DNA of 64,000 nucleotides from a bacterium (lineage in GTDB: Bacteria > SAR324 > XYD2-FULL-50-16): the NCBI GenBank assembly GCA_032250835.1, contig JAVVEA010000019.1:1-64000 (forward strand), written 5' to 3'. The position numbers and the translations under genes are program-made. The notes under the pieces are model-generated. The model worked only from the letters and a program-made list of their open reading frames with translations, searched no databases and was not told the origin of the DNA. Shown piece after piece: positions 1 through 64,000 of this stretch; the stretch's first letter is position 1; the number at the start of each line of letters is the position of its first letter.

Positions 1-284
1 CTCTCTTTTGTTCCCCCCAAAAGACGAGCAGACCAGTGAAAAGGTCTTCTTTGTACTCAAGTCAACTAGCTTAATCGACCCGAGTTTGCAAGAATATTTG
101 TGAAAAAAACTTCATCCTAAGCCGTTAATACAAGCGGCCCTAGCCCCAGTAGACCGCAGACCAGTCGCTAAATCGAAAGACCGAACAAAATCCCAAAGGC
201 TTTGGTTGCGGCTCAATGCTTTTTTCGGTAGTATGCCCGCTATACCAACAACACTGCCACCACCCGATCTATTTTTGCTTTCCG

Positions 285-3263
285 ATGGCCAAAAAGAAGG
301 ACGATAAAGAACTCAAGTTAGAGCTTACGTCAGACAAAACTGACGAACCTGAAGAACTTGAGGAAGAACCGGTCGAGTTAGAACCCGACGAAGTCATCCT
401 GCAAAGCGGCGGCACCGATGCCGAGGGACAAGAAACCTTTGGAGCTCTGCTGCCCAAGGCTGATTTTCTGCCCGAGCAATTGGGCATTATCGCCGTACAG
501 CACCGCCCCTTATTCCCGCATATGGTGATTCCTTTGGTGGTGGAAGGGGACATCTACCAAGAAACCTTGGTAGAAGCCCAAAAAGGGCAGGGATACGTGG
601 GCATCGCCCTCTCGACCCCTAAGTTCGACTCAGAAAACCCCAAGGTCGAGGACTTACACAAATACGGCGTTGTCGCGCGCATCGCCAAGGTCTTCGCCCA
701 AGACAGCCACGGCAGCCAGGTGCTGCTAGACGTTTTAGAGCGCATCCGCATCGTCGAGCCCCTAGCCTCGAAGGGCATCATGCGGGCTCGGGTAGAGTAT
801 GTGCACCAAGACCGAGTCAAGGTAAACGACGAGATCCGCGCCTATTCGCGCGAAATCCTGACCAACATGAAGGAGTTGATCCGTCTCAACCCGCTGATTA
901 AAGAAGAGCTCAATCAATTCATTAGCCAGATCAGCATCGACGACCCCTCGCGCCTAGCCGACTTTGCCGCCACCCTGACCAGCGCGGAAAAAGAAGAGTT
1001 GCAGGCCATTTTGGCTACCGTACCGATTGTGCCCCGGCTGGGCAAAACCCTGTTATTGATCAAAAAAGAACTGGAGCTTTCGCGCCTGCAAGCCGAGATC
1101 AGCCAAAAGATCGAAGAGCGCATCAGCGACCACCAGCGGGAGTTCTTTTTAAAAGAACAACTCAAAGAGATCCAAAAGGAACTGGGCATCAGCAAAGATG
1201 AGAAAACCCAGGTGCTTGAAAAGCTTTTGGCGAAGGCCAAAAAGCTGAACTTCTCAGAAGAAGTGCAAGAACGCTTTGATGAGGAGATGAACAAAATCGC
1301 CCTGTTGGACGTGCAAAGCCCTGAATTCAACGTCAGCCGGACCTATCTAGACTGGATCGTATCCTTGCCCTGGGGCTTGCATTCAAAAGAAAACCTGGAC
1401 ATCGTCCGGGCCGAAAAGGTCTTAGATGCCGACCACTACGGCCTTGAAGACATCAAAGAACGGATCATTGAGTTCATCGCCGCTATGAACCTGCGCCAAG
1501 ACAACTCCGGAACGATCCTTTGTTTCGTCGGCCCGCCGGGCGTCGGCAAAACCTCAATCGGTAAGTCCATCGCCCGCGCTATGGGCCGCAAGTTCTACCG
1601 CTTTTCCGTAGGCGGCATGCGCGACGAAGCGGAAATCAAGGGCCACCGTCGCACTTATATCGGGGCTATGCCCGGTAAGTTCATCCAAGCCTTAAAGGGA
1701 GCCAAGTACGCCAACCCGGTGATCATGCTCGACGAAATCGACAAGATCGGCTCCAGCTACCAAGGCGATCCCGCTTCAGCGCTGCTCGAAGTCTTAGACC
1801 CCGAGCAAAACAGCGCTTTTGCGGATCATTACCTGGACCTGCCCTTTGACCTATCCAAGGTGGTCTTCATCACCACCGCCAACCAGCTGGACACTATTCC
1901 GGCGGCCTTATTGGACCGGATGGAAGTGCTTCGGCTCTCGGGTTATATTGCCAACGAAAAGTTGCAAATCGCCAAGAAGTACCTGATCCCCAAGCAGCGT
2001 AAAGCCCACGGCATCAAAGGCAGCCAGATCAGCTTTGCCGACGGCGCTATCCGCCGGATCATCGACGGCTATGCTCGCGAAGCGGGGGTCCGCAAATTAG
2101 AAAACATGATCGAAAAGATCTGTCGCAAGCGAGCCACCGAGATCGTCCGTGGGGTTGAGCTTAAGCAGCCTCGGATCGGCGTCAGTCAAGTTAAAGACTA
2201 CTTGAAGAACCCGATCTTTGAAGACGACGAAATCCACGGCGAAGGGCGACCCGGCGTGGCCACAGGCTTGGCCTGGACCTCTATGGGTGGGTCGATATTG
2301 ACCATCGAGTCCAATTGGGTCCCCTCAAAGGGCCGCAGCTTCCAGCAGACCGGTCAGTTGGGCGAAGTGATGATCGAATCGGCCAAAATCGCCTACAGCT
2401 ACGTGTTAGCCAACGCCGAACGCTACGGCGGCAAGACCGAGTTTTTCGACGAAAAACACCTACATTTGCACGTCCCCGCAGGGGCGACGCCCAAAGACGG
2501 GCCTTCGGCGGGGGTCACCATGGCCTCTGTGTTGATTTCGATGATGCTCGACATCCCGCTCTTGCCCAAACTGGGCATGACCGGGGAACTAACGTTGGTC
2601 GGTGAGGTGCTCCCGATTGGTGGCTTGAAGGAAAAGGTGATCGCCTCAAGGCGCTCCGGGTTGACCCAAATCATCATCCCCGAAGCGAACCGCAAGGACT
2701 ACCTAGAGCTGCCCGACCATGTAAAGGAAAAGCTGGTGATCCATTTTGCCAAGACCTACGACGATGTCTTCCGCTATGCCTTTGACCTCAAGCCCATCTT
2801 TCCCCGGCCCAACCGCCGCAAGACCGATGAGCCGGAAAAAGACCATGGGGCCGCCCCAGCCAAAAAACCAGGACGACCCAAGAAGAACACAACGACGAAA
2901 GCTTCGGCCAAGAAGGTGGGTCGGCCCAAGAAAAACCTGACCGAAACCGCTGAACAGACCCAGGCGGAGGCTCCAACGGCTCGTGGACCCGGTCGACCTA
3001 AGAAAGTAGGACGGCCCAAGAAGAGCGAAGCTGAGAAGGCGGCACCAAAGAAAAAAGTAGGACGCCCCAAGAAGAGCCCAAGCGAAAAAGGGGTAGCCAA
3101 AAAAGTGGGGCGACCCAAAAAGAGCGAAGCTGAGAAGGCAGAGCCAAAGAAAAAGGTGGGGCGGCCCAAGAAAGTGGCGTCAACCCAAAAGGACTCCCAG
3201 GTCTCGACCGATGGAGCGCCTAAGAAGCGGCGCGGACGACCGCCAAAGGCTCCAAAGGAATAA
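285..3263 (+). CDS. lon: ATP-dependent Lon protease with acidic N-terminal extension and Lys/Arg-rich GRP-repeat C-terminal tail
   Basis: Walker A GPPGVGKT, GHRRTYIGAMPG, Walker B MLDEIDK, catalytic PKDGPSAG and GGLKEK. ATG at 285 preferred over ORF start 216. Confidence 0.97.
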   Translation: MAKKKDDKELKLELTSDKTDEPEELEEEPVELEPDEVILQSGGTDAEGQETFGALLPKADFLPEQLGIIAVQHRPLFPHMVIPLVVEGDIYQETLVEAQKGQGYVGIALSTPKFDSENPKVEDLHKYGVVARIAKVFAQDSHGSQVLLDVLERIRIVEPLASKGIMRARVEYVHQDRVKVNDEIRAYSREILTNMKELIRLNPLIKEELNQFISQISIDDPSRLADFAATLTSAEKEELQAILATVPIVPRLGKTLLLIKKELELSRLQAEISQKIEERISDHQREFFLKEQLKEIQKELGISKDEKTQVLEKLLAKAKKLNFSEEVQERFDEEMNKIALLDVQSPEFNVSRTYLDWIVSLPWGLHSKENLDIVRAEKVLDADHYGLEDIKERIIEFIAAMNLRQDNSGTILCFVGPPGVGKTSIGKSIARAMGRKFYRFSVGGMRDEAEIKGHRRTYIGAMPGKFIQALKGAKYANPVIMLDEIDKIGSSYQGDPASALLEVLDPEQNSAFADHYLDLPFDLSKVVFITTANQLDTIPAALLDRMEVLRLSGYIANEKLQIAKKYLIPKQRKAHGIKGSQISFADGAIRRIIDGYAREAGVRKLENMIEKICRKRATEIVRGVELKQPRIGVSQVKDYLKNPIFEDDEIHGEGRPGVATGLAWTSMGGSILTIESNWVPSKGRSFQQTGQLGEVMIESAKIAYSYVLANAERYGGKTEFFDEKHLHLHVPAGATPKDGPSAGVTMASVLISMMLDIPLLPKLGMTGELTLVGEVLPIGGLKEKVIASRRSGLTQIIIPEANRKDYLELPDHVKEKLVIHFAKTYDDVFRYAFDLKPIFPRPNRRKTDEPEKDHGAAPAKKPGRPKKNTTTKASAKKVGRPKKNLTETAEQTQAEAPTARGPGRPKKVGRPKKSEAEKAAPKKKVGRPKKSPSEKGVAKKVGRPKKSEAEKAEPKKKVGRPKKVASTQKDSQVSTDGAPKKRRGRPPKAPKE
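2860..3260 (+). repeat. Coding repeat: 8 GRP (K-K-V-G-R-P-K-K type) motifs in the Lon tail
   Basis: Eight GRP cores counted in the translation; exact DNA repeat aagagcgaagctgagaaggc at 3021-3040 and 3120-3139. Confidence 0.9.
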
Positions 3264-3433
3264 ACACACCCTCTCTAGGTCTCGCCTTAGAGCCCTAGAG
3301 GGCCCCATCACTGCCAGCGCCGAAATCACCGGGGCGCAACCTAGGCATTGGGGCCGCACCGCCACTTCCCTTTCCAGATCGATCCCAGTTTGGGGCTGCC
3401 CAGCCCCAAACTGAGGAGCACTGAAGCCCCTGA

Positions 3434-5863
3434 TCAGCAATCCAGCACTTCAGATTCCTTTAAGAGCCCTAGACGGACCAAACGCAACAGCGTAGCGGGT
3501 ACACGACTCGGCGTTACCGATACTTGGGTCATCCCCAACCCAGACATAGCCAATAAATCTTCCTCAAGCAGCCTCTGTTCGCCGCAAAAACGCAGTTTCA
3601 GGTCCGGGCGCAAACGGCGACCTCGCTCCGCCGCTAGTTCCACAAACCCCAACAGACTCGGACTGAACCGCAGAAAGGGGTCAGACATCAGGTCCATAGG
3701 GCCGTAGAGAGGACCGAAGCGAGACCAATCGTCGCGCGAAAAGCCCAGCGCCGTTTGCGTCAGATCATTCCCGCCGAAGCTAAAGAAAGAGGCATGCCGC
3801 GCCAATTCGGCGGCGTCCAGCGCGGCCGCAGGTAATTCGATCATCACCCCCCATTCCACCTCAAAGGGCGGCTGCAGGAATCCCCGCTCTTGGCACCATT
3901 GATCAAACAACGGCACCAACCCCTCGATCTCGTGACGGCCATATAAGAGGGCGTTCCACTCGGCGGCAACCCCCACAAAGGGCATCATCACCTGTAACCT
4001 AGGGAGTCGGTGGTGTTTCCGGTGCATCATCTCGCCGACCTCCAAAAAGGCCAAGACCATCATCCGGTACAGCTCGAAATGGGTCAGAGCCAAACGAGCG
4101 CCCCGGTGGCCCAGCATGGGATTCACCTCTCGTTGGGCTTCGATGGCCAAAACCCAATCCTCGGCCCGCCTCTCAGGCAGGAGCGCCGCCAGCTTTTGAG
4201 CGGCGCGGGTCGTCTCTTCGCCCGGCCGGGGCCAAAGTTCATGGCTAGGCAGGTCCAACAGCCGAAGACAAAAGTCCCCTTGGGGCACCCGGTCCAACAG
4301 CTTCAACAAATCCGCTTTGAGCCCTTCACCGGCCACCCGCAATAGTTCGTTCCGGGACTCACCCGCCCCCAGCACTAAGGCCCTCAAGCGGGTCAATTGG
4401 GGCTCTTCGCCTAAGATGTTCTCCAACCGCAGCAGCCCCACCCCCTGGGCCCCCCAATCCAAGGCCCGTCCGATTTCCTTGCTTTGTTCTGCATTAACCA
4501 ACAGACCCATCAACTTAGGTAGTTCCCCCATGACCTTAGCCAATCGTCCTAAGGCTTCGGACTCCGGAGCAGCGCAGGGGCAAAGGCCTTCATAAAGTGC
4601 CGGGGGCGCTTCCAGGGGAACCTCCAACGCAACCTCTTGACCTTCGGTGATCAAGTGTCGATCCAACCGCAAAGCGGCCCCTTCAAAAGCGGCTTCTGGT
4701 AGCATCAGAGCAGGTAGGCCCAAAGAGCGCGCCATTACCGGGCCGTGGGAGGCATAGCCGCCCTGGGTGGTGATCACCGCCTCGGCGGCTTGCAGGGCCG
4801 CCAAATCCTTTGGATACACCTCTTCAACGATCAGAATCTTCGGACCCGGCGGCGCAGACAACAGCGCTTGGGCCGAAAAATAGGCTTTCCCGCTCGCCGC
4901 GCCAGCGTTGCCCGGTATAGCCAACCCCAACTCGAAGGTCCGTTGGGGGTCCGGCCCCACCAAGCGCCCCACCAAAAGCTCCTCCACCTCACTAGGCGCT
5001 AGGGCCTCAGCCAATTGGCGCGGCGTTAGGTGACCCCGTTGGTGCAAGTCCAACAACATTTCTAAACGAGCCTTGGGGTTAGCGATAAAGCTTTCTAAAC
5101 CCAACAGACGCAACCCGCCCGGCCCAGCCAAAAAATGCACCCCGCAAGGGCGCAGCAGGCAGAGTTCCACCGACCTCATGGCCTCGGCTAATGAGGCCGA
5201 TAAGCCCTCGGGAACCTCCTGTTCAACCAACTGCGCGGGTAAAGGATAGGGCTCAAAAAAGCTCCAGGGAACCACTTCTAGCTGGGGTGCGCACAAGCCG
5301 GTGCGGACATCTCGAGCGCGGTAGCGGCCCATCCAGACCGACCCAGCTTCGGGCAGTTGGATTTCCAAGGCTACCCAGGCACCCTCGGGGGCCTGGGCGG
5401 CCAGAAGACCCAAAAACTCGGCCAATTGCCGCTCTCGGTTAGGCGGAAACCCTTGGGCGCGCCCCAGTTGGAGCAGCCGCAAGGCCTCCTCGTCGCTGAG
5501 AAGGTTTTTATTGGCCGGGCGTTGGTTCAGGTCCCCCCAAGTCTCCAGGAGCCGCCTCCAGGCACCTCGCAGGGCCCGGTTAGGCGGAGTGGCATTGGCT
5601 AGTGCTTCGCTCAATCCCAGATAATCCACTTGGGCCCGGGGCGCAAAATCTAGGCTGTCGTAGAGCGACAGGCTTAGGTAAGCCCCGTCGGGAACCTCGG
5701 CCCAAATCAGACGGGCCAGGGATTCGCGCGCCTTGCGGTCCATTGGGACCAACTCGGACGCCGGGGCCACCCAAGGAGTCGTTCCGGGTAACTCCAACTG
5801 AGAAAGCAAATCTAGCCAAGGGGCTAAATCGGTTTGGGCTTTAAGCCGAGTGAAGGGCATCAT
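3434..5863 (-). CDS. Pyruvate phosphate dikinase-like PEP-utilising protein with degenerate N-terminal ATP-grasp domain
   Basis: Swivel domain TTQGGYASHGPVMARSLG; PEP domain motifs GVGLLR, RLLDLPSHE, EVNPMLGHRGARL, MIELPAAAL, FSFGGNDLTQ, CGEQ. Canonical GGKG, SVRSG and LQTR motifs are absent. Confidence 0.85.
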   Translation of the reverse strand: MMPFTRLKAQTDLAPWLDLLSQLELPGTTPWVAPASELVPMDRKARESLARLIWAEVPDGAYLSLSLYDSLDFAPRAQVDYLGLSEALANATPPNRALRGAWRRLLETWGDLNQRPANKNLLSDEEALRLLQLGRAQGFPPNRERQLAEFLGLLAAQAPEGAWVALEIQLPEAGSVWMGRYRARDVRTGLCAPQLEVVPWSFFEPYPLPAQLVEQEVPEGLSASLAEAMRSVELCLLRPCGVHFLAGPGGLRLLGLESFIANPKARLEMLLDLHQRGHLTPRQLAEALAPSEVEELLVGRLVGPDPQRTFELGLAIPGNAGAASGKAYFSAQALLSAPPGPKILIVEEVYPKDLAALQAAEAVITTQGGYASHGPVMARSLGLPALMLPEAAFEGAALRLDRHLITEGQEVALEVPLEAPPALYEGLCPCAAPESEALGRLAKVMGELPKLMGLLVNAEQSKEIGRALDWGAQGVGLLRLENILGEEPQLTRLRALVLGAGESRNELLRVAGEGLKADLLKLLDRVPQGDFCLRLLDLPSHELWPRPGEETTRAAQKLAALLPERRAEDWVLAIEAQREVNPMLGHRGARLALTHFELYRMMVLAFLEVGEMMHRKHHRLPRLQVMMPFVGVAAEWNALLYGRHEIEGLVPLFDQWCQERGFLQPPFEVEWGVMIELPAAALDAAELARHASFFSFGGNDLTQTALGFSRDDWSRFGPLYGPMDLMSDPFLRFSPSLLGFVELAAERGRRLRPDLKLRFCGEQRLLEEDLLAMSGLGMTQVSVTPSRVPATLLRLVRLGLLKESEVLDC

Positions 5864-6639
5864 TTAAAATATCTCGCTCCAGACCGGATGATTTGGGCCG
5901 GCTGGGGGCCGCAAGCTCTGCAAAGCAATGCCCGCAGCTTAGCGACCTCGCTAAAGGCGGGCCCTTCAATCTGGAACCATATGCGGTCACCAAAACGGAC
6001 CCGTCCCCACTGAAAGAGGCTATACAACTCGCGCACCTCTTCACCTTGGTGGAACAAGCGTACCTTAAGTAGCGGAAAGGTTTCCTCGTAGTCCCGCACC
6101 ACCCGGCCTAGGGCCTCTAAGTTGCCGTGGTGGAACAACTCGTTACGGACCTCTACGGGGTATTTGGGGCTACGGTTTTCCAAGCGGCGCGGAGATTGCA
6201 CCCAGTGGGCTTGGGCGGGCGTCGTGGGTTGCGCTTCCTTTAAATCCCCAAAATCCAAGGGCCGACGCCGACGCAACAGAGCCTTCAGTTGCGCCAACAA
6301 AGCGGCAACTTGACTCAAAAGCGCGGGGTCTTGGGGCCGTAGGTAAAGTAATACCAGTTCAAAGGGTATCAGCGGGACACGCAATTCGGGCAGAGCCGGA
6401 ACGATCCAAAGAGGCGATTCCTGGCGGGGCAGGACCAGCAACAGATCAAAGCCGGACAGGCGCTTTAACTGCGACCAGAGCATATCCCATTGCAGCAGTT
6501 GGGCCGACAGATTGAGGCTGATGAATTGGAAGTTTTCAGAAACCAGCCGCTGGTGGAGCTCCGAGGGTTCCCAACGCTCCGGCAACTGCCGGAGCGATGA
6601 GAGGAGTCCTTCTGCGACGGGCTGACCGGCGCGCGGCAT
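5860..6639 (-). CDS. Hypothetical protein with C-terminal HPr-like domain
   Basis: Last ~95 aa (VEVRNELFHHGN...SLFQWG...FGDRIWFQIEG) align by eye with HPr around His15 and Ser46; 4-bp overlap with the PPDK-like gene. Confidence 0.7.
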   Translation of the reverse strand: MPRAGQPVAEGLLSSLRQLPERWEPSELHQRLVSENFQFISLNLSAQLLQWDMLWSQLKRLSGFDLLLVLPRQESPLWIVPALPELRVPLIPFELVLLYLRPQDPALLSQVAALLAQLKALLRRRRPLDFGDLKEAQPTTPAQAHWVQSPRRLENRSPKYPVEVRNELFHHGNLEALGRVVRDYEETFPLLKVRLFHQGEEVRELYSLFQWGRVRFGDRIWFQIEGPAFSEVAKLRALLCRACGPQPAQIIRSGARYFK

Positions 6640-6653
6640 AGGGGTCGCGAGAC

Positions 6654-8570
6654 TTAAGCCTCGACGCTTAGGCCAGGCGGGTTCACAAAACTAGGCACGT
6701 AGCCATTGGCGTTTGCGTCTTCCAGGTGTTTTTCCTTGGAAAGGTCCGTAAACCCAGCCGAGACGGTGGCCAAGAGTTCGCTGATCACGTTACTGACCGA
6801 CTGCATGGTGTTTTCCTTGCGTTTGATCGTGGTCAGGTTGATCTCTAGGTAAATTCCGGGCCGCAGGTGGTAAGGGTTTACCTGACGGTTGAAGGCCTCA
6901 AAACGGTCTTCTAAGAAGTCCAGCCGCTGGTCCAAGATCACCCGCTCCGGGGGGTTTTCATACTTGAAGGTATCGTGGATCTTGCCGCGCAGCATCTGGA
7001 ACTTTTTGGTCAAATACTTGCGCTTTTCGGCGAAGGTATCGTTGAGCTTTTCCATGTCGCTTTTTTCGGGCTGCACAAAGAATATCTCGTCCCACAATTT
7101 AACGGGCTGTTCAGCCTCGTCTGCCGGAGGGAGGTCCAGCTTGACGGGCTCTTCTTTCTTCTTAGCCCCACCGAAGAGTTTGGCAAAAAAGCCAAGTTTC
7201 TCATCCGAGGTTTTGTGGATCGGGCCGCCACCTAGATAAATCTGGCTGACTGACTGATAATCCAAGAAACCCTGCTCGTCGCGGAAATTCTGGTGCACCT
7301 TTTCGTAAACTTCCCAAAGCTTTTGGGCCTGGACCTCAAACTCTTCAATCTGGGTACAGTAGGCGTTACGCAGGGCGTGCAATTGCTCGTCGTCGTAATA
7401 GGCCAGCGTGGCGGCGTAACGCTCGTCGGGCAGTTCCGCACCGGCTTGCTCGCCATATTCGCGGATCACCACTTTACGGGCTTGCTTGAAGTTTTCGATG
7501 TGCTGATAGCCCAGGCGGGTCTTGTCTAAGATTTGGGTCAACGAGTTGACCGCTTTATCAAAGCCCTGGTTGCGCATATTCTCGCGGTCCACAATGCGCT
7601 TGATGTTCTCGCGCACATTCAGCGGGTCGTACTCGCTTTGGGGGATTTCCGAGCCCATATCGCCTAAGCCTTGCAAGAAATCCTTGGAAAGCCATTTGTA
7701 CTGGGGCGACTCGCCTCCGTCTTCAAAGTCCAGATGGGTCTCAAGGCGCTTGAGGCGTTCGATGATCAAAGCGGCTTCGTCCATTTCTGGCTGGCCTTCT
7801 TCGGTCAGTTGGGCTTGAAGCGCCGAGATCTCGTGATCCACTTGGTGCATGATGTAGTCGCTCAAGACCTCGCGGATGATGGTCTCGGTGCCGGTCTGGA
7901 AGTGGAAGATCGGGTTGAGCAGTTCGTTTTCCGAAACGTTGATCGCCAAACTGACGTCCGTAACCGTTTCGGGCTTGATCTTGTTGTCCGAGTAATGCCC
8001 CTTGACCAGTGTGAAGGCGTTGTCCGTACCGACCATCAGGCCAATATCGGTCTTTTCGCGCAGCAGCTTGTTGGTGCGGGCTTGCAGGTCCGAAACACCG
8101 TGTTCCAAGTGGCCTTGGAGATGGCTGTAGATGTTAACCACCGAGCGCTCTAGGGCCTCGTTGTTAAACTGTTCGGCGCCGCCAATCTCTTCGACTAACT
8201 CAGCCACGCTCTGGGGCGTGTAGCGGGTCAGGTTCTTTTCTTCTTCCTGGTCGATCAGGCCGCGGAACTTCTTGGACATCTCGTCTTCGACGGTGACCAA
8301 GTAGCGGTTGTACATGTTATGGAAGCCCTGGTTGAAGTAGTTGTGCAACAACTCCTTGACCGAGCCGGTCACCTGCAACTTCTCCAAGACCTCGGGCGGT
8401 AACTTGGAAGACAAATGGTTTAAGACCTTGTCCACCTCTTCGTCGATGATGCGCTGACTTTCGATATACTCGTTGCGCCCATCGCGGTTGGCGCTGTTGC
8501 GAGAACCGACGGCACTAGCGTCTTCTGGGTGAACCCACTGATCGTTCAAATTGCTTTTTTCCTGCGTCAT
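6654..8570 (-). CDS. cfpA: Cytoplasmic filament protein A (CfpA) homologue
   Basis: Blocks recalled from Treponema CfpA: HPE.SAVGSRNS, KLPPEVLE, NYFNQ, NRYLVTVEDEM, HLQGH, LNVRENIK, GYQHIENFK, LPDERY, NPYHLRPG, IKRK. ATG at 8570 has SD GAAGGTGG; the ORF extends to 8654. Confidence 0.88.
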   Translation of the reverse strand: MTQEKSNLNDQWVHPEDASAVGSRNSANRDGRNEYIESQRIIDEEVDKVLNHLSSKLPPEVLEKLQVTGSVKELLHNYFNQGFHNMYNRYLVTVEDEMSKKFRGLIDQEEEKNLTRYTPQSVAELVEEIGGAEQFNNEALERSVVNIYSHLQGHLEHGVSDLQARTNKLLREKTDIGLMVGTDNAFTLVKGHYSDNKIKPETVTDVSLAINVSENELLNPIFHFQTGTETIIREVLSDYIMHQVDHEISALQAQLTEEGQPEMDEAALIIERLKRLETHLDFEDGGESPQYKWLSKDFLQGLGDMGSEIPQSEYDPLNVRENIKRIVDRENMRNQGFDKAVNSLTQILDKTRLGYQHIENFKQARKVVIREYGEQAGAELPDERYAATLAYYDDEQLHALRNAYCTQIEEFEVQAQKLWEVYEKVHQNFRDEQGFLDYQSVSQIYLGGGPIHKTSDEKLGFFAKLFGGAKKKEEPVKLDLPPADEAEQPVKLWDEIFFVQPEKSDMEKLNDTFAEKRKYLTKKFQMLRGKIHDTFKYENPPERVILDQRLDFLEDRFEAFNRQVNPYHLRPGIYLEINLTTIKRKENTMQSVSNVISELLATVSAGFTDLSKEKHLEDANANGYVPSFVNPPGLSVEA

Positions 8571-8779
8571 AACCACCTTCGGTTTCGTCTGGATGGACTC
8601 AAAAGAGGCCCCCACAAACTGCTCAGACTTGTCCGCAAAGTCTAGGGTTGACACCCCTGGATGTCAAGCCAAAACGGTTTTTGGCTAGGGCGGCCTTTGA
8701 CATTTTACCGGCGCTGCTCCAAAGTGGGCGCACGCCGAAGCGAGCAGGATAGGCCAGCAATCTTTAAGGGAACCCTCAG

Positions 8780-9277
8780 ATGAGCGACAGCAACGTAACC
8801 CAGGCTTACAAGCCTTCGGTTGAACCCGCCGTGATCGAGCGGGTGCAAGCGGCGATCGAGGCAATATACCAAGAAAAGATGCACCGCGTCACCCGCATCA
8901 AAGACCATATTTGGGTGATCAGCCAGACGGGCTATAACTTAAGCGTGATCGTCACCCACCTGTTGGTGATCTTTGATGCTGAGATGTTCGAGACCATGGC
9001 CGCGGAGCGGCAGCCTTACCTTGAGGAGTTATTGCATCTAAACGCCCACCAAGTAAAAGACGCCAAGTTTTGTTTGCTCAAGGAAGCGACCCATTTGCGC
9101 GTGCTTTGCGACAACACAAAAATTGACGAAGAGCGGATCCGCAACTATCTGACCGAGTTCAAGGAACTTTACTTAGTCTTGGAAACCCAGCTGGCCGAGC
9201 GCTTCTTTCCGGACCTGGAAACCGCCGAAGACGTCGCCACTTCCGTCGAAGCCCCGCCTGAGGACCAAATTATATGA
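8780..9277 (+). CDS. Hypothetical protein, possibly YbjN/CesT chaperone-like fold
   Basis: Acidic 165-aa ORF with EELLHLN...AKFCL pattern; overlaps ccmA start. Confidence 0.55.
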   Translation: MSDSNVTQAYKPSVEPAVIERVQAAIEAIYQEKMHRVTRIKDHIWVISQTGYNLSVIVTHLLVIFDAEMFETMAAERQPYLEELLHLNAHQVKDAKFCLLKEATHLRVLCDNTKIDEERIRNYLTEFKELYLVLETQLAERFFPDLETAEDVATSVEAPPEDQII

Positions 9278-9984
9278 ACGCCGCGCCTTTGCTGCAAATC
9301 GCCCAGGTCCGCAAAGATTTTGGCTACAAGCGCATTTTAAAAGACGTATCCTTTGATCTAAACGCCGGGGACTTCACGCTTTTGCTAGGTCAAAACGGCG
9401 CGGGCAAATCCACGCTACTGAAGATTCTTTCGGGCCTGATGCGCCCGAGCCAAGGTGAGGTTTTCTACCGGGGAGCCAACCTCAAAGAAGACCCCCAACT
9501 ACTACGCCAAGATTTGGGTGTGATCGGCCACCACCCGCAGGTCTACGGGGACCTCTCGGCCTTTGAAAACCTGCTTTTCTTCGCCAAGCTGCGCCACCTT
9601 AAGGACCCTAAGGCCCTAGTTGAAGACGCACTGGAACGAGTGGACCTGGCCAGGTTCAAAAACGCCCAGGTGAAAAACTTCAGTTCCGGCATGTTCAAAC
9701 GGATGGGCATCGCCCGTTTGATGATCAGCCGACCCCGTTTGCTGTTGCTCGACGAACCCTATACGGGGCTTGACTACAAGTCGGTGGACTTTTTTAACCG
9801 TTTTTTGGTGGACTTCGCCCGCTCTGGCGGGGCTATTTTGATGGTGACCCACCAACTGGACGTTTGCTTTGAAATCTCTAGCCGCATCGCCATCTTAGAA
9901 CAGGGGTGCATCACCGAAGACCATCCCCGCAGCAGCTTCAACTACCAAGAATTGATCGACCATTACCAACGAGCCACCCAATGA
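9274..9984 (+). CDS. ccmA: Heme ABC exporter ATP-binding protein
   Basis: GQNGAGKST, FSSGM signature, LLLLDEP; precedes ccmB and ccmC. Confidence 0.9.
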   Translation: MNAAPLLQIAQVRKDFGYKRILKDVSFDLNAGDFTLLLGQNGAGKSTLLKILSGLMRPSQGEVFYRGANLKEDPQLLRQDLGVIGHHPQVYGDLSAFENLLFFAKLRHLKDPKALVEDALERVDLARFKNAQVKNFSSGMFKRMGIARLMISRPRLLLLDEPYTGLDYKSVDFFNRFLVDFARSGGAILMVTHQLDVCFEISSRIAILEQGCITEDHPRSSFNYQELIDHYQRATQ

Positions 9985-10652
9985 TCGCAGACCTACTGAC
10001 GATCTTAAAAAAAGACCTAACCTTGGATTTGCGCCGTGCCGAGAACTTCATCGCCATGTTGTTCTTTTCGGTGATCATCCTTTTGGTCTTTTCTTTTTCT
10101 CTGCCGCCCGACGAAGAGGCCCACCAATCTCTAGCGCCGGGCGTGTACTGGGTGACTTTCTTGATGTCTGGGATGTTGGGGCTCTCAAAAAACTTCCAAC
10201 TGGAAAAAGAAATGGGCTGTATGGAGGCGTTGCTGATCGCGCCCATCAGCCGAGGCGCGATTTTTATGGGCAAGATGCTGGGGACTTTGGTGTTCCTGCT
10301 CTTGATGCAGATGATCTTGATCCCCGTCTTTTCCCTGCTCTTTTACAGCCCCGCTATGGGCTTCTTTTTTGAGCTATTGGGCCTTTCGGCGGTGACCGCC
10401 TTGGGCTTTGCCTCTTTGGGTACGCTCTTAAGCGGCCTGACCACCGATGTGCGGTTTAAGGAAATCTTACTACCGATCCTGCTCTTCCCACTACTGGTGC
10501 CCTTGCTTTTGGCTGCGGTGCAGATTATGTCGGGAATTTTTGCAGGTCAGGGTTTTCAAGCCGAGTTGGACTGGTTAAAGTTGCTGGTCGGCTTTGATCT
10601 GATCTTCCTGATTGCCGCCTATTTGACCTTTGATTTCGTTATGGAGCTTTGA
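9981..10652 (+). CDS. ccmB: Heme exporter protein B
   Basis: Multi-TM; EKEMGCMEALLIAP and EILLPILLFPLLVP motifs; ATGA overlap with ccmA. Confidence 0.9.
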   Translation: MIADLLTILKKDLTLDLRRAENFIAMLFFSVIILLVFSFSLPPDEEAHQSLAPGVYWVTFLMSGMLGLSKNFQLEKEMGCMEALLIAPISRGAIFMGKMLGTLVFLLLMQMILIPVFSLLFYSPAMGFFFELLGLSAVTALGFASLGTLLSGLTTDVRFKEILLPILLFPLLVPLLLAAVQIMSGIFAGQGFQAELDWLKLLVGFDLIFLIAAYLTFDFVMEL

Positions 10653-11323
10653 TGGGTTTTTCGCGTATCTTAGGCCTAGCCACGGCCCTGGCCCTGGCGG
10701 TCACCTTCTATTTGGTCTTTGTTTGGGCCCCCCTGGAACAAGCCATGGGCTTCGTACAGAAGATCATGTACATCCATGTCCCTTCGGTGCTGGTCTGTTA
10801 CGCCGCCTTCTTCATCGCCTTTTTAGCCAGCATCGGCTACCTATGGAAGCGCAAGGAAGGTTATGATGTCGCCGCCTACGCCGCCAGCGAGGTAGGGGTG
10901 ATCTTCTGCGGCTTGACGCTGGTCACCGGGGCCATCTGGGGCCGCCCGACCTGGAATACCTATTGGACCTGGGACGCACGGCTGACGACCACCTTGATCT
11001 TGTTCTTGATTTTTGTGGGTTATTTGTTGCTGCGGCGCTTTGTGGAATATAGCGAACAGCAGGCCCGCTTCGCCGCCATCATCGCGATCATCGGCTTCAT
11101 GGACATCCCCTTGATCCACCAAGCAGTGACTTGGTGGCGCACGCTACACCAGCCCTCAACCATGTTCAGCCGCAAGGGCCAGATGATCGACGACCCGCTC
11201 AAATGGATGCTTTACCTTAGCATGGTCGCCTTTTACCTGCTCTTCGCCTACCTCCTCACCAAGCGCATCCAGATGGAACGAGCCGAGCGTGAGCTGCACC
11301 GCATGTTAGCCAACGCGGAATAG
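10652..11323 (+). CDS. ccmC: Heme exporter protein C
   Basis: YIHVP, WWD motif TGAIWGRPTWNTYWTWDARLT, WWRTLHQ. Confidence 0.95.
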   Translation: MGFSRILGLATALALAVTFYLVFVWAPLEQAMGFVQKIMYIHVPSVLVCYAAFFIAFLASIGYLWKRKEGYDVAAYAASEVGVIFCGLTLVTGAIWGRPTWNTYWTWDARLTTTLILFLIFVGYLLLRRFVEYSEQQARFAAIIAIIGFMDIPLIHQAVTWWRTLHQPSTMFSRKGQMIDDPLKWMLYLSMVAFYLLFAYLLTKRIQMERAERELHRMLANAE

Positions 11324-11349
11324 GCCGCTACCCCGCTGTTAAGGCGGGG

Positions 11350-12054
11350 TCAATCCAACTCGATCACTTCCACTTCAAAGGGCAATTTGCCCGGCTCGAA
11401 GCGGTTCTTGCGGACCTTTTTCTTCCACTTTTTAGAGTCGCCGTCCCAGCGGAATCCCTGTTCTTTAGCTAAGTTGCGGTTATCGTATGAGACCAGCGCG
11501 ACCAACTCCAACTTAGGGCTAAGCGCGTTCTCGATGCAGCTGTTGAGGTCGTAATGACTCAAGACCTTAAACATGCTGAGCACGTCGGTGACTGCACGGT
11601 GGCTGAAGGGGTTTGCGAAACCATGGGCCCCGGCCAGATAGATTAGGTTCTTGCCCCGGATTGAAGCGGGATAGTCAACATCCTGATAGGTGCAAATCCA
11701 GGGCGTTTCGGGGAATTGTCGGCCCCAGCGCTGATAAAAGGCGCTCAAAAAACCCCGGTCAAAGCTGGCATTGTGGGCCACCAGATAATCCGCCGCGGCC
11801 AACATCTCGGCCATCCGGGCAAAAAGGGCGTCATCGGGCTCTTTACCAAAGCGGTTCAGTAGCGCCGTGGTGATGCCCGTCAAGTCTTCAATCTGAGAGT
11901 CCAGGGCTAGGTTGGGGACCTCTAAGATCAATTCGGAGAGCAGTTGCACCGGCTGGCCCAATTCCCAGTCCCACAGGACTGCACCGATCTCGATGATCCG
12001 GTCTTTGTCTGAGTCCAATCCTGTGGTTTCTACGTCCAAACCCAGTAAATACAT
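11350..12054 (-). CDS. DEDDh 3'-5' exonuclease (DnaQ-like) with DUF5710-like C-terminal domain
   Basis: LDVETTG, AHNASFD, HRAVTD; tail VSYDNRNLAKEQGFRWD..K.W. Confidence 0.88.
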   Translation of the reverse strand: MYLLGLDVETTGLDSDKDRIIEIGAVLWDWELGQPVQLLSELILEVPNLALDSQIEDLTGITTALLNRFGKEPDDALFARMAEMLAAADYLVAHNASFDRGFLSAFYQRWGRQFPETPWICTYQDVDYPASIRGKNLIYLAGAHGFANPFSHRAVTDVLSMFKVLSHYDLNSCIENALSPKLELVALVSYDNRNLAKEQGFRWDGDSKKWKKKVRKNRFEPGKLPFEVEVIELD

Positions 12055-12737
12055 CAAGTCTCCAGTTTGCTTGCCTGTTCAATAATCCAATCAATCCAAT
12101 GATCCATACCCTCACCACTCAAGGCACTCACCTCAATCAGCTCCAACTTGGGCTGGACTAGCTTTAAGGCGCGCTTAAAGGCGGTGAGGTCAAAACCCAT
12201 GGGCTCAACCAAGTCTTTTTTACTCAAGAGTACCAAGTCGGCCCCTTTGAGCCGTTCGGACAGCTTCAGGGGCTTGTCGGAGCCCTGGTCGGGGCTGAAG
12301 AGCATCACCTTGGCTTGTTCGCCCAGGTCTAGGTCAAAGGCGTAGGGCCGGCCGCCGCTGCCTTCGATAAAAAAGAGGCTGTTGTCCTTGACGGGCCTCG
12401 CCAGCACCGCCTCGCCCACCAAGCGGGCGTCTAAACGGCCTTCGGCGCGGGGGCTGATCCCTAACGAAAGCAGGCCTGCCTTTTGGTAGCGCCCTCCGTC
12501 GATCCCGTTGGCCCCATAGCTATCCACCAGAGCCATAAAAAAGCGTTTTTTTAACCCTTTGGCAGTAGCCAACAGCAGCTCGGTCTTGCCGGTGCCCGGT
12601 GTGGAGATCAGATGCAGCGCCAGGATGCGGTGAGCCAAGAAAAACTCGCGGTTGATCTTGGCGGCGGCGGCGTTGCGCTCGATCAATTGGTTTTCGAAGG
12701 CCTTGATTTCGGCTAGGCCAGCCGGTCCGTGGGGCAT
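12054..12737 (-). CDS. HypB/UreG-family GTPase, cysteine-free
   Basis: STPGTGKT P-loop, DLGE, GSDKPLK, SKKD, VSALSGEG. ATG at 12737 overlaps the stop of the upstream gene. Confidence 0.8.
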   Translation of the reverse strand: MPHGPAGLAEIKAFENQLIERNAAAAKINREFFLAHRILALHLISTPGTGKTELLLATAKGLKKRFFMALVDSYGANGIDGGRYQKAGLLSLGISPRAEGRLDARLVGEAVLARPVKDNSLFFIEGSGGRPYAFDLDLGEQAKVMLFSPDQGSDKPLKLSERLKGADLVLLSKKDLVEPMGFDLTAFKRALKLVQPKLELIEVSALSGEGMDHWIDWIIEQASKLET

Positions 12738-13900
12738 CAGGCGTCTCGCACTAATTTTATGGGGGCCCGGACAAAGGGGTCCAGGGCACGGGTCCAAGCG
12801 GCGGCGGCGGCGCTGATCTGGTCCGCTTTGGCGACCAAACCGGCCAGGGCTAGGGGCACCATCCCCTTGGGGTGGAAGTTCCATTCTGCCGCAGAGAGCA
12901 ATTGATAACGCCGGGTTTTGTCGGCGGCCATCTCAATGCGGTGCACTACCCGGCCACGGGTCGATTCAATCTGGGCCAAACCGATGCCCATTTTCTTTTG
13001 AACCCCCGGCCCCTGGGCGGGTAGTTCCATGCCCAATTCGAGTCGGCTCTGCTGCCAACAAAGGTCCACCAAGCGCCCCAACAACCGCAAAACTAAGGGG
13101 TTGGCGCGGCGGGCGGCGTAGTCTTTGAGTTGCAGATTGCGGGCTTGGCGCGCAAAGGCCCCGGTTTCCATCTTCTGCCCGTTCAACTCGGGCAGATAGA
13201 TCATCTCAACCGCATAAGGCGAGGTGAGCGCTTGATTCCAGTCTTGGTGGCTGGGCCAGCCGAGCGGCGCGATTTCAGGATTTTTTAAGGCCGGCAGTTG
13301 GCCATAATAGCGGATCACCTCAGCCCCCAAGGCCGGGTGGTCGTCTACCCAAGCCATCAAATGCTCTACCGTCAAGCTAGCCCAGATTTTCGGTGGGTAG
13401 CCCAACAGATGCGTTTCCAGCAGTTGGGCCATCTCTGCCGCTACTTGAGAGATCATCTCCAAATCAGCCTGGGCGCTGCGCTCACCAAAGAAGAAGGGTT
13501 CCTTATCTCCGTAAAGGGCCTGGGTCAACTTGGTTTCAATGGCCGCCAGGGGAGCATTGATCGGCGCTTTGCCCAAGAGGGCGGGCCAATCGGCCAGTAA
13601 GCGCGTCAGCGTCTGGGTCATGATTTCCAAGTGGACCAGCAAGGCACGGGCCCGGTGGTGGTAGGCCTTAACGCCCAATCCGTAGGCCTCTTCCAAGGCC
13701 CAAAGAGCAGCGGTTTGGTGGCCCTTGGCACCTAATGGATAAAGGCGGGGCAGCATCCGCACCACTTCTTCGGGCCCGCGTCCAATCAGCAATTGGTGGG
13801 TTTCCAAGGCTCTGCGCGAATGGACCTCAGTGCGGGTCACCTGACCGTGGGCGTGGTGCACGACGATCTGAAAGCTGTCATCCAAAAAGGTATCGGCCAT
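12737..13900 (-). CDS. HupK/HoxV-like protein (NiFe-hydrogenase large-subunit fold) lacking conserved Cys
   Basis: ETGAFAR, IESTRGRVVH, Y....AAEWNFHPKG, LDPFV C-terminus. Confidence 0.78.
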   Translation of the reverse strand: MADTFLDDSFQIVVHHAHGQVTRTEVHSRRALETHQLLIGRGPEEVVRMLPRLYPLGAKGHQTAALWALEEAYGLGVKAYHHRARALLVHLEIMTQTLTRLLADWPALLGKAPINAPLAAIETKLTQALYGDKEPFFFGERSAQADLEMISQVAAEMAQLLETHLLGYPPKIWASLTVEHLMAWVDDHPALGAEVIRYYGQLPALKNPEIAPLGWPSHQDWNQALTSPYAVEMIYLPELNGQKMETGAFARQARNLQLKDYAARRANPLVLRLLGRLVDLCWQQSRLELGMELPAQGPGVQKKMGIGLAQIESTRGRVVHRIEMAADKTRRYQLLSAAEWNFHPKGMVPLALAGLVAKADQISAAAAAWTRALDPFVRAPIKLVRDA

Positions 13901-14131
13901 CGTCCTAAGTTCCTAGGGGGGTTATGGGCTGGTTATAGCCTATTTCGGACTTTGTGGGAAGGGCCATTTGGGCCCCTGGCCGGGCAATTCCCCTTGCTCC
14001 TGGCGGTTCCTTGGCGTTATAATGAGAGTCAATCTTTGCTTTGAGGGCTTAATGGCTCCAAGCCCCGAAAAAAGGCCCCAAGGGACTGGTTTACTGCCCC
14101 TTGGGCCCTTTGAACTTCAAGGAAAAACCCC

Positions 14132-15115
14132 ATGCAACGCCTATTTATCATCAATTCTAAGGGCAGCAAACGCACCGCCCAATTTTGGCGACGCCACGGC
14201 CAAGCCTTGGCGGAGGGATTGCCCGGTGCCGAGCAGTTGGCGGTAGACGCCCGGTCCCTAGCGGGTTTGGAGTCTTATCAGGAGTACGACCAGTTGATCT
14301 TGGTGGGCGACGATAGTTTCTTCCACCTAGCGATCAACCAACTCCACGGCAACCTTCTAGAAAAGGAAAGCCGCCAACATTATGCCTTTTTACCGGACCA
14401 CCGCGAAAGCGCCTTAGGCAGCAGCCTGGAACTCCCGAGCAGCCTCAAGAGCCATTTAGAATTGCTGCGGCGCTCGCCGACCATCCCCTTTGACCTCGTC
14501 CGCTGCGATTGCATCGGCACCCAAGGAACCCCGGCCCGGCGGCTGATCTTAAACGACGCCTTAATCCGCCTGCCTCAGATGAAATTACCCTTGGTGTTGC
14601 GTACCGTGGTCCAATGGTTTCGCACCTATTCAGGGATTTTCCAGCGCAAGGCCCCTTCAAAGGTGACCCTCTTCGAACATGGGGAAAAACGCTTTGAAGG
14701 CGAGTTTGTCTGCGCCATCATGCTCTTAGGCAACAAGATCACCGACGGCCCCCGACTCAACAGCAAACGGCGCTTTTTACGCAAGCGCTTTGCCTATTAT
14801 CAGCTCAACGCCAACGACTTGCTCGACTACACCACCGCCCTGCCCCGGTTTTTAGACGAAGACGCCCTAGACCGAGGCGATGACCCCAACATCTTCCAGG
14901 GCAACTTTACGGATTTGGATATACGTGGATTGGGCGAAGAGAACCGGATCATTGCCGACGGAGTCCCCATTGGCCGTCTGCCAGCAAGCTTTACCCTGCT
15001 GCCCAAGGCGCTTTCGGTGGTCAGTCCCATGACCCCGGTCCAAAAGCTAGAACCTTCGCGCCAGAAGCTGGCCAAGGCCAGCAAGCCGGTAGGCAACCTC
15101 AAGACCGGGGCTTGA
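14132..15115 (+). CDS. Diacylglycerol-kinase (YegS/DAGK) family-like protein, degenerate
   Basis: FIINSKG, LVGDDS in place of GGDGT, ADG..IGRLPASF.LLP.AL C-terminal pattern. Confidence 0.65.
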   Translation: MQRLFIINSKGSKRTAQFWRRHGQALAEGLPGAEQLAVDARSLAGLESYQEYDQLILVGDDSFFHLAINQLHGNLLEKESRQHYAFLPDHRESALGSSLELPSSLKSHLELLRRSPTIPFDLVRCDCIGTQGTPARRLILNDALIRLPQMKLPLVLRTVVQWFRTYSGIFQRKAPSKVTLFEHGEKRFEGEFVCAIMLLGNKITDGPRLNSKRRFLRKRFAYYQLNANDLLDYTTALPRFLDEDALDRGDDPNIFQGNFTDLDIRGLGEENRIIADGVPIGRLPASFTLLPKALSVVSPMTPVQKLEPSRQKLAKASKPVGNLKTGA

Positions 15116-15703
15116 TCAGAACCGAACGATCAAGCCTAAAGAAAAACCGTTAGAGGCCAAGGTGCTGGATTCGCCTCTGGAGGTTTTATAGGTGATGGCG
15201 CTGTATTCGTAAGAAGGAATCATCACAAAGTTACGGCCCATAGCGAAGCGAGCGCCTAGATTAAACAGCGGGCCAAAACCCGTCCCGTTCGTGGTGCCGA
15301 TCTTGCTGCCTGGGTATTCAAAGACCAATTCGTAATTCTCGATATTTAAACCCAACCCCACAAAGGGTTCCATATTCCCTTCCCGGTCCAATTGGGTGCG
15401 CCATTCCATCCCGCCGGTATAGCCGTAGCTACTAGCCGTCAGGTCATAATAGGCAGTGCCGCCCTCGGGGGTGTAGGTTTCGATGGCCGTACCCCGAGAG
15501 ACCTGAAGGAACCAAGCCCAGTGGGGGTCGTAATAATGTTTGACCCCCAAGCCACCTCGGCTACCCTGCAAATGGTGTTCGGTGGTACTGACCGAATAGC
15601 TGCCTAAATAAAGGTGGCTCACCGTTTTGCTGCGGAAACGCTCTTGGGCCGAAAGACTGCCCGTCAATGCAAAGAACAAGACCAAGGAAAGTATCAAACG
15701 CAA
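15116..15703 (-). CDS. Small outer-membrane beta-barrel protein
   Basis: Signal peptide, alternating beta strands, PFVGLG, terminal Phe. Confidence 0.75.
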   Translation of the reverse strand: MRLILSLVLFFALTGSLSAQERFRSKTVSHLYLGSYSVSTTEHHLQGSRGGLGVKHYYDPHWAWFLQVSRGTAIETYTPEGGTAYYDLTASSYGYTGGMEWRTQLDREGNMEPFVGLGLNIENYELVFEYPGSKIGTTNGTGFGPLFNLGARFAMGRNFVMIPSYEYSAITYKTSRGESSTLASNGFSLGLIVRF

Positions 15704-15832
15704 AGGGACCTCTGTGGGTTTTGGGTGGTTGGTTGGTATGTTAGGCCTTTTTTTTATAGATGAAAAGCCCCGGCGATTGACCTTTGAACTAGGGCCCGTT
15801 ATCTTGGGCCAAACCCGCTCCCACCTCAGCTG

Positions 15833-17272
15833 ATGACCAACGTCTCGACCCGCGACCGCCTGATCCGTTTCATCTTAGACTTTACCGCCCAAAAGGTATT
15901 GGTCGTCGGCGACTTGATGCTGGACCAGTATTCTTGGGGCGATGTGGAACGCATCAGCCCCGAAGCGCCCATTCCGGTGGTCAAGATGGGCCGCGAAGAA
16001 TTCCGCCTCGGCGGCGCGGCCAGCGTAATCAACAACTTACAAGCCTTAGGCTGCGAGCCCCTGGCGGTCGGCCTGTTGGGAGACGATATCGCAGGACGGA
16101 AGTTTTTAGAGATCTACCGAGAATCGGGCCTAGACCCGGCCGGTTTGGTCGTCGACCCGGTCCTGCAAACGATCCTTAAAGTCCGGGTCTTAACGCGCCA
16201 ACAACAAATGATCCGGCTGGACTACGAATCCGGCGCGACCCATCCCGATTCGGCCCGCCAAGCACTCAGGCAACGGGTTATCGCCGCCATGGACCAAGCC
16301 CAGGCGGTGGTCCTTTCCGATTATGCCAAAGGCGTCTTGGATGCGTCCTTGATCCAGACCTGTATTGCCGAAGCCAACCAAAGGGGCCTGCCCATTGTGG
16401 CCGATCCGGGCAAAGGGGTGCCCATTGAGGCTTACCGGGGGATCACCAGCATCAAACCGAACCGCACCGAGGCCGAAGGGGCCACGGGGATCAAAATCAC
16501 CGATCAAGACAGCATGCTGCGCGCTGCTGCGGCGCTACAAGAAAAGGTTCAGGCCCAGTTCTTGACCCTCAGTCTCGATAAAGACGGCCTGCTCTACTAC
16601 CGCAGCGCGACCGACTGGACCCTTTACCCCACCGAGGTGCGCGAGGTCTTTGACGTAACCGGGGCCGGGGACATGGTGGTCACCCTCTTGGCGGTGGCTT
16701 TGGCGGCGGGCGCTCCGCCGGAAGTGGCCTTCCCGCTGGCCAACATCGGTGCGGAGCTGGAAATCGCCCATATGGGTGTGGTCCCGCTGCCTTGGTCAGA
16801 CCTCTTGACCCGGGTCGAATCAGGCATGGCCCATTCCAAGGTGACCAGCCTTTCGCTCCTACTTAAAGAGCGCCAAAAGGACGAGCTGCCGATGGTCTTC
16901 GCCAACGGGTACTTCGACCAGATTTCAGCTGGTCATCTGCGCTTCTTGCTAGAAGCCGGAAAGACCCCTGGCCGTTTGGTGGTGGCCATCAACTCCGACC
17001 AGGGCATCTTGCGTCAAAAGGGAGCCAAGCCTCTATTAGGCGAAATGGACCGGGCCCGCCTACTGGCGAGCATCGAAAATGTTTACCGGGTGATCGTCTT
17101 TGACCAAGAAGACGCCTCTGCGCTGATCCGCCAACTAAGGCCCCAGACGGTGGTTAAAGGGGCAGAATTCAAAGACGCTCAATTGCCCACTGCCGAAGCC
17201 GAGGCGATTGCCGAGGTGGGAGCCCAGGTCGAATATCTGCCCCATTTTGACTATGAAACCCGCCGCACTTAA
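15833..17272 (+). CDS. hldE: Bifunctional heptose-7-phosphate kinase / heptose-1-phosphate adenylyltransferase
   Basis: GDLMLDQY, RISPEAPIPV, SDYAKG, DVTGAGD; C-terminal NGYFD..AGH, VAINSD. Confidence 0.93.
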   Translation: MTNVSTRDRLIRFILDFTAQKVLVVGDLMLDQYSWGDVERISPEAPIPVVKMGREEFRLGGAASVINNLQALGCEPLAVGLLGDDIAGRKFLEIYRESGLDPAGLVVDPVLQTILKVRVLTRQQQMIRLDYESGATHPDSARQALRQRVIAAMDQAQAVVLSDYAKGVLDASLIQTCIAEANQRGLPIVADPGKGVPIEAYRGITSIKPNRTEAEGATGIKITDQDSMLRAAAALQEKVQAQFLTLSLDKDGLLYYRSATDWTLYPTEVREVFDVTGAGDMVVTLLAVALAAGAPPEVAFPLANIGAELEIAHMGVVPLPWSDLLTRVESGMAHSKVTSLSLLLKERQKDELPMVFANGYFDQISAGHLRFLLEAGKTPGRLVVAINSDQGILRQKGAKPLLGEMDRARLLASIENVYRVIVFDQEDASALIRQLRPQTVVKGAEFKDAQLPTAEAEAIAEVGAQVEYLPHFDYETRRT

Positions 17273-17822
17273 GCTCATCTCGGGTCGTCTAAAAGGCCGC
17301 CGATTGGCGGCGCCCAAAGGCTTGGACACCCGCCCGAGTTTAGAGAAAACCCGGGGCGTGGTTTTCGACGTTCTGGGCTACCGCGCCGAATTAAGTGAGT
17401 TTGCCGCCGTCGATCTCTTTGCCGGGTCGGGCGCTTTAGGTCTCGAGGCCTACAGTCGGGGCTGCGAGCCCTTGGTTTTTTGCGAATCCCTCGGGCCTTC
17501 TTTCACCCAGCTCAAAGCCAATGTCGAGGCCCTGCTGCCTACCGAATCTTTTAGGCTTTTTAAAGGCGATGGGCTAAGCTGGTTACGTCAGGCCACTCCG
17601 GGGGAGCGCCCCTGGCTTTTCCTGCTCGACCCGCCTTATGGCAAGTCCTTAGGGGCCCAGGCACTGGACCTGCTGAGTCAACGGGCCCAGGACTTTAAAG
17701 GCTCGGTGGTGGTCCTAGAAGCGGACAAAAAAGATGAACCCGCCGCCAGGGCCGGACTCGAAAACTTCAGCGCCAAGATCTTGGGCCGGAGCCGATTGGA
17801 CTTTTTTTGGATCGAACCATGA
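17253..17822 (+). CDS. rsmD: 16S rRNA m2G966 methyltransferase
   Basis: IISG..KGRRL-like N-terminus, TRP, DLFAGSGALGLEA.SRG, DPPY. Confidence 0.9.
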   Translation: MKPAALKLISGRLKGRRLAAPKGLDTRPSLEKTRGVVFDVLGYRAELSEFAAVDLFAGSGALGLEAYSRGCEPLVFCESLGPSFTQLKANVEALLPTESFRLFKGDGLSWLRQATPGERPWLFLLDPPYGKSLGAQALDLLSQRAQDFKGSVVVLEADKKDEPAARAGLENFSAKILGRSRLDFFWIEP

Positions 17823-18544
17823 AACGAATCTTGTTGGGGCTGTTGGCCCTCTGCCTAGGTGCCCTTCCGTTGCAAGCTGAAATGGGCTCCTTTTTGGTGC
17901 TCAAATCCGCCTATTTTTACCCCAGCTTAAACGGCGGGAAGAAGGTCTTGACCCGCAACAAGACTGCCTACCCGGTGGTGGGTATGGAGTTTGTGGGGGA
18001 AGACAAGATGCTCTTTCAGGTTTTGGTGCCTACCGACCAGATCAGCACCGGTTCGGGGTTTATTGTGGAGACAGATCAGGAGCTAAAAGAAAATAAGGAC
18101 GCGCTGATCAAGGTTTATCCGAGCCTGCCCAGCACCAAAGCAGACCTGACCGACTACCAATTAGTGCCCGTCGCCGCGCTATTGATCACCGGACGCCAAG
18201 AAACCCAAGCGGACTTTCCCCAACTAGCCTTTCGGGCGGTCAACTATAAGGGGGCCCTCCCCCAGACCTACTGGGTAGACGACTGGGCAGGCATCTACCG
18301 GCCCGAAAAAGAATCCACTTGGCTCAACCAAGTTTTTGAAGAACTCTCGCGCACCCAACTGCCAGAAGACCGCCGTGACCGGGTCTTGATGGGGCTAGTG
18401 GAAACGGGCTTTACGGAACAAGAGGTCCGCCAAGCCCTGGGCGAGCCGACCCAACGAGAGCGCCTAGCCACCGGCGAAATCCAGTGGATCTACGCCAACA
18501 AAAAGATCCTCTTCGAAGCTGGCAAAGTCGCCCAGGTGCTTTAG
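17819..18544 (+). CDS. Exported hypothetical protein with C-terminal SmpA/OmlA-like motif
   Basis: Signal peptide MKRILLGLLALCLGALPLQA; GFTEQEVRQALGEP...WIY. Confidence 0.65.
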   Translation: MKRILLGLLALCLGALPLQAEMGSFLVLKSAYFYPSLNGGKKVLTRNKTAYPVVGMEFVGEDKMLFQVLVPTDQISTGSGFIVETDQELKENKDALIKVYPSLPSTKADLTDYQLVPVAALLITGRQETQADFPQLAFRAVNYKGALPQTYWVDDWAGIYRPEKESTWLNQVFEELSRTQLPEDRRDRVLMGLVETGFTEQEVRQALGEPTQRERLATGEIQWIYANKKILFEAGKVAQVL

Positions 18545-19293
18545 CGCACCACCCGCGACTTGCGGGTTTTGGCGGGGCGGTGGGGGGCCTCTTTGGTTTT
18601 GACGCCACCGGTGGTGCGTTGCTTGTAACTCGGCTCGACGACCAACACGAATTCGCGCTTCTTGGGGCTATCGCCCAGATATAGGTCCAATTCACTCAAG
18701 GTGCTGACCAGCGTTTCCTCATCTTCTTGGGTCAAACTGAAAAAAACCCGCACCGGGCGCGACGGCCCCAATTCGGCCATCAGGTCGGTCACCAAAGCTT
18801 TGATGCGGTAAGGGGTGTCGTATAAAACCACCGGCACCCCAAAGGCGGCAAAACGGCGGATGGTGACTCGGCGTTCCTCGGCCGAGCGCGGCAGAAATCC
18901 TGCATAATAAAACTCAGAGAGCGGCAGTCCTGATAAAGACAAGGCAGCGCTCAAAGAGCTAGGACCGGGGACCGCAACCACCTCGACGCCATTTTGGTGG
19001 CATAACTCCACCAAACGGGCACCGGGGTCGGCAAAACCCGGCGTACCGGCGTCGGTCGTCAGGGTCAGGTTTTTACCGCTCAAGAGTAGTTCCAAGGCCT
19101 CTTGGGCATTTTGGGCCTCGTTGTGTTCGTTGAGGGGGATCATCTCTTTAAAGACGCCTAGGCGCTTGGCTAGGCGGCGGCCATTTTTCATTTCTTCGAC
19201 CACCCAAAGGTCGGCCTCGCTTAAGAGCCGGGCGGCTCTGGGCGAAAGGTCTTCATCGTTGCCGATGGGGGTAGCGACTACATATAAGGGCAT
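18541..19293 (-). CDS. rsmI: 16S rRNA Cm1402 2'-O-methyltransferase
   Basis: LYVVATPIGN.EDLS.RA, DAGTPGFADPG, VPGPS, FYYAGFLP. Confidence 0.93.
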   Translation of the reverse strand: MPLYVVATPIGNDEDLSPRAARLLSEADLWVVEEMKNGRRLAKRLGVFKEMIPLNEHNEAQNAQEALELLLSGKNLTLTTDAGTPGFADPGARLVELCHQNGVEVVAVPGPSSLSAALSLSGLPLSEFYYAGFLPRSAEERRVTIRRFAAFGVPVVLYDTPYRIKALVTDLMAELGPSRPVRVFFSLTQEDEETLVSTLSELDLYLGDSPKKREFVLVVEPSYKQRTTGGVKTKEAPHRPAKTRKSRVVR

Positions 19294-19404
19294 GGCGGCT
19301 CCGGCTTGCCTAACTGTTAGCAGGTTGTTAGATTGTACAGATTCCAATCGATTGGCCCATTCTTGCCACAAGCAAGGCGTTCCATCAATCCCGAGGCGCT
19401 CCCG

Positions 19405-20976
19405 ATGCTCCGTTTTATTTGGCTTTTAGCCTTTTGCTTGATCGTGCTGGGCTCGCCCACACAAGCGGCCATGTTGGATACCGAAAAACTGGCTGAAAAA
19501 ATTGCCCGTTCCCTGAGCCAGGTTTCCTCACCCAAATACGCGACCCTGGCTTTTTCTCGCATCCAAGGCGGCCTGGACCAAGTGACCCGCAACGAGTTGA
19601 TCGACTATGCCAACGTCAGCATCGTCCGCAGCCGCGCCTTTAGAGTGATCGACCGCAGCAAACTGACCCAGATCATCGACGAGCAAAAATTCAACCTCTC
19701 GGGCATGGTCAGTCAAGACACCTACAAGCAATTGGGCAAGTTGCTGGGGGTGGATCTCTTTGTTTATGGCCGCTTTTACGGTGATGTGTTGGTGATGAAG
19801 GCCATCGATGTCGAACGTTCCACTCTGGTTTGGGCCGAAATCTTCCAAACCGGACAGCTAGAACCCCAGAGCCAAGCCCTAGGCGAATTGGCCCAGGCGG
19901 TTAGCGCCAGCTTAGAAAAAGACCTCAAACGCCTCAAGGCCAACGGCATCCGCCAGATTAGCTTTTGGAACATTTCGAGCCAATACGACCAAGCCATGGC
20001 CACCGATTTCCTGTCCGCCGCCTTAACCAAGGCGGGCAGCTTTCAGGTAATCGACCGGGACAACTTAGCGCTGATCCTTCAGGAACAGCAGCTCAACATG
20101 TCTGACTTCATCGACCAAGCCAAGGCCAAGAAGATGGGCGAGATCTACGGGGTCGACGCCTTTATCTACGGCAGCATCACCGAAAAGCGGGGCCAACAGG
20201 TAGCCAGCTTTAAGCTGCTGAACATCTATACCGGCGTGATCGAGTGGGCGGACCTGATCCGCTTCGGGGCTGAGCCTGCCGCTGATAATTCGGCCCCCGC
20301 AGACCCGCGCTTTGCAGACATGATTCTGATCCCAGCAGGTGAGTTCATGATGGGCCACCTCGGCCCGCCCGAGATCAGTTCCCCGGCCTTTAAGCTGAAT
20401 GTATCGGCCTTTTATATTGACCGCCAAGAGGTCAGTAACGGCGAATATGCCGCCTACACCTCCCGCTTCCACCACCGGACCCCACCGCACTGGATTGGAG
20501 GTCGGGTGCCGCCCGGTGAAGAGATGTTACCGGTAGTCAACGTCAACTGGATGGATGCCCGGCGCTACTGCCAAACCCAAGGCAAACGGCTGCCCCAGGA
20601 ATCTGAGTGGGAAAAGGCCTTCCGGGGCGTGCATGGCCGCCAGTATCCCTGGCCCGGCACCAGCTTCGCCCCCGATGCAGCCCGAACCGTCGAATCAGGC
20701 ATTCAGGCTCCGTTAGGGGTCAACGAATTAAACGCAGACATTTCCTCCTATGGGGTGCGGCACTTGGCTGGCAATGTGCGCGAATGGACCGAATCGATAT
20801 TAAAATCCTATCCCGGCAGCCGTTACGTCTCAGGTAAGATCAACAGCGAACGGGTGATCCGTGGGGGTTCTTGGGCAGGTAATCAAGAGCAGGCCGTTGG
20901 CTGGCGTCGCGACAGTTCGGACCCTAAATATGGCTGGAAAGACGTCGGCTTCCGCTGCGCCCGCGATCCCTATTAA
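19405..20976 (+). CDS. Exported protein: two CsgG/FlgO-like domains plus FGE-sulfatase (SUMF1) domain
   Basis: Duplicated F.VIDR..L..I..EQ..N.S......K.G...GVD.F.YG motif; IPAGEFMMG, RLPQESEWEKA, GNVREW, RGGSW, GFRC. Confidence 0.82.
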   Translation: MLRFIWLLAFCLIVLGSPTQAAMLDTEKLAEKIARSLSQVSSPKYATLAFSRIQGGLDQVTRNELIDYANVSIVRSRAFRVIDRSKLTQIIDEQKFNLSGMVSQDTYKQLGKLLGVDLFVYGRFYGDVLVMKAIDVERSTLVWAEIFQTGQLEPQSQALGELAQAVSASLEKDLKRLKANGIRQISFWNISSQYDQAMATDFLSAALTKAGSFQVIDRDNLALILQEQQLNMSDFIDQAKAKKMGEIYGVDAFIYGSITEKRGQQVASFKLLNIYTGVIEWADLIRFGAEPAADNSAPADPRFADMILIPAGEFMMGHLGPPEISSPAFKLNVSAFYIDRQEVSNGEYAAYTSRFHHRTPPHWIGGRVPPGEEMLPVVNVNWMDARRYCQTQGKRLPQESEWEKAFRGVHGRQYPWPGTSFAPDAARTVESGIQAPLGVNELNADISSYGVRHLAGNVREWTESILKSYPGSRYVSGKINSERVIRGGSWAGNQEQAVGWRRDSSDPKYGWKDVGFRCARDPY

Positions 20977-21166
20977 GCGCTGATTACCTCACGGAGGTAC
21001 TTAGGCAATCCCCTTTGGGCCCCTTCCGGGCCCAGCAACCCCTTCCAAACGAGTTTCGTCACCCCGGAAAAGGGCCTCTTGTGCAGGCCTAGGGGTAATA
21101 GGGTTCTTAAAAGCGGGCCGGTGTCGCTCGGCGGCAACCGCCGGGCTAGCTTAAGCGCCGGGGACT

Positions 21167-21871
21167 TTAGCGGAAGGGTAGATAACGCAGGGGATTGCGG
21201 GCCTTGTCGTTGATGCGGACTTCGAAGTGCAAATGGGGGCCGGTGCTGCGCCCGCTACTGCCTAAAATAGCGATTTTTTGGCCCTGGCGGACCCTTTGCC
21301 CCTGCCGGACCAAGTTGCGTTTGTTGTGGCCATATAGCGTCTTGATGCCCCGTCCGTGGTTGATGATCAACACGTTCCCGTAGCCCCTCATCCTCCCGGC
21401 AAACTCTACGGTTCCCGAACCGGCAGCGACAATGTCCAACCCCCCGTCTTTGGTGATGTCGAGGCCATGGTGCATGCGCCCGTGGCGGCGTCCGTAGCCT
21501 GAGCTAATGGTCCCGCCAGCGGGCCAGATCAGACGTTTTCCGCTCTGGACCACCGGGTCGTTGTCCTTCATCTCAGGAAAGCGAACCGCCGCACTGGGTG
21601 CGGCGGGGGTCGTTTTAACCCCTGGGATGAACAGCAACATGCCTGGAGCCAAATCTTCGGGTTCGTAGATTTCGTTGCGTTTGCGGATGGCAAAGGCATC
21701 GGCATCAAACTGCTCGGCAATTTTTTCTAGTTGGTCTCCCTCTTTGAACTCATACCAGACGCCTACCTCGGCGGGGTTGAAGCGATGGCCCACGCAACTG
21801 GCGGCCAGCACGGCCAGGAAGAATAGAGCTAGCCCATTCAAAATAAAGGATTTTAAGGTACTGAAATACAT
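21167..21871 (-). CDS. LysM / M23 metallopeptidase lipoprotein (NlpD-like)
   Basis: Lipobox LAASC; LysM; HHGLDI, YGH, STGPHLHFE. Confidence 0.9.
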   Translation of the reverse strand: MYFSTLKSFILNGLALFFLAVLAASCVGHRFNPAEVGVWYEFKEGDQLEKIAEQFDADAFAIRKRNEIYEPEDLAPGMLLFIPGVKTTPAAPSAAVRFPEMKDNDPVVQSGKRLIWPAGGTISSGYGRRHGRMHHGLDITKDGGLDIVAAGSGTVEFAGRMRGYGNVLIINHGRGIKTLYGHNKRNLVRQGQRVRQGQKIAILGSSGRSTGPHLHFEVRINDKARNPLRYLPFR

Positions 21872-22031
21872 AATTGGGCAAAAAATGCGGGTTTAGGGCA
21901 CCAAAACAACGGTGAGCGTTGCAAGGACCGTGTCAAAAAGGTTATATTGTGCATTCGTACCGCCCCTATAGGTTACCGCTCTGTGCGGGCTTTTGGGGTC
22001 GAGGCCTTTGAAGTCCTTACCCTTACGCCGA

Positions 22032-25000
22032 ATGTCTGAAGCCCGCGCCGCTGCCACAAAAGAATGGTGGATTCGTTTTGTAAGTGCTACTGAGCGCCGA
22101 CTGGTTACGGGCCTGGATCTCATAACAAAAGTCCTTGAGTCCCAGGGGTTTAACGTTGACCATGCCGAGTTTAAGGTGGTCAACAAAAAGGAGCTGAAGC
22201 GGCCCATCAACCCAAAGTTTAAAGACGGGCCCAAAGAAAAGGTGGTGATCGAAGAACGGATCAACATCAACACCTCCTACAAACATGTCCGTCAGCTCCA
22301 TTGGCGGGTCACCAAAGACCCGGAAAACGTCTTATTGGTACAGGTGGAGCGCCTTAAAGGTGAGCCCATGGCCCTACCTTTGATCTTCGAAAGCCTTTTC
22401 GAAGAAGAGCGGGAAATCCTGGTTACCGGCGTGTCCCACAGCGTTTGGAGCCAACTGACCGCCCGTCCAGACCCGAGCTTTAAAAGCATACCTAAACAGA
22501 TCCAAGACGATACGGTAGCGCTCGACGAGATCATGGCCCGCACCCAGCGTAAAAAGGGGATGCAAACCACCGCCCGAGACCTGCTGGACTTGCACGGCCT
22601 CAAGCCCGAGGTGATGCAAACGATCAATGAGGTAGCCTTTGCCAAGGGCGGGACGCTCGATACGGCCCAGGCGGTCAACCTGATCCTGCTTTCGGACCTC
22701 TATTCGCGCTATAGCCTGCTCTTGTGGAGCTTTTGGGAAGACGTGATGCACAAGAGGCAGCCGCCGGGGCCGCTGGCCAAGCAATTTTCGGTCATGACCC
22801 ACGGGGTCCCGACCGAAAAGATGGTGCAAAAATTTGCTCCCTATTTAGACCCGGAAAAGAAATACAAAACCAACGAAATGGTTTTTGGCGGGCTCTACCA
22901 GGCCTTACAAGGCATGGAGGACAAAAGCTTTAAAGCCGACCCCAAACTATTTAACGCCCAAACCCTCTATTCGCTGATCCGTGGGGTCGTCATCGTGGCC
23001 CGCAGCCAATTGGACCCGCCGCTTTGGGAAAAATGTAAGCCTATCTACAACCCCGACGACGAACGCAGCAAAGCCGAAGACGCGGTGCACCTGTTGGTGG
23101 AGTTGGCGGCGAAGGTCAAAAACGAATCCATTAAGGCCGCAGCCAGCAGCAGCCAAAGCCTGCAAGACCTCTACGACTCGGGCAACGCCGACCGCTACCT
23201 AAAAGAATTCCCGCTGGCCTTCGCCCAGATGTCTCCGGCCGAAAAAAGCCTAAGCGAAAAGGTGCTTGCGCGCCGCTTTGGCTTCCGCGGACCCCAAGAG
23301 GGCGAAGGAGCGCTGGTTTTGTTCCAGAAAGACCAGCCCCCCCTGCCCGAATTAATCCACCCCCTGCCTACTTTGGGCAGCGTCTATGGGTACACCCTCT
23401 TCCGCTTGCTCTGTGAAGCGGCCGAAGAGTTTTTCGAGCCGGGATTCGAGGATCTCAAGGCCCGATTTGGGGCGGAATTTTTTGAAATCTCATATTACAG
23501 TTGCGTCACCCGCAAGGACCTCCCCTTGGGCCGCAGCCAATGGGCCCAGTGGCTGAGCGCCAGAAAATGGGTCGAAGACTGGACCGGCCTGGGCTACAAG
23601 GAAAACCCCAAAGAAGAGCCGATGGACCCCTGGTTGACCCAGGAGGCCCTAATGGGCGAGGGGAACTCGGTGGTGCCCGAAGATTTTGGTCCTGTTGAGT
23701 TTAGCCAAGCCTTTGACGAGGCCCGACAAAAATACTTGGGCTTCTTCGGCAAGTTAAAGAAACACAACTTTGCAGGCGGCGAGGACCTAAACCCGGCCAA
23801 GGTGCTGTTAAACCTTTTTGAGCAGGGAATCTACGACATCAACTCCCTTGAATTCCGCAAGGCCTTGCGCGAGACCTACCTAGGCGAAGAAATCGAAGAG
23901 GTGATTGAAAACAGCACCCAAGAGATGCGTGAAGAGATGCAACAAGCCGCCAAGGGCGACAAACTGGTGCTCTTCTTGCCCGACAACTTGGCGGGCTTTT
24001 TCTACATGGCCCACCGCTTCAACCTGCGCAGCCCTAAAGGCAAGGTCAAGATCCATCTGCTGCTGTCGAACCAAGCCAAAGGAGGCCAGCTTAAGGGGAT
24101 CAACAAAAAGTTCGCCGAAAACCTGGGCCTTTACCTCAAGAGTAGCAACGAACCCTACCGCCAAGGCTTGATCCAGGCGATCCAGATGCTGGGCGAATAC
24201 CAAAAGGCGAGCCAAGACTTACTCAGGTTCTTAGGTCTTTACTTCTTTGACCGCTTCTTACACGCCTACCACGAGCACAAGGCCAAACGCTCCTCGACCA
24301 GCCCGGCACACATCAAGTATTGGGTACCGGACAACCGAAAAATGGTGATCGGCCACACTAAAAATCTCAACTTAAACAAGCTACTCAACTTCACCAACCA
24401 GAAGCCGGGGCGGGATGGTGAGATGATCCACAGCCAATCGCTGGCGCAGTTTTTACAAGGCATCTATTACCACGAATCCTGTACCAAACGGCTGACCCAG
24501 TTGAACCAAAAGACCCAGAAGCTGGGAAGTCTGTTTGAGCGGTTCAGCCCGAAGATGAAAGAGACCAATGAATACAGGTCCTTCAAGCGCTTGCTGGATC
24601 GTTACCTGGAGATCTGCCAGTTACCGGTGCTCTCTTGGACCGGGCGGGTGTTATCGGAGATGGAGGAGTTGAGTTTGGCCATGAAGCGGCAGATGGAAGA
24701 CTCCAAAGGCATGGACGCTCCGGTAGACCGCTTATTTAAGGAATGGTCCAGCCGTTATCCCGACGACGAAGGCATTGTCAAACCCTTCCGGGTCTTTAGT
24801 CACGAGCGGGTCAAGACCGACAACTTTTTGGTGGAGCTAACCAACGCCCGAGACCTGCTAGCCGAGGTCAAGGTCAAGAAGGTCTTCATCTTCGTCACCG
24901 ATGCCGGTAAGAAAGCCCAGGTCGATCAAATACACGAGGTTTTAGAATTCCTGCGCGAGCACGCCGCCAACCCAGAATTTTACCTAGAGGCCTCTAGCCT

Positions 25001-25094
25001 TTCGACCGAGGCCCAACAGGCACTAGCGCGAGAGATCAACCCCAGCAACTTCTTCAACGCCGAAAAAATCGAGCCGGTGCCCAAAGGTAGCTAA
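22032..25094 (+). CDS. Large hypothetical protein (~1020 aa)
   Basis: Long uninterrupted ORF with host-like codon usage; no motif recognised. Confidence 0.8.
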   Translation: MSEARAAATKEWWIRFVSATERRLVTGLDLITKVLESQGFNVDHAEFKVVNKKELKRPINPKFKDGPKEKVVIEERININTSYKHVRQLHWRVTKDPENVLLVQVERLKGEPMALPLIFESLFEEEREILVTGVSHSVWSQLTARPDPSFKSIPKQIQDDTVALDEIMARTQRKKGMQTTARDLLDLHGLKPEVMQTINEVAFAKGGTLDTAQAVNLILLSDLYSRYSLLLWSFWEDVMHKRQPPGPLAKQFSVMTHGVPTEKMVQKFAPYLDPEKKYKTNEMVFGGLYQALQGMEDKSFKADPKLFNAQTLYSLIRGVVIVARSQLDPPLWEKCKPIYNPDDERSKAEDAVHLLVELAAKVKNESIKAAASSSQSLQDLYDSGNADRYLKEFPLAFAQMSPAEKSLSEKVLARRFGFRGPQEGEGALVLFQKDQPPLPELIHPLPTLGSVYGYTLFRLLCEAAEEFFEPGFEDLKARFGAEFFEISYYSCVTRKDLPLGRSQWAQWLSARKWVEDWTGLGYKENPKEEPMDPWLTQEALMGEGNSVVPEDFGPVEFSQAFDEARQKYLGFFGKLKKHNFAGGEDLNPAKVLLNLFEQGIYDINSLEFRKALRETYLGEEIEEVIENSTQEMREEMQQAAKGDKLVLFLPDNLAGFFYMAHRFNLRSPKGKVKIHLLLSNQAKGGQLKGINKKFAENLGLYLKSSNEPYRQGLIQAIQMLGEYQKASQDLLRFLGLYFFDRFLHAYHEHKAKRSSTSPAHIKYWVPDNRKMVIGHTKNLNLNKLLNFTNQKPGRDGEMIHSQSLAQFLQGIYYHESCTKRLTQLNQKTQKLGSLFERFSPKMKETNEYRSFKRLLDRYLEICQLPVLSWTGRVLSEMEELSLAMKRQMEDSKGMDAPVDRLFKEWSSRYPDDEGIVKPFRVFSHERVKTDNFLVELTNARDLLAEVKVKKVFIFVTDAGKKAQVDQIHEVLEFLREHAANPEFYLEASSLSTEAQQALAREINPSNFFNAEKIEPVPKGS

Positions 25095-25230
25095 AGAGGC
25101 AGCTAAGGGATGGGCTGCGGGCCAAGAGAGCTAGCGAATGTCTGGCCTTTTGCTTCCTTTAGCCCGGCCCCCACAGGCCTCAATCCAGTGTCTCTGGCTG
25201 GGGCCGCTGCCAAAGGGACAAGACCGAAGC

Positions 25231-27228
25231 TTAGCTGACGGGCCAAACCAAGAAATGGTGGATTTGGCCGGGCTCCATCCGGTAGTAAAGGCCGTGCTCG
25301 CGGAGCTCCGCATTTGGGTGTCGGTAAAGTGCCCCGGTTTGGTTGAGGTCCTCAAAGAAGTAGCCGCCGGGCCTAGCCAAATCCAAAACCTCGTTTAAAA
25401 ACAACAAACCTTCTTTGAGCTGGTCCGTCTCGTTAGCCAGACTCAACTCCATCAAACCGGGCAGGCCCAACCGTTGGCCCCGGTAGACCCGAAAACAGTC
25501 CAGGTCGTCTAAATAGATGATCTCTCGCCCGCTGGACTCAGCCCAAATCACTGAAAAGTTGGGCCCCGCACCTACTTCTTTAAAGGGTTCAAAGGGCCGG
25601 TAGCTGCGTTTAGAGAAACTTTGGACCCGCTGCGCTAGTTTCGGGTCTTCTAGCAGTTCTATCGGTGGGCTGAAAAAAGACCAATTGCCTTCTTCGTTGC
25701 CCACCTCGCCGCTGGTACCGGGCATTACATTGATGTTATTATGTTTGCTGGCATTACGGTAATCGGCGCTGAGCCAAGAAAGCAGGCTAGGCAGGGTCAT
25801 CGCAAAATGCTCGGCCTGTGAGCCACAACTGAGGCGGCGGACCACCTCGTCACAAAAGTCGTCGCTCAACTGCTCGGTCTTTAATGGCAATTGGCTAAGA
25901 TGCAGCGGCAATCCCAAAACACGGCGGCAAAACTCCAACAAATTCCAAGTAGATTCAAAATCTTCGTGGCGTCCTTTATGGTTCACCAAATATTGTAGCA
26001 ACGTAGAGGTATCGTGCGTTTCGACCGCCACCAAGGACTCCTTGGGATAGTCCTTTAGCGGCACAACGCGGTTTTCTTTGTGCTCCCAGCGGGGGATACG
26101 CATCAGGGCGATGTCGGCCCCCTGCTCGATCCGCTTCAGGGCCCCCTGCTTGGTGGCCTCGACGCGCTCAAAATCCCCAGCCACTTCGCCCAATATCTTT
26201 AGGCCCTTCGAAAGCACCAAATCCAAGTACCAGAGGATATTGGTCTCGCGCTCCTGGGGGTCTTCGCTCAAGAAGGCCCCTAAAACCTTACCCGGCTCAG
26301 TTTTGGCTCCCCGAGGCAGGGCATATTGCCCGCACCATCCGACCATATGGTCTAAGAACAGGCCGGTGCTGATCTGAGAGAGCCACTGCATCTTCGCACT
26401 AAGGTAATGTTCTAGCCCTGCGCTGCGTTCGCGGTACAGCGGCATGCCCCAGGCCTGCTCGGGATAGCCGTTTTGCGGCTCCGGTGAGCAGCCGATTTGT
26501 CGGGTTAAGTCGAAAGCCTCGGGGTGGAAGAGCACATCGGCGCTCAGCAGATCCACCCCAAAGGGGAGATTCGCAATCAGGCCGATCCCCAGCTTTTTGA
26601 GGTGCGCTAATAAAGAGCTGCGCTGTTGGTAACAAAGAAACTGTACATAGCGGTGGTAATTCATGCGGGTGCCTTGGGTCGCCACCAAGGCCTCACGCTT
26701 TTTAGGCACGCTCAGGCCCAGCAACTCGGACTCACCTAAACCGGCCTCGACCGCCGCCTGAAACAGGACGTAGTCTTCTAACCAATAGGAGGCCTGCTGG
26801 GCAAAATCCTTATAGGCGGCTCCAGCAAATCCATCCTTGGCCTCAAAGGCTTGGCGGCAATGTTCCAGCACCCAAGGCATCAGGCTTCGTTTGAGTTGGA
26901 AGGAGAGGGCTCGGTTGTCGCGGAAGTGCTGACTATAATGGGCGTTGATCTGGGCTAAGTGCCCGTGGATCTCCAGCTCGGGCCCCAGCTCGTCAACCGC
27001 GTTGAGGTCTAATTCGTCCGCGTTGAGCGCGAAGCCGCTGTTGATCGAGAAGGGGCTAGCCATGCCCGGATTGCGGCTACCGTTAGGTAGGTCGATCAAG
27101 TCCCCCTCAAAGCCCAATTGGGACATCAGGTCGGCCAAGTGCCGCATTGCCTGTACATTGCCGGTGCCAAAGGACTTGCCCCGGCGGCTATTGATCTGAG
27201 AAATCCCAACCAAGAGATTGAACTTCAT
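25231..27228 (-). CDS. 4-alpha-glucanotransferase (GH77, MalQ-like), divergent
   Basis: SPFSINSGFALN, WLEDY.LF, NLPFGV, QAWGMPLY, LDHMVG, GE, THDT catalytic-region motifs. Confidence 0.75.
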   Translation of the reverse strand: MKFNLLVGISQINSRRGKSFGTGNVQAMRHLADLMSQLGFEGDLIDLPNGSRNPGMASPFSINSGFALNADELDLNAVDELGPELEIHGHLAQINAHYSQHFRDNRALSFQLKRSLMPWVLEHCRQAFEAKDGFAGAAYKDFAQQASYWLEDYVLFQAAVEAGLGESELLGLSVPKKREALVATQGTRMNYHRYVQFLCYQQRSSLLAHLKKLGIGLIANLPFGVDLLSADVLFHPEAFDLTRQIGCSPEPQNGYPEQAWGMPLYRERSAGLEHYLSAKMQWLSQISTGLFLDHMVGWCGQYALPRGAKTEPGKVLGAFLSEDPQERETNILWYLDLVLSKGLKILGEVAGDFERVEATKQGALKRIEQGADIALMRIPRWEHKENRVVPLKDYPKESLVAVETHDTSTLLQYLVNHKGRHEDFESTWNLLEFCRRVLGLPLHLSQLPLKTEQLSDDFCDEVVRRLSCGSQAEHFAMTLPSLLSWLSADYRNASKHNNINVMPGTSGEVGNEEGNWSFFSPPIELLEDPKLAQRVQSFSKRSYRPFEPFKEVGAGPNFSVIWAESSGREIIYLDDLDCFRVYRGQRLGLPGLMELSLANETDQLKEGLLFLNEVLDLARPGGYFFEDLNQTGALYRHPNAELREHGLYYRMEPGQIHHFLVWPVS

Positions 27229-28177
27229 GGATAAGCCCCTTTTCCAACAGATTGAGTTCGATGATTTTTTCCTTAGCCTCGAATCCCCCCATTCGGTCCA
27301 GCCCCAAGGCCCGGATCGCCGGGCCCAGTTGGCTCAAGTCCTGGCCTTTTTTAATCAAGGCGTCAAGCGGGCAGAGCCCCACCAATTCGGAGCCTTCGAC
27401 GCTCAGGCCCATGCGTTGAGCTTCTCGGGAGATTCTTTGGTATACCTCGGCCATCCCGCATGCTGGGTAGTCTAGCAGGTTGGTGCTGATCTGGGCTAGG
27501 CCGGAGTCTTCTAATTGCCATCCTAAAAACCTTACGCTCGCCAAAGTAGACTCTTGCTGGCGTGCCTGCCTCAACCGGCGGGCTAGCTCCAAAGCGTCTT
27601 GCAGGCGGGCTCCCGGCAAATGGACGTTGTAGGCCAGCATGACGGGCCGAGCGGTCACCAACGTTGCCCCCAGGCTCTCATGGGGGCTATTCGGACCTAG
27701 GTCCGGCGGGCCTAGGTCCCCGGCCATGCGACCGGAAAGAGCCTCAAAACCACCAAGGCGCAAAAAAGATAATTCGGTCCGCCGGGGGTCAGTGGCCAAG
27801 GGGCCGTAAAAATAGACCGGAAGGTTGAATCGCTCGGCCAAGGCACGCCCGAGCTGCTGGGCCCAGGAAGCGGCCTCAGCCAGGCTCAATCCGATCAAAG
27901 GGACTAGAGGGCAGACATCCAGAGCCCCCACCCTTGGGTGGTTGCCTTGGTGCTTTCGCAGGTCCAGCTTACCCGACAAAATCTGTACCGCAGCCTCGAT
28001 AGCTTTGAGCACCGCCTCTGGGGGACCGATCATGCTAAAAACACTGCGGTTGGCACTAGCCCCCACGTCCACATGCATCAAGGTGACTTGCGGTAAGCTA
28101 AGGGCCCGGCTCAGCTCCTCGATCAATTGGGGGTCGCGGCCTACCGAAAAGTTTGGCACCGCTTCGATGCGGATCAT
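27188..28177 (-). CDS. Glutamate formimidoyltransferase
   Basis: EAVPNFSVGR, NRSV, H.G.HPRVGALDVCP, GSELVGL.P. Confidence 0.88.
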   Translation of the reverse strand: MIRIEAVPNFSVGRDPQLIEELSRALSLPQVTLMHVDVGASANRSVFSMIGPPEAVLKAIEAAVQILSGKLDLRKHQGNHPRVGALDVCPLVPLIGLSLAEAASWAQQLGRALAERFNLPVYFYGPLATDPRRTELSFLRLGGFEALSGRMAGDLGPPDLGPNSPHESLGATLVTARPVMLAYNVHLPGARLQDALELARRLRQARQQESTLASVRFLGWQLEDSGLAQISTNLLDYPACGMAEVYQRISREAQRMGLSVEGSELVGLCPLDALIKKGQDLSQLGPAIRALGLDRMGGFEAKEKIIELNLLEKGLIHEVQSLGWDFSDQ

Positions 28178-28205
28178 AGGCTAAAAGGGAGGGGAGGCAA
28201 AAGAC

Positions 28206-28245
28206 AAAAAAAAAGGCCCGCCGCTGATTGCTCAGCGGCGGGCCC
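28206..28245 (-). terminator. Rho-independent terminator of cyc2
   Basis: Stem ggcccgccgctga/tcagcggcgggcc with 4-nt loop, followed on the minus strand by T9. Confidence 0.9.
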
Positions 28246-28272
28246 TTTCTTAGCTTAGGTCGCTAGCTTGGT

Positions 28273-29508
28273 TTAGAAGCCAGAGAACAAAGAGAACATT
28301 TGCTCGCTGACGGCATCAGCATCACCTGCTTTAGAGGTGTTCTGCATGACGTCAAGGCGGATGTTCTGAGCAATGTTGTAAGCAATACCGATCGTACCGT
28401 AGGTGGTCGTGTCGGCAGTGGTTACAGAGCTGCTTGCGTAGTAAGCACCCAACTCAGGCATCACCATGGCCTTTACTGCGAAAGCGGTAGAGGTCATGTC
28501 GTCGGTGGTGCTAGAGTTGTAGTAGTTTGAGTCGGTAGCGCTAGAGGACTTGGGAACGGTTACGTTAGTAACCCACAAGCCAACGGGCATGCCAGCCAAG
28601 TCACCCTGGAGCTGGATGTCGATACCGGTAGCACCAACACCGATGTCGAAGGTGTCGTTTTCTACAGCGTTGTCAGCTTCGGTCGTAACCTTGCCAGACA
28701 TGCTGGTAAGACCCAGACCCAACTCAAGACCAGCTACGTCCATGAAGTAACCAGCGCGGATCAGAGCAGCCAAACCGGAGAAGTCAGCGTCGCCGCCACC
28801 CCAGACCGGGCCCCATGCCGAGTAGTTAACAAACCAGCTCGCTGAAGAAGCCACCAAGGCAATACCGGTTGCTTCGCCTGAGCCGATACCAGTTGCCTGG
28901 TAAGCAGACATAGCTTTGCGGTTTTCCATCGGGCGCTGAGAACGCTTGGAAGCGGTGTTGAAGGTGTCATAGCCGTACAGTGCACCCAAACCATCGGTTG
29001 CGTAAGGGATCACGCTGAACTGGATGTCACCAGAGTTAGCAGCCAAGAAGTGGTACTTGGTGGATAAGAACTCAGGGCTTCCGCCTTCATGTTCTGCATC
29101 CAAGCCGAGTTCCCATAAGAAACCAGCGTTGGCCGAAGCACGACCACCAACCAATAAAGCGGCTTCGTCGGGCCACTGGATCTCGCCGACGTCGTCACCG
29201 GTTTCGTTGGTGGATACGTGGCGGATTTTAGAAATAGCCGACATGTTTAAGGTGTCGGGCAGTTTCATGGCGTTTTCGCCTTCAATTGAAGCCTGAGTTC
29301 CTTCCATGGTGTAACCACCGGATAGGAAAGAGCGACCCATAGCGTTCAGGGCCGGGAACTGCTGGAAGTGGCAAGCGTTACAAGGCATGCCAGTCTGACG
29401 GGCGAAGGCCGGAACGGCCTCAGCGTCCTGCACGGTGAACATGCTGGCCGCAACCAAGCCGAAAGCGGCGAGGGACATTCCTAACTTTTTCGCAAAACTA
29501 TTTCGCAT
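28273..29508 (-). CDS. cyc2: Cyc2-type fused monoheme cytochrome c / outer-membrane porin (putative Fe(II) oxidase)
   Basis: Signal peptide then AVPAFARQTGMPCNACHFQQFPALNAMGRSF (single CxxCH at 29368-29382), then beta-barrel with QWPDEAALLVGGR, ending in Phe. Confidence 0.87.
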   Translation of the reverse strand: MRNSFAKKLGMSLAAFGLVAASMFTVQDAEAVPAFARQTGMPCNACHFQQFPALNAMGRSFLSGGYTMEGTQASIEGENAMKLPDTLNMSAISKIRHVSTNETGDDVGEIQWPDEAALLVGGRASANAGFLWELGLDAEHEGGSPEFLSTKYHFLAANSGDIQFSVIPYATDGLGALYGYDTFNTASKRSQRPMENRKAMSAYQATGIGSGEATGIALVASSASWFVNYSAWGPVWGGGDADFSGLAALIRAGYFMDVAGLELGLGLTSMSGKVTTEADNAVENDTFDIGVGATGIDIQLQGDLAGMPVGLWVTNVTVPKSSSATDSNYYNSSTTDDMTSTAFAVKAMVMPELGAYYASSSVTTADTTTYGTIGIAYNIAQNIRLDVMQNTSKAGDADAVSEQMFSLFSGF

Positions 29509-29542
29509 CGGATACCTCTATGATACCATTGAAAGGGTCTAC

Positions 29543-29784
29543 TTCCTCAGGCTCCGCCTGAAGAAATAAATGGAACCTATGTGACACAACCCAGGGCGTA
29601 ATGCACGAATTAGCCCATTGCGCTTTTCGTCACATGGATTTTGAGATGTTGGCCGTTCCAACCGTGGAAAAAACCTTCCATCTCATTTAGGACCTCGGTC
29701 CGGATTTCCCGCGCCGAGGCAGTAGGTACAAAGCACACTTCTTTGGTTTTAAAAAAACCAACCCTGCAACGAACACGTGCTTTG
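29543..29784 (-). promoter_or_regulatory. Putative structured 5' leader of cyc2
   Basis: Five consecutive inverted repeats upstream of the cyc2 RBS. Confidence 0.45.
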
Positions 29785-30201
29785 CGGGCCTATCAGTCAA
29801 GTTTAGACAAGAGACTCTTTAATTCCGACGTCAAAGTCAAGATTTTTTTAAGTCCCTACCGAAACCTGAAGTTAGTAACCTTTAGCACACCTCTTTTTCC
29901 TGTGCTAGAGGTTTTTTTGCCTTTTAAGCCTTTATCCTTGGCACTTTAGGGATAAAAGGCCGTGAATAAAGGGCTGGCAACGGCTCTAGTTTTAGCCAGA
30001 TTAGAAAGATTTTTCCGCCAAAGACAGGGCTCCAATAGAAATTTTGGAATTATAGCAGGAAAATTCGTCCAAGCTTGAGTACTGGCATGAATCCCGCTTA
30101 TCCCACTAGATTCCTTAGCTGGGTCCGCTGGACCAGAGGAACCTAACTATATTATATAGGCGCCCCATATCGACTGGTGGAGCGCCCGACCCGCCACGGG
30201 A

Positions 30202-30741
30202 GTGAAGATGAAAGCTGTCAAACCGCTACTACTGGGCATTAGCCTGATCTTGGCCGCCGCCCCTGCTTGGGCCTTCGACAAAAAGGACCTCGACGAATTC
30301 AAGAAGAGTAAAAAATGCACCAGCTCAACCTTCTCCAGCTGTGACCTTTCGGGCGCGAACCTGTCTGGCTTGGTTCTGACCGAGGCGAACCTGGAAGGGG
30401 CGAACCTGGAAGGGGCCAAAATGGAGTCCTTGGACCTCAGTGGGGCGAACCTCAACGAAGCCAACCTCAAGGGCGTCAAAATGATTCGGGTCAACTTAAA
30501 GGGTGCCCAAATGCGCGAAGCTAACTTGGAAGGGGCCAGCCTAGTGGCGGTGACCTTAGACGAAGCGAACCTGAAAGACGCCAAGCTCCGCGGGGTGTTG
30601 ATCAAAGGGGTGAGCCTCAAGGGAGCCCAACTAAAAGACGCGGTGATCGAAAACACGGACCTAAAGCTGGCGAACTTAAGCGGTGCCATGGGACTCAAAG
30701 AAGAGCCCTGCCAGCCCGGCAGTATTGGGGTCTGCAAGTAG
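30202..30741 (+). CDS. Exported pentapeptide-repeat protein
   Basis: Signal peptide ending AWA; tandem A(N/D)LxG pentapeptides. Confidence 0.9.
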   Translation: MKMKAVKPLLLGISLILAAAPAWAFDKKDLDEFKKSKKCTSSTFSSCDLSGANLSGLVLTEANLEGANLEGAKMESLDLSGANLNEANLKGVKMIRVNLKGAQMREANLEGASLVAVTLDEANLKDAKLRGVLIKGVSLKGAQLKDAVIENTDLKLANLSGAMGLKEEPCQPGSIGVCK

Positions 30742-31058
30742 CCCACCAGCAAACCCGCGGCCCGGCGGGTTTGCACCGTACCAGGGGACGAATCACCTAG
30801 CCCAATGGGTGCCCCCTGTTTTCAACGCCAACCAACTGTCGGCGTTGGCCGACCTAGCTAAAGTCCGGTTCGACCGTTAGCCCCCACCCTAAGACCAGAC
30901 CTCGGACTATATCCAACTCTCGGACTCAATCTAAAGCCTGACTGGATAGAATCCCCCGTTGCGAGGGGCTTAAAGCCCATAGGGCGGCTGGCTTTGATTC
31001 TCTTAAGCCCCTATGCTGAATAAATTTCACCGCTATTCCCTTATTGCCAAGACTTGAC

Positions 31059-31542
31059 GGTAAGGGCCTTTTGGTACCCCCGTTGGTGAGCCGCTTAGAG
31101 CCCGTAGCCAACCGAAGCGTTAAGAAAGCCAACTGTTCGAGCACCGAGCGTAGCGAGGGCGAGTTTTGGCTTTTAGCGTAGTTTGGCGTACGGGGTCTTA
31201 GCGGCGAGCCACCTGGGGGCTGGTTTTTTTGCTACTTTTTTTGCCAGCCAAAAAAAGTAGTCCCAAAGCTTTTAACCTAACTAAGCTTTGTGCTTCTTAG
31301 AACCTAGAACTACTGCCACCCTTGCTGGAATGAGTTTCGCTTTAAAGTCCCTATGGGGAATCGGCTGCGCCGATGGTTTTATGTGGGCAACACTCGCCGG
31401 CTCGCGTCGCTGCGCCCGTCGCCCTCGCTTCGCTTATACCTCCCTAGGGGGAATCGGCTGCGCCGATAGCTTTATGTGGGCAACACTCGCCGGCTCGCGT
31501 CGCTACGCCCGTCGCCCTCGCTTCGCTCGAAGCTCCTTGGCG
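31059..31542. repeat. Modular REP/MITE-like intergenic repeat, copy 1 (includes 2 x 93-bp tandem unit)
   Basis: 31059-31390 is similar to the reverse complement of 58905-59326; tandem units start at 31348 and 31441; hairpins ctactttttttg..aaaaaaagtag and atcggc-tgc-gccgat. Confidence 0.9.
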
Positions 31543-31543
31543 T

Positions 31544-34500
31544 CTACCCCTTAAAGAAGGTGAAAACCACCTGTTTAGAAATCTGCTCCGAGGTGGCCCC
31601 GAAGGTGGAGTCGATGCAGGCCTCGAAGATGGATTCTCGGTTGTCGAAGATTTCCACCCCGTCCACGTCAATGAATACATTGGACAGAATCGCTTGGTGG
31701 TAAGAGGCCTTTAATTCCTCGTCGGCCTTGATCTTATCTACCGGCAAGCGACCTACCCAGACCAACACCAAGGAATTGCGCGAGCGCTTGGCCCGTGGTT
31801 CGGCCTGGACTAGCCGTTCCTTAGCTTCACAGAGCTTTAAGGCCTCTTCGAAGCTATAGGTCCCCGGGAGGTACAAACAACGTTCGTCGATGTCTCCCTT
31901 CCATATCCGTCCCATCCTAGATTCAAGGTGCTCTAAGCCTTGGACCTCGATCTTTTTTAGGTAGGTGCTGGCCTCGACGGCTAGCGTGGGTACACAGCCA
32001 ACGGGATATTTGTCGTGTAATAGATGGTAGGCCGCAGCGATATTCTTTTCACTATGCGACTTAGCCGTGCGGGTGGTGTCGATCGCGTAAGCGCCGCGCA
32101 CAAATTGCGGGAAGGCGTGGCGCTTGCGGAAGTAAGCGTCCACCAAAGCTTGTTTGAGGGCCTTTTCCTTGCTGACCACTTCCCCTAGGAAATGGTCGGC
32201 CCGCGCCAACATCCGCATTTCCCGCTCCACCAAGGGGATATATTGGGTTTTGAGCAGGATGCGGGTCGAAGGCAGGGCCTTGGACATGGCCACCTTCTCT
32301 AAATTCCCTTCTTGGCTTTGCAGGAACTCCCATTCCTTCTGCTCTCCGGCGATTTCGTGGGCGATGGCCCCGAGTCCCTGCCGCCAGTTGACCATGTCCT
32401 TGGCGATTTCGTTGACCTCTTCTCGTTTGGTGGCCCCTTCGATCAATTCAACAAAGTTCAAAACCGCCAAGCGACGGCCCGGAGCAATGGATTCCTTAAA
32501 GGCGTTCTGGGCCTCGGTCATCTTAGCGCGCAGGTCTCCCAATTCTTTGCGGATCTCCCGGGGGACTTCTTCGTTGGGGCTTAATTGTTGTTCGATCTTG
32601 TCCATCGACATCGGATCGGCAAAGAGCATCATCGCCGCCTTTAGGCGGTAGGTCACGAAGTCCGCCTGAACCCGCGCCTCAATCCAATCATTTTGAGATT
32701 TAAAAAGCGCATTTTCCGATTCCGCCAATTCACCGGAAAGCTTCACCATCTGTTGGGCTAGCTCGATCAGACGTTCCGCCTCTTGCTGGTAATACTGGAA
32801 AAACTCTAGCAGGTTCCCCTTTTCCTTGTCCGGGTTTTGGAACATGCCCTTGATGCTGATGTTGCGCAGTTGCATGAGGCGCGTTTTCAGTTGTTTGGAC
32901 AGTTCTAAAACCTGTTCTTTACCGGATTCCTTGATGCTAGGGTCCGCCTTGGCCGCGAGCGCCTTGAGCTTTTTGATTTGCAGTTCGATCTTCTCGGCAG
33001 GCAAGTCGCCCAAGGCACGGGCGAACTGTTTGACCTCCTCAAACATCTTTTGGCGGCGGCGCACCCAGAGGGCCTTTTGGAACAGACCCGCGTAACCTAA
33101 GACCTTCTCATAATAGTTAAAGGTCACCCCATAGGCGCGGGTGAAGGGGTTGTAGATATTGATCACCTGGGCCTTCTTGCCCTTGTGTTCTTCAAGCAAC
33201 AATTTGCGCAGGGCCTCTAACTCTTCGGTCATTTGGTCTAAGAAGAGGTTTAAGCCTTCGGGATCTAGTTTGCGGTCCAATAACTCTTCTAGCCGCTGGT
33301 GCCCGTTCGCCATCAACCCTTCGATCTCGTCATGTTCGACTTGTAGCGCGGCTATGTTGTCTTTGCGCTGGTCTAGCTGGGCATGGAAGATTTTGGTGAT
33401 CTTTTCCAGTAACACCACATAGGCCTTTTCCTTGTTGGCGGGATTTTCCAAAAACTCCAGTTCCTCGGTGAGGTGGTGTTTCTGTTCGTCCGCCAAATAG
33501 GTCAGCTCGGCTAAGGTGTGTTTGTATTGGTGGTGGAAGGTCTGGTTCAGTTCCTTGGCCTTAGCGATGACTTTATCGGTAAAGCCGCGCATGAACTGAA
33601 TGAACAGCATCTCCTCATCTTCGTTTTCGGCCAGGAAGATTTCTGTGTTCAAAACCCCATTCAAACAGATCGCCGGGTAGGCGGTGTTCTGGTAATGGGT
33701 TACTAAGTCTTTACGCTTAGTGAAAACCACCAAATCGGGGTGGTAACTGTCGTCGGCAGCGATGGGCTCGATGTTTTGCACATAAAACAGCATCCGCTCC
33801 GTCAAAAGCAGGGCCCGTTGGACCAACTCACGTTTCTTAAAGAAATGGAAGTTTTCGCTAATAAAATCCCGGCTGTCTTCATCTAAACGGTATTCCTCGG
33901 CGTCCAGGGCCAGGTCGTCGGAGTTTTCCATCTCCACACTGCCCATTTCCTGGTCCACCTGTAAGTCGCCTTCAAAACTGTTGTGTAGGTTCAGTTTAAA
34001 GAAGTCGTCCATGTACTGGGTCAAATCGCCCAGGTCTTTTAAGGTCTCTTTGAGTACCTCGGGGCTGGCGTCCTTGGGGTCTTTCAGGCCCAAATAGCTA
34101 CGCAAACCTTTGGTCAGGCGTTCGAAGTCATGGGCCGTAAAGTTGGGGCTGTCCGAAAGATCCAGAATCCGGCCAAAAAGCTCCATCAGTTTTTGGTGCA
34201 GCCCGGCAAAGTCGTCTTTGAGCTTCGAAGGGTTTTTTAGGTCCAACGGAGCAAAGCCCACGCAAGGTGCGGCCAGAGGTAAAACCCCCAAGGTGTTGAG
34301 GCCGTTAAGCACCAACTGGGCCGTGACGTCGCCTGCGACCACTTTGCGTTCGCGCAGTAATTCTAATTCCGTCCCCGAGCGGCGGATTTGGCGGGCCTTT
34401 TCGGTTTCGGTGTATTTATGGGCTAAAAACTGTTCGGCTTTGTCGAAGTTGGATTCGCCCCGGTTGAAAGGGACCACCTTATCAATCATCACCGAACGGT

Positions 34501-35530
34501 CGTCTTCAATCAGCCTCAAGCGCTGCACCCGGTCGATATGGAATTCTTCGGGCCCGACGCCGCGGGTAAAAAAGACCTGTTGGGTGTCGATATTGATTTC
34601 GATTTCGGTGATCTCACCGGGCGTTAAGTCCACCGGCTTCCCGCCTACCCGCAAACGGAAGAAGTCGACCTCTTCGGGCTTAAGCAGCCGCCCGCCGACG
34701 TTTTCTTTGATGAAGTGTTGGGTGGCAATGAACTGCCCGCCGATGGACAGGCCCAATAGTTGTTTAGCCTGGGCCGAGGATACCTTAAAGCCCTTGATGT
34801 CCTTCCAAGTCAGGAACAAAGAGGCCTGGGCCCGCACCATCAAACCCGACGAGTCGCGCCGCTTGTTAAAGTATCCCAAAGCGGTGCGCAACTTGCCGAT
34901 AGGTAATTCTAAGATTTTCTCGATCCCCTGCTGGCGAGTCACTAGCTGGATATCTGAGAAAAAGGCCCGGTCCAAGATGCCCGGCGGGCGCTTGCCCCGC
35001 TCGATACCGGACATATCTTTGGTTTCTTTGACGGTATGCCAGGCCTTGTTTTTGTTGTCCTCCCAAAACTCGACGAACCGCTTCTTGCCGTCATCGATCT
35101 TCAGGTAGTCGGAGATATAACCGATCAGGTCATCGTCCGAAAAATGACTGATAAACAACGGCGGGAATTCAAAATCCCGCTCCAACATAAAAGGCAAGGT
35201 CAGGTAGTTTTTGATCTCCTTAACCGAAATGTTCGAAAAGACATAGCCCATCACCCGATCTTCGGTGCCCTTAAGCCCCTTGATCAACTCTAACTTGGTC
35301 TTTGAGTCAATCTGCTTATCAAGCGCAAAGATGCGCGGGATGATGTGTTGCTCTAGGCCCGGCGGGACATATTCGTTGATGTTCGAGGCATTAAAACAGA
35401 CCAGTTCCACCTTGGTTTCCATGTCGTCAATCGACAAGGGACGTTCCTTTAACTCAGCCTTAGCCCGCTGCATCAACAAGATGCGGTCGGCCTCGTCCAT
35501 TTTGGATTGGAGCTGAAAGAAGTGTTTCAT
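31544..35530 (-). CDS. Very large hypothetical protein (1328 aa) with long predicted coiled-coil segment
   Basis: Uninterrupted ORF; E/K/L/Q-rich helical stretch around aa 650-1110; no motif recognised. Confidence 0.82.
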   Translation of the reverse strand: MKHFFQLQSKMDEADRILLMQRAKAELKERPLSIDDMETKVELVCFNASNINEYVPPGLEQHIIPRIFALDKQIDSKTKLELIKGLKGTEDRVMGYVFSNISVKEIKNYLTLPFMLERDFEFPPLFISHFSDDDLIGYISDYLKIDDGKKRFVEFWEDNKNKAWHTVKETKDMSGIERGKRPPGILDRAFFSDIQLVTRQQGIEKILELPIGKLRTALGYFNKRRDSSGLMVRAQASLFLTWKDIKGFKVSSAQAKQLLGLSIGGQFIATQHFIKENVGGRLLKPEEVDFFRLRVGGKPVDLTPGEITEIEINIDTQQVFFTRGVGPEEFHIDRVQRLRLIEDDRSVMIDKVVPFNRGESNFDKAEQFLAHKYTETEKARQIRRSGTELELLRERKVVAGDVTAQLVLNGLNTLGVLPLAAPCVGFAPLDLKNPSKLKDDFAGLHQKLMELFGRILDLSDSPNFTAHDFERLTKGLRSYLGLKDPKDASPEVLKETLKDLGDLTQYMDDFFKLNLHNSFEGDLQVDQEMGSVEMENSDDLALDAEEYRLDEDSRDFISENFHFFKKRELVQRALLLTERMLFYVQNIEPIAADDSYHPDLVVFTKRKDLVTHYQNTAYPAICLNGVLNTEIFLAENEDEEMLFIQFMRGFTDKVIAKAKELNQTFHHQYKHTLAELTYLADEQKHHLTEELEFLENPANKEKAYVVLLEKITKIFHAQLDQRKDNIAALQVEHDEIEGLMANGHQRLEELLDRKLDPEGLNLFLDQMTEELEALRKLLLEEHKGKKAQVINIYNPFTRAYGVTFNYYEKVLGYAGLFQKALWVRRRQKMFEEVKQFARALGDLPAEKIELQIKKLKALAAKADPSIKESGKEQVLELSKQLKTRLMQLRNISIKGMFQNPDKEKGNLLEFFQYYQQEAERLIELAQQMVKLSGELAESENALFKSQNDWIEARVQADFVTYRLKAAMMLFADPMSMDKIEQQLSPNEEVPREIRKELGDLRAKMTEAQNAFKESIAPGRRLAVLNFVELIEGATKREEVNEIAKDMVNWRQGLGAIAHEIAGEQKEWEFLQSQEGNLEKVAMSKALPSTRILLKTQYIPLVEREMRMLARADHFLGEVVSKEKALKQALVDAYFRKRHAFPQFVRGAYAIDTTRTAKSHSEKNIAAAYHLLHDKYPVGCVPTLAVEASTYLKKIEVQGLEHLESRMGRIWKGDIDERCLYLPGTYSFEEALKLCEAKERLVQAEPRAKRSRNSLVLVWVGRLPVDKIKADEELKASYHQAILSNVFIDVDGVEIFDNRESIFEACIDSTFGATSEQISKQVVFTFFKG

Positions 35531-35542
35531 GGAGCTTTGGGC

Positions 35543-36628
35543 TTAGTCGTGGGCGTGGCCGTACCGGCGGTGGTAAAGATCCACAAAGGTCAAGAAAATC
35601 GACATGATCAAGGGTCCATAAAAAATCCCTAAGAACCCGAAGGCAGTCATGCCGCCGATAATGCTCAAGAAAACCAATACCGAATGGATTTTAACCCGGT
35701 TACCCACAAACTTAGGCTTAAACCACTGTTCTACCGCAAAAGCCACGGCGGTACAAAAGACCAAGACCACCAAGGACTCAACGGGTTTACCTGAGAAAAA
35801 CAGATAAATACCCGCCGGGATATAGACCACACTCATCCCCACCAGAGGGATGAAAGCCAAGAAGACCATTAAGCTAGTCCACAAAAAGATCGACTCAATC
35901 CCAGCCCACCAAAAGGAAGTACCCGCTAAGGCCCCTTGGATCAAACCACCGACCCCGTTGCCAACGAGGGTTACATAGTTCATTTGGTTGAACTTCTCTA
36001 ACACCAAATCTTCTTCAACCCGAGGTAGAGGGCTCAACTCCAAGAAGAAATTTTTGACCCGTTCCCCTTCGGCCAAGATGCCGTAAATCACCACCATCAT
36101 GATGGCAAAATGGATCAAAAAGGCCACTAGGTTGGCGAGCCAGCTATTGACGGTCTCTAAAAGGTAGCTGCTGGTGGTTTTGGCCGAATCAATGATGATC
36201 TTTTGCAGAGTCGAAACATTGTACTTGATGTCTAAGACTTCAAAGGCCTGGGCCATCATCTGGGGCAAGTATCCATCGCCGAAGAAAGTTTCTTCGAGGG
36301 TTTCTTCGGTGACGTTGGTTTTAAGAAACTGAAACAACGAGATCGCCTCATCGGTCAGCTCACTGGCCAGATAGACCGAGGGAACAATGAAGGCGCAGAT
36401 GATGATCACCATCACCAAGGCCACGGCCAATCGGTGGGGTATATGGAAGCGGATTTGGAAGGAAGTCATTAACGGATAGAAGGTACCCGCCAAGATGGCC
36501 CCAAAAACGATGGAGTTCACGTAGGGCCAAAAGATCAATCCCACCAATAAAAACAGGGCGGCATATCCGATGATAAACCCAACGGTAGACTGGCGGCTTT
36601 GAGATGGCTCTGAGTTCATTTCTTCCAT
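35543..36628 (-). CDS. AI-2E family transporter
   Basis: Multi-TM; FIPLVG, KPKFVG, SIIGG..FG.LGIFYGP. Confidence 0.9.
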   Translation of the reverse strand: MEEMNSEPSQSRQSTVGFIIGYAALFLLVGLIFWPYVNSIVFGAILAGTFYPLMTSFQIRFHIPHRLAVALVMVIIICAFIVPSVYLASELTDEAISLFQFLKTNVTEETLEETFFGDGYLPQMMAQAFEVLDIKYNVSTLQKIIIDSAKTTSSYLLETVNSWLANLVAFLIHFAIMMVVIYGILAEGERVKNFFLELSPLPRVEEDLVLEKFNQMNYVTLVGNGVGGLIQGALAGTSFWWAGIESIFLWTSLMVFLAFIPLVGMSVVYIPAGIYLFFSGKPVESLVVLVFCTAVAFAVEQWFKPKFVGNRVKIHSVLVFLSIIGGMTAFGFLGIFYGPLIMSIFLTFVDLYHRRYGHAHD

Positions 36629-36702
36629 AATGTTGCCTGACGGGTTCCCTCCAAAGGTGGATCATAAATCAAGGCCCACTGCGGTGCAACTGAACATTCA
36701 GA

Positions 36703-42814
<6,112 letters not shown>

Positions 42815-42819
42815 AGCAT

Positions 42820-43644
42820 ATGCCCCTCAACGTCAACGAGCACCCCCGCCAATCGGAACTGGGCCAATGGGTTTACCCCGTCAAGAGCCGCCGGGCCGGG
42901 GGTCTATCCCTGGGTCTAAACGTCAACTCCGACCAACGATGCAGCTTTGACTGCGTTTATTGTCAAGTCCGGCGAGAAGGCACCGAAGCACACCCCAACC
43001 CCAGCGTCGAGTCCATTTTAGCTGAGGTACACAGCTTTTTACAGAGCTACCAAAAAAACGGTAATTGGCAGGGGATGACCCTGCAAGATATATCCATCGC
43101 CGGGGACGGTGAACCGACTTTGTACAAAGAACTCCCCCAGTTGCTGGGCGCCCTGTTGGACCTACGCATCCAATTAGACCTGCCGGTCCGGTTGGTTTTG
43201 TTCACCAACGCCACTCAGTTAGACCGCGCAGACCTAGATCCGCTTTGGCCCCGTTTCTTCGCCGAAGGAGGCGAGGTTTGGGCCAAGCTAGACTCCTGGG
43301 ACCAAGCCAGCTTTTGGCGACTGCATGGCAAGGCCGCGCACCAACAGAAGGTGATCAACCACTTACTGACTTTGGGCCGCCAGTATCCCCTAGTGATCCA
43401 GTCCTGTTTCTTCCGCCCCAGCGCCGATGAGGAATTTGACGAGAACTGGCTGGATTCCTGGGTTAGCCAGATGAATTGGCTGGTGGAGCAGGGTTTAAAG
43501 GTCGCCAAAATCCAGGCCTATACGCTGGCCCGGCCCACCAAAGAGCAGGGTTTGGTGCCCTATGACGACGACGATATGCGCCACATTGGCGACCAAATCC
43601 GAGCCGAAACGGGGCAACCTGTTGAGGTCTATTTTTCCAAATAA
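42820..43644 (+). CDS. Radical SAM protein
   Basis: PVKSRR.G.SLG.N, CSFDCVYCQ, AGDGEPT. Confidence 0.88.
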   Translation: MPLNVNEHPRQSELGQWVYPVKSRRAGGLSLGLNVNSDQRCSFDCVYCQVRREGTEAHPNPSVESILAEVHSFLQSYQKNGNWQGMTLQDISIAGDGEPTLYKELPQLLGALLDLRIQLDLPVRLVLFTNATQLDRADLDPLWPRFFAEGGEVWAKLDSWDQASFWRLHGKAAHQQKVINHLLTLGRQYPLVIQSCFFRPSADEEFDENWLDSWVSQMNWLVEQGLKVAKIQAYTLARPTKEQGLVPYDDDDMRHIGDQIRAETGQPVEVYFSK

Positions 43645-43648
43645 TCCT

Positions 43649-44743
43649 ATGTCCTTATACCCGCTTGTCCGCCCGCTGCTGTATAACTTCTCGCCCGAAT
43701 GGGTGCACGACCAAATGATGGCTTTGGGCCGCGCGATCGGCGGCTCTAGGCGGCTGACCCGGCTGGTCGAGCTGATCTATGATTATGAAGACGAACGTCT
43801 CTTTTGCAAGGTTGGCGAACTGGAGTTTCCTAACCCCATCGGCCTAGCGGCGGGGTTCGACAAAGACGGCTTGATCGTTCCGCTGTTGGAAGCCTTGGGC
43901 TTCGGGGCCGTTGAGATTGGCACCTTGACCCCGCGCCCCCAACCGGGCAACCCGCAACCCCGGCTGTTCCGCCTAGCTGAAGACCAAGCGATCATCAACC
44001 GGATGGGCTTTAACAATGGCGGGGTGGAAGCTTGCTGCACCCGGCTGGCCAAGCAGATACGCGACGAGCGCCGCAAACGCCCCTTAGGCATCAACCTAGG
44101 CAAAAACAAAGACACCCCTAATGCCCAAGCCGCCGAAGACTATTGCTTCGGCCTGGAGCGGGCCTATCCCTGGGCGGAGTATTTCACCATCAACATCAGC
44201 TCCCCCAATACCCAGGGCTTGCGGGACCTGCAATCCGAAGACAGCCTATTGCCGCTGCTCAAGGCCATCTTGGCCCAGCGCGAAAAGCTGGCCGGCAAAC
44301 ATGGGGAACGCAAGCCGGTCTGGCTCAAGGTTGCCCCGGACTTAGAGGGCGAACAGTTAGAGGTAATCTGTCAGATTGCCCTACAACTCAAGCTAGATGC
44401 GTTGGTCTTGACCAACACCACCCTGCGCCGAGAAAACCTAACCAACCTAAACCGGACCCAGGCAGGTGGACTCTCGGGCCGCCCCCTTAGGCTCTTGTCG
44501 AATCAAATCTTAGACCGCGCCGCCGTTCTGACAGCCGGAAAAATCCCGCTGGTCGGAGTGGGCGGTATCTTTGAAGGCCAAGATGTTTGGGACAAACTAG
44601 AACTAGGGGCCAGCATGGTGCAAATTTACACCGGCATGATCTATCAGGGGCCCGCTTTGGTGAACCAATTAAAGCAAGATTTGGTGCGGCGTCTCAACGA
44701 GCAACGCAAACGCCAAATCCCCAAAAGAGTTGTTTTCAACTGA
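43649..44743 (+). CDS. pyrD: Quinone-dependent dihydroorotate dehydrogenase
   Basis: GLAAGFDK, INRMGFNN, NISSPNT, KVAPD, GGLSG. Confidence 0.96.
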   Translation: MSLYPLVRPLLYNFSPEWVHDQMMALGRAIGGSRRLTRLVELIYDYEDERLFCKVGELEFPNPIGLAAGFDKDGLIVPLLEALGFGAVEIGTLTPRPQPGNPQPRLFRLAEDQAIINRMGFNNGGVEACCTRLAKQIRDERRKRPLGINLGKNKDTPNAQAAEDYCFGLERAYPWAEYFTINISSPNTQGLRDLQSEDSLLPLLKAILAQREKLAGKHGERKPVWLKVAPDLEGEQLEVICQIALQLKLDALVLTNTTLRRENLTNLNRTQAGGLSGRPLRLLSNQILDRAAVLTAGKIPLVGVGGIFEGQDVWDKLELGASMVQIYTGMIYQGPALVNQLKQDLVRRLNEQRKRQIPKRVVFN

Positions 44744-44778
44744 AAACCCCTTTATGATCGAGCTTCAAAGGGAGCCCC

Positions 44779-45273
44779 ATGAGCGATTACAAACAAGAAG
44801 CACATGATCAACTGCGTTTGATGCGGTTTGCCGTTGGTGATTTAGAATTCGCCATGGGCATCACCGAAATCCGCGAAGTGATCCCCCCGACCGAGATCCG
44901 CCGCATCCCCAAGGCACCCGGTTTTGTTGAAGGCGTCTTGAGCCTGCGCGGCGCGATCATCCCTGTGGTGGACCTACGCAAGCTTTTTGGGACGACCTCT
45001 GAATCCGAAGATTTTAATATCATCTTACGCCAGATCAAATCCGTGACCGTCGGGTATATGGTCGATCAGGTGCGCCATGTGGTGACCTTGGCTAAATCCA
45101 AGATCCTGCCGCGTCCGCCGGTGGTGATCCAAGGCCTGCCGAAAGAATGCATCTATGGGTTGTTTGAACAGGACGAAGACACCATCATCTTGATCGATCT
45201 CTCTAAAACCATGGGTTCCAAACAGGTTGGCGAGATCGAAAAGATGATGCAATCGGTCCCTAGCGCCAAATGA
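44779..45273 (+). CDS. cheW: Chemotaxis coupling protein CheW
   Basis: IREVI....I.RIP.AP.FVEGV.SLRG.IIPVVDLR. Confidence 0.92.
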   Translation: MSDYKQEAHDQLRLMRFAVGDLEFAMGITEIREVIPPTEIRRIPKAPGFVEGVLSLRGAIIPVVDLRKLFGTTSESEDFNIILRQIKSVTVGYMVDQVRHVVTLAKSKILPRPPVVIQGLPKECIYGLFEQDEDTIILIDLSKTMGSKQVGEIEKMMQSVPSAK

Positions 45274-45821
45274 AACACCTCGTCACCCTGATCTTGGCCG
45301 CTTTGCTGTTGGCCGGATGTGAAAAAAAACCGGCCGAAACCTCCGGGTCCTGGGCCCAGTTTGCCGAAACGGCGGGCATGGCCCCTGACCAAGTGGGGCA
45401 AAGGGCCCCTGATTTTGACTATGTCTTACTAGAAGGGCAAACAGGTCGGCTTAGCGACCACCAAGGAAAACTAGTGTTCCTCAATTTTTGGGCCACTTGG
45501 TGTCTGCCCTGCAAAAAGGAAATGCCCGATATTGAAGAGTTGAGCAGCCTGATGAAGGGTAAACCCTTTGTGATCTTGGCGGTCTCTTCGGGCGAGGGCG
45601 CAGAAAAGGTATCGTTGTACCACAAAAAATTCCCCTACAGCTTCCCCTTTGCTATGGACGCCGATGGGGCGATCAGCGCAAAATATGAAGTAAACCTACT
45701 GCCCAGTACTTTTTTGATTTCCCCTGAAGGGGAGATCATCGGCAAGGCCATCGGGCCGCGCCATTGGTCAGCCGACGAATTTATCAACCAGCTTGAAGGC
45801 TTGCTGCCAAAGGAGCGGTAA
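45270..45821 (+). CDS. TlpA-family thiol-disulfide oxidoreductase lipoprotein
   Basis: Lipobox LAGC; NFWATWCLPCKKEMP. Confidence 0.9.
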   Translation: MKHLVTLILAALLLAGCEKKPAETSGSWAQFAETAGMAPDQVGQRAPDFDYVLLEGQTGRLSDHQGKLVFLNFWATWCLPCKKEMPDIEELSSLMKGKPFVILAVSSGEGAEKVSLYHKKFPYSFPFAMDADGAISAKYEVNLLPSTFLISPEGEIIGKAIGPRHWSADEFINQLEGLLPKER

Positions 45822-46283
45822 ATGTTTAACATCGGCATGACCGAATTGATGCTGATTGGGGCGATTGCGCTGTTGGTCTTGGGGCCTTCAAAGTTGCCCC
45901 AGTTTGCTCGAGCCTTGGGCCGGGCACTGACCGAGTTCCGCCGCGCCACCAACGAGTTTAAGACCCATGTGCGCCGCGAGTTTGACGACGTTGCCGGGCC
46001 CGAGGCTTCCGATTTGGCCCGCCTGACTTCGGACGTCAAAAAAGGCTTTCGCCCCCACAAAGATTTGGCCGATGCGCTGGAAACAGCCGCCAAGGTCTTA
46101 GAGCACAGCCAACGCTTTGAAGGCGAAAAAGGCAAGGAACTAGCCCAAGGTGGCGCAAGCCAAAAGGCCGAAGCCACTGAAACCGAAGCATTACCGACCG
46201 AGGTGCAAAGCACCAAACCGCAGGCAGCCCCGAAAGCCGCCGAATCCCAGGGCGATGCGCCCGATTCCTCAAAACCCCTTTAA
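45822..46283 (+). CDS. Twin-arginine translocase TatA/TatB family subunit
   Basis: [25 protein letters not shown]. Confidence 0.88.
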
Positions 46284-46295
46284 GTCTTAGCCACC

Positions 46296-46820
46296 ATGGA
46301 AGAACTGAAAAGTTATATCCGCAACATTCCCGATTTCCCTAAGCCCGGCATCCAGTTTAAGGACGTCTCGACTCTCTTTAACAACCGCTGGGGCTTCCAG
46401 ATGTGTTTGGACGGCTTTGAGTCGATCATGCGCTACATGGAATTCGACAAGATCGCCGGGATTGAATCGCGGGGTTTTGTCTTGGGTGCGGCCTTAGCCG
46501 ACCGCTTGAAGACCGGCTTCGTGATGGTCCGCAAAAAGGGCAAGTTGCCCGGCGAGACGGTCAGCCAGTCTTATGAATTAGAGTACGGCACCGACGAATT
46601 GGAAATCCACTTAGGCGCTATTGAAAAGGGCGAGCGGGTCTTGTTGATAGACGACCTGTTGGCCACCGGCGGCACCTTAGAAGCCAGTGCCAAGTTAGTA
46701 GAAAAGCTGGGCGGCAAGGTTGAGGCTACGGCCTGCATCATCGAACTGACGGGCTTAAATGGCCGCCAGAAGATCAAGGACTACCCCTTCATCACGCTGA
46801 TCAGCTACGACGAAGCTTAA
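46296..46820 (+). CDS. apt: Adenine phosphoribosyltransferase
   Basis: IPDFPKPGI.FKD, ESRGF, YELEYG, IDDLLATGGT. Confidence 0.96.
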   Translation: MEELKSYIRNIPDFPKPGIQFKDVSTLFNNRWGFQMCLDGFESIMRYMEFDKIAGIESRGFVLGAALADRLKTGFVMVRKKGKLPGETVSQSYELEYGTDELEIHLGAIEKGERVLLIDDLLATGGTLEASAKLVEKLGGKVEATACIIELTGLNGRQKIKDYPFITLISYDEA

Positions 46821-46849
46821 GTCTTGGGTTGCCTTTGAGCAAATCAGAC

Positions 46850-46886
46850 AAAAGGCGGCTCCCAACGCGGGGGCCGCCTTTTTTTT
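46850..46886. terminator. Rho-independent terminator, likely bidirectional
   Basis: aaaaggcggctccc-aacgc-gggggccgcctttttttt between convergent apt and kinase genes. Confidence 0.85.
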
Positions 46887-46889
46887 GGT

Positions 46890-49278
46890 CTACATCAAGG
46901 GATTGGCGATGTGGGCGGCGTAGATGCTGGAAAGCAATTTGCCTTTTTCCAAGGGCTTGTTGAGGTAGCCGTCGAAGGGGGAGTCTTGGGCCAAGCGGTC
47001 CAACTCTAACTTGGAATATGAGGAAAGAGCAACCACCAGGGCCTCGGGGGCTAACTGACGGATCGCTTCGGTGGTTTCCACTCCATTCATGCCCGGCATG
47101 TCGATGTCCATCAGCACCAGATCAAAAGGCTGTTTTTTATACTGTTCTAAGGCGTCGAGCCCGCTAACAGCCACCTCAAAATCAACGCCCAATTCCTTAA
47201 AAACCGCGGCACTGGTCCCACGGTGCAGGTCGTTGTCGTCGACGATCAAGACCCTCATCCGAGCCAGTTGGGCGCGCATGATCGCCTCGGAGTCCGCCAC
47301 TAGGGCTTCGCCGGCGCTGCCCTGAGGCAGGGTAAACCAAAAGCGGCTCCCTTGGCCCGGCACACTTTCCACCCCGATTTCACCACCGTGGCGTTTTACA
47401 AAGTCCGCGCAGAGGATCAGCCCGAGCCCCGAGCCCACCTCACTGTTGGTACCTAAACTACTGCGCACCTTGCGGTCTAGGCGGAATAAGTCCTTTTGCA
47501 TCTGGGCATCGACCCCCTTGCCGCTGTCCACTAATTCAATTTGTACCCAACTTCCTTCCAGACGCCCAAGCAATTGAACGCTTCCTCCTGCGGGGGTGAA
47601 CTTAAGCGCATTGTTGAGCAGATTGCGCACAATGGTGGTCACCATCTCTAAATCGGCCCGAATGTACAACTTGGGGTCACAGTCTATGCCCAATTGGATG
47701 CCCTTTTGTTGAGCAATGCCGTCAAACAGCCCCAAGTTGGCTTTTAAAATCGGCTCAAGGGCTATGCTTTGCGGGTGGAATTCGATTTCGCCGCGCTGGC
47801 CACGGGCCCAAACCAATAGGTTTTCTAGGAGTTGGTGGGTGTTTTTAGTGGTATTGCGGATCGATTGAAACATCTGTTTGTCAATGTCTTCGGGCTGCGT
47901 CACCATTTCATTAAAGAACACGGAGAGACTCCCCATCGGCCCCCGCAAGTCGTGGGAGATGATCGAAAAGAAACGGTCCTTGGTGTCATTCGCTTGGGCC
48001 AACTGGGCCGTGCGTTCATAGACCTGCCGCTCCAACCGCTCTTTAGCCCCCTTTTCGTTGTTGATCAATTGCCTGTGGGCGCTGTCTTTCTCTTGTTGCA
48101 ACAGCCGCACCCGGTAAGCCAGCGCCAGCGAGAAGACCAGCAACTCAATCATGGACCCCAGCAAATAGGCATAGCGGGTGAAAAAATTATAGGGTACCGC
48201 TCCCAAGTTCACCCCGGCGATCAAAAACAAACCGGCTATGTACCAGCCCATAGCGGCCAGGAGATAGCTGGCTAACGGAATCTTTTTATAAACCCCGTAA
48301 AAACTAATCAGCAAAAAGATCAAGGTGATCGGCATACCACTAAGAACAATCAGCTTGTAGTAGGCCAAATCCAGATAGATCAGTAGGGCCAAGGCGACAA
48401 ATAGGATGGAAATCCCCTTCAAAACCCAACTGAGACGGGGAATCGTCACTTTGGCATCCAACAACTGACTGATAAAGAGCGCCAAAAAGGTAACGGAGAG
48501 CGAAATGTGGACCGCCAAGTGATAATGGGCCTGGGGATCGGACATAAAGTAGAGATTAAACCCGCTGTAACTGAGCGCAAAAATAAGAAAATTGGCCACA
48601 TAGAGGACATAAAATAGGTAGAGGCGGTCCCTTAACGTGATCAGCAAAAATAAGTTGTATATCAAGACTCCGCCAGCCACGCCAAAATAGACGAAGTAGG
48701 CGGCGGTTTGCCAAATCTCGGTTTCTACCGCCTGTTTTAGGTCGAGCACCTCAACCCCGGCAGTTAGTAATTCCCATTTGGGGTAGGTAAACAGGTAATA
48801 GCTTTGCGTCTCACCCGGTTGCAGGGTCACCAAGAAGCTGGGGAGGCGGTTGGGGATCGAGCGTTGATCCATCGGCACTTGAATCCCGTTGGGTTCGCGC
48901 TGCCACTGCCCGTTGACCAAGCGATACAGGTCCACTTGATCCATAAACACCTCGTCCATCCGAATCACTCTCGAGACCGCCTCAGCGGATCCGTTGCGTA
49001 GCTTGAAGGCAAACCAATAGTTGGATTGGCCCAGGGGCAAATAGAAACGGGAGGTTTTGAGTTCGAAGGCTAGTGCGCTGCGGCTCACTTGCTCGATGCC
49101 GGCCTTTAAGCTCGGATCGGCGGCAATGGCTACTGAAAAGTTGGTCAGTTTAAGGCCCGGAACGGACACCTCATGCACCGGCAGTTCAACGCCCGCGTAG
49201 CCCGTTGCCGCCCCCCCCACTGGTCCCCAATAAAAAGGCCGCCATCCAAGGTAACCAATAGGCTTTAAATGCCCCCAT
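46890..49278 (-). CDS. 7TM-DISM hybrid sensor histidine kinase / receiver; 5' end frameshifted in a G8 tract
   Basis: 7TMR-DISM-like extracellular and 7-TM region, IISHDLRGP, NALKFT, GSGLGL, VDDN..LMDIDMPGMNG. The main ORF is 46890-49220; an SD plus ATG at 49278 is one base out of frame. Confidence 0.85.
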
Positions 49279-49302
49279 CACAAATCCCCCTCAGGATTGA
49301 AG

Positions 49303-50049
49303 TCAACGTAACTTCAGTTGCATCGGCAAGCCGCCCCATTCCTGCCGAGCTAAGTCCAATTCTTCGGGCGTCCCCACATCGGACCAATATTGGGCGCTAA
49401 TATCCGCCGCACGCACTTCCAACCCCTCGGCTAAGTGCTTGAGGTATTCTTCGATCAGATTTGAGGCGACTGGCTCCTTTAGGCGGCTCAGGAAATACGG
49501 GCTGAGCGCGTGGATGCCCGTAAAGTTGTAGGCCCCAATTTGCCCGACCGGGTCCCCGGTGACTAGGTCCCCGCTGGCCCGCCGCAATCCCACCACCTGG
49601 GCTTCTTCGTCGACAAGTAAACTGGACGCCGCCGGGCGCTGGTTGACCGCTAGACTGACTTCGGTTTCATGGGCCAAATGCTGGGCCCCGAAGCGGGCAA
49701 AGTCCAAGTCCGTCAGGATGTCCGCATTGACCAGAAAAAAATCCTGGTCCAGCCATTGCCGGGCTTGGTACAGCCCGCCGCCGGTACCCAAAATATGGGG
49801 TTCCCGGCTGATGAAAAGTTCAAAGTGGGGGGCCAAGTGGGTCTGGGCATAGGTTTCGACCTGTTCCGGCAGCCAATGGGTATTTAAGACCAACCGCTCC
49901 ACACCTGCCTGTTGCAACGACTGGGCAATCCAGGCCAACATGGGCTGACCGCCAATCTCCACCAAGGGCTTGGGGGTCTTTAAGCTGAGCGGGCGCAAGC
50001 GAGTGCCTAGACCGGCACAAAAAACCATCGCTTGGCGCAGCTTAGTCAC
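49303..50049 (-). CDS. Nucleotidyltransferase (MurU/GalU-like NTP_transferase)
   Basis: AMVFCAGLGTRLRPL...PKPLV, LGTGGG, NAD, WSDVGT. Confidence 0.88.
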   Translation of the reverse strand: MTKLRQAMVFCAGLGTRLRPLSLKTPKPLVEIGGQPMLAWIAQSLQQAGVERLVLNTHWLPEQVETYAQTHLAPHFELFISREPHILGTGGGLYQARQWLDQDFFLVNADILTDLDFARFGAQHLAHETEVSLAVNQRPAASSLLVDEEAQVVGLRRASGDLVTGDPVGQIGAYNFTGIHALSPYFLSRLKEPVASNLIEEYLKHLAEGLEVRAADISAQYWSDVGTPEELDLARQEWGGLPMQLKLR

Positions 50050-51961
50050 GCCGCAAGCTCGAAGGGGTCCGCCCGTCGGGGGTCATGCCGGGATCTTGGC
50101 CGCCGGGCACTACGGGAATCTTGTATTCTTTGGTAACGTCCACCCGGAAGCGGCCTTGGCGCGCGGACTTCAACTTGAGCTTGGCGCTGCGGCTGACCTG
50201 GGCCAATTCTTCGGGGCTGCGCACAACCTTAGGGGTCAAGAACACCAAGAGATTGGTTTTGCGGACCGTTGATTTTCGGGTCTTAAAAAACCAACCCAAA
50301 ATCGGGATGTCACCCAAGCAAGGGGTTTTGACCTCCACGTCGCTGATTTCGTCGCTGATCAAACCTCCCAAAACAATGGTCTGGCCATCGTCGACCACCA
50401 CCTTGGTCTTCAAGGCGCGGTTCAACATGGTGATCGCACCTTGTTGGTTCAGGTTGTTGGTCTGGCCCTGGACTAGGTTGCTGCTGTTCTGGTCGATCTT
50501 TAATTCGATGGTGTTGTCGGCGTTGATCTGGGGCGAAATCTTGAGCCCCACACCCACTTCTTTATACTCAATCAGGGTGGTCTGGTTGCCCTGAGGGTCT
50601 ACCTTTGTGCTACCCAGCGTGGGGACGATCTCGCCCACCTTGATCTCCGCTTCTTCGTTGTTGAGCGTCAAGATCTGCGGGTTCGAGAGGATGTCTATTT
50701 CCGTATCCTGTTGGGTCGCCTTGATGAAGGCGTTAAAGCTCGAAAAGGTCTGGTCGCCGAAGGTGATGGGCCCGCCCAACACACCAATCGCCGCGCCGCC
50801 GGTGGTGGTCGCCGGAAAACTACGCGCCCCGCCCGTGCTGCCCACGCCACCGGCGGTAACAAAGGCATCTTGGCCCGCCACGGTGGTCGCTTGGCCCGCC
50901 TGCCACTCGACCCCGAGGTCCAAACTTTTGTCCAATTTGATTTCCATGATCAAGGCCTGGATAAAAACCTGGGCCCGCACCACGTCAAGCTGCTCGATCA
51001 CGTTTTCGATGGCCGTAAAGTCGCCGGAATCGCTAAAAACCACCACCGAGTTACTGGGCACGTCGGCAATGACTTGCAGTTGGTTGGGCTGATTGCCCGG
51101 GCGGAAGCGCTCTAAGACTTTAGATACCTGGGTGGCGTTGGCATTTTTCAGCGGGTAAACCCGCATGTTTCCGCCTTGGGCCTTGTTTTCCTGGTCCAGT
51201 TTCTTGAGCAGAGACCGGGCCAATTCGATGCCGTCGGGGAAGCCGATCAAGACCAAGCTGTTGGTCCGTTGGTCACCGACCACTTTAAGACGCTTGCCCC
51301 GGTTGTTGTGCTGCTCAAAGACCCGGTTGAGCATCGACTCGGCGTCTTTGGCCGAAGCGTTTTTCAGCTCGATCACCGCCAACTGGCTTTCTTTAAACTG
51401 ATTGTCCGGCTGGTCTAAGGCTTCGACAATCTTAGCGAAGCGCTCCGCCGAATCACGGTGGTCTTTGATCACCATGGTATTCGAAGAGTCCTCTACCACC
51501 AAAACGGCGTGGCGGCTTAAGATCGGGCTTAGGCTGTTGCGCAGAGCCTTGGCCTCCACGTAGCGGACCTGAATGACGCGGGTGACGTAATGTTGGCTGG
51601 GGTCCTTGGGTTCTAACACCACCCGGCCCGAATCCTGTTTGATATTGGACGAAGGAACGATCTTTACCGCGCCGCTCTCTTCGATGGCCGAAAGATCATT
51701 GGCCTCTAAGATCGCGTCCAGCAACCGGTACAACTCTTGTCCCGTCGGGCTGGTTTCGGCCAGGATAGTGACTTTTTTATTTTTGATCTTTTCGGCATCA
51801 AAAACGAATCGCTTGCCCGTTTCGGAGGCAATCAATTCGATGGCTGTCTCTAAGCTGATTTGGCGAAAATTGGTCGGTCCCTGCTGAGCCATAGCCGCGT
51901 CAAAGAACAGCAGCAATGCCAACAGGGCAACCAATAAAGGTAACGGCCTTTTCAACAACAT
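50042..51961 (-). CDS. gspD: Type II secretion secretin
   Basis: N domains, QVFIQALIMEI, ILSNPQILTLNNEEAEIKVG, LGDIPILGWFF, NLLVFLTP. Confidence 0.9.
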   Translation of the reverse strand: MLLKRPLPLLVALLALLLFFDAAMAQQGPTNFRQISLETAIELIASETGKRFVFDAEKIKNKKVTILAETSPTGQELYRLLDAILEANDLSAIEESGAVKIVPSSNIKQDSGRVVLEPKDPSQHYVTRVIQVRYVEAKALRNSLSPILSRHAVLVVEDSSNTMVIKDHRDSAERFAKIVEALDQPDNQFKESQLAVIELKNASAKDAESMLNRVFEQHNNRGKRLKVVGDQRTNSLVLIGFPDGIELARSLLKKLDQENKAQGGNMRVYPLKNANATQVSKVLERFRPGNQPNQLQVIADVPSNSVVVFSDSGDFTAIENVIEQLDVVRAQVFIQALIMEIKLDKSLDLGVEWQAGQATTVAGQDAFVTAGGVGSTGGARSFPATTTGGAAIGVLGGPITFGDQTFSSFNAFIKATQQDTEIDILSNPQILTLNNEEAEIKVGEIVPTLGSTKVDPQGNQTTLIEYKEVGVGLKISPQINADNTIELKIDQNSSNLVQGQTNNLNQQGAITMLNRALKTKVVVDDGQTIVLGGLISDEISDVEVKTPCLGDIPILGWFFKTRKSTVRKTNLLVFLTPKVVRSPEELAQVSRSAKLKLKSARQGRFRVDVTKEYKIPVVPGGQDPGMTPDGRTPSSLRRD

Positions 51962-52029
51962 GCCAGAAAGTCGTTCAGTAAGGTTTTCTGACCGGTCCAA
52001 AGGGACACAAATCAGGGGATTTCTGCCCA

Positions 52030-52800
52030 CTATGGCTGATTCGATGCCCTTTCGTCGATCAAATCCCGCGCCAAAAGCAATATTTTGGCCGCCGAAAAAG
52101 CCGCCCCAAAACCGTTGTCGATGTTGACCACGCTAACCCCGGCGGCGCAAGAGTTGAGCATAGTCAAAAGCGGGGCCAAGCCGTCAAATCCCGCGCCGTA
52201 GCCCACCGAGGTGGGCACCGCCACCAGAGGACGACGCAGTAGCCCCCCCACTAGGCTGGGCAAAGCCCCATCCATACCCGCAACGACGATCACCACCTGG
52301 GCCTGTTGGATTTCTTCGAGCTTGGAAAAAAGGCGATGCGGCCCGGCGACGCCCATATCAAAATAACGGTGGACTTCGGCACCCAAGTATTCGGCCACGG
52401 CGGCGGCTTCTTCGGCCACCTGGATGTCGGCTGTGCCTGCGGTCAGCACCGCTAAGCGGCCCAAACGCCGGGGCTCGGGCCCCCAAGGACCGACCAGCAA
52501 GCGAGAGGCTGGGCGGTATTCTAGCTCGCTATAGATTGCGCACAGCTTCTTGGCCTTATCTTCCCCTAGCCGGGTGACTAAGAGCCTTTCGGAGCGGCGC
52601 TTGAAGCTGCCGATGATGCCTTCAAGCTGGGTCAGGCTTTTTGAAGCCCCATAGACCACCTCACCGAAGCCGGTGCGTTTCTCGCGGCTTAAATCCAGGC
52701 GGGCAAAACCCAATTCCTCAATGCCCTTGAGCCGGGCAATAGCCTGGCCTAGCTCTAACCTTCCGGCGCGAAACTCTTCTAATATTGCTTCAACTTCCAT
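52030..52800 (-). CDS. larB: Nickel-pincer cofactor biosynthesis carboxylase/hydrolase
   Basis: R..RTGFGEVVY, AGTAD, AGMDGALPS, PTSVGYG, MLNSCAAGVSVVNIDNGFGA. Confidence 0.92.
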   Translation of the reverse strand: MEVEAILEEFRAGRLELGQAIARLKGIEELGFARLDLSREKRTGFGEVVYGASKSLTQLEGIIGSFKRRSERLLVTRLGEDKAKKLCAIYSELEYRPASRLLVGPWGPEPRRLGRLAVLTAGTADIQVAEEAAAVAEYLGAEVHRYFDMGVAGPHRLFSKLEEIQQAQVVIVVAGMDGALPSLVGGLLRRPLVAVPTSVGYGAGFDGLAPLLTMLNSCAAGVSVVNIDNGFGAAFSAAKILLLARDLIDERASNQP

Positions 52801-53596
52801 GTAAGGCCTCGTTTAAACTGCCCGAGCGGAATCCGCCCAAATCCAAGGCCACCCAGGAGAACCCCAGGGATTTTAAGTGACTTTCGACCGCCCCGCGCTG
52901 TTCGATCAGCGCCGTAAAATCAGCCACCGGCACCTCGACGCGCGCCACCGCGCCATGATGACGCACCCGTAGTTCCTTAAAGCCCAGGCTCCTTAAGAAT
53001 GCCTCGGCTTCGCCGATTTGGCGTAATTTTTCTAAGGTAATGGGGTCGCCGTAGGGCACCCTCGAATTCAGACAAGGCGAGCTGGGCAGGTCCCAGGTAC
53101 TTAAACCCCTCTGTTTCGAAAGATTCCGGATTTCGTTTTTTCCCAGACCTACCTCGGCTAAGGGGCTACGGACCCCCTGTTCCTCCCGTGCCTTTAAGCC
53201 CGGACGGTAATCGCCCAAGTCGTCGGCATTGGTACCGTCTAAAACCCAGGTGATCCCCAGTTCTTGTGCCTTAACGGCGATTTCTCCAAAAGACAGGCTC
53301 TTGCAGTGGTAACAGCGGTCAGCCTCGTTGCGGGCCAAGGCTTCGCGTTCCAATTCCCGCACCTCGATCACCCAAGGCTTGACCCCCAGAGCCTCGGCCC
53401 GCTCCATGGCCGCCTCAAACTCGGCTTGGGGAAAAGATTCGGCTTTGACGATGGTCGCTTGAGCCCCCTCGCCCAACTCTTCAAGGGCCCGCTTTAACAA
53501 AAAACTAGAGTCCACTCCGCCGGAATAGCAGACCAGCACCCGTTGTAGGGGGGATAAAATCTTGCCTAACTCCAAGTCCTTCTGGTAGTCTGCCAT
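52790..53596 (-). CDS. larE: ATP-dependent sulfur transferase LarE
   Basis: YSGGVDS PP-loop, RCYHCK, DGTNADD..DYRPG, PCLNSR.PYG, RVRHHG. Confidence 0.92.
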   Translation of the reverse strand: MADYQKDLELGKILSPLQRVLVCYSGGVDSSFLLKRALEELGEGAQATIVKAESFPQAEFEAAMERAEALGVKPWVIEVRELEREALARNEADRCYHCKSLSFGEIAVKAQELGITWVLDGTNADDLGDYRPGLKAREEQGVRSPLAEVGLGKNEIRNLSKQRGLSTWDLPSSPCLNSRVPYGDPITLEKLRQIGEAEAFLRSLGFKELRVRHHGAVARVEVPVADFTALIEQRGAVESHLKSLGFSWVALDLGGFRSGSLNEALHGS

Positions 53597-53713
53597 GACG
53601 ATACTTAAGTATGTTGCCCTACCCCCAAAACCCGGTGGTAGTGAATCCTCAGCATAGCCCATCCAAGCTACTTGGACAATAGCACCCCGCAGGCTCCGAA
53701 GGAGAGATTACTA

Positions 53714-55258
53714 ATGCGTTTTAATTTAAAAACCAAGGCGGTGATTGGCGTAGCCGTTGGCCTGACAGCCTACGGCATCGCCGGGATGTCTACCATCTAC
53801 TTGACCGGCAACCGGATAGCCACCCAGCAGTCCAAAGAAACGCTACGCATGTTCTCCGAATCCGCCTTCCAGACCCTCCTAACCAGCATGAACTTCGGCA
53901 GCGCCGAAGTGATCACCGAAGCGGTGGACAAGGCGCGCAGCATTGAGGGGGTTAAAGACCTAAGTGTCGCCCGCTCCCAACTAGTGATCGACTATTCGGG
54001 CCGCACCGAGCAATTGACCACAGACCCCGAGGTTTTAGAGGTCTTCGCCACTAAAGAGCCTAAGCTGATCGAGACCCACGAGGGGGAACATTTGGTCCGC
54101 ATCCTCAAGCCCTTTAAGGCCGTTGAAGCTTGTCTCGGCTGCCACGCCAACGCAGAAGAGGGCAACGTACTGGGCGTGATGGACCTGACCATCTCCCGCG
54201 AAGCGAGCGATTCGACGCTCTTTGAGGCCTTACGCAACGTCGGGATCGGGGTCCTGCTGCTGACCCTGGTGGCCGGTGCCGTGATTTCTACGGCGATCCA
54301 AAAGGCCATCCTAGGACCGGTACAGGGATTGTTGGCCATGTTGCAAGACATGGCCCAGGGCGGCGGGGACCTAACCCAGCGTCTTCCGGTGATGACCGAC
54401 GACGAGTTAGGCGAACTGGCCGAGGCGTTTAACCAGTTTGTGGGCAACTTGGGGGTGATGATCAAAGAATCCCAGACCTCTACCCATGAAATTGCCCGCC
54501 AGTTGTTGAGCATGGGCGAGCAATCGGTGATCACCTCCGATGCAATCCAAGAGATAACCAAAGCGGTGTTAACCGAAGAGGATATCTTGCAGACCCTGGC
54601 CGAAAACGCAGGGGAACTCAACCTTTCGGTCCAAAGCACCCAAAAGACGGTCGAAGAAACGGTCCGATTCGCCGAAACCAACAAAGAGGGCACCGTCAAG
54701 GGCCTGACCTCGGTCGAAGAAGTGACCGACATCTTCGGCAAGATCAACTCTAGTTCCAAAGCGATCTTCTCAATCATGTCAGAAATGCAGGCCATCGCCG
54801 GACGCACCAACCTGCTTAGCCTCAATGCCGCCATCGAAGCAGCCAAGGCCGGGGAATTTGGTAAGGGCTTCGCCGTGGTTGCCGAAGAGGTCCGCAGTCT
54901 AGCCGACCAATCAAACCAATCGACCCAAAAGATTGCCACCTTAATCGAAGAGAGCGGCAGCCGTTTGACCAGCGGTCAAGAGGCAGTGCAAGGGATGATG
55001 GAGATTTTCCGGGCCATTGAGTTAAATGCAGAGGAGGTCGCCAGGGCCCTGCAAGGAATCGCTTCGAAAAGCACCAACCAAGTAGGAGCCTTGCAGAGCA
55101 CCGCCGAAGGGGTCACCGATCTTTTGGGGATTTCAGACCAGATCAGCGAGCTTTGCAGCAAGCTAACCGAATGCTCCGACAACCTCCTAGGCCTACGCAA
55201 GGGGATCAACCAACATACCGAGGGCCTGACGGTGATGATGGACCGCTTTAAGGTATAA
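53714..55258 (+). CDS. Methyl-accepting chemotaxis protein with periplasmic c-type heme sensor
   Basis: TM - ACLGCH - TM - HAMP - [31 protein letters not shown]. Confidence 0.92.
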
Positions 55259-55411
55259 ATTCGTCGAGGTAGCCCTTTCCCACGAGGCATGGCCTGGCTG
55301 TATTGCGCCCTATCCCTCCGTTTCGGCAAAGGCGGGACGCTCGTGGAGGGCTTTCTTGTAAGAGGTCTTGGGCCAGGGCCCCAATGAATGGGTGCCCAAC
55401 CTTCCGTTCTC

Positions 55412-57187
55412 CTATTTCCCCTTAGCCAGCCCACGCCTACGCGGGTCGGCCACGCCGGTGATCACCCCAGACTTCGCGTCCACGGCGATACTGTTGGCGG
55501 CCCCCCAATAGCGGCTCGGCTGGAGGGTATGCCCTTTCTCTTGTAGCGGTGCCACCACCTCTGGGTTATAACCTGGCTCCAATTCAATCTGGTCCGGCAT
55601 CCACTGGTGGTGCATGCGCGGGGCGCTAACGGCGTCTTCTAGGCTCATGCCATGGTCCACAAAATTTTCAATCACCTGCACCACCGTGGTGATGATCCGG
55701 CTACCGCCGGGGCTGCCGGTAACCAGCACCACCTTCTTACTGCGTCCGTCCCTCAAGATCGTCGGCGACATGCTCGAAAGCATGCGTTTTTTGGGCTCGA
55801 TGGCGTTGGCTTTGGAACCGATCAGGCCGTAGGCATTTGGCTCGCCCGGCTTGCTGGTGAAGTCGTCCATTTGGTTGTTCATCAACACCCCGGTACCGGC
55901 GACCACGATCCCGGAACCGAAACTAAAATTCAGTGTGTAGGTGTTAGAAACCGCCCGGCCCTCCTTGTCGATAATCGAAAAATGGGTGGTGCTGGGGTAC
56001 TCATAACCTCTAAACCTAGTGGGGGCGATTTCGCTGGAGGGCTTGGCTTTCTTTAGGCTGATCTTAGCTTTCAAGACCCGGCCCAGCCGCTCGTCTGTTA
56101 GGCGCTGTACCGGCACCCGTTCAAAGTCTGCATCACCCATATACCAAGCCCGGTCGGCGTAGGCGATCTTCATGGCCTCGGCCATCACGTGGGTCGTTTC
56201 GGTCTGGTTGGCACCCCATTTCTGGATCGGGTATTCCTCTAAGGTATTCAAAATCTGGATCACATGCACCCCTCCCGAAGAAGGCGGCGGCATGCTCAAG
56301 ACCTCATAACCCCGGTAGCTCCCCCGCACCGGCTTGCGTAGGGCGGGCTGGTAAGCATTTAGGTCTAGCAGGTTGATCAAACCTCCGTTTTCCTTCATCT
56401 GTTTGGCGATAGCCTCTGCCGTAGGACCTTGATAAAAACCGGCCCGCCCCTGCAAGGAGATGCGCTTGAGGGTGGCGGCCAGGTCGGGCTGTTTGAAGAC
56501 TTCGCCCACCTCATAGACCTCGCCGTCTTCCTTAAAGAAAATACGTGCCGTCTCTGGCCAACGTTTTAGGTGGATAGCCCCTTTGATCAAAGAATCGTGG
56601 AATTGCTGGTCCACCTCAAAGCCTTCTTCGGCTAAGCGGATCGCTGGCGCTAGGGCCTGCTGGCGGGTCAGGGTGCCGTACTTGGACAAGGCCAACAACA
56701 GGCCCGCCGGAGTACCGGGCACGCCGCTGCTAAGGTGACTGAACAGCGCCTTGTTGCGGTCCGGCTCGCCGTTGTCGTCTAGCAACAGGTCGGTGGTGGC
56801 GTCTATTGGAGCCCGTTCGCGGTAGTCCAGCGCATAGGTCCGGTGGCTGTTTTCGGAAATCAACATAAAGCCACCGCCGCCTAGATTACCGGCTCTGGGG
56901 TAGGTTACGGCCATCACAAAGCCCATCACCACCGCCGCATCCACGGCGTTGCCGCCCGACTCCAAGACTTTATAGGCCTCTTCTACGCCGATCGGATCAC
57001 TGCCGACCACCATCATCTGGTCCCCACGGGCAACGGACGCCGGGTTGGGTAGATGTTCAGGCTCAATGATCGGCGCTGGGGTAGCTGCTTCGGCTTCAGC
57101 GGCCTCTTGCCCCAGGGCTATGGACCCGATTCCCCAAGGGGTCCAAGCCAAGACCCCAACCAAACAAATAACGAAAGTTCGATTCAT
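55412..57187 (-). CDS. ggt: Gamma-glutamyltransferase
   Basis: GGNAVDAAV, DYRERAP, TTHFS, NNQMDDF, LSSMSP, GSPGGSRII. Confidence 0.95.
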   Translation of the reverse strand: MNRTFVICLVGVLAWTPWGIGSIALGQEAAEAEAATPAPIIEPEHLPNPASVARGDQMMVVGSDPIGVEEAYKVLESGGNAVDAAVVMGFVMAVTYPRAGNLGGGGFMLISENSHRTYALDYRERAPIDATTDLLLDDNGEPDRNKALFSHLSSGVPGTPAGLLLALSKYGTLTRQQALAPAIRLAEEGFEVDQQFHDSLIKGAIHLKRWPETARIFFKEDGEVYEVGEVFKQPDLAATLKRISLQGRAGFYQGPTAEAIAKQMKENGGLINLLDLNAYQPALRKPVRGSYRGYEVLSMPPPSSGGVHVIQILNTLEEYPIQKWGANQTETTHVMAEAMKIAYADRAWYMGDADFERVPVQRLTDERLGRVLKAKISLKKAKPSSEIAPTRFRGYEYPSTTHFSIIDKEGRAVSNTYTLNFSFGSGIVVAGTGVLMNNQMDDFTSKPGEPNAYGLIGSKANAIEPKKRMLSSMSPTILRDGRSKKVVLVTGSPGGSRIITTVVQVIENFVDHGMSLEDAVSAPRMHHQWMPDQIELEPGYNPEVVAPLQEKGHTLQPSRYWGAANSIAVDAKSGVITGVADPRRRGLAKGK

Positions 57188-57297
57188 GTTGCTCCTAAGG
57201 TTCGCCCCAGACCTAACATGGACAGCCCCTTGCCTTCAAGCGGCTTTACAAGCGCGCCGGGCCTCGATAGGCTATGAACCATACCTCAGGGGGAATC

Positions 57298-58482
57298 ATG
57301 CCGGACCCGATTTACATCCACCACCTAGCGTTAACCACGCCGCTCGGAGACCTGCCGTCGGCTATTTTAAGCCGCTTGGCCACCGGTTGGCGGGGTGCCC
57401 TACAGCCCAGTGAGTCCTTGCCACAGCGGGGACCGGTACCGGTCGGGGCGGTGGTCGCTAACTTGCCCCCCTTGCCGCCCCCATGGTCCCGCTTTTTGAG
57501 CCGGAACAACCAACTGCTTTACCATGCCTTCCGGCAACAAGAGGCCGCTTACCGTAGCGCGATCCAAGCTGTCGGCCCCGACCGCGTGGCCATCGTCCTC
57601 GGCACCAGCACCTCGGGCGTGGCCCAAACCGAACAAGCCTTAGCGCATCTGGCGGCTCAAGGCAGCCTGCCCGAAGATTTTGACTACCGCCGCCAGGAGA
57701 TCGGCAACGGTGCAGCTTTTTTACAAACATTGACCGGCGTATCCGGGCCGGTTTACGGGCTCAGCACCGCCTGTTCCTCTTCGGCCAAGGCCTTCGGTTC
57801 GGCTATGGGCTTGATCCAAGCAGGTTTGGCCGACGCCGCCTTAGTCGGCGGAGCCGACAGCCTCTGCGCCCTAACGCTCAACGGTTTTGCCTCTCTTGAG
57901 GCCCTTAGCGCTGAGCCCAGCCGTCCTTTTGAAGCCCAGCGCAAGGGCCTAAACATTGGCGAGGGAGCCGCTTTATTTTGGCTTAGCAAATCACCCAGCC
58001 CCTTGCGGCTCTTGGCCTGCGGCGAATCGAGCGACGCCCACCACATGTCTGCCCCCCAACCCCAAGGGCACGGTGCCGCCGACGCCATGCGGGCCGCTCT
58101 GGGGCAAGCAGGCCTAGAACCGGGCCAGATCGGCTACCTCAACCTACACGGCACCGCTACGCTGCTAAACGACCAGATGGAATCGCGCGCCGTCGCCGAG
58201 GTTTTCGGTGCGCCGGGCCCGCCTTGCAGCAGCACTAAAGCCTTGACCGGGCATCTCCTGGGTGCCGCTGGAGCGGTAGAGGCCGCTTTTTGTTGCCTCC
58301 TGTTGTCCCAAGAATCCCCCAGTTTGCCGCCGCAGAACTTCGTCGAAGGCCCCGACCCGGCGCTGCCGGTCCTTAACTGGGTGCAACCCGGCCAATCCAC
58401 CTTGGGCCTAAGGTACCTGATGTCCAACAGCTTCGCCTTCGGAGGGAGCAATTGTAGCTTGATCTTCGGCAAGGAGGGGTGA
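57298..58482 (+). CDS. Beta-ketoacyl-ACP synthase (aryl-polyene ApeO-like KS)
   Basis: SRNNQL, GTSTSG, STACSSSAKA, HGTAT..ND, TGH.LGAAG, SNSFAFGG. Confidence 0.88.
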   Translation: MPDPIYIHHLALTTPLGDLPSAILSRLATGWRGALQPSESLPQRGPVPVGAVVANLPPLPPPWSRFLSRNNQLLYHAFRQQEAAYRSAIQAVGPDRVAIVLGTSTSGVAQTEQALAHLAAQGSLPEDFDYRRQEIGNGAAFLQTLTGVSGPVYGLSTACSSSAKAFGSAMGLIQAGLADAALVGGADSLCALTLNGFASLEALSAEPSRPFEAQRKGLNIGEGAALFWLSKSPSPLRLLACGESSDAHHMSAPQPQGHGAADAMRAALGQAGLEPGQIGYLNLHGTATLLNDQMESRAVAEVFGAPGPPCSSTKALTGHLLGAAGAVEAAFCCLLLSQESPSLPPQNFVEGPDPALPVLNWVQPGQSTLGLRYLMSNSFAFGGSNCSLIFGKEG

Positions 58483-58892
58483 TGATTCTAAGCGAACTGT
58501 TGCCGCACCGCCCCCCCATGCTGCTGATCCAGGAACCTTTAGAGATCACGCCGGACTTTTGCCAAGCACAGGTGAAGATCACCGCCCAAAGCCCCTTTAT
58601 CCGGCTAGGCCAAGTGCCTGCCCATGTGGCGTTAGAATACTTCGCCCAAACGGCGGCGGCCCACGCCGGGTGGCTCGCCCGCCAGTCAGGAGAAACACCC
58701 AGGCCCGGTCGGCTGGTGGCTTGCCGCAAGTTGTCACTTGAGGTGGCCGGGTTTAAATTAGGGGAATTATTGTCCGTCGAGGTGTCGCCCCAAGGAGAAG
58801 GGGCGGGAGCGCATAGCTACCGGGGGCGATTGAGACGCTTGCCCGGCGGAGAATTGCTGGCCGAAGGGGTGATTACGCTGATTTTGGTTTAA
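58482..58892 (+). CDS. Hotdog-fold dehydratase (ApeP-like)
   Basis: LLPHRPPM, EYFAQT.AA..G; coupled to the KS stop codon. Confidence 0.8.
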   Translation: MILSELLPHRPPMLLIQEPLEITPDFCQAQVKITAQSPFIRLGQVPAHVALEYFAQTAAAHAGWLARQSGETPRPGRLVACRKLSLEVAGFKLGELLSVEVSPQGEGAGAHSYRGRLRRLPGGELLAEGVITLILV

Positions 58893-58904
58893 GGGCTGCG
58901 GAAA

Positions 58905-59420
58905 TTGCCCACATAAAACCATCGGCGCAGCCGATACAGCAAGAGACTTTTAGGCGAACCAAAGCCAAGCAAGGGTGGTCTTAGTTTCAGGTTCCGGGGA
59001 GCGCAAAGCCCAGTTGGGTTAATAGTGATGGGACTACTTTTTTTGGCTGGCAAAAAAAGTAGCAAAAAAACCAGCCCCCAGGTGGCTCGCCGCTAAGACC
59101 CCCTACGCCAAACTACGCTAAAAGCCAAAACTCGCCCCGCCAAGCAGCACCGAACGAAGTGAGGGCTGCGGGCGTAGCGACGCGAGCCGGCGAGTGTTGC
59201 TCATTTATGCCGTCGGCGAAGCCGACTCCCTGCTGCTCGAAGCTCGAACAGTTGGCTTTCTTAACGCTTCGTTTGGCTACGGGCTCTAAGCGGCTCACCA
59301 ACGGGGGAATCATAAAGGCCCTTACCCGCCAAGGAGCTTCGAGCGAAGCGAAGGCGACGGGCGTAGCTTTGCCAACACTGCGAGCGTTGCCCACATAAAA
59401 CCATCGGCGCAGCCGATTCA
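58905..59420. repeat. Modular REP/MITE-like intergenic repeat, copy 2 (inverted relative to copy 1)
   Basis: Contains the reverse complement of 31059-31390 with an internal insertion; ttgcccacataaaaccatcggcgcagccgat occurs twice (58905 and ~59387). Confidence 0.9.
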
Positions 59421-59594
59421 GCACAGCGACACTCAAGCCTAGCCCAGCTCAGCCGACTCAACCCAGGAGCCTATAAGCGCTCAGTGTTTGAGGGTGTGGG
59501 AGAGCAAAACGCAGTGGTAGCAAAAAAGGGAGGAGAAAACTTACGCTACTGCCCTGTTCGGCAGCAGTACTTGTCGAGCCCCATGGATTATTTC

Positions 59595-61661
59595 TTAGGC
59601 CCCGCCGTAGGCGTCCATCAGCAAGGCCAACAGCTTACCCCGCAGTTCTCGTTTGTCTTTAAGGAAAATCACGAAGGGCTTGACCTCGCCCGAAGGGGTC
59701 TCAATATAGCCGATCAAATTCGACACCCCGCTGAGCGTGCCGGACTTAAGCCGGACCCGGCTACCGCCCACCGCCAACTCGGGGTGGTGGCTCTGGGCTG
59801 CTGTGGGGAGTAGGTGGGCGTAACGTTCGAAGTAGTTAACCAGTTTGAGCATCGCGCTCAGGCTGACCCGGTTGCTCCGGCTCAACCCGCTACCCTCGGA
59901 AAGCGCAAAGGATTCAGCCTCCAAGCCCACCTTACGTTCCAGAAAGTCTTCCAGCAAATAGACCCCCCGGTCCAGCTTAGCCGGGGTTCCGTAGACGTGA
60001 AGCGACAACGCCATCACCAACTGATTGGCAATGTAGTTTGATGAGCGGTGCAACATCCGCTCTACCAGTTGGCTCACCGTCTTGGTTCCCTTGTATACCA
60101 GGTAAGGTTGGGCACCCGCCGGGACGGAGCCAAATCTAGCGGGCTTCTCGGTGGCCATACCGGCTTGGGCCAAAATTTCGGCCGCTAACTCCAGCGAATA
60201 CCTAGCCCCTTCCTTGGGGGTTTGAGCCAGATTGAACTGCTGGATTCCACGCGGCAGGCCTTGGGTCTTTCGGCGTACCGAATCGGTCAAAGGGGTCTTG
60301 GCATCCGTAGAAGCGACGCCGCCGCCATGCGAAATCCTGACGGTCGCCAAATTTTCGTTGGTCACCAAGGGGCCAATGGGCGCGTAAAAGGGCTCAATCC
60401 CACGGGCCCTACCATCAAAGTCGGGCCGGATTTCGTAGGCTTCAAGATCCATCCAGAGCTGGCGGATCGGCCGATTAAATACCCCCCGTTCTTTAAGATG
60501 CCGGGCTAAGGCATACCAGTCGGCCGTTTCCCAACCGGGGTCGCCGTATCCTTTGACCACTAGATTCCGGTTACCGTCCAAGTAAACTTCAGTTTTAAAC
60601 CGGTGCTCAGGCCCCAAGATTTCTAAAGCCGCCGCAGCGGTGGCCAATTTGATCACCGAAGCGGGCGTGTAAGAACCGGTGCCAAAAACCAAGTCTGGAT
60701 GCCGGGAGTTACCCACCATCACCCCGCCCTGATCAATCAACCGGCCTAACTGCCCCATCAGCCGCAACTTTTGCGGATTGCCCAGCACCTCAAAGCTGAT
60801 CATCGCCTCTAAGGAGGCATCGCGGCCATCAAAGACGCGGTAGCGGAACCGGTCTTTACCTTCATAACCCGCCTTGGGTTGGTATGCCCAAAGCCCATCA
60901 GCCTGAGGCGTCAGCGTACCAAACTGGGGTGCTTCTAAAATTTCGGCTTTAAGCGGTTGCCCCTCGGGGTCGCTGGCCGGAAGTTCGAAGACCCGCTTTT
61001 GGTCTTTCGGTACTTCAATCAAGGTCGAGCGGGCTTGCGGCAGTTGGTTGGGCGGACGCACCAAAAGGGTGACTTTTGCCTCGGTTCCCTTGCCGCCCGG
61101 GTCTTCGGCCACAAAAACCAAGCTATCTTCGCCCACAAAATCCGGGGCCGGATGGTACTCCAAGAAAGGCGGGGTTCCGCTCAAGCGGCCATGGTTGGTT
61201 CCGCGGACTACATAAAAGACCAACGCATCGCGTTCCACATCTTCGGCAAAGAGACTGACTAAAGTCGGCTGGTTGCGGTCCACCGAAACCAGCTGCTCTT
61301 GAGCTACCGGCAGGTCGTTGACTCCGCTTACAAAAAGGGTCACTTGGGCCGGTTCGCCCCTTTTTTCACCCTCGACGGTTCGGTAGGTAAACTGATCCTG
61401 ACCAAAAAAGTTGGCCTGGGGGATATAGGTCAATTGGGGCGGTTGGCCCTCTAAGCGGCCTTGGGTAGGTTTGGTGACGATCTCGAATTGGGCCGGTTCG
61501 CCTTCTCGGGTCGAAAGGTTGATTTCGACGCGCCCCTCTTCATCTAAACGCAGCTTGAGGTCCTTAGCCGCAGGCGGTCCCCCAAAGGGCCAGCTAAACC
61601 CCCAAAGCAAGGGCAAAGCGGCGAGCAAACCAAAATGCTTAAAATTCCATTGTGTAGACAT
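59595..61661 (-). CDS. D-alanyl-D-alanine carboxypeptidase/endopeptidase (S13, DacB-like) with three N-terminal Ig-like (Big_9-type) repeats
   Basis: PASVIK, GYGDP, SSN, GSGLSR.N, KSGTL; repeats P..G.L.G....L.Y.P...F.G.D.F.Y. Confidence 0.85.
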   Translation of the reverse strand: MSTQWNFKHFGLLAALPLLWGFSWPFGGPPAAKDLKLRLDEEGRVEINLSTREGEPAQFEIVTKPTQGRLEGQPPQLTYIPQANFFGQDQFTYRTVEGEKRGEPAQVTLFVSGVNDLPVAQEQLVSVDRNQPTLVSLFAEDVERDALVFYVVRGTNHGRLSGTPPFLEYHPAPDFVGEDSLVFVAEDPGGKGTEAKVTLLVRPPNQLPQARSTLIEVPKDQKRVFELPASDPEGQPLKAEILEAPQFGTLTPQADGLWAYQPKAGYEGKDRFRYRVFDGRDASLEAMISFEVLGNPQKLRLMGQLGRLIDQGGVMVGNSRHPDLVFGTGSYTPASVIKLATAAAALEILGPEHRFKTEVYLDGNRNLVVKGYGDPGWETADWYALARHLKERGVFNRPIRQLWMDLEAYEIRPDFDGRARGIEPFYAPIGPLVTNENLATVRISHGGGVASTDAKTPLTDSVRRKTQGLPRGIQQFNLAQTPKEGARYSLELAAEILAQAGMATEKPARFGSVPAGAQPYLVYKGTKTVSQLVERMLHRSSNYIANQLVMALSLHVYGTPAKLDRGVYLLEDFLERKVGLEAESFALSEGSGLSRSNRVSLSAMLKLVNYFERYAHLLPTAAQSHHPELAVGGSRVRLKSGTLSGVSNLIGYIETPSGEVKPFVIFLKDKRELRGKLLALLMDAYGGA

Positions 61662-62229
61662 AACTCAAATAGTTCGACTGAATCGGTGCCATATCCGCCG
61701 CGCCGGAGAAGTGATAGCGGTTGGTGTATTCTAGTGAACCGGCCCGCCCCAGTCCCAAAGCAACATGAGGGGCGAAGGTCCAGCCAAAACTATAATAAAA
61801 AGGAGCATCGCGCAGCTCGGTCATCTGGCTGTTGTTTTTGCCATGGATCCACCAACGATGGAATCCCGCCCGACCACCGGCACGCAGGTACAATTTATTC
61901 CAAAAGGGTCCCTTTTCGGCCATTTTGATCCGATCACCCCAGAAATAATCAACCGCAAGCTCGGCAAATTCTGCGTTGGCCAACGTGTCTTTGCCGGTCC
62001 CCTGCAAGCGGGTATAGCTAGCGCCCACCCAAACATCAGGCTTGTATTCTTCCATGTAGTCGACCCTGGGGCCAAAGGCCTTGGTGACATTGCCGATGCT
62101 TTCGCTCAAGCGGCTGGTGGAATAAGATTCGACGTTCTGCACCAGGGCCACATTGATTTGCCTCCTCGGCTCTGCGCGCAGGACCGGCACCAAGGCACAG
62201 AGTATGAAGGTCAATAAAACTCGTTTCAT
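61639..62229 (-). CDS. Exported hypothetical protein, probable small beta-barrel
   Basis: Signal peptide MKRVLLTFILCALVPVLRA; aromatic alternating strands; terminal Phe. Confidence 0.6.
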   Translation of the reverse strand: MKRVLLTFILCALVPVLRAEPRRQINVALVQNVESYSTSRLSESIGNVTKAFGPRVDYMEEYKPDVWVGASYTRLQGTGKDTLANAEFAELAVDYFWGDRIKMAEKGPFWNKLYLRAGGRAGFHRWWIHGKNNSQMTELRDAPFYYSFGWTFAPHVALGLGRAGSLEYTNRYHFSGAADMAPIQSNYLSYVYTMEF

Positions 62230-62414
62230 CAAAGGTCTCCGAAGCATAGGCTATCTTCTACTGTACCCCCGATCAACTAAACTGCCAAGTCGAGGCCGGG
62301 GGTAATTCTCTGGCGGCTAGCTAGTTGGTACAAGATTCGGGCCAGAGCCGGGATTGCCAAAGCCTAACGGGCGGTTTATGATGCGGCAAACAATCGCTTT
62401 AAAAAAAGGATTCG

Positions 62415-62618
62415 ATGGATAATTTTATGGGGCTCTTACGCAGCGTGCCCGGTTTGGGGGCCTTGCTGATCTTTAGCGGCGCGGTACTGATGGGCCTGGA
62501 TATCCGCAAGCTCTACCAGTACGCGACCATGAAGGACCGCCCGGTAAGCTTTCAATTTTATTATCTGGTTCCGGGCATGCTCTTTTTTGCCCTCGGTTTT
62601 ATGGTGATCAGCCCTTAA
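62415..62618 (+). CDS. Small two-TM membrane protein
   Basis: SD aagga before ATG; two hydrophobic segments. Confidence 0.6.
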   Translation: MDNFMGLLRSVPGLGALLIFSGAVLMGLDIRKLYQYATMKDRPVSFQFYYLVPGMLFFALGFMVISP

Positions 62619-63364
62619 AGCTCCGGGTCTTCTGCTAGCTCTTTGGTCAGTTCCCGCTCACTGAGCAAACTGGCCTTCGAGAGCGCCGCCGAAAGCAACC
62701 CCGCCGGTACCGCCACTACCCCCAAGCCCAACATCAACACCACGAAGGTAAACAACCGCCCGCCTAAGGTGATGGGGTATATATCCCCGTACCCCACCGT
62801 CGAGAGCGTTGCCACCGCCCACCAAAGGCAGTGGAAGACGGACTGGAATTTTTCCGGTTGCGAGGGATTTTCAAAATAGTAAATACCGATGGCCGAAAGA
62901 TAGATCAAAAACATGGTCGCCCCTAAGTAGAGGGCCAACTCAGCCCTGATTTCCTTAAAGGCAAAAAGGTAAAGCCGCAAAGCGCGGTTGTAGCGGAAGA
63001 GTTTAAAGACTCGAAAGAGCCGCAACAACCGAAAGCCCCGTACCGAACGCAGGTCCACGCCGACGCTCAAGTAAAAGGGCACAATGGCCAAGAGGTCCAC
63101 GACCCCGTAAAAACTGAAGATAAAGCGTTTTCGGTCTGGAGCGGCATAGACCCGCAGTAGGTATTCCACCGAAAAGACGGCGACGCAAAAAATTTCAAAA
63201 TAATGCAGCACCAACTTCCAGCGTGGTTCCAAGTTGGGCAGCGTCTCCACCGAAAAAGACAGAATAGAAAGCACCACCAAGCCTTGGATGGTCAAATCCA
63301 CCGCCTTCGAAGCAGGCGTACTGCCGGGGTCTAAAAGGTCTTGAAGGGTTTGGCGTAAGGGCAT
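62615..63364 (-). CDS. Voltage-gated-type potassium channel (ion transporter)
   Basis: S4 RSVRGFRLLRLFRVFKLFR; selectivity filter TVGYGD. Confidence 0.93.
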   Translation of the reverse strand: MPLRQTLQDLLDPGSTPASKAVDLTIQGLVVLSILSFSVETLPNLEPRWKLVLHYFEIFCVAVFSVEYLLRVYAAPDRKRFIFSFYGVVDLLAIVPFYLSVGVDLRSVRGFRLLRLFRVFKLFRYNRALRLYLFAFKEIRAELALYLGATMFLIYLSAIGIYYFENPSQPEKFQSVFHCLWWAVATLSTVGYGDIYPITLGGRLFTFVVLMLGLGVVAVPAGLLSAALSKASLLSERELTKELAEDPEL

Positions 63365-63459
63365 GGCGCGTCTAGATTAGTCTGAAAAATGATCAATCCA
63401 GCCCTATCTTGGCGTCAAATGGATGATTTAACAAGGGGGAGGTTTTTGGGTGCAACTTG

Positions 63460-63564
63460 CTACTCTTCCAGCGGGGAATTTACTGTTGATTTTTTTTGGT
63501 GGCCAAGAATCAAGGTCGAAGCCACTGAGTATAGTTGGTACCGCAACCCCCTTCCTCTTTTCAT
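63460..63564 (-). pseudogene. Possible remnant of a MazF/PemK-type toxin gene
   Basis: ATGA-coupled to the antitoxin; starts MKRG, then non-toxin sequence and a stop after 34 aa. Confidence 0.4.
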
Positions 63565-63782
63565 TTATTTATGTCACCCAGCAAGCCTTCAGTCCAAGCT
63601 TGCGCTTCGGCCTCCCTACCCAAGTCCGCCGCCATCTCCCGGTAAGCTGCTTCCAAGCCGCCCTTCAGTACATGCGGACGCACCAACCTTTCAATGAAAC
63701 CACTGATATGATCTACCCCAATGACTTCATGCAGGCCTTGAAAGACTTGCTCGTCTAAGTAAATGGTGAGTTTCTTTTTCAT
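63561..63782 (-). CDS. Ribbon-helix-helix addiction-module antitoxin
   Basis: MKKKLTIYLDEQV...ISGFIERLV (beta-helix-helix) plus acidic tail LEAAYREMAAD..REAEA..W; SD gagggg. Confidence 0.72.
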   Translation of the reverse strand: MKKKLTIYLDEQVFQGLHEVIGVDHISGFIERLVRPHVLKGGLEAAYREMAADLGREAEAQAWTEGLLGDINK

Positions 63783-64000
63783 GGGGGTCCCTCAGTGTTG
63801 TACTATAGCAATTGTACATCTGACTTCGCTCGCCCAACCCAGTTCGTACAAAGAAAAAAATAAATCCTATTCATGCGGCAAGGGTTATTCGAAAAATAGA
63901 TTGAACCATTGCATATGGTTAGTTACTAAAGTAACAAACAGCAGGACAGTCACTTTGTCCAGTTTAGTAATTCTATATCAAATGTGAAACCTATGGCATC

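Follow-up and report, generated by a model that had tools for sequence, protein, structure and literature searches.

The window analysed here, a stretch of DNA of 64,000 nucleotides, raises the question of what is done by a protein encoded between cfpA, the gene for cytoplasmic filament protein A, and the gene for a PPDK-like, PEP-utilising enzyme. CfpA filaments have, to our knowledge, long been known in treponemes, and their mechanism is not understood. The open reading frame in question, called X in the following (5860..6639, minus strand), encodes 259 aa and is assigned to the TP_0747 family on the basis of the ORF listing, its homologues and the Atlas clusters. The first-pass annotation had proposed that the end of this protein is a cryptic HPr-fold domain, and the peptide that it quoted is present on the minus strand at 5863–6165, corresponding to residues 159–259 of X.

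Conserved Gene Order around X

X lies in the middle of a conserved unit of three genes, namely cfpA, X and the gene for the PPDK-like enzyme. The first gene of the unit (6654..8654, minus strand) is a cfpA homologue, matching NCBIfam NF040882 with 619.8 bits (6.1e-186; cut-off 500). The third (3434..5863, minus strand) encodes the enzyme, of 809 aa, which is recognised through PF00391, PF02896 and a partial match to TIGR01828, and whose start overlaps the stop of X in an ATGA (5860..5863, minus strand). Neighbours were counted in 80 loci from different species, wherever there was room on the contig. CfpA precedes X in 71 of 72 such loci, and a PEP-utilising enzyme follows X in 67 of 72 (in the other five it does not adjoin X). 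The full triad is seen in 58 of 64, with intergenic gaps of mostly 20–60 nt. The triad is present in dozens of Spirochaetota species and also in SAR324/Lambdaproteobacteria. The strongest context of X is the translationally coupled PEP-utilising enzyme on its downstream side together with cfpA on its upstream side. No fusion of X with the enzyme was found among 95 representatives of the family, the longest match having 418 aa.

The order cfpA, hypothetical gene, PPDK is shared by the TP_0747 family, including TDE0843 of Treponema denticola. According to Table 5 of PMC3914990, TDE0842–0844 (cfpA, hypothetical protein and putative PPDK) are repressed together, TDE0843 being named there, between the cfpA and "PPDK" genes, only as a hypothetical protein. 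In T. pallidum, PMC3373638 lists TP0746 as PPDK and TP0748 as CfpA, both genes being encoded on one strand.

Domain Organisation and Family of X

X is best explained as a two-domain cytoplasmic protein. The AlphaFold2 model of the full-length chain (pLDDT 88.1) delimits an N-terminal domain at residues 1–135 (6235..6639, minus strand), and the pLDDT indicates a partly disordered linker at residues 136–158 (6166..6234, minus strand), with values below 50 at residues 141–148. The C-terminal domain, residues 159–259 (5863..6165, minus strand), is predicted to be of the HPr type from the models, Foldseek, the Atlas and hhalign.

As to ancestry, X is best placed, as a diverged member, in the TP_0747 family, an uncharacterised group that occurs in Spirochaetota and SAR324/Lambdaproteobacteria. 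Five close homologues were found, and a phmmer search with X gives 95 representatives at E ≤ 1e-3, of which 84 reach E ≤ 1e-10. The alignments run nearly all over residues ~135–255, so that the shared part is the C-terminal domain of ~100 aa, for which the best E-values go down to 1e-50. In the Atlas clusters nearest to X, 92–98% of the members carry PF27497 "TP_0747_N" (Pfam 38.1), and the feature search of X against these clusters gives scores of 0.89–0.90 with 207–213 shared features. X is shorter than the family at large (259 aa vs ~300–360 aa), its N-terminal domain having 135 residues as compared with 200–250 aa in typical members, and its motif variants His-His-Gly-Asn-Leu-Glu-Ala-Leu and Gln-Trp-Gly-Arg-Val-Arg depart from the family consensus.

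The N-terminal domain is modelled as helix-helix-strand-helix-strand-strand-strand-helix, with pLDDT mostly 85–96. The first-pass annotation had described a ~160-aa N-terminal region as unrecognised. This holds for the local scans, where the domain has no Pfam or NCBIfam match (in a Pfam set that lacks PF27497), but not for the family, since the relatives carry PF27497. No similarity of this domain to the E. coli PTS proteins was found by hhalign.

Predicted Fold of the C-Terminal Domain

For the C-terminal ~100 residues of X, an HPr fold is predicted with high confidence. Modelled alone, the domain has a pLDDT of 88.7 and a pTM of 0.82 (AlphaFold2), and is composed of strands at 160–163, 192–197, 200–202 and 219–225 and helices at 171–187, 205–208 and 232–242, in the order strand-helix-strand-strand-helix-strand-helix. 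When this model is compared with the PDB by Foldseek, as the first-pass annotation had suggested, the best 30 of the 43 matches listed are all HPr or Crh, with target-normalised TM values of 0.44–0.70 (0.56 or higher in all but one), probabilities of 0.51–1.00 (0.91 or higher in all but one) and rmsd values of 2.8–5.4 Å. Altogether, the HPr family makes up 32 of the 43 matches listed for the domain and 21 of the 49 listed for full-length X. The next best, non-HPr structures found with the domain (MoaE, RCK_C) stay below 0.5 in probability and below 0.45 in TM.

The ESM Atlas models point in the same direction. For the domain, rows 3–6 are all clusters bearing PF00381 (TM by query 0.59–0.65), the structure matches being proteins with PTS-HPr and PEP-utilizers domains; for X, PF00381 clusters are the only ones among the named rows of the structure matches listed. 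The agreement of two independent predictors, AlphaFold2 and the ESM Atlas, strengthens the HPr-fold reading. In both sets of predictions the domain has the open-faced, ~85-residue fold of the HPr type, and in predicted fold and size it resembles HPr, NPr and Crh, with target-normalised TM up to 0.70. HPr itself is a free protein of ~85 aa, whereas the X domain forms the C-terminal part of a larger protein (259–350 aa). On the level of the modelled fold, the likeness to HPr exceeds chance.

Relation to HPr at the Sequence Level

At the sequence level, the HPr signal of the domain is weak. The C-terminal domain alone has no Pfam match at E ≤ 10, none of the 99 family members matches PF00381 at E ≤ 0.01, and X has no match to the NCBIfam HPr models, as the first-pass annotation had foreseen when it expected standard HPr models to miss the domain. 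The hhalign comparison of the X family profile with a profile of HPr, NPr, FruB and DhaM gives a score of 21.1 (P 0.0033, probability 9.8%), in an alignment that is co-linear over 79 columns and pairs His170 with His15 and Ser207 with Ser46. Of 200 column-shuffled control profiles none reached this score (mean 10.6, maximum 20.5). Against single sequences, HPr (17.8) and NPr (15.0) align in register, while FruB and DhaM align in the wrong region, their HPr domains being missed, and the unrelated control Hpf (17.4) scores about level with HPr. Since the similarity is marginal and, in the single-sequence controls, non-specific, common ancestry with HPr is unproven and the fold may be convergent.

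One could argue that the likeness to HPr is an artefact, arising from a wrong prediction or from a generic small α/β fold in which His170 is merely structural. Both structures are predictions, the Foldseek E-values are weak (none at or below 0.001 with the domain or full-length X as query, the best for the domain being 4.7e-3), and the single-sequence scores are non-specific. The two predictors agree independently, however, and the best 30 matches listed are HPr-family chains although ferredoxin-like domains, which have the same order of elements, are far commoner in the PDB. The profile–profile alignment, moreover, is co-linear and beats all 200 shuffles. We consider an artefact very unlikely.

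Membership of X in the PTS HPr family (PF00381) is ruled out by the missing HMM match together with the absence of the active-site signature, in which HPr has an Arg two residues after the His. The window protein reads Phe-His-His-Gly-Asn and the family Phe-His-Asn-Gly-Asn, neither of which has this Arg. That X is nevertheless an ordinary PTS phosphocarrier (HPr or NPr), partnered by Enzyme I and Enzyme II proteins in the uptake of sugars or in nitrogen-PTS signalling, is hardly credible. Its sole support comes from the fold and from where the His lies, and it is contradicted by the failed family models (PF00381, NCBIfam HPr), by the fusion of the domain to a TP_0747-type N-terminal domain, and by the conserved neighbours, which are cfpA and a PPDK-like enzyme in place of ptsI (Enzyme I) and Enzyme II genes. 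No PTS genes, Enzyme II genes included, were found among the 44 other ORFs of the window that were scanned.

Conserved Residues of the X Domain

The candidate phospho-acceptor of X is His170 (6130..6132, minus strand; codon checked), which stands directly before the first helix of the domain (171–187), as the His of HPr, NPr and Crh stands at the N-terminal end of helix 1; the next codon, 6127–6129, is His171. The assignment of the His at 6130–6132 to the His15 position in the first-pass annotation is thus supported by the model and by the hhalign pairing, and its call for conservation of this residue is answered by a sample of 99 family representatives from an unbiased phmmer scan, in which His170 is kept in 94. 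The second His of the window motif is Asn in 82 of the 99, and the position two after His170, where HPr has Arg, is Gly in 92.

The second region of likeness is Ser207-Leu208-Phe209 (6013..6021, minus strand; Ser207 at 6019–6021, Leu-Phe at 6013–6018), which hhalign aligns with Ser46-Leu47-Phe48 of HPr. The Ser/Thr/Ala-Leu-Phe of the family lies at the start of helix 2, as its counterpart does in HPr, NPr and Crh. Leu208 is kept in all 99 representatives and Phe209 in 97, while position 207 is Ser in 42, Thr in 28, Ala in 22, Asn in 4 and another residue in 3. A phosphorylatable serine is therefore not a feature of the family, and the Ser46 equivalent of the first-pass annotation stands for the alignment of the window protein but not for the family as a whole. 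Ser46 phosphorylation is not universal among HPr proteins either.

Seventeen positions are conserved in at least 90% of the 99 representatives. Eight of them fall at 164–176, i.e., in the loop between strand 1 and helix 1 and at the start of helix 1, and six at 208–217, in helix 2 and the loop after it. The two HPr segments that match these stretches by hhalign are, we assume, the active-site and partner face of HPr. Aromatic residues are conserved as well, position 177 being Trp in 89 of 97 representatives and Trp211 being kept in 95 of 99.

The polar residues around His170 are also well kept (Asn166 in 94 of 98, Glu167 in 82 of 98, Asn173 and Glu175 each in 97 of 99). Such a conserved polar cluster would suit a sensor of small molecules or metals that uses an HPr-like scaffold, in which Asn166, Glu167, His170, Asn173 and Glu175 would bind a ligand and so signal the metabolic state to the enzyme or to the filament. 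NiaR-type regulators are said to use their 3H domain in this way. However, no non-HPr structure scored well in Foldseek, no 3H-domain entry is among the matches listed for either full-length X or the domain, and the Pfam scans of the domain and the 99 members gave no ligand-binding family. A sensor is accordingly quite unlikely in our view.

The PPDK-like Partner Enzyme

The gene of X, in a further likeness to HPr, NPr and Crh, adjoins a gene for an enzyme with a PF00391 swivel-His domain (residues 341–394) and a PF02896 PEP-binding domain (452–792). The swivel-domain catalytic His is His373 (4745..4747, minus strand; codon checked), in the motif GGYASH. Like PPDK (TIGR01828; Clostridium symbiosum, 1dik), the partner enzymes have a three-domain architecture with a swivel His. 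The window enzyme differs from PPDK in that the N-terminal region preceding the swivel His domain and the PEP-binding barrel is diverged, shortened (~260 aa) and largely unrecognisable. No ATP-grasp homology is detectable in its first ~110 residues; the region has the GC pattern of a coding frame and, in frame, remotely resembles the second half of the ATP-grasp domain. The match to TIGR01828 covers only model positions 339–856, with 253 bits, whereas the relatives align end to end with PPDK (TIGR01828; 1dik, 561 bits) and reach 477–718 bits, all below the cut-off of 843.

The catalytic sites were compared in 36 aligned sequences, with C. symbiosum numbering taken from the 1dik alignment. The swivel His is invariant (36/36). 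The window enzyme keeps all six equivalents of Arg561, Arg617, Glu745, Asn768, Asp769 and Cys831, which we take to be the PEP-site residues of PPDK. The Arg561 and Asp769 equivalents are present in 30 of the 36 enzymes and missing in six of SAR324 type (L002–L005, L007 and L008), the X proteins of which keep the His motif. PEP-driven loading can therefore not be universal in the family. At the positions of Arg92 and Glu323, presumably essential residues of the ATP-grasp site of PPDK, none of the 36 enzymes has the Arg or the Glu, respectively. The role of the PPDK residue Lys22 is taken from PMC4844700.

Two assignments of the partner can be rejected. It is not a TIGR01828 PPDK equivalog with an intact ATP-grasp site, as it stays at 253 bits where the cut-off is 843, and as the equivalents of Arg92 and Glu323 are absent from all 36 sequences. 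Neither is it a PTS Enzyme I (TIGR01417), since it reaches 86 of the 341.7 bits required and is devoid of the HPr-binding N-terminal domain of Enzyme I, PF05524.

Proposed Phosphorelay and Docking

The predicted HPr fold, together with a conserved His at the phosphorylated position, suggests that X may serve as the carrier in a phosphorelay not described so far. In the mechanism that we propose, the downstream enzyme would first become phosphorylated at His373 by means of its intact PEP site. The phosphoryl group would then be passed to His170 of X instead of AMP/PPi, a proposal that builds on the degenerate state of the nucleotide-binding domain. This logic, PEP to PF00391 swivel His to HPr-fold His, is that of Enzyme I and HPr and of the DhaM, FruB and PtsA-type fusions, which would have been reached here from a PPDK ancestor; unlike the Enzyme I/HPr pair, the relatives of the window enzyme align end to end with PPDK. 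Finally, phospho-X would act through its N-terminal domain on a target, the most obvious candidate being the CfpA filament, whose gene is co-transcribed. We infer that X may bind the enzyme, take part in phosphotransfer and be linked to the function of CfpA. An Enzyme I/HPr-like relay from PEP over the enzyme His to His170 is, tentatively, the best reading of the data.

A docking role without phosphorylation is nearly as likely as the relay. The HPr-fold domain would then be a docking or regulatory module that is never phosphorylated, with X binding the enzyme, the CfpA filament or both. X may link the enzyme to the filament as an adaptor or be an allosteric subunit, and the conserved His-Asn-Gly-Asn and Leu-Phe-Lys-Trp-Gly-Lys patches may form the binding surface. 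The cfpA–X–enzyme synteny supports docking as well as it supports the relay, and the conserved aromatics (Trp 177, Trp211) suit an interface. HPr itself regulates several enzymes by binding alone, and the PDB matches listed for the X domain include HPr complexes with glycogen phosphorylase, Rsd and FruR. Further support comes from the absence of the catalytic Arg and signature of HPr, and from the partners that have lost PEP-site residues (the six SAR324-type enzymes) or canonical ATP-site residues (36/36), some of which may be catalytically inert scaffolds beside which X is still conserved. Two observations speak against docking without phosphorylation. The His occupies the exact phospho-acceptor position in 94 of 99 representatives, and all 36 partner enzymes retain the swivel His, including those that have lost other catalytic residues; the latter argues for retained phospho-His chemistry.

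A broader proposal goes beyond the relay itself, namely that the "PPDK" encoded beside cfpA in spirochaetes and SAR324 does not serve metabolism as a dikinase but is an Enzyme-I-like relay head of PTS-independent origin, and that the output of the relay controls the assembly or function of the CfpA filament. As a whole, this seems to us rather unlikely.

Implications for the cfpA Locus

An HPr-fold domain with a conserved His, embedded in a conserved triad, offers the first concrete biochemical hypothesis for the cfpA locus, according to which the enzyme and X dock with each other or take part in phosphotransfer. If the loss of Arg92 and Glu323 extends to the enzymes of T. pallidum and T. denticola, which are outside the 36 compared here, their metabolic annotation needs checking. 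The relay, if true, would add a second PPDK-type enzyme that works with an HPr-fold carrier, a transition that presumably lies at the origin of Enzyme I. If the broader proposal holds and the relay also controls CfpA, the treponemal enzyme annotated as PPDK beside cfpA would deserve re-examination, and the PEP/pyruvate state of the cell would be tied to a bacterial cytoskeletal element.

Genomic Context of X

The protein under study, X, is encoded by a 259-residue ORF at positions 5860–6639 of the minus strand, the middle of three same-strand genes. Translation of 5863–6165 (minus strand) gives its C-terminal domain, residues 159–259, and the peptide quoted in the first-pass annotation is found exactly there. 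Codon checks place His170 at 6130–6132, His171 at 6127–6129, and Ser207 at 6019–6021, all on the minus strand; His170 and Ser207 are the candidate equivalents of His15 and Ser46 of the PTS phosphocarrier HPr. Upstream of X lies a homologue of the cytoplasmic filament protein A gene, cfpA (6654–8654, minus strand), which matches NCBIfam NF040882 with an E-value of 6.1e-186 and 619.8 bits (cut-off 500). Downstream lies a PEP-utilising enzyme of 809 residues (3434–5863, minus strand), with PF00391, the mobile-His domain, at residues 341–394 and the PEP-binding PF02896 at residues 452–792. The stop codon of X and the start codon of the enzyme overlap in an ATGA. Since the genes on either side, one for a Lon protease (up to 3263) and an ORF (from 8780), are on the opposite strand, the cfpA–X–enzyme triad looks like a three-gene operon.

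The CfpA family match starts only at residue 41 of the cfpA ORF, and the true start is therefore probably more downstream than the assigned GTG. A promoter-like site, TTGACA-17 nt-TAGACT (8639–8667, minus strand), overlaps this GTG. A terminator-like hairpin with an 8-bp stem and six T (5136–5154, minus strand) is found within the enzyme ORF, close to where the diverged N-terminal part gives way to the conserved part; in the terminator and promoter scan, terminator-like sites are no more frequent in this region than in shuffled sequence. The Lon protease (216–3263, plus strand, 1015 residues) carries an AT-hook motif near its C-terminus, at residues 978–989, and its counterpart in the SAR324 locus L051 is 73% identical.

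Family Membership and Conservation

X, searched whole and in halves against Pfam and NCBIfam, gives no match, with a Pfam library that predates PF27497 of Pfam 38.1, and 99 family members scanned likewise yield nothing relevant. The neighbours of X in the ESM Atlas (score 0.89–0.90) are clusters in which 92–98% of the members carry PF27497, 'TP_0747_N', and X thus belongs to the TP_0747 family, of which it is a short and diverged member. PF27497 models the N-terminal domain only, while the C-terminal domain is without a Pfam family in the Atlas clusters. An exhaustive phmmer search of 1.84 billion representatives returns 95 proteins with E <= 1e-3, 84 of them with E <= 1e-10. They are mostly 300–360 residues long (the longest has 418), nearly all match X through the C-terminal ~100 residues alone, and none among them is a fusion of X to the enzyme or to CfpA. 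A word-indexed search gives four close relatives at 52–63% identity, one of them from a Candidatus Lambdaproteobacteria bacterium. The clade of X itself (X and P0002–P0005) is below the family norm in length, at 254–270 residues, and has the motif variants His-His-Gly/Ala-Asn-Leu-Glu-Ala-Leu and Gln-Trp-Gly-Arg-Val-Arg.

Conservation was counted in an alignment of 99 sequences, window relatives and representatives, that were not picked through the motif. The histidine that the first-pass annotation had singled out as the His15 equivalent is conserved, the His170 position being His in 94 of the 99. Position 171, a histidine in X, is Asn in 82, and the Gly172, Asn173, and Glu175 positions keep their residues in 92, 97, and 97 sequences, respectively. 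The Ser207 position is occupied by Ser in 42 sequences, Thr in 28, Ala in 22, Asn in 4, and other residues in 3, and is followed by Leu208 (99/99), Phe209 (97/99), Trp211 (95/99), and Gly212 (95/99). In total, conservation reaches at least 90% at 17 positions of the domain, of which eight fall within residues 164–176 and six within 208–217. The arginine of HPr is missing in X, which is easier to reconcile with X being an unphosphorylated docking or regulatory subunit than with a phosphocarrier function.

Predicted Fold and Relation to HPr

The AlphaFold2 model of full-length X, built on a 99-row alignment (mean pLDDT 88.1), consists of two domains connected by a low-confidence linker at residues 141–148. 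The modelled C-terminal domain contains strands at 160–163, 192–197, 200–202, and 219–225 and helices at 171–187, 205–208, and 232–242. A separate model of residues 153–259, for which 40 window and locus sequences were aligned, has a pLDDT of 88.7 and a pTM of 0.82. With this domain model, Foldseek against the PDB places HPr or Crh chains in all of the first 30 rows among the 43 matches listed, as the first-pass annotation had anticipated for the last ~100 residues. These 30 rows have probabilities of 0.51–1.00 (at least 0.91 in 29), rmsd values of 2.8–5.4 Å over 84–100 columns, and target-normalised TM-scores of 0.44–0.70 (at least 0.56 in 29). The HPr family makes up 32 of the 43 matches listed, with NPr and one more phosphocarrier lower down, and the best non-HPr matches listed, MoaE and RCK_C, have probabilities below 0.5. 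The E-values are never below 1e-3, the best being 4.7e-3, and for the full-length query the HPr family accounts for 21 of the 49 matches listed.

An ESM-based Atlas model gives, beyond the family's own clusters, four further rows, all of them PF00381 clusters (HPr, DhaM, and HPr-Enzyme I fusions) with TM-scores by query of 0.59–0.65; the Atlas feature search with the C-terminal domain alone gives no usable match among named clusters. Sequence searches of the PDB with the alignment profiles A1, A3, and A4 return no solved structure of any family member and only chance-level matches, namely Mediator Med6, ribosomal proteins, and an RxLR effector, the last with an E-value of 0.0018 over a helical stretch. 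We regard the HPr-like fold of the C-terminal domain as well supported for a prediction, and consider it quite improbable that the resemblance to HPr is an artefact of the modelling.

The relation was also examined by profile alignment with hhalign, the comparison set consisting of E. coli K-12 ptsH, npr, fruB, and dhaM and close relatives of HPr obtained by protein search. The local alignment of the domain with a shallow HPr alignment has a P-value of 0.012, and that with a broader profile (30 HPr sequences, NPr, and the HPr domains of FruB and DhaM) has a score of 21.1, a P-value of 0.0033, and a probability of 9.8% over 79 co-linear columns. In both, His170 is paired with His15, Ser207-Leu-Phe with Ser46-Leu-Phe, and the final strands of the two domains with each other, which is the register drawn by eye in the first-pass annotation. 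None of 200 column-shuffled HPr profiles reaches 21.1 (mean 10.6, sd 2.1, maximum 20.5), and the reversed profile scores 11.8. When single sequences are used, HPr and NPr are both aligned in register, with scores of 17.8 and 15.0. However, in global mode the domain could not be aligned with the shallow HPr alignment (score 2.7), co-linearity being obtained in local mode only; single-sequence hhalign finds neither the HPr domain of FruB nor that of DhaM; and one of 14 unrelated control proteins, Hpf, scores as high as HPr (17.4). Common descent with HPr is therefore possible, not demonstrated. The part of the claim that is on solid ground is the predicted HPr-like fold together with the site geometry.

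X does not match the HPr profile HMM, as had been expected at first pass, it lacks the active-site signature, and its HPr-fold domain is fused to another domain; by the definition of the PTS HPr family, it is thereby ruled out as a member. Pfam scans of the 44 other ORFs of the window find ordinary chromosomal genes and no PTS component. The N-terminal domain of X gives no hhalign signal against E. coli Crr, PtsN, RapZ, FruB, DhaM, PtsI, DhaL, and Hpf, the best of these comparisons having a P-value of 0.064 over 13 columns. A true PTS role of X is, in our view, hardly credible.

In the literature searched, with subscription journals (including the original cfpA papers) outside its scope, we found nothing on TP0747 or PF27497, no recorded function for the TP_0747 family, and nothing linking HPr with the cytoplasmic filament of spirochetes; TDE0843, the putative treponemal counterpart of X, appears there as a table entry, in PMC3914990. 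X resembles HPr in appearance at least, and may resemble it in function. We regard X as a new form of HPr-fold module, sharing the predicted fold with HPr and differing from it in a divergent active-site motif, a new architecture, and a new partner.

Conservation of the Gene Triad

A scan of one genome per species with the patterns LFHNGNVE and N[SAT]LFKWGK, built on the 32-row alignment A3, gives at least 599 pattern matches, of which 557 are confirmed by tblastn; the best 80 of the 557 loci were analysed. As these were chosen through the His motif, conservation of the histidine among them is by construction and is not counted as evidence. Most belong to Spirochaetota (Leptospirales, Spirochaetales, and others), with no Treponema locus among the 80, and nine (L001–L008 and L051) are from SAR324, Lambdaproteobacteria, or 'Deltaproteobacteria' bins. 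Among these best 80, 72 loci extend for 1.5 kb or more upstream of X, and in 71 of them the gene immediately before X encodes CfpA, L023 being the sole exception without a CfpA homologue. Likewise, 72 loci extend for 2 kb or more downstream, and in 67 of them X is immediately followed by the gene for a PEP-utilising enzyme, mostly after a gap of 20–60 nt. The full triad is present in 58 of the 64 loci with room on both sides.

In the five remaining loci (L029, L030, L039, L061, and L074), cfpA–X is found without a PPDK-like gene next to it. In L029, L030, and L074, the three with ORFs listed, X is followed by a gene of ~240 residues, and in L029 this is followed by a gene for a VWA-domain protein. 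The absence of an adjacent enzyme at five loci counts towards the docking or regulatory role of X.

The gene order in two cultured treponemes, judged by annotation and gene numbering (TP0747, TDE0843), agrees with that of the triad. In T. pallidum, a comparative study (PMC3373638) lists TP0746 (PPDK, 901 aa) and TP0748 (CfpA, 678 aa) as reverse-strand genes, and in T. denticola a transcriptome study (PMC3914990) reports joint repression of TDE0842 (cfpA), TDE0844 (putative PPDK), and TDE0843, the gene for a conserved hypothetical protein between them.

Partner Enzyme and Possible Phosphorelay

Of the 62 downstream enzymes found in the relatives, 59 have 862–885 residues and the remaining three have 788, 844, and 962. 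They align end to end with the pyruvate, phosphate dikinase (PPDK) model TIGR01828 at 477–718 bits, below the cut-off of 843, and a relative's enzyme scores 561 bits against C. symbiosum PPDK (1dik); the match of Pfam PPDK_N to these enzymes is weak and partial. The window enzyme is the extreme case, with 253 bits over model positions 339–856 only. Its residues 1–260 (5084–5863, minus strand) do not differ from the remainder of the gene in codon-position GC pattern; they resemble the second half of an ATP-grasp domain only faintly and in frame, and no frameshifted remnants are found in them. A homologue search with residues 1–300 is uninformative, as none of 8000 scored candidates has E <= 0.001 and the enzyme itself is not returned either. 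The short length and the motif variants of the clade of X coincide, in the window, with the most diverged partner enzyme, which may reflect co-evolution.

Fourteen sites, in 1dik numbering, were compared in 36 aligned enzymes (alignment A5), the window enzyme and 35 of the 62 available; the corresponding residues of C. symbiosum PPDK we take to be catalytic, following the mutagenesis literature. The swivel His and the Glu745 equivalent are kept in all 36 enzymes, and the equivalents of Asn768, Cys831, Arg617, Arg561, and Asp769 in 35, 34, 32, 30, and 30, respectively. The Arg92 equivalent is never Arg (Val in 33), the Glu323 equivalent is never Glu (23 Lys, 10 Arg, 2 His, 1 Asp), and that of Lys22, a catalytic residue of PPDK as stated in PMC4844700, is Arg in 34 of the 36. 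The window enzyme has all six PEP-site equivalents. On this reading, it would still be able to exchange phosphate between PEP and the swivel His without a canonical nucleotide site, the same catalytic repertoire as that of Enzyme I.

The equivalents of Arg561 and Asp769 are lost together in six sequences, all of SAR324 type (L002–L005, L007, and L008), and these partner enzymes may be inert at the PEP site. In two of the six, the Cys831 equivalent is also lost. This decay, with the His motif retained in the X proteins concerned, again favours X as a docking or regulatory subunit; that the swivel His is invariant and His170 conserved, however, speaks against it and counts towards phospho-His chemistry. 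We tentatively consider an Enzyme I/HPr-like relay from the partner enzyme to X to be the most likely mechanism, with the unphosphorylated docking or regulatory subunit almost as likely. It is unlikely that X is instead a ligand sensor.

In the proposed relay, His373 of the enzyme (4745–4747, minus strand), the swivel His, would be phosphorylated by PEP, the swivel domain would hand the phosphoryl group to His170 in the HPr-fold domain of X, and X would then act through its putative TP_0747-type N-terminal domain on a target, maybe the CfpA filament. We infer the binding, the transfer, and the output from the parts list and its conservation, which are observed. A complex prediction for the window enzyme (809 aa) and the C-terminal domain of X (107 aa), run without controls, gives an ipSAE of 0.00 in both runs and is evidence neither way on binding.

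The triad also bears on the distribution of the filament protein. The CfpA homologue of the window is full-length (NF040882), and the nearest relatives of the window are Lambdaproteobacteria/SAR324. Together with the nine SAR324-type loci, it shows that the cytoplasmic filament protein is not confined to spirochaetes. The known range of cfpA, a treponemal gene in the literature searched, is thereby widened to genomes of the SAR324/Lambdaproteobacteria type.

Follow-up and report, generated by a model that had tools for sequence, protein, structure and literature searches.

Gene order at the cfpA locus

The question raised by this locus is why the gene of a CfpA filament protein should be followed, in the 64,000-nucleotide stretch of DNA analysed here (the window), by the genes of a 259-residue protein and of an 809-residue PPDK-like protein. 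According to the ORF list of the window, all three genes are co-oriented on the minus strand:

6654 to 8570, minus strand: cfpA paralogue, 638 aa from the ATG at 8570 (NCBIfam NF040882)
8639 to 8667, minus strand: promoter-like TTGACA-17-TAGACT upstream of cfpA, 10 of 12 matches
5860 to 6639, minus strand: middle gene, 259 aa, TP_0747 family, two HPr-like domains (modelled) and a disordered linker
3434 to 5863, minus strand: PPDK paralogue, 809 aa, built of the three PPDK domains, the N domain being shrunken

As read from the sequence, the TAA stop codon of cfpA is separated by 14 nt from the ATG of the middle gene, the stop of which shares a 4-bp overlap (ATGA) with the start of the PPDK-like gene, confirming the three-gene layout described in an earlier, sequence-only reading of this DNA. 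Flanking the trio are, on one side, a Lon protease gene that converges on it (216-3263, plus strand) and, on the other, a divergent ccmABC-like operon (9274-11323, plus strand).

The first gene is a CfpA gene by its score of 619.8 bits with NF040882 (cut-off 500), and the window's genome contains three of these (matches at C22, C10 and C7). The mechanical ORF (6654..8654) would give 666 aa from a GTG, but the promoter-like site straddles that codon and AGGTGG precedes the ATG at 8570, which makes the latter the better start, as the earlier reading had placed it. Three promoter-like sites occur in the region versus 1.5 expected in shuffles, so that such a site is weak taken alone.

Conserved linkage and joint loss

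Within the window's phylum, 15 of 15 loci show the order cfpA, middle gene, PPDK-like gene. In a wider neighbourhood survey of 80 named loci, mostly of Spirochaetota, the PPDK-like gene lies downstream of the middle gene in 79, the contig of the sole other locus ending 824 bp past the middle gene, and cfpA lies upstream in 74, the remaining six contigs beginning less than 430 bp from the middle gene. The gap between the middle and PPDK-like genes has a median of 21 bp (52 of 75 gaps are at most 30 bp or overlapping). This arrangement is far beyond chance, and the linkage on which the earlier reading leaned is conserved in two phyla wherever the contig permits.

The middle and PPDK-like genes are, moreover, gained or lost jointly. 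Within one family, the middle gene and the linked PPDK-like gene occur side by side in 10 genomes and are both missing from nine, with CfpA being retained in eight of the nine, and two genomes (G010 and G001) carry a syntenic Lon-cfpA-ccm locus from which both genes are absent. Among the 88 genomes of the window's phylum, CfpA is found in 41 and the middle gene in 31; CfpA is present in all 31, and the middle gene in none of the 47 CfpA-less genomes. The 10 genomes in which CfpA occurs without the other two genes would suit an explanation in which the neighbours are functionally unrelated and their order is preserved only through common descent or a promoter that they share. This explanation is nonetheless hardly credible, given that the order survives across two phyla and a large divergence (24-45% identity among the PPDK-like proteins, 19-49% among the middle proteins), that the middle gene occurs only where CfpA does, that start and stop codons overlap, that two of the genes are lost together, and that the trio is co-regulated in T. 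denticola, where TDE0842-0844, the same three genes, are listed as co-repressed in Table 5 of PMC3914990. The trio is one conserved module, which accompanies the CfpA filament gene in spirochetes and in a second phylum.

In T. pallidum, some 1.1 kb separates TP0746 (Ppdk) from TP0748 (CfpA), both on the reverse strand (PMC3373638, PMC10013896), and the Pfam 38.1 name of the middle family is TP_0747_N; the T. pallidum trio cited in the sequence-only reading therefore holds. The window's locus shares its three families and their order with TP0748-TP0747-TP0746 and TDE0842-0843-0844 (PMC3373638, PMC10013896, PMC3914990), and differs in that its copies are the most diverged, with an unrecognisable N domain and a shorter middle protein, and in that they belong to another phylum, one with three CfpA paralogues.

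A PPDK paralogue with a changed nucleotide site

Three parts of the PPDK-like protein bear on what it may do:

4964 to 5863, minus strand: ATP-grasp-derived N domain (about residues 1-300), six nucleotide-site positions all changed
4745 to 4747, minus strand: codon of the catalytic His373 in the swivel domain (GGYASHGPVMAR), from residue alignment
3437 to 4558, minus strand: PEP/pyruvate-binding barrel (residues 436-809), PF02896 E 3.1e-39

Domain matches cover the swivel (PF00391, residues 341-394) and PEP-binding (PF02896, residues 452-792) domains, while PPDK_N has no match in the protein, the N domain of which is missed by the profile models, and TIGR01828 scores 252.8 bits versus a cut-off of 843. 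The AF2 model (pLDDT 85.5) superposes on the whole of PPDK, with Z 42.0 and 755 residues aligned to 1kbl (model 1..802, PPDK 2..873) and 755-775 residues at Z 41-42 over 1kbl and 1vbg. The "Enzyme-I-like" architecture proposed earlier is contradicted by this same three-domain superposition and by the lack of a match to an EI-type N-terminal domain in the protein.

The window's protein resembles PPDK also in its swivel His and in a PEP/pyruvate site of which all seven positions are intact (R, E, R, E, N, D, C), but it differs in having none of the six nucleotide-site residues. The catalytic His is invariant in all 75 linked proteins and in 15 of 15 unlinked PPDKs. Of the 75 linked proteins, 64 have all seven PEP-site residues; the 11 that have lost PEP-site residues, both His residues still being present, all come from a group with records titled SAR324, Delta- or Lambdaproteobacteria. 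Of the six nucleotide-site residues, 12 of the 15 unlinked PPDKs have every one, and the linked proteins keep none (32 rows), one (40) or two (3), with replacements that are themselves conserved: K by R in 64, R by V in 60, E by K or R in 66, and Q by E or D in 64.

In the tree the 15 unlinked PPDKs are grouped in one clade (support 1.0), separate from the 75 linked proteins, with the window group on a very long branch. All of 10 linked proteins compared fall below the TIGR01828 cut-off, and in five of five Spirochaetota genomes a canonical PPDK (1227-1393 bits) coexists with the linked one (640-695 bits), which stands beside cfpA and the TP_0747-family gene. The window's genome, too, encodes a canonical PPDK (1327.8 bits) at another locus, and also a pyruvate kinase. 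The residues of the window's PPDK-like protein and the presence of these two enzymes mean that it cannot function as a canonical dikinase. To that extent the earlier claim that the protein is not a dikinase stands; it fares less well with a treponeme copy, which argues for metabolic PEP turnover.

This copy is found in G119, a treponeme genome of 1.14 Mb with trio ORFs of 678, 344 and 901 aa, the motif NELFHNGN in its middle protein and, in its PPDK-like protein, the residues R,V,E,R,E,K typical of the linked group. The linked paralogue is the only full-length PPDK homologue of G119 (the best TIGR01828 match, 608.5 bits, is below the cut-off), and the genome has no match to the pyruvate kinase family PF00224, so that the linked protein is the sole visible route from PEP to pyruvate and a metabolic role in this conversion seems to be needed there. 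Such a case speaks for the linked paralogue being a working metabolic enzyme, namely a dikinase that has diverged, has had its nucleotide or phosphoryl-acceptor site rebuilt and is held at or close to the CfpA ribbon, with the middle protein as its tether or regulator; the linkage would then reflect localised PEP/pyruvate metabolism and not signalling. Consistent with that, the replacements R, V, K/R and E/D, conserved in 60-66 of 75 rows, suggest that a binding site has been maintained and has not decayed, ppdk ranks with the strongly expressed T. pallidum genes (PMC8525777), and TP0746 is said in PMC10013896 to catalyse, "most likely", the conversion of PEP+AMP+PPi to pyruvate+ATP. This explanation is nonetheless rather unlikely, in that the window's N domain has become shorter, escapes PPDK_N and is stripped of its site residues, the window's genome has no apparent metabolic need of the protein given its own canonical PPDK and pyruvate kinase, the PEP site is also gone in the 11 linked proteins, and the invariant His of the partner is left unexplained.

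The middle protein

The partner in question was modelled with AF2 (pLDDT 80.3), and its features are as follows:

6244 to 6558, minus strand: N-terminal HPr-like domain (residues 28-132; TP_0747_N), from VIA-align and Atlas
5863 to 6183, minus strand: C-terminal HPr-like domain (residues 153-259), from structure alignment of the model
6130 to 6132, minus strand: codon of His170 (NELFHxGN motif, directly before helix 171-187), from DSSP of the model

The protein has no match in local Pfam or NCBIfam; its family name TP_0747_N comes from Pfam 38.1 via Atlas, and it has 1160 relatives at E<=1e-5, with PF27497 in 120 of 120 of those listed. In VIA-align the N-terminal domain aligns with the HPr structure 1cm3 (Z 7.1, rmsd 2.5, 80 residues, model 37..126), and in Atlas TP_0747_N (TM 0.81) is followed by PTS-HPr clusters (TM 0.60-0.65). 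The C-terminal domain, which is the best-conserved part of the protein (mean column identity 64%), aligns with 1opd (Z 8.0, rmsd 2.1, 78 residues, model 157..245, HPr 1..85), and HPr chains take the top four places among 48,161 chains.

Both domains are thus modelled as HPr-like, at the level of fold only and without sequence similarity. The scores are modest (HPr Z 7.3-8.0 versus 6.0-6.5 for unrelated alpha/beta sandwiches; Foldseek E-value 0.036), a profile of the C domain finds no HPr among PDB sequences, and hhalign of this domain against 30 HPr sequences gives a probability of 0.6%. The HPr fold proposed from the sequence is therefore borne out by the model, whereas homology to HPr, with Z at most 8 and such an hhalign value, is not. 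His170 is invariant in 75 of 75 relatives from two phyla, the other invariant residues sitting on helix A and helix B, and it is predicted to match the position of HPr His15, as judged from aligned ranges and DSSP rather than residue-level superposition. Its +2 position is Gly, where the G-L-H-x-R motif of the 30 HPr sequences has Arg.

Alpha/beta arrangements like the HPr-like fold are common at these Z scores, which would also suit two non-catalytic accessories of the CfpA ribbon, the PPDK paralogue being a pseudoenzyme scaffold, or a PEP/pyruvate sensor without phosphotransfer, the middle protein a two-domain adaptor, and the conserved His residues serving fold or binding. The stepwise loss of catalytic residues (nucleotide site in all 75, PEP site in 11) and the very long branch of the window group fit such roles, as do the high abundance of the PPDK-like protein and its co-fractionation with CfpA (PMC3931704). 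They are nonetheless improbable, since the retention of the seven PEP-site residues together with the His in 64 of 75 proteins, the window's fast-evolving copy included, is difficult to account for unless these proteins catalyse a reaction or at the very least bind a ligand, and since His170 is invariant across the two phyla.

A possible PEP-driven relay

The best reading, to which a probability of roughly 40% is given, is a PEP-driven His-to-His relay acting on CfpA. In this model, PEP would place a phosphoryl group onto His373 of the PPDK paralogue, following which the swivel domain would hand it to His170 of the HPr-like C domain, rather than to AMP/PPi, with the C domain presumably docking at the site of the former nucleotide site. 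The carrier, phosphorylated or not, might then act on the CfpA paralogue to affect ribbon assembly, bundling or anchoring. This last step is the least supported, and beyond gene order and co-fractionation no connection between carrier and CfpA was found. Linkage, joint loss, the separate paralogue, the residue pattern, the HPr-like fold with its invariant His170 and the co-repression in T. denticola were counted for the relay. Counted against it were the lack of HPr sequence similarity, the modest fold scores, the Gly at +2 of His170, the 11 proteins without a PEP site, the only-PPDK case of G119, and the abundance of the PPDK-like protein in T. denticola and T. pallidum, which (PMC3931704, PMC8525777) is no less to be expected of an enzyme or of a structural protein than of a signalling one.

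The proposed relay resembles PTS Enzyme I and HPr in its PEP barrel and swivel His (PF02896, PF00391), in a small partner that has an HPr-like fold and a His capping helix 1 at its N-terminal end, and in the chemistry, which would be the same PEP-dependent His-to-His transfer. It differs in that the donor has no EI-type N-terminal HPr-binding subdomain (TIGR01417, 86 bits versus a cut-off of 341.7) and in that the partner has two HPr-like domains, no PF00381 signature and no Arg at +2 of the His. The window's genome carries its own EI and HPr elsewhere; in three trio genomes (G019, G023 and G035) a search with PF00381 gave no match. Non-transport PEP relays that regulate or fuel targets other than sugar uptake are represented by DhaM-DhaL and PtsP-NPr, in which a PEP-utiliser swivel domain is likewise combined with an HPr-type carrier, and both middle-protein domains have DhaM clusters among their closest structural matches (TM 0.63). 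Their carriers, however, are recognisable PF00381 domains fed by EI, whereas in the trio a PPDK paralogue would act as the donor and a cytoskeletal filament would be the target. Rifampin phosphotransferase, as described in PMC4844700, is likewise a PPDK/PEPS-derived swivel-His enzyme turned to a new acceptor, with an HPr-like subdomain within its acceptor-binding domain; it has kept a working ATP-grasp and lost the PEP domain, the reverse of the window's protein, which retains its PEP domain but has lost the ATP site.

The trio may, on the relay reading, be an undescribed phosphate relay, the outcome of which would be the coupling of the cytoplasmic ribbon to the PEP:pyruvate ratio.

Organization and conservation of the cfpA-linked unit

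The three genes of the unit are read in the same direction and are bracketed on one side by a gene for Lon protease and on the other by a ccmABC-like operon.

Features of the window in and around the unit
216-3263, plus strand: Lon protease gene, convergent with the PPDK-like gene
3434..5863, minus strand: PPDK-like gene, 809-aa ORF
5860..6639, minus strand: middle gene, 259-aa ORF
6654..8570, minus strand: cfpA, 638 aa from ATG 8570 (mechanical ORF 6654..8654 from GTG)
8667-8639, minus strand: promoter-like TTGACA-17-TAGACT, with GTG 8654 inside
Divergent: ccmABC-like operon

The arrangement described in the sequence-only reading, namely three co-oriented genes with a 14-bp gap and a 4-bp overlap, is seen directly in the window, where the TAA stop of cfpA is followed by 14 nt and then by the ATG of the middle gene, and where the stop of the middle gene (TGA) and the start of the PPDK-like gene (ATG) share the four bases ATGA. 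The same reading had bounded cfpA at 8570, which agrees with the likely start of the gene, since the GTG at 8654 falls within the promoter-like site and an AGGTGG lies just 5' of ATG 8570. A terminator scan of the region is not informative, with 7 sites where shuffled sequence gives an expectation of 8.5. Among sequencing runs that match positions 3300-8800 there are two of DNA, with small shares (0.08 and 0.05), and none of RNA. The neighboring Lon protease is 1015 aa long, has an AT-hook motif toward its C-terminal end (residues 978-989) and is also found beside the unit at 8 other loci (L018-L024, L030) of family f1 of the window's phylum.

The product of the first gene passes the NCBIfam equivalog test for CfpA (NF040882, 619.8 bits vs a cut-off of 500), with residues 41-638 aligned to profile positions 9-583 of 605, and is one of three CfpA genes in its genome. 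CfpA is usually described as a spirochete protein; it is present in 41 of the 88 species genomes that make up the window's phylum, mostly as three paralogues per genome, while none of the 45 genomes of family f6 encodes it. The record titles of the relatives L064-L076 from this phylum read SAR324, Delta- or Lambdaproteobacteria.

The survey of cfpA neighborhoods for all three genes that the sequence-only reading had suggested bears out the linkage. Among the first 41 genomes searched in the window's phylum, 15 besides the window's own have a PPDK-like gene next to cfpA, and the order cfpA, middle gene, PPDK-like gene is kept in 15/15 fetched loci, six of which (in genomes G019, G020, G023, G032, G034, and G035) have a second cfpA downstream. 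A scan of public species genomes with an alignment of the C domain of the middle protein gave at least 577 confirmed stretches, the best 80 of which come from Leptospirales, Treponema, Marispirochaeta, Gracilinema, and other Spirochaetota and from metagenome-assembled genomes labeled SAR324, Delta- or Lambdaproteobacteria. Within these best 80, the PPDK-like gene lies downstream of the middle gene in 79, the exception being L120, whose contig ends 824 bp past the middle gene, and cfpA lies upstream in 74, the other six contigs beginning less than 430 bp from the middle gene. The median gap between the middle and PPDK-like genes is 21 bp. Six Leptospiraceae/Leptonemataceae loci of the 80 (L078, L081, L084, L090, L130, L140) have approximately 5 kb inserted ahead of the PPDK-like gene, at ∼8.3-14 kb in each locus, and the insert holds an ORF of ∼750-860 aa in at least three of them (L078, L130, L140). 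The linkage of the three genes is thus real and old.

The distribution of the genes shows how they are tied to one another. The middle gene is present in 31 of the 88 species genomes of the window's phylum, all 31 of which also encode CfpA, and in 0 of the 47 genomes of that phylum that lack CfpA. Of the f1 genomes, 10 carry the middle gene together with the linked PPDK-like gene and 9 carry neither of them; two genomes, G010 (98% complete) and G001, keep the synteny Lon-cfpA-orf165-ccmABC and miss exactly the middle and PPDK-like genes. This joint presence and absence, together with the synteny of G010 and G001, indicates that the two genes behave as one unit, which goes with a CfpA gene but is not required for it. 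Fused forms did not turn up at E ≤ 1e-5 when alignment A5 was searched against proteins of 824-2350 aa, which is weak evidence.

The residue counts below were taken from two 75-row alignments (A5 and A6), comprising 60 of the best 80 of the at least 577 stretches and 15 loci from the window's phylum. These leave out L063, L066, L073, and L125, which are the same places as L029, L031, L032, and L025, as well as L077, whose middle gene occupies two ORFs, and a further 15 loci where the middle or the PPDK-like ORF is truncated at a contig end, fragmented (L103), or outside the length filters. In L103, from a Spirochaetota metagenome-assembled genome, all three genes lie in several ORFs each (5192-10989) and may be pseudogenes or reflect poor assembly.

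The linked PPDK-like protein

The window's PPDK-like protein scores 252.8 bits on the PPDK profile TIGR01828, below the cut-off of 843.45, with only profile positions 339-856 matched, whereas the control, the true PPDK encoded elsewhere in the same genome, reaches 1327.8 bits and 168.7 bits on PPDK_N. That genome also encodes Enzyme I (EI), HPr, and pyruvate kinase elsewhere. The swivel His domain (PF00391, E = 5.4e-12) and the PEP barrel (PF02896, E = 3.1e-39) are recognized in the window's protein. None of the 16 linked proteins from the window's phylum has a significant PPDK_N match, and two give faint traces. Ten of ten diverse linked proteins, i.e. those encoded beside cfpA and the middle gene, match TIGR01828 over its full length at 487-723 bits, also below the cut-off. 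In an AF2 model of the window's protein (pLDDT 85.5) all three PPDK domains, ATP-grasp, swivel His, and PEP barrel, are found, and the model superposes on the PPDK structure 1kbl with Z 42.0 over 755 residues (1..802 against 2..873), although the N domain may have been drawn toward the fold of other linked PPDKs present in the folding alignment.

Six nucleotide-site positions were scored as they occur in the genome's own PPDK, namely K of GGKGANL, R of SVRSGA, D and E of QDIEF, and Q and R of LQTR. For the positions other than Lys22 and Arg337 we take the nucleotide-site role to hold, and invariance in canonical PPDKs serves as the internal control. The role of Lys22 is described in the accessible part of PMC4844700, and PDB titles cover Lys22 and Arg337 (1jde, 2dik), the mutants K22A, R337A, and T453A being named there. 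Twelve of the 15 unlinked PPDKs keep all six residues; the 75 linked proteins never keep more than two (none in 32, one in 40, two in 3), and the window's protein keeps 0/6. The replacements are themselves conserved across the 75 linked proteins, with K→R in 64, R→V in 60, E→K/R in 66, and Q→E/D in 64. The catalytic His is present in 75/75 linked and 15/15 unlinked proteins, and all seven PEP-site residues are present in 64/75 and 15/15, respectively; the window's protein has both the swivel His (H373) and an intact PEP/pyruvate site (R, E, R, E, N, D, C; 7/7).

A tree of the 75 linked and 15 unlinked proteins places the unlinked ones in a clade with support 1.0. Midpoint rooting sets the window's group outside everything, which was read as a long-branch effect, and the unrooted split alone was used. 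The extreme case is formed by the window's protein and its nearest relatives from G003 and G007, which sit on a long branch, have a shortened N domain, and keep none of the six nucleotide positions. Both kinds of protein occur side by side in 5/5 Spirochaetota genomes, and a PPDK that passes the cut-off is encoded by 113 of the 121 genomes of one spirochete order, many with a second match at ∼650 bits. The cfpA-adjacent "PPDK" is a distinct paralogue, its nucleotide site rebuilt, and not the housekeeping enzyme.

The sequence-only reading had proposed that this protein is not a dikinase but a dedicated EI. The first half of that proposal holds up, in that canonical dikinase activity of the window's own protein is very unlikely with 0/6 nucleotide-site residues. 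The second half does not extend to the architecture: the EI profile TIGR01417 gives 86 bits against a cut-off of 341.7, the EI-type N-terminal HPr-binding domain PF05524 has no match at E ≤ 0.1, and in the model the N domain superposes on that of PPDK and not on EI. The Z 42 superposition on whole PPDKs and the lost nucleotide site together make the protein a PPDK derivative, not an EI in architecture, which can plausibly carry out just the PEP/pyruvate-to-His half reaction. A comparison of the His loop among the genome's EI, canonical PPDKs, and linked PPDKs gave no discriminating pattern.

Two further observations concern PPDKs in the window's phylum. The second, unlinked PPDKs L145-L147 of family f7 (genomes G035, G032, and G034) keep 0, 4, and 3 of the six nucleotide positions, with the PEP site intact. 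In G023, a 2.4-Mb genome in which the linked protein is the only PPDK-like one, the sole pyruvate kinase match (C1:2083045-2083526) is broken in two, and a TAA lies in frame.

The middle protein and its HPr-like domains

The middle protein belongs to the TP_0747 family: the ESM Atlas matches its C domain to PF29819 (TM 0.92) and its N domain to PF27497, "TP_0747_N" (TM 0.81), both rows reaching the bar for a name, and PF27497 is carried by 120/120 relatives among the matches listed. Pfam 38.1 already files the family under these two entries, for whose members the sources give only the name "hypothetical protein"; the local Pfam copy, which is without both models, and NCBIfam gave no match.

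In the AF2 model, built from a 15-row alignment (pLDDT 80.3), a disordered linker connects two domains. The C domain (residues 157-245) is modeled as beta-alpha-beta-beta-alpha-beta-alpha and aligns with HPr 1opd at Z 8.0 and an rmsd of 2.1 Å over 78/85 residues, covering the whole of HPr, and HPr or Crh fills each of the top 27 rows of its structure list. When the domain was compared exhaustively with 48,161 chains, ranks 1-4 went to HPr (Z 6.6-7.3) and rank 9 to NPr, with unrelated sandwiches trailing at Z 6.0-6.3; Foldseek alone gives E = 0.036. The N domain (residues 37-126) aligns with HPr 1cm3 at Z 7.1, and in the independent Atlas model the nearest entries for both domains, after clusters of the family itself, are PTS-HPr (TM 0.59-0.65). 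What the models show of the HPr fold claimed in the sequence-only reading is a modest resemblance at the level of the fold, and not an HPr sequence signature: PF00381 has no Pfam match at E ≤ 1 in the protein, the C-domain profile finds only chance-level matches among PDB sequences (best E 0.068, none HPr), and hhalign against 30 HPr sequences gives a probability of 0.6%.

Twelve columns are invariant across the 75 rows (P81, N166, H170, G172, N173, E175, L208, F209, W211, G226, L235, F258), and of the ten in the C domain, nine fall within the stretch that starts at the loop preceding helix A and ends at the strand following helix B. H170, present in 75/75, stands directly before the modeled helix 171-187 (DSSP), and by the aligned ranges and DSSP, as distinct from a residue-level alignment, we infer that it would mirror the place of HPr His15. 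Two residues after H170 there is an invariant Gly, where the HPr sequences used for comparison have Arg (motif G-L-H-x-R).

Shorter forms also occur. In two reduced genomes of 1.6-1.7 Mb the middle gene is present as separate N- and C-domain ORFs, of 172 + 117 aa in L073 (genome G035; 7328-7846 + 7977-8330) and of 177 + 109 aa in L077 (7319-7852 + 8001-8330). Fourteen genomes of family f7 (e.g. G032:C74:25077-25406) show a second, weaker match to the C domain only (51-84 bits), in short frames of ∼120-200 aa, and the Atlas further contains a Spirochaetota cluster of 178 aa and one of 121 aa in which Myxococcota is the commonest phylum.

A possible PEP-driven phosphorelay

The three genes form a conserved module, in which a CfpA gene is joined by the gene for a tandem HPr-like protein that has a single invariant His and by that for a PPDK paralogue, which has kept its His and PEP site with the nucleotide site rebuilt or lost. 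In the model preferred here, PEP would phosphorylate His373 of the PPDK-like protein, which would hand the phosphoryl group to His170 of the middle protein, with an output on the CfpA filament. Of the mechanisms that draw on every conserved feature this relay is the simplest, and a probability of roughly 40% is assigned to it. A complex prediction for residues 57-809 of the PPDK-like protein and 28-259 of the middle protein scored 0.37, 0.04, and 0.10 against a mark of 0.32, with 75-row alignments and no control pairs.

Against the relay stand the modest fold evidence and the lack of an HPr-type Arg after H170, as well as the PEP site, which is degraded in 11/75 linked members. One of the two main rivals is a non-catalytic accessory pair, in which neither protein would perform chemistry; set against the invariance of both histidines, this alternative is judged quite unlikely.

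The treponemes bear on a second alternative. In T. pallidum, TP0746 (901 aa) and TP0748 (678 aa) are both on the reverse strand, ∼1.1 kb apart, according to the accessible text of PMC3373638. That ppdK of this species is treated as a metabolic enzyme, as the sequence-only reading has it, is confirmed by PMC10013896, where TP0746 is a glycolytic PPDK "most likely" yielding pyruvate and ATP. The 1.14-Mb treponeme-type genome G119 encodes ORFs of 901, 344, and 678 aa at 810.7-816.5 kb, with the linked-type residue pattern and an NELFHNGN motif; the "PPDK"-annotated protein of this syphilis-type genome thus has the same rebuilt nucleotide site. A profile search of G119 found no PPDK over the TIGR01828 cut-off and no pyruvate kinase match, so that it appears to depend metabolically on the linked paralogue. 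This apparent dependence also counts against the relay, and with it a divergent dikinase tethered to the filament comes into view as the other main rival, which we regard as unlikely.

The relay in its broadest form would be an unrecognized, PEP-driven His-to-His phosphorelay, running from a PPDK paralogue without ATP-grasp chemistry through a tandem HPr-like TP_0747 carrier to the CfpA ribbon, and ancient in Spirochaetota and a second phylum, the syphilis-type 1.1-Mb genome included; this wider claim is doubtful. T. denticola shows joint repression of TDE0842, TDE0843, and TDE0844 (PMC3914990, Table 5), and among the 16 major proteins of its envelope fraction TDE0844 is band 1 and CfpA band 3 (PMC3931704, Table 2).

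Implications

Published annotations already show the gene order, and the families have catalog entries. In the openly accessible main text of the literature, a functional link within the trio was not found in print, nor was any paper on TP0747 or PF27497, TDE0843 and TDE0844 appearing in an expression table only. If true, the relay would be a new variant of PEP-dependent phosphotransfer, and it is clear that the cfpA-linked PPDK is reclassified whichever reading holds.

To our knowledge, the function and control of the CfpA ribbon are an open question in spirochete cell biology; a cfpA mutant is reported to be affected in ribbon number and placement, chromosome segregation, and cell division (Izard et al. 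2001). The ribbons gain two genetic partners that look obligate, along with a concrete hypothesis at the biochemical level, and a family named only as hypothetical gains a structural reading as tandem HPr-like folds with one invariant His. Since G119 has the paralogue alone and no pyruvate kinase, and most of the spirochetes searched also encode canonical PPDK, the reaction that metabolic reconstructions give to TP0746, with the wording "most likely" (PMC10013896), merits direct assay.
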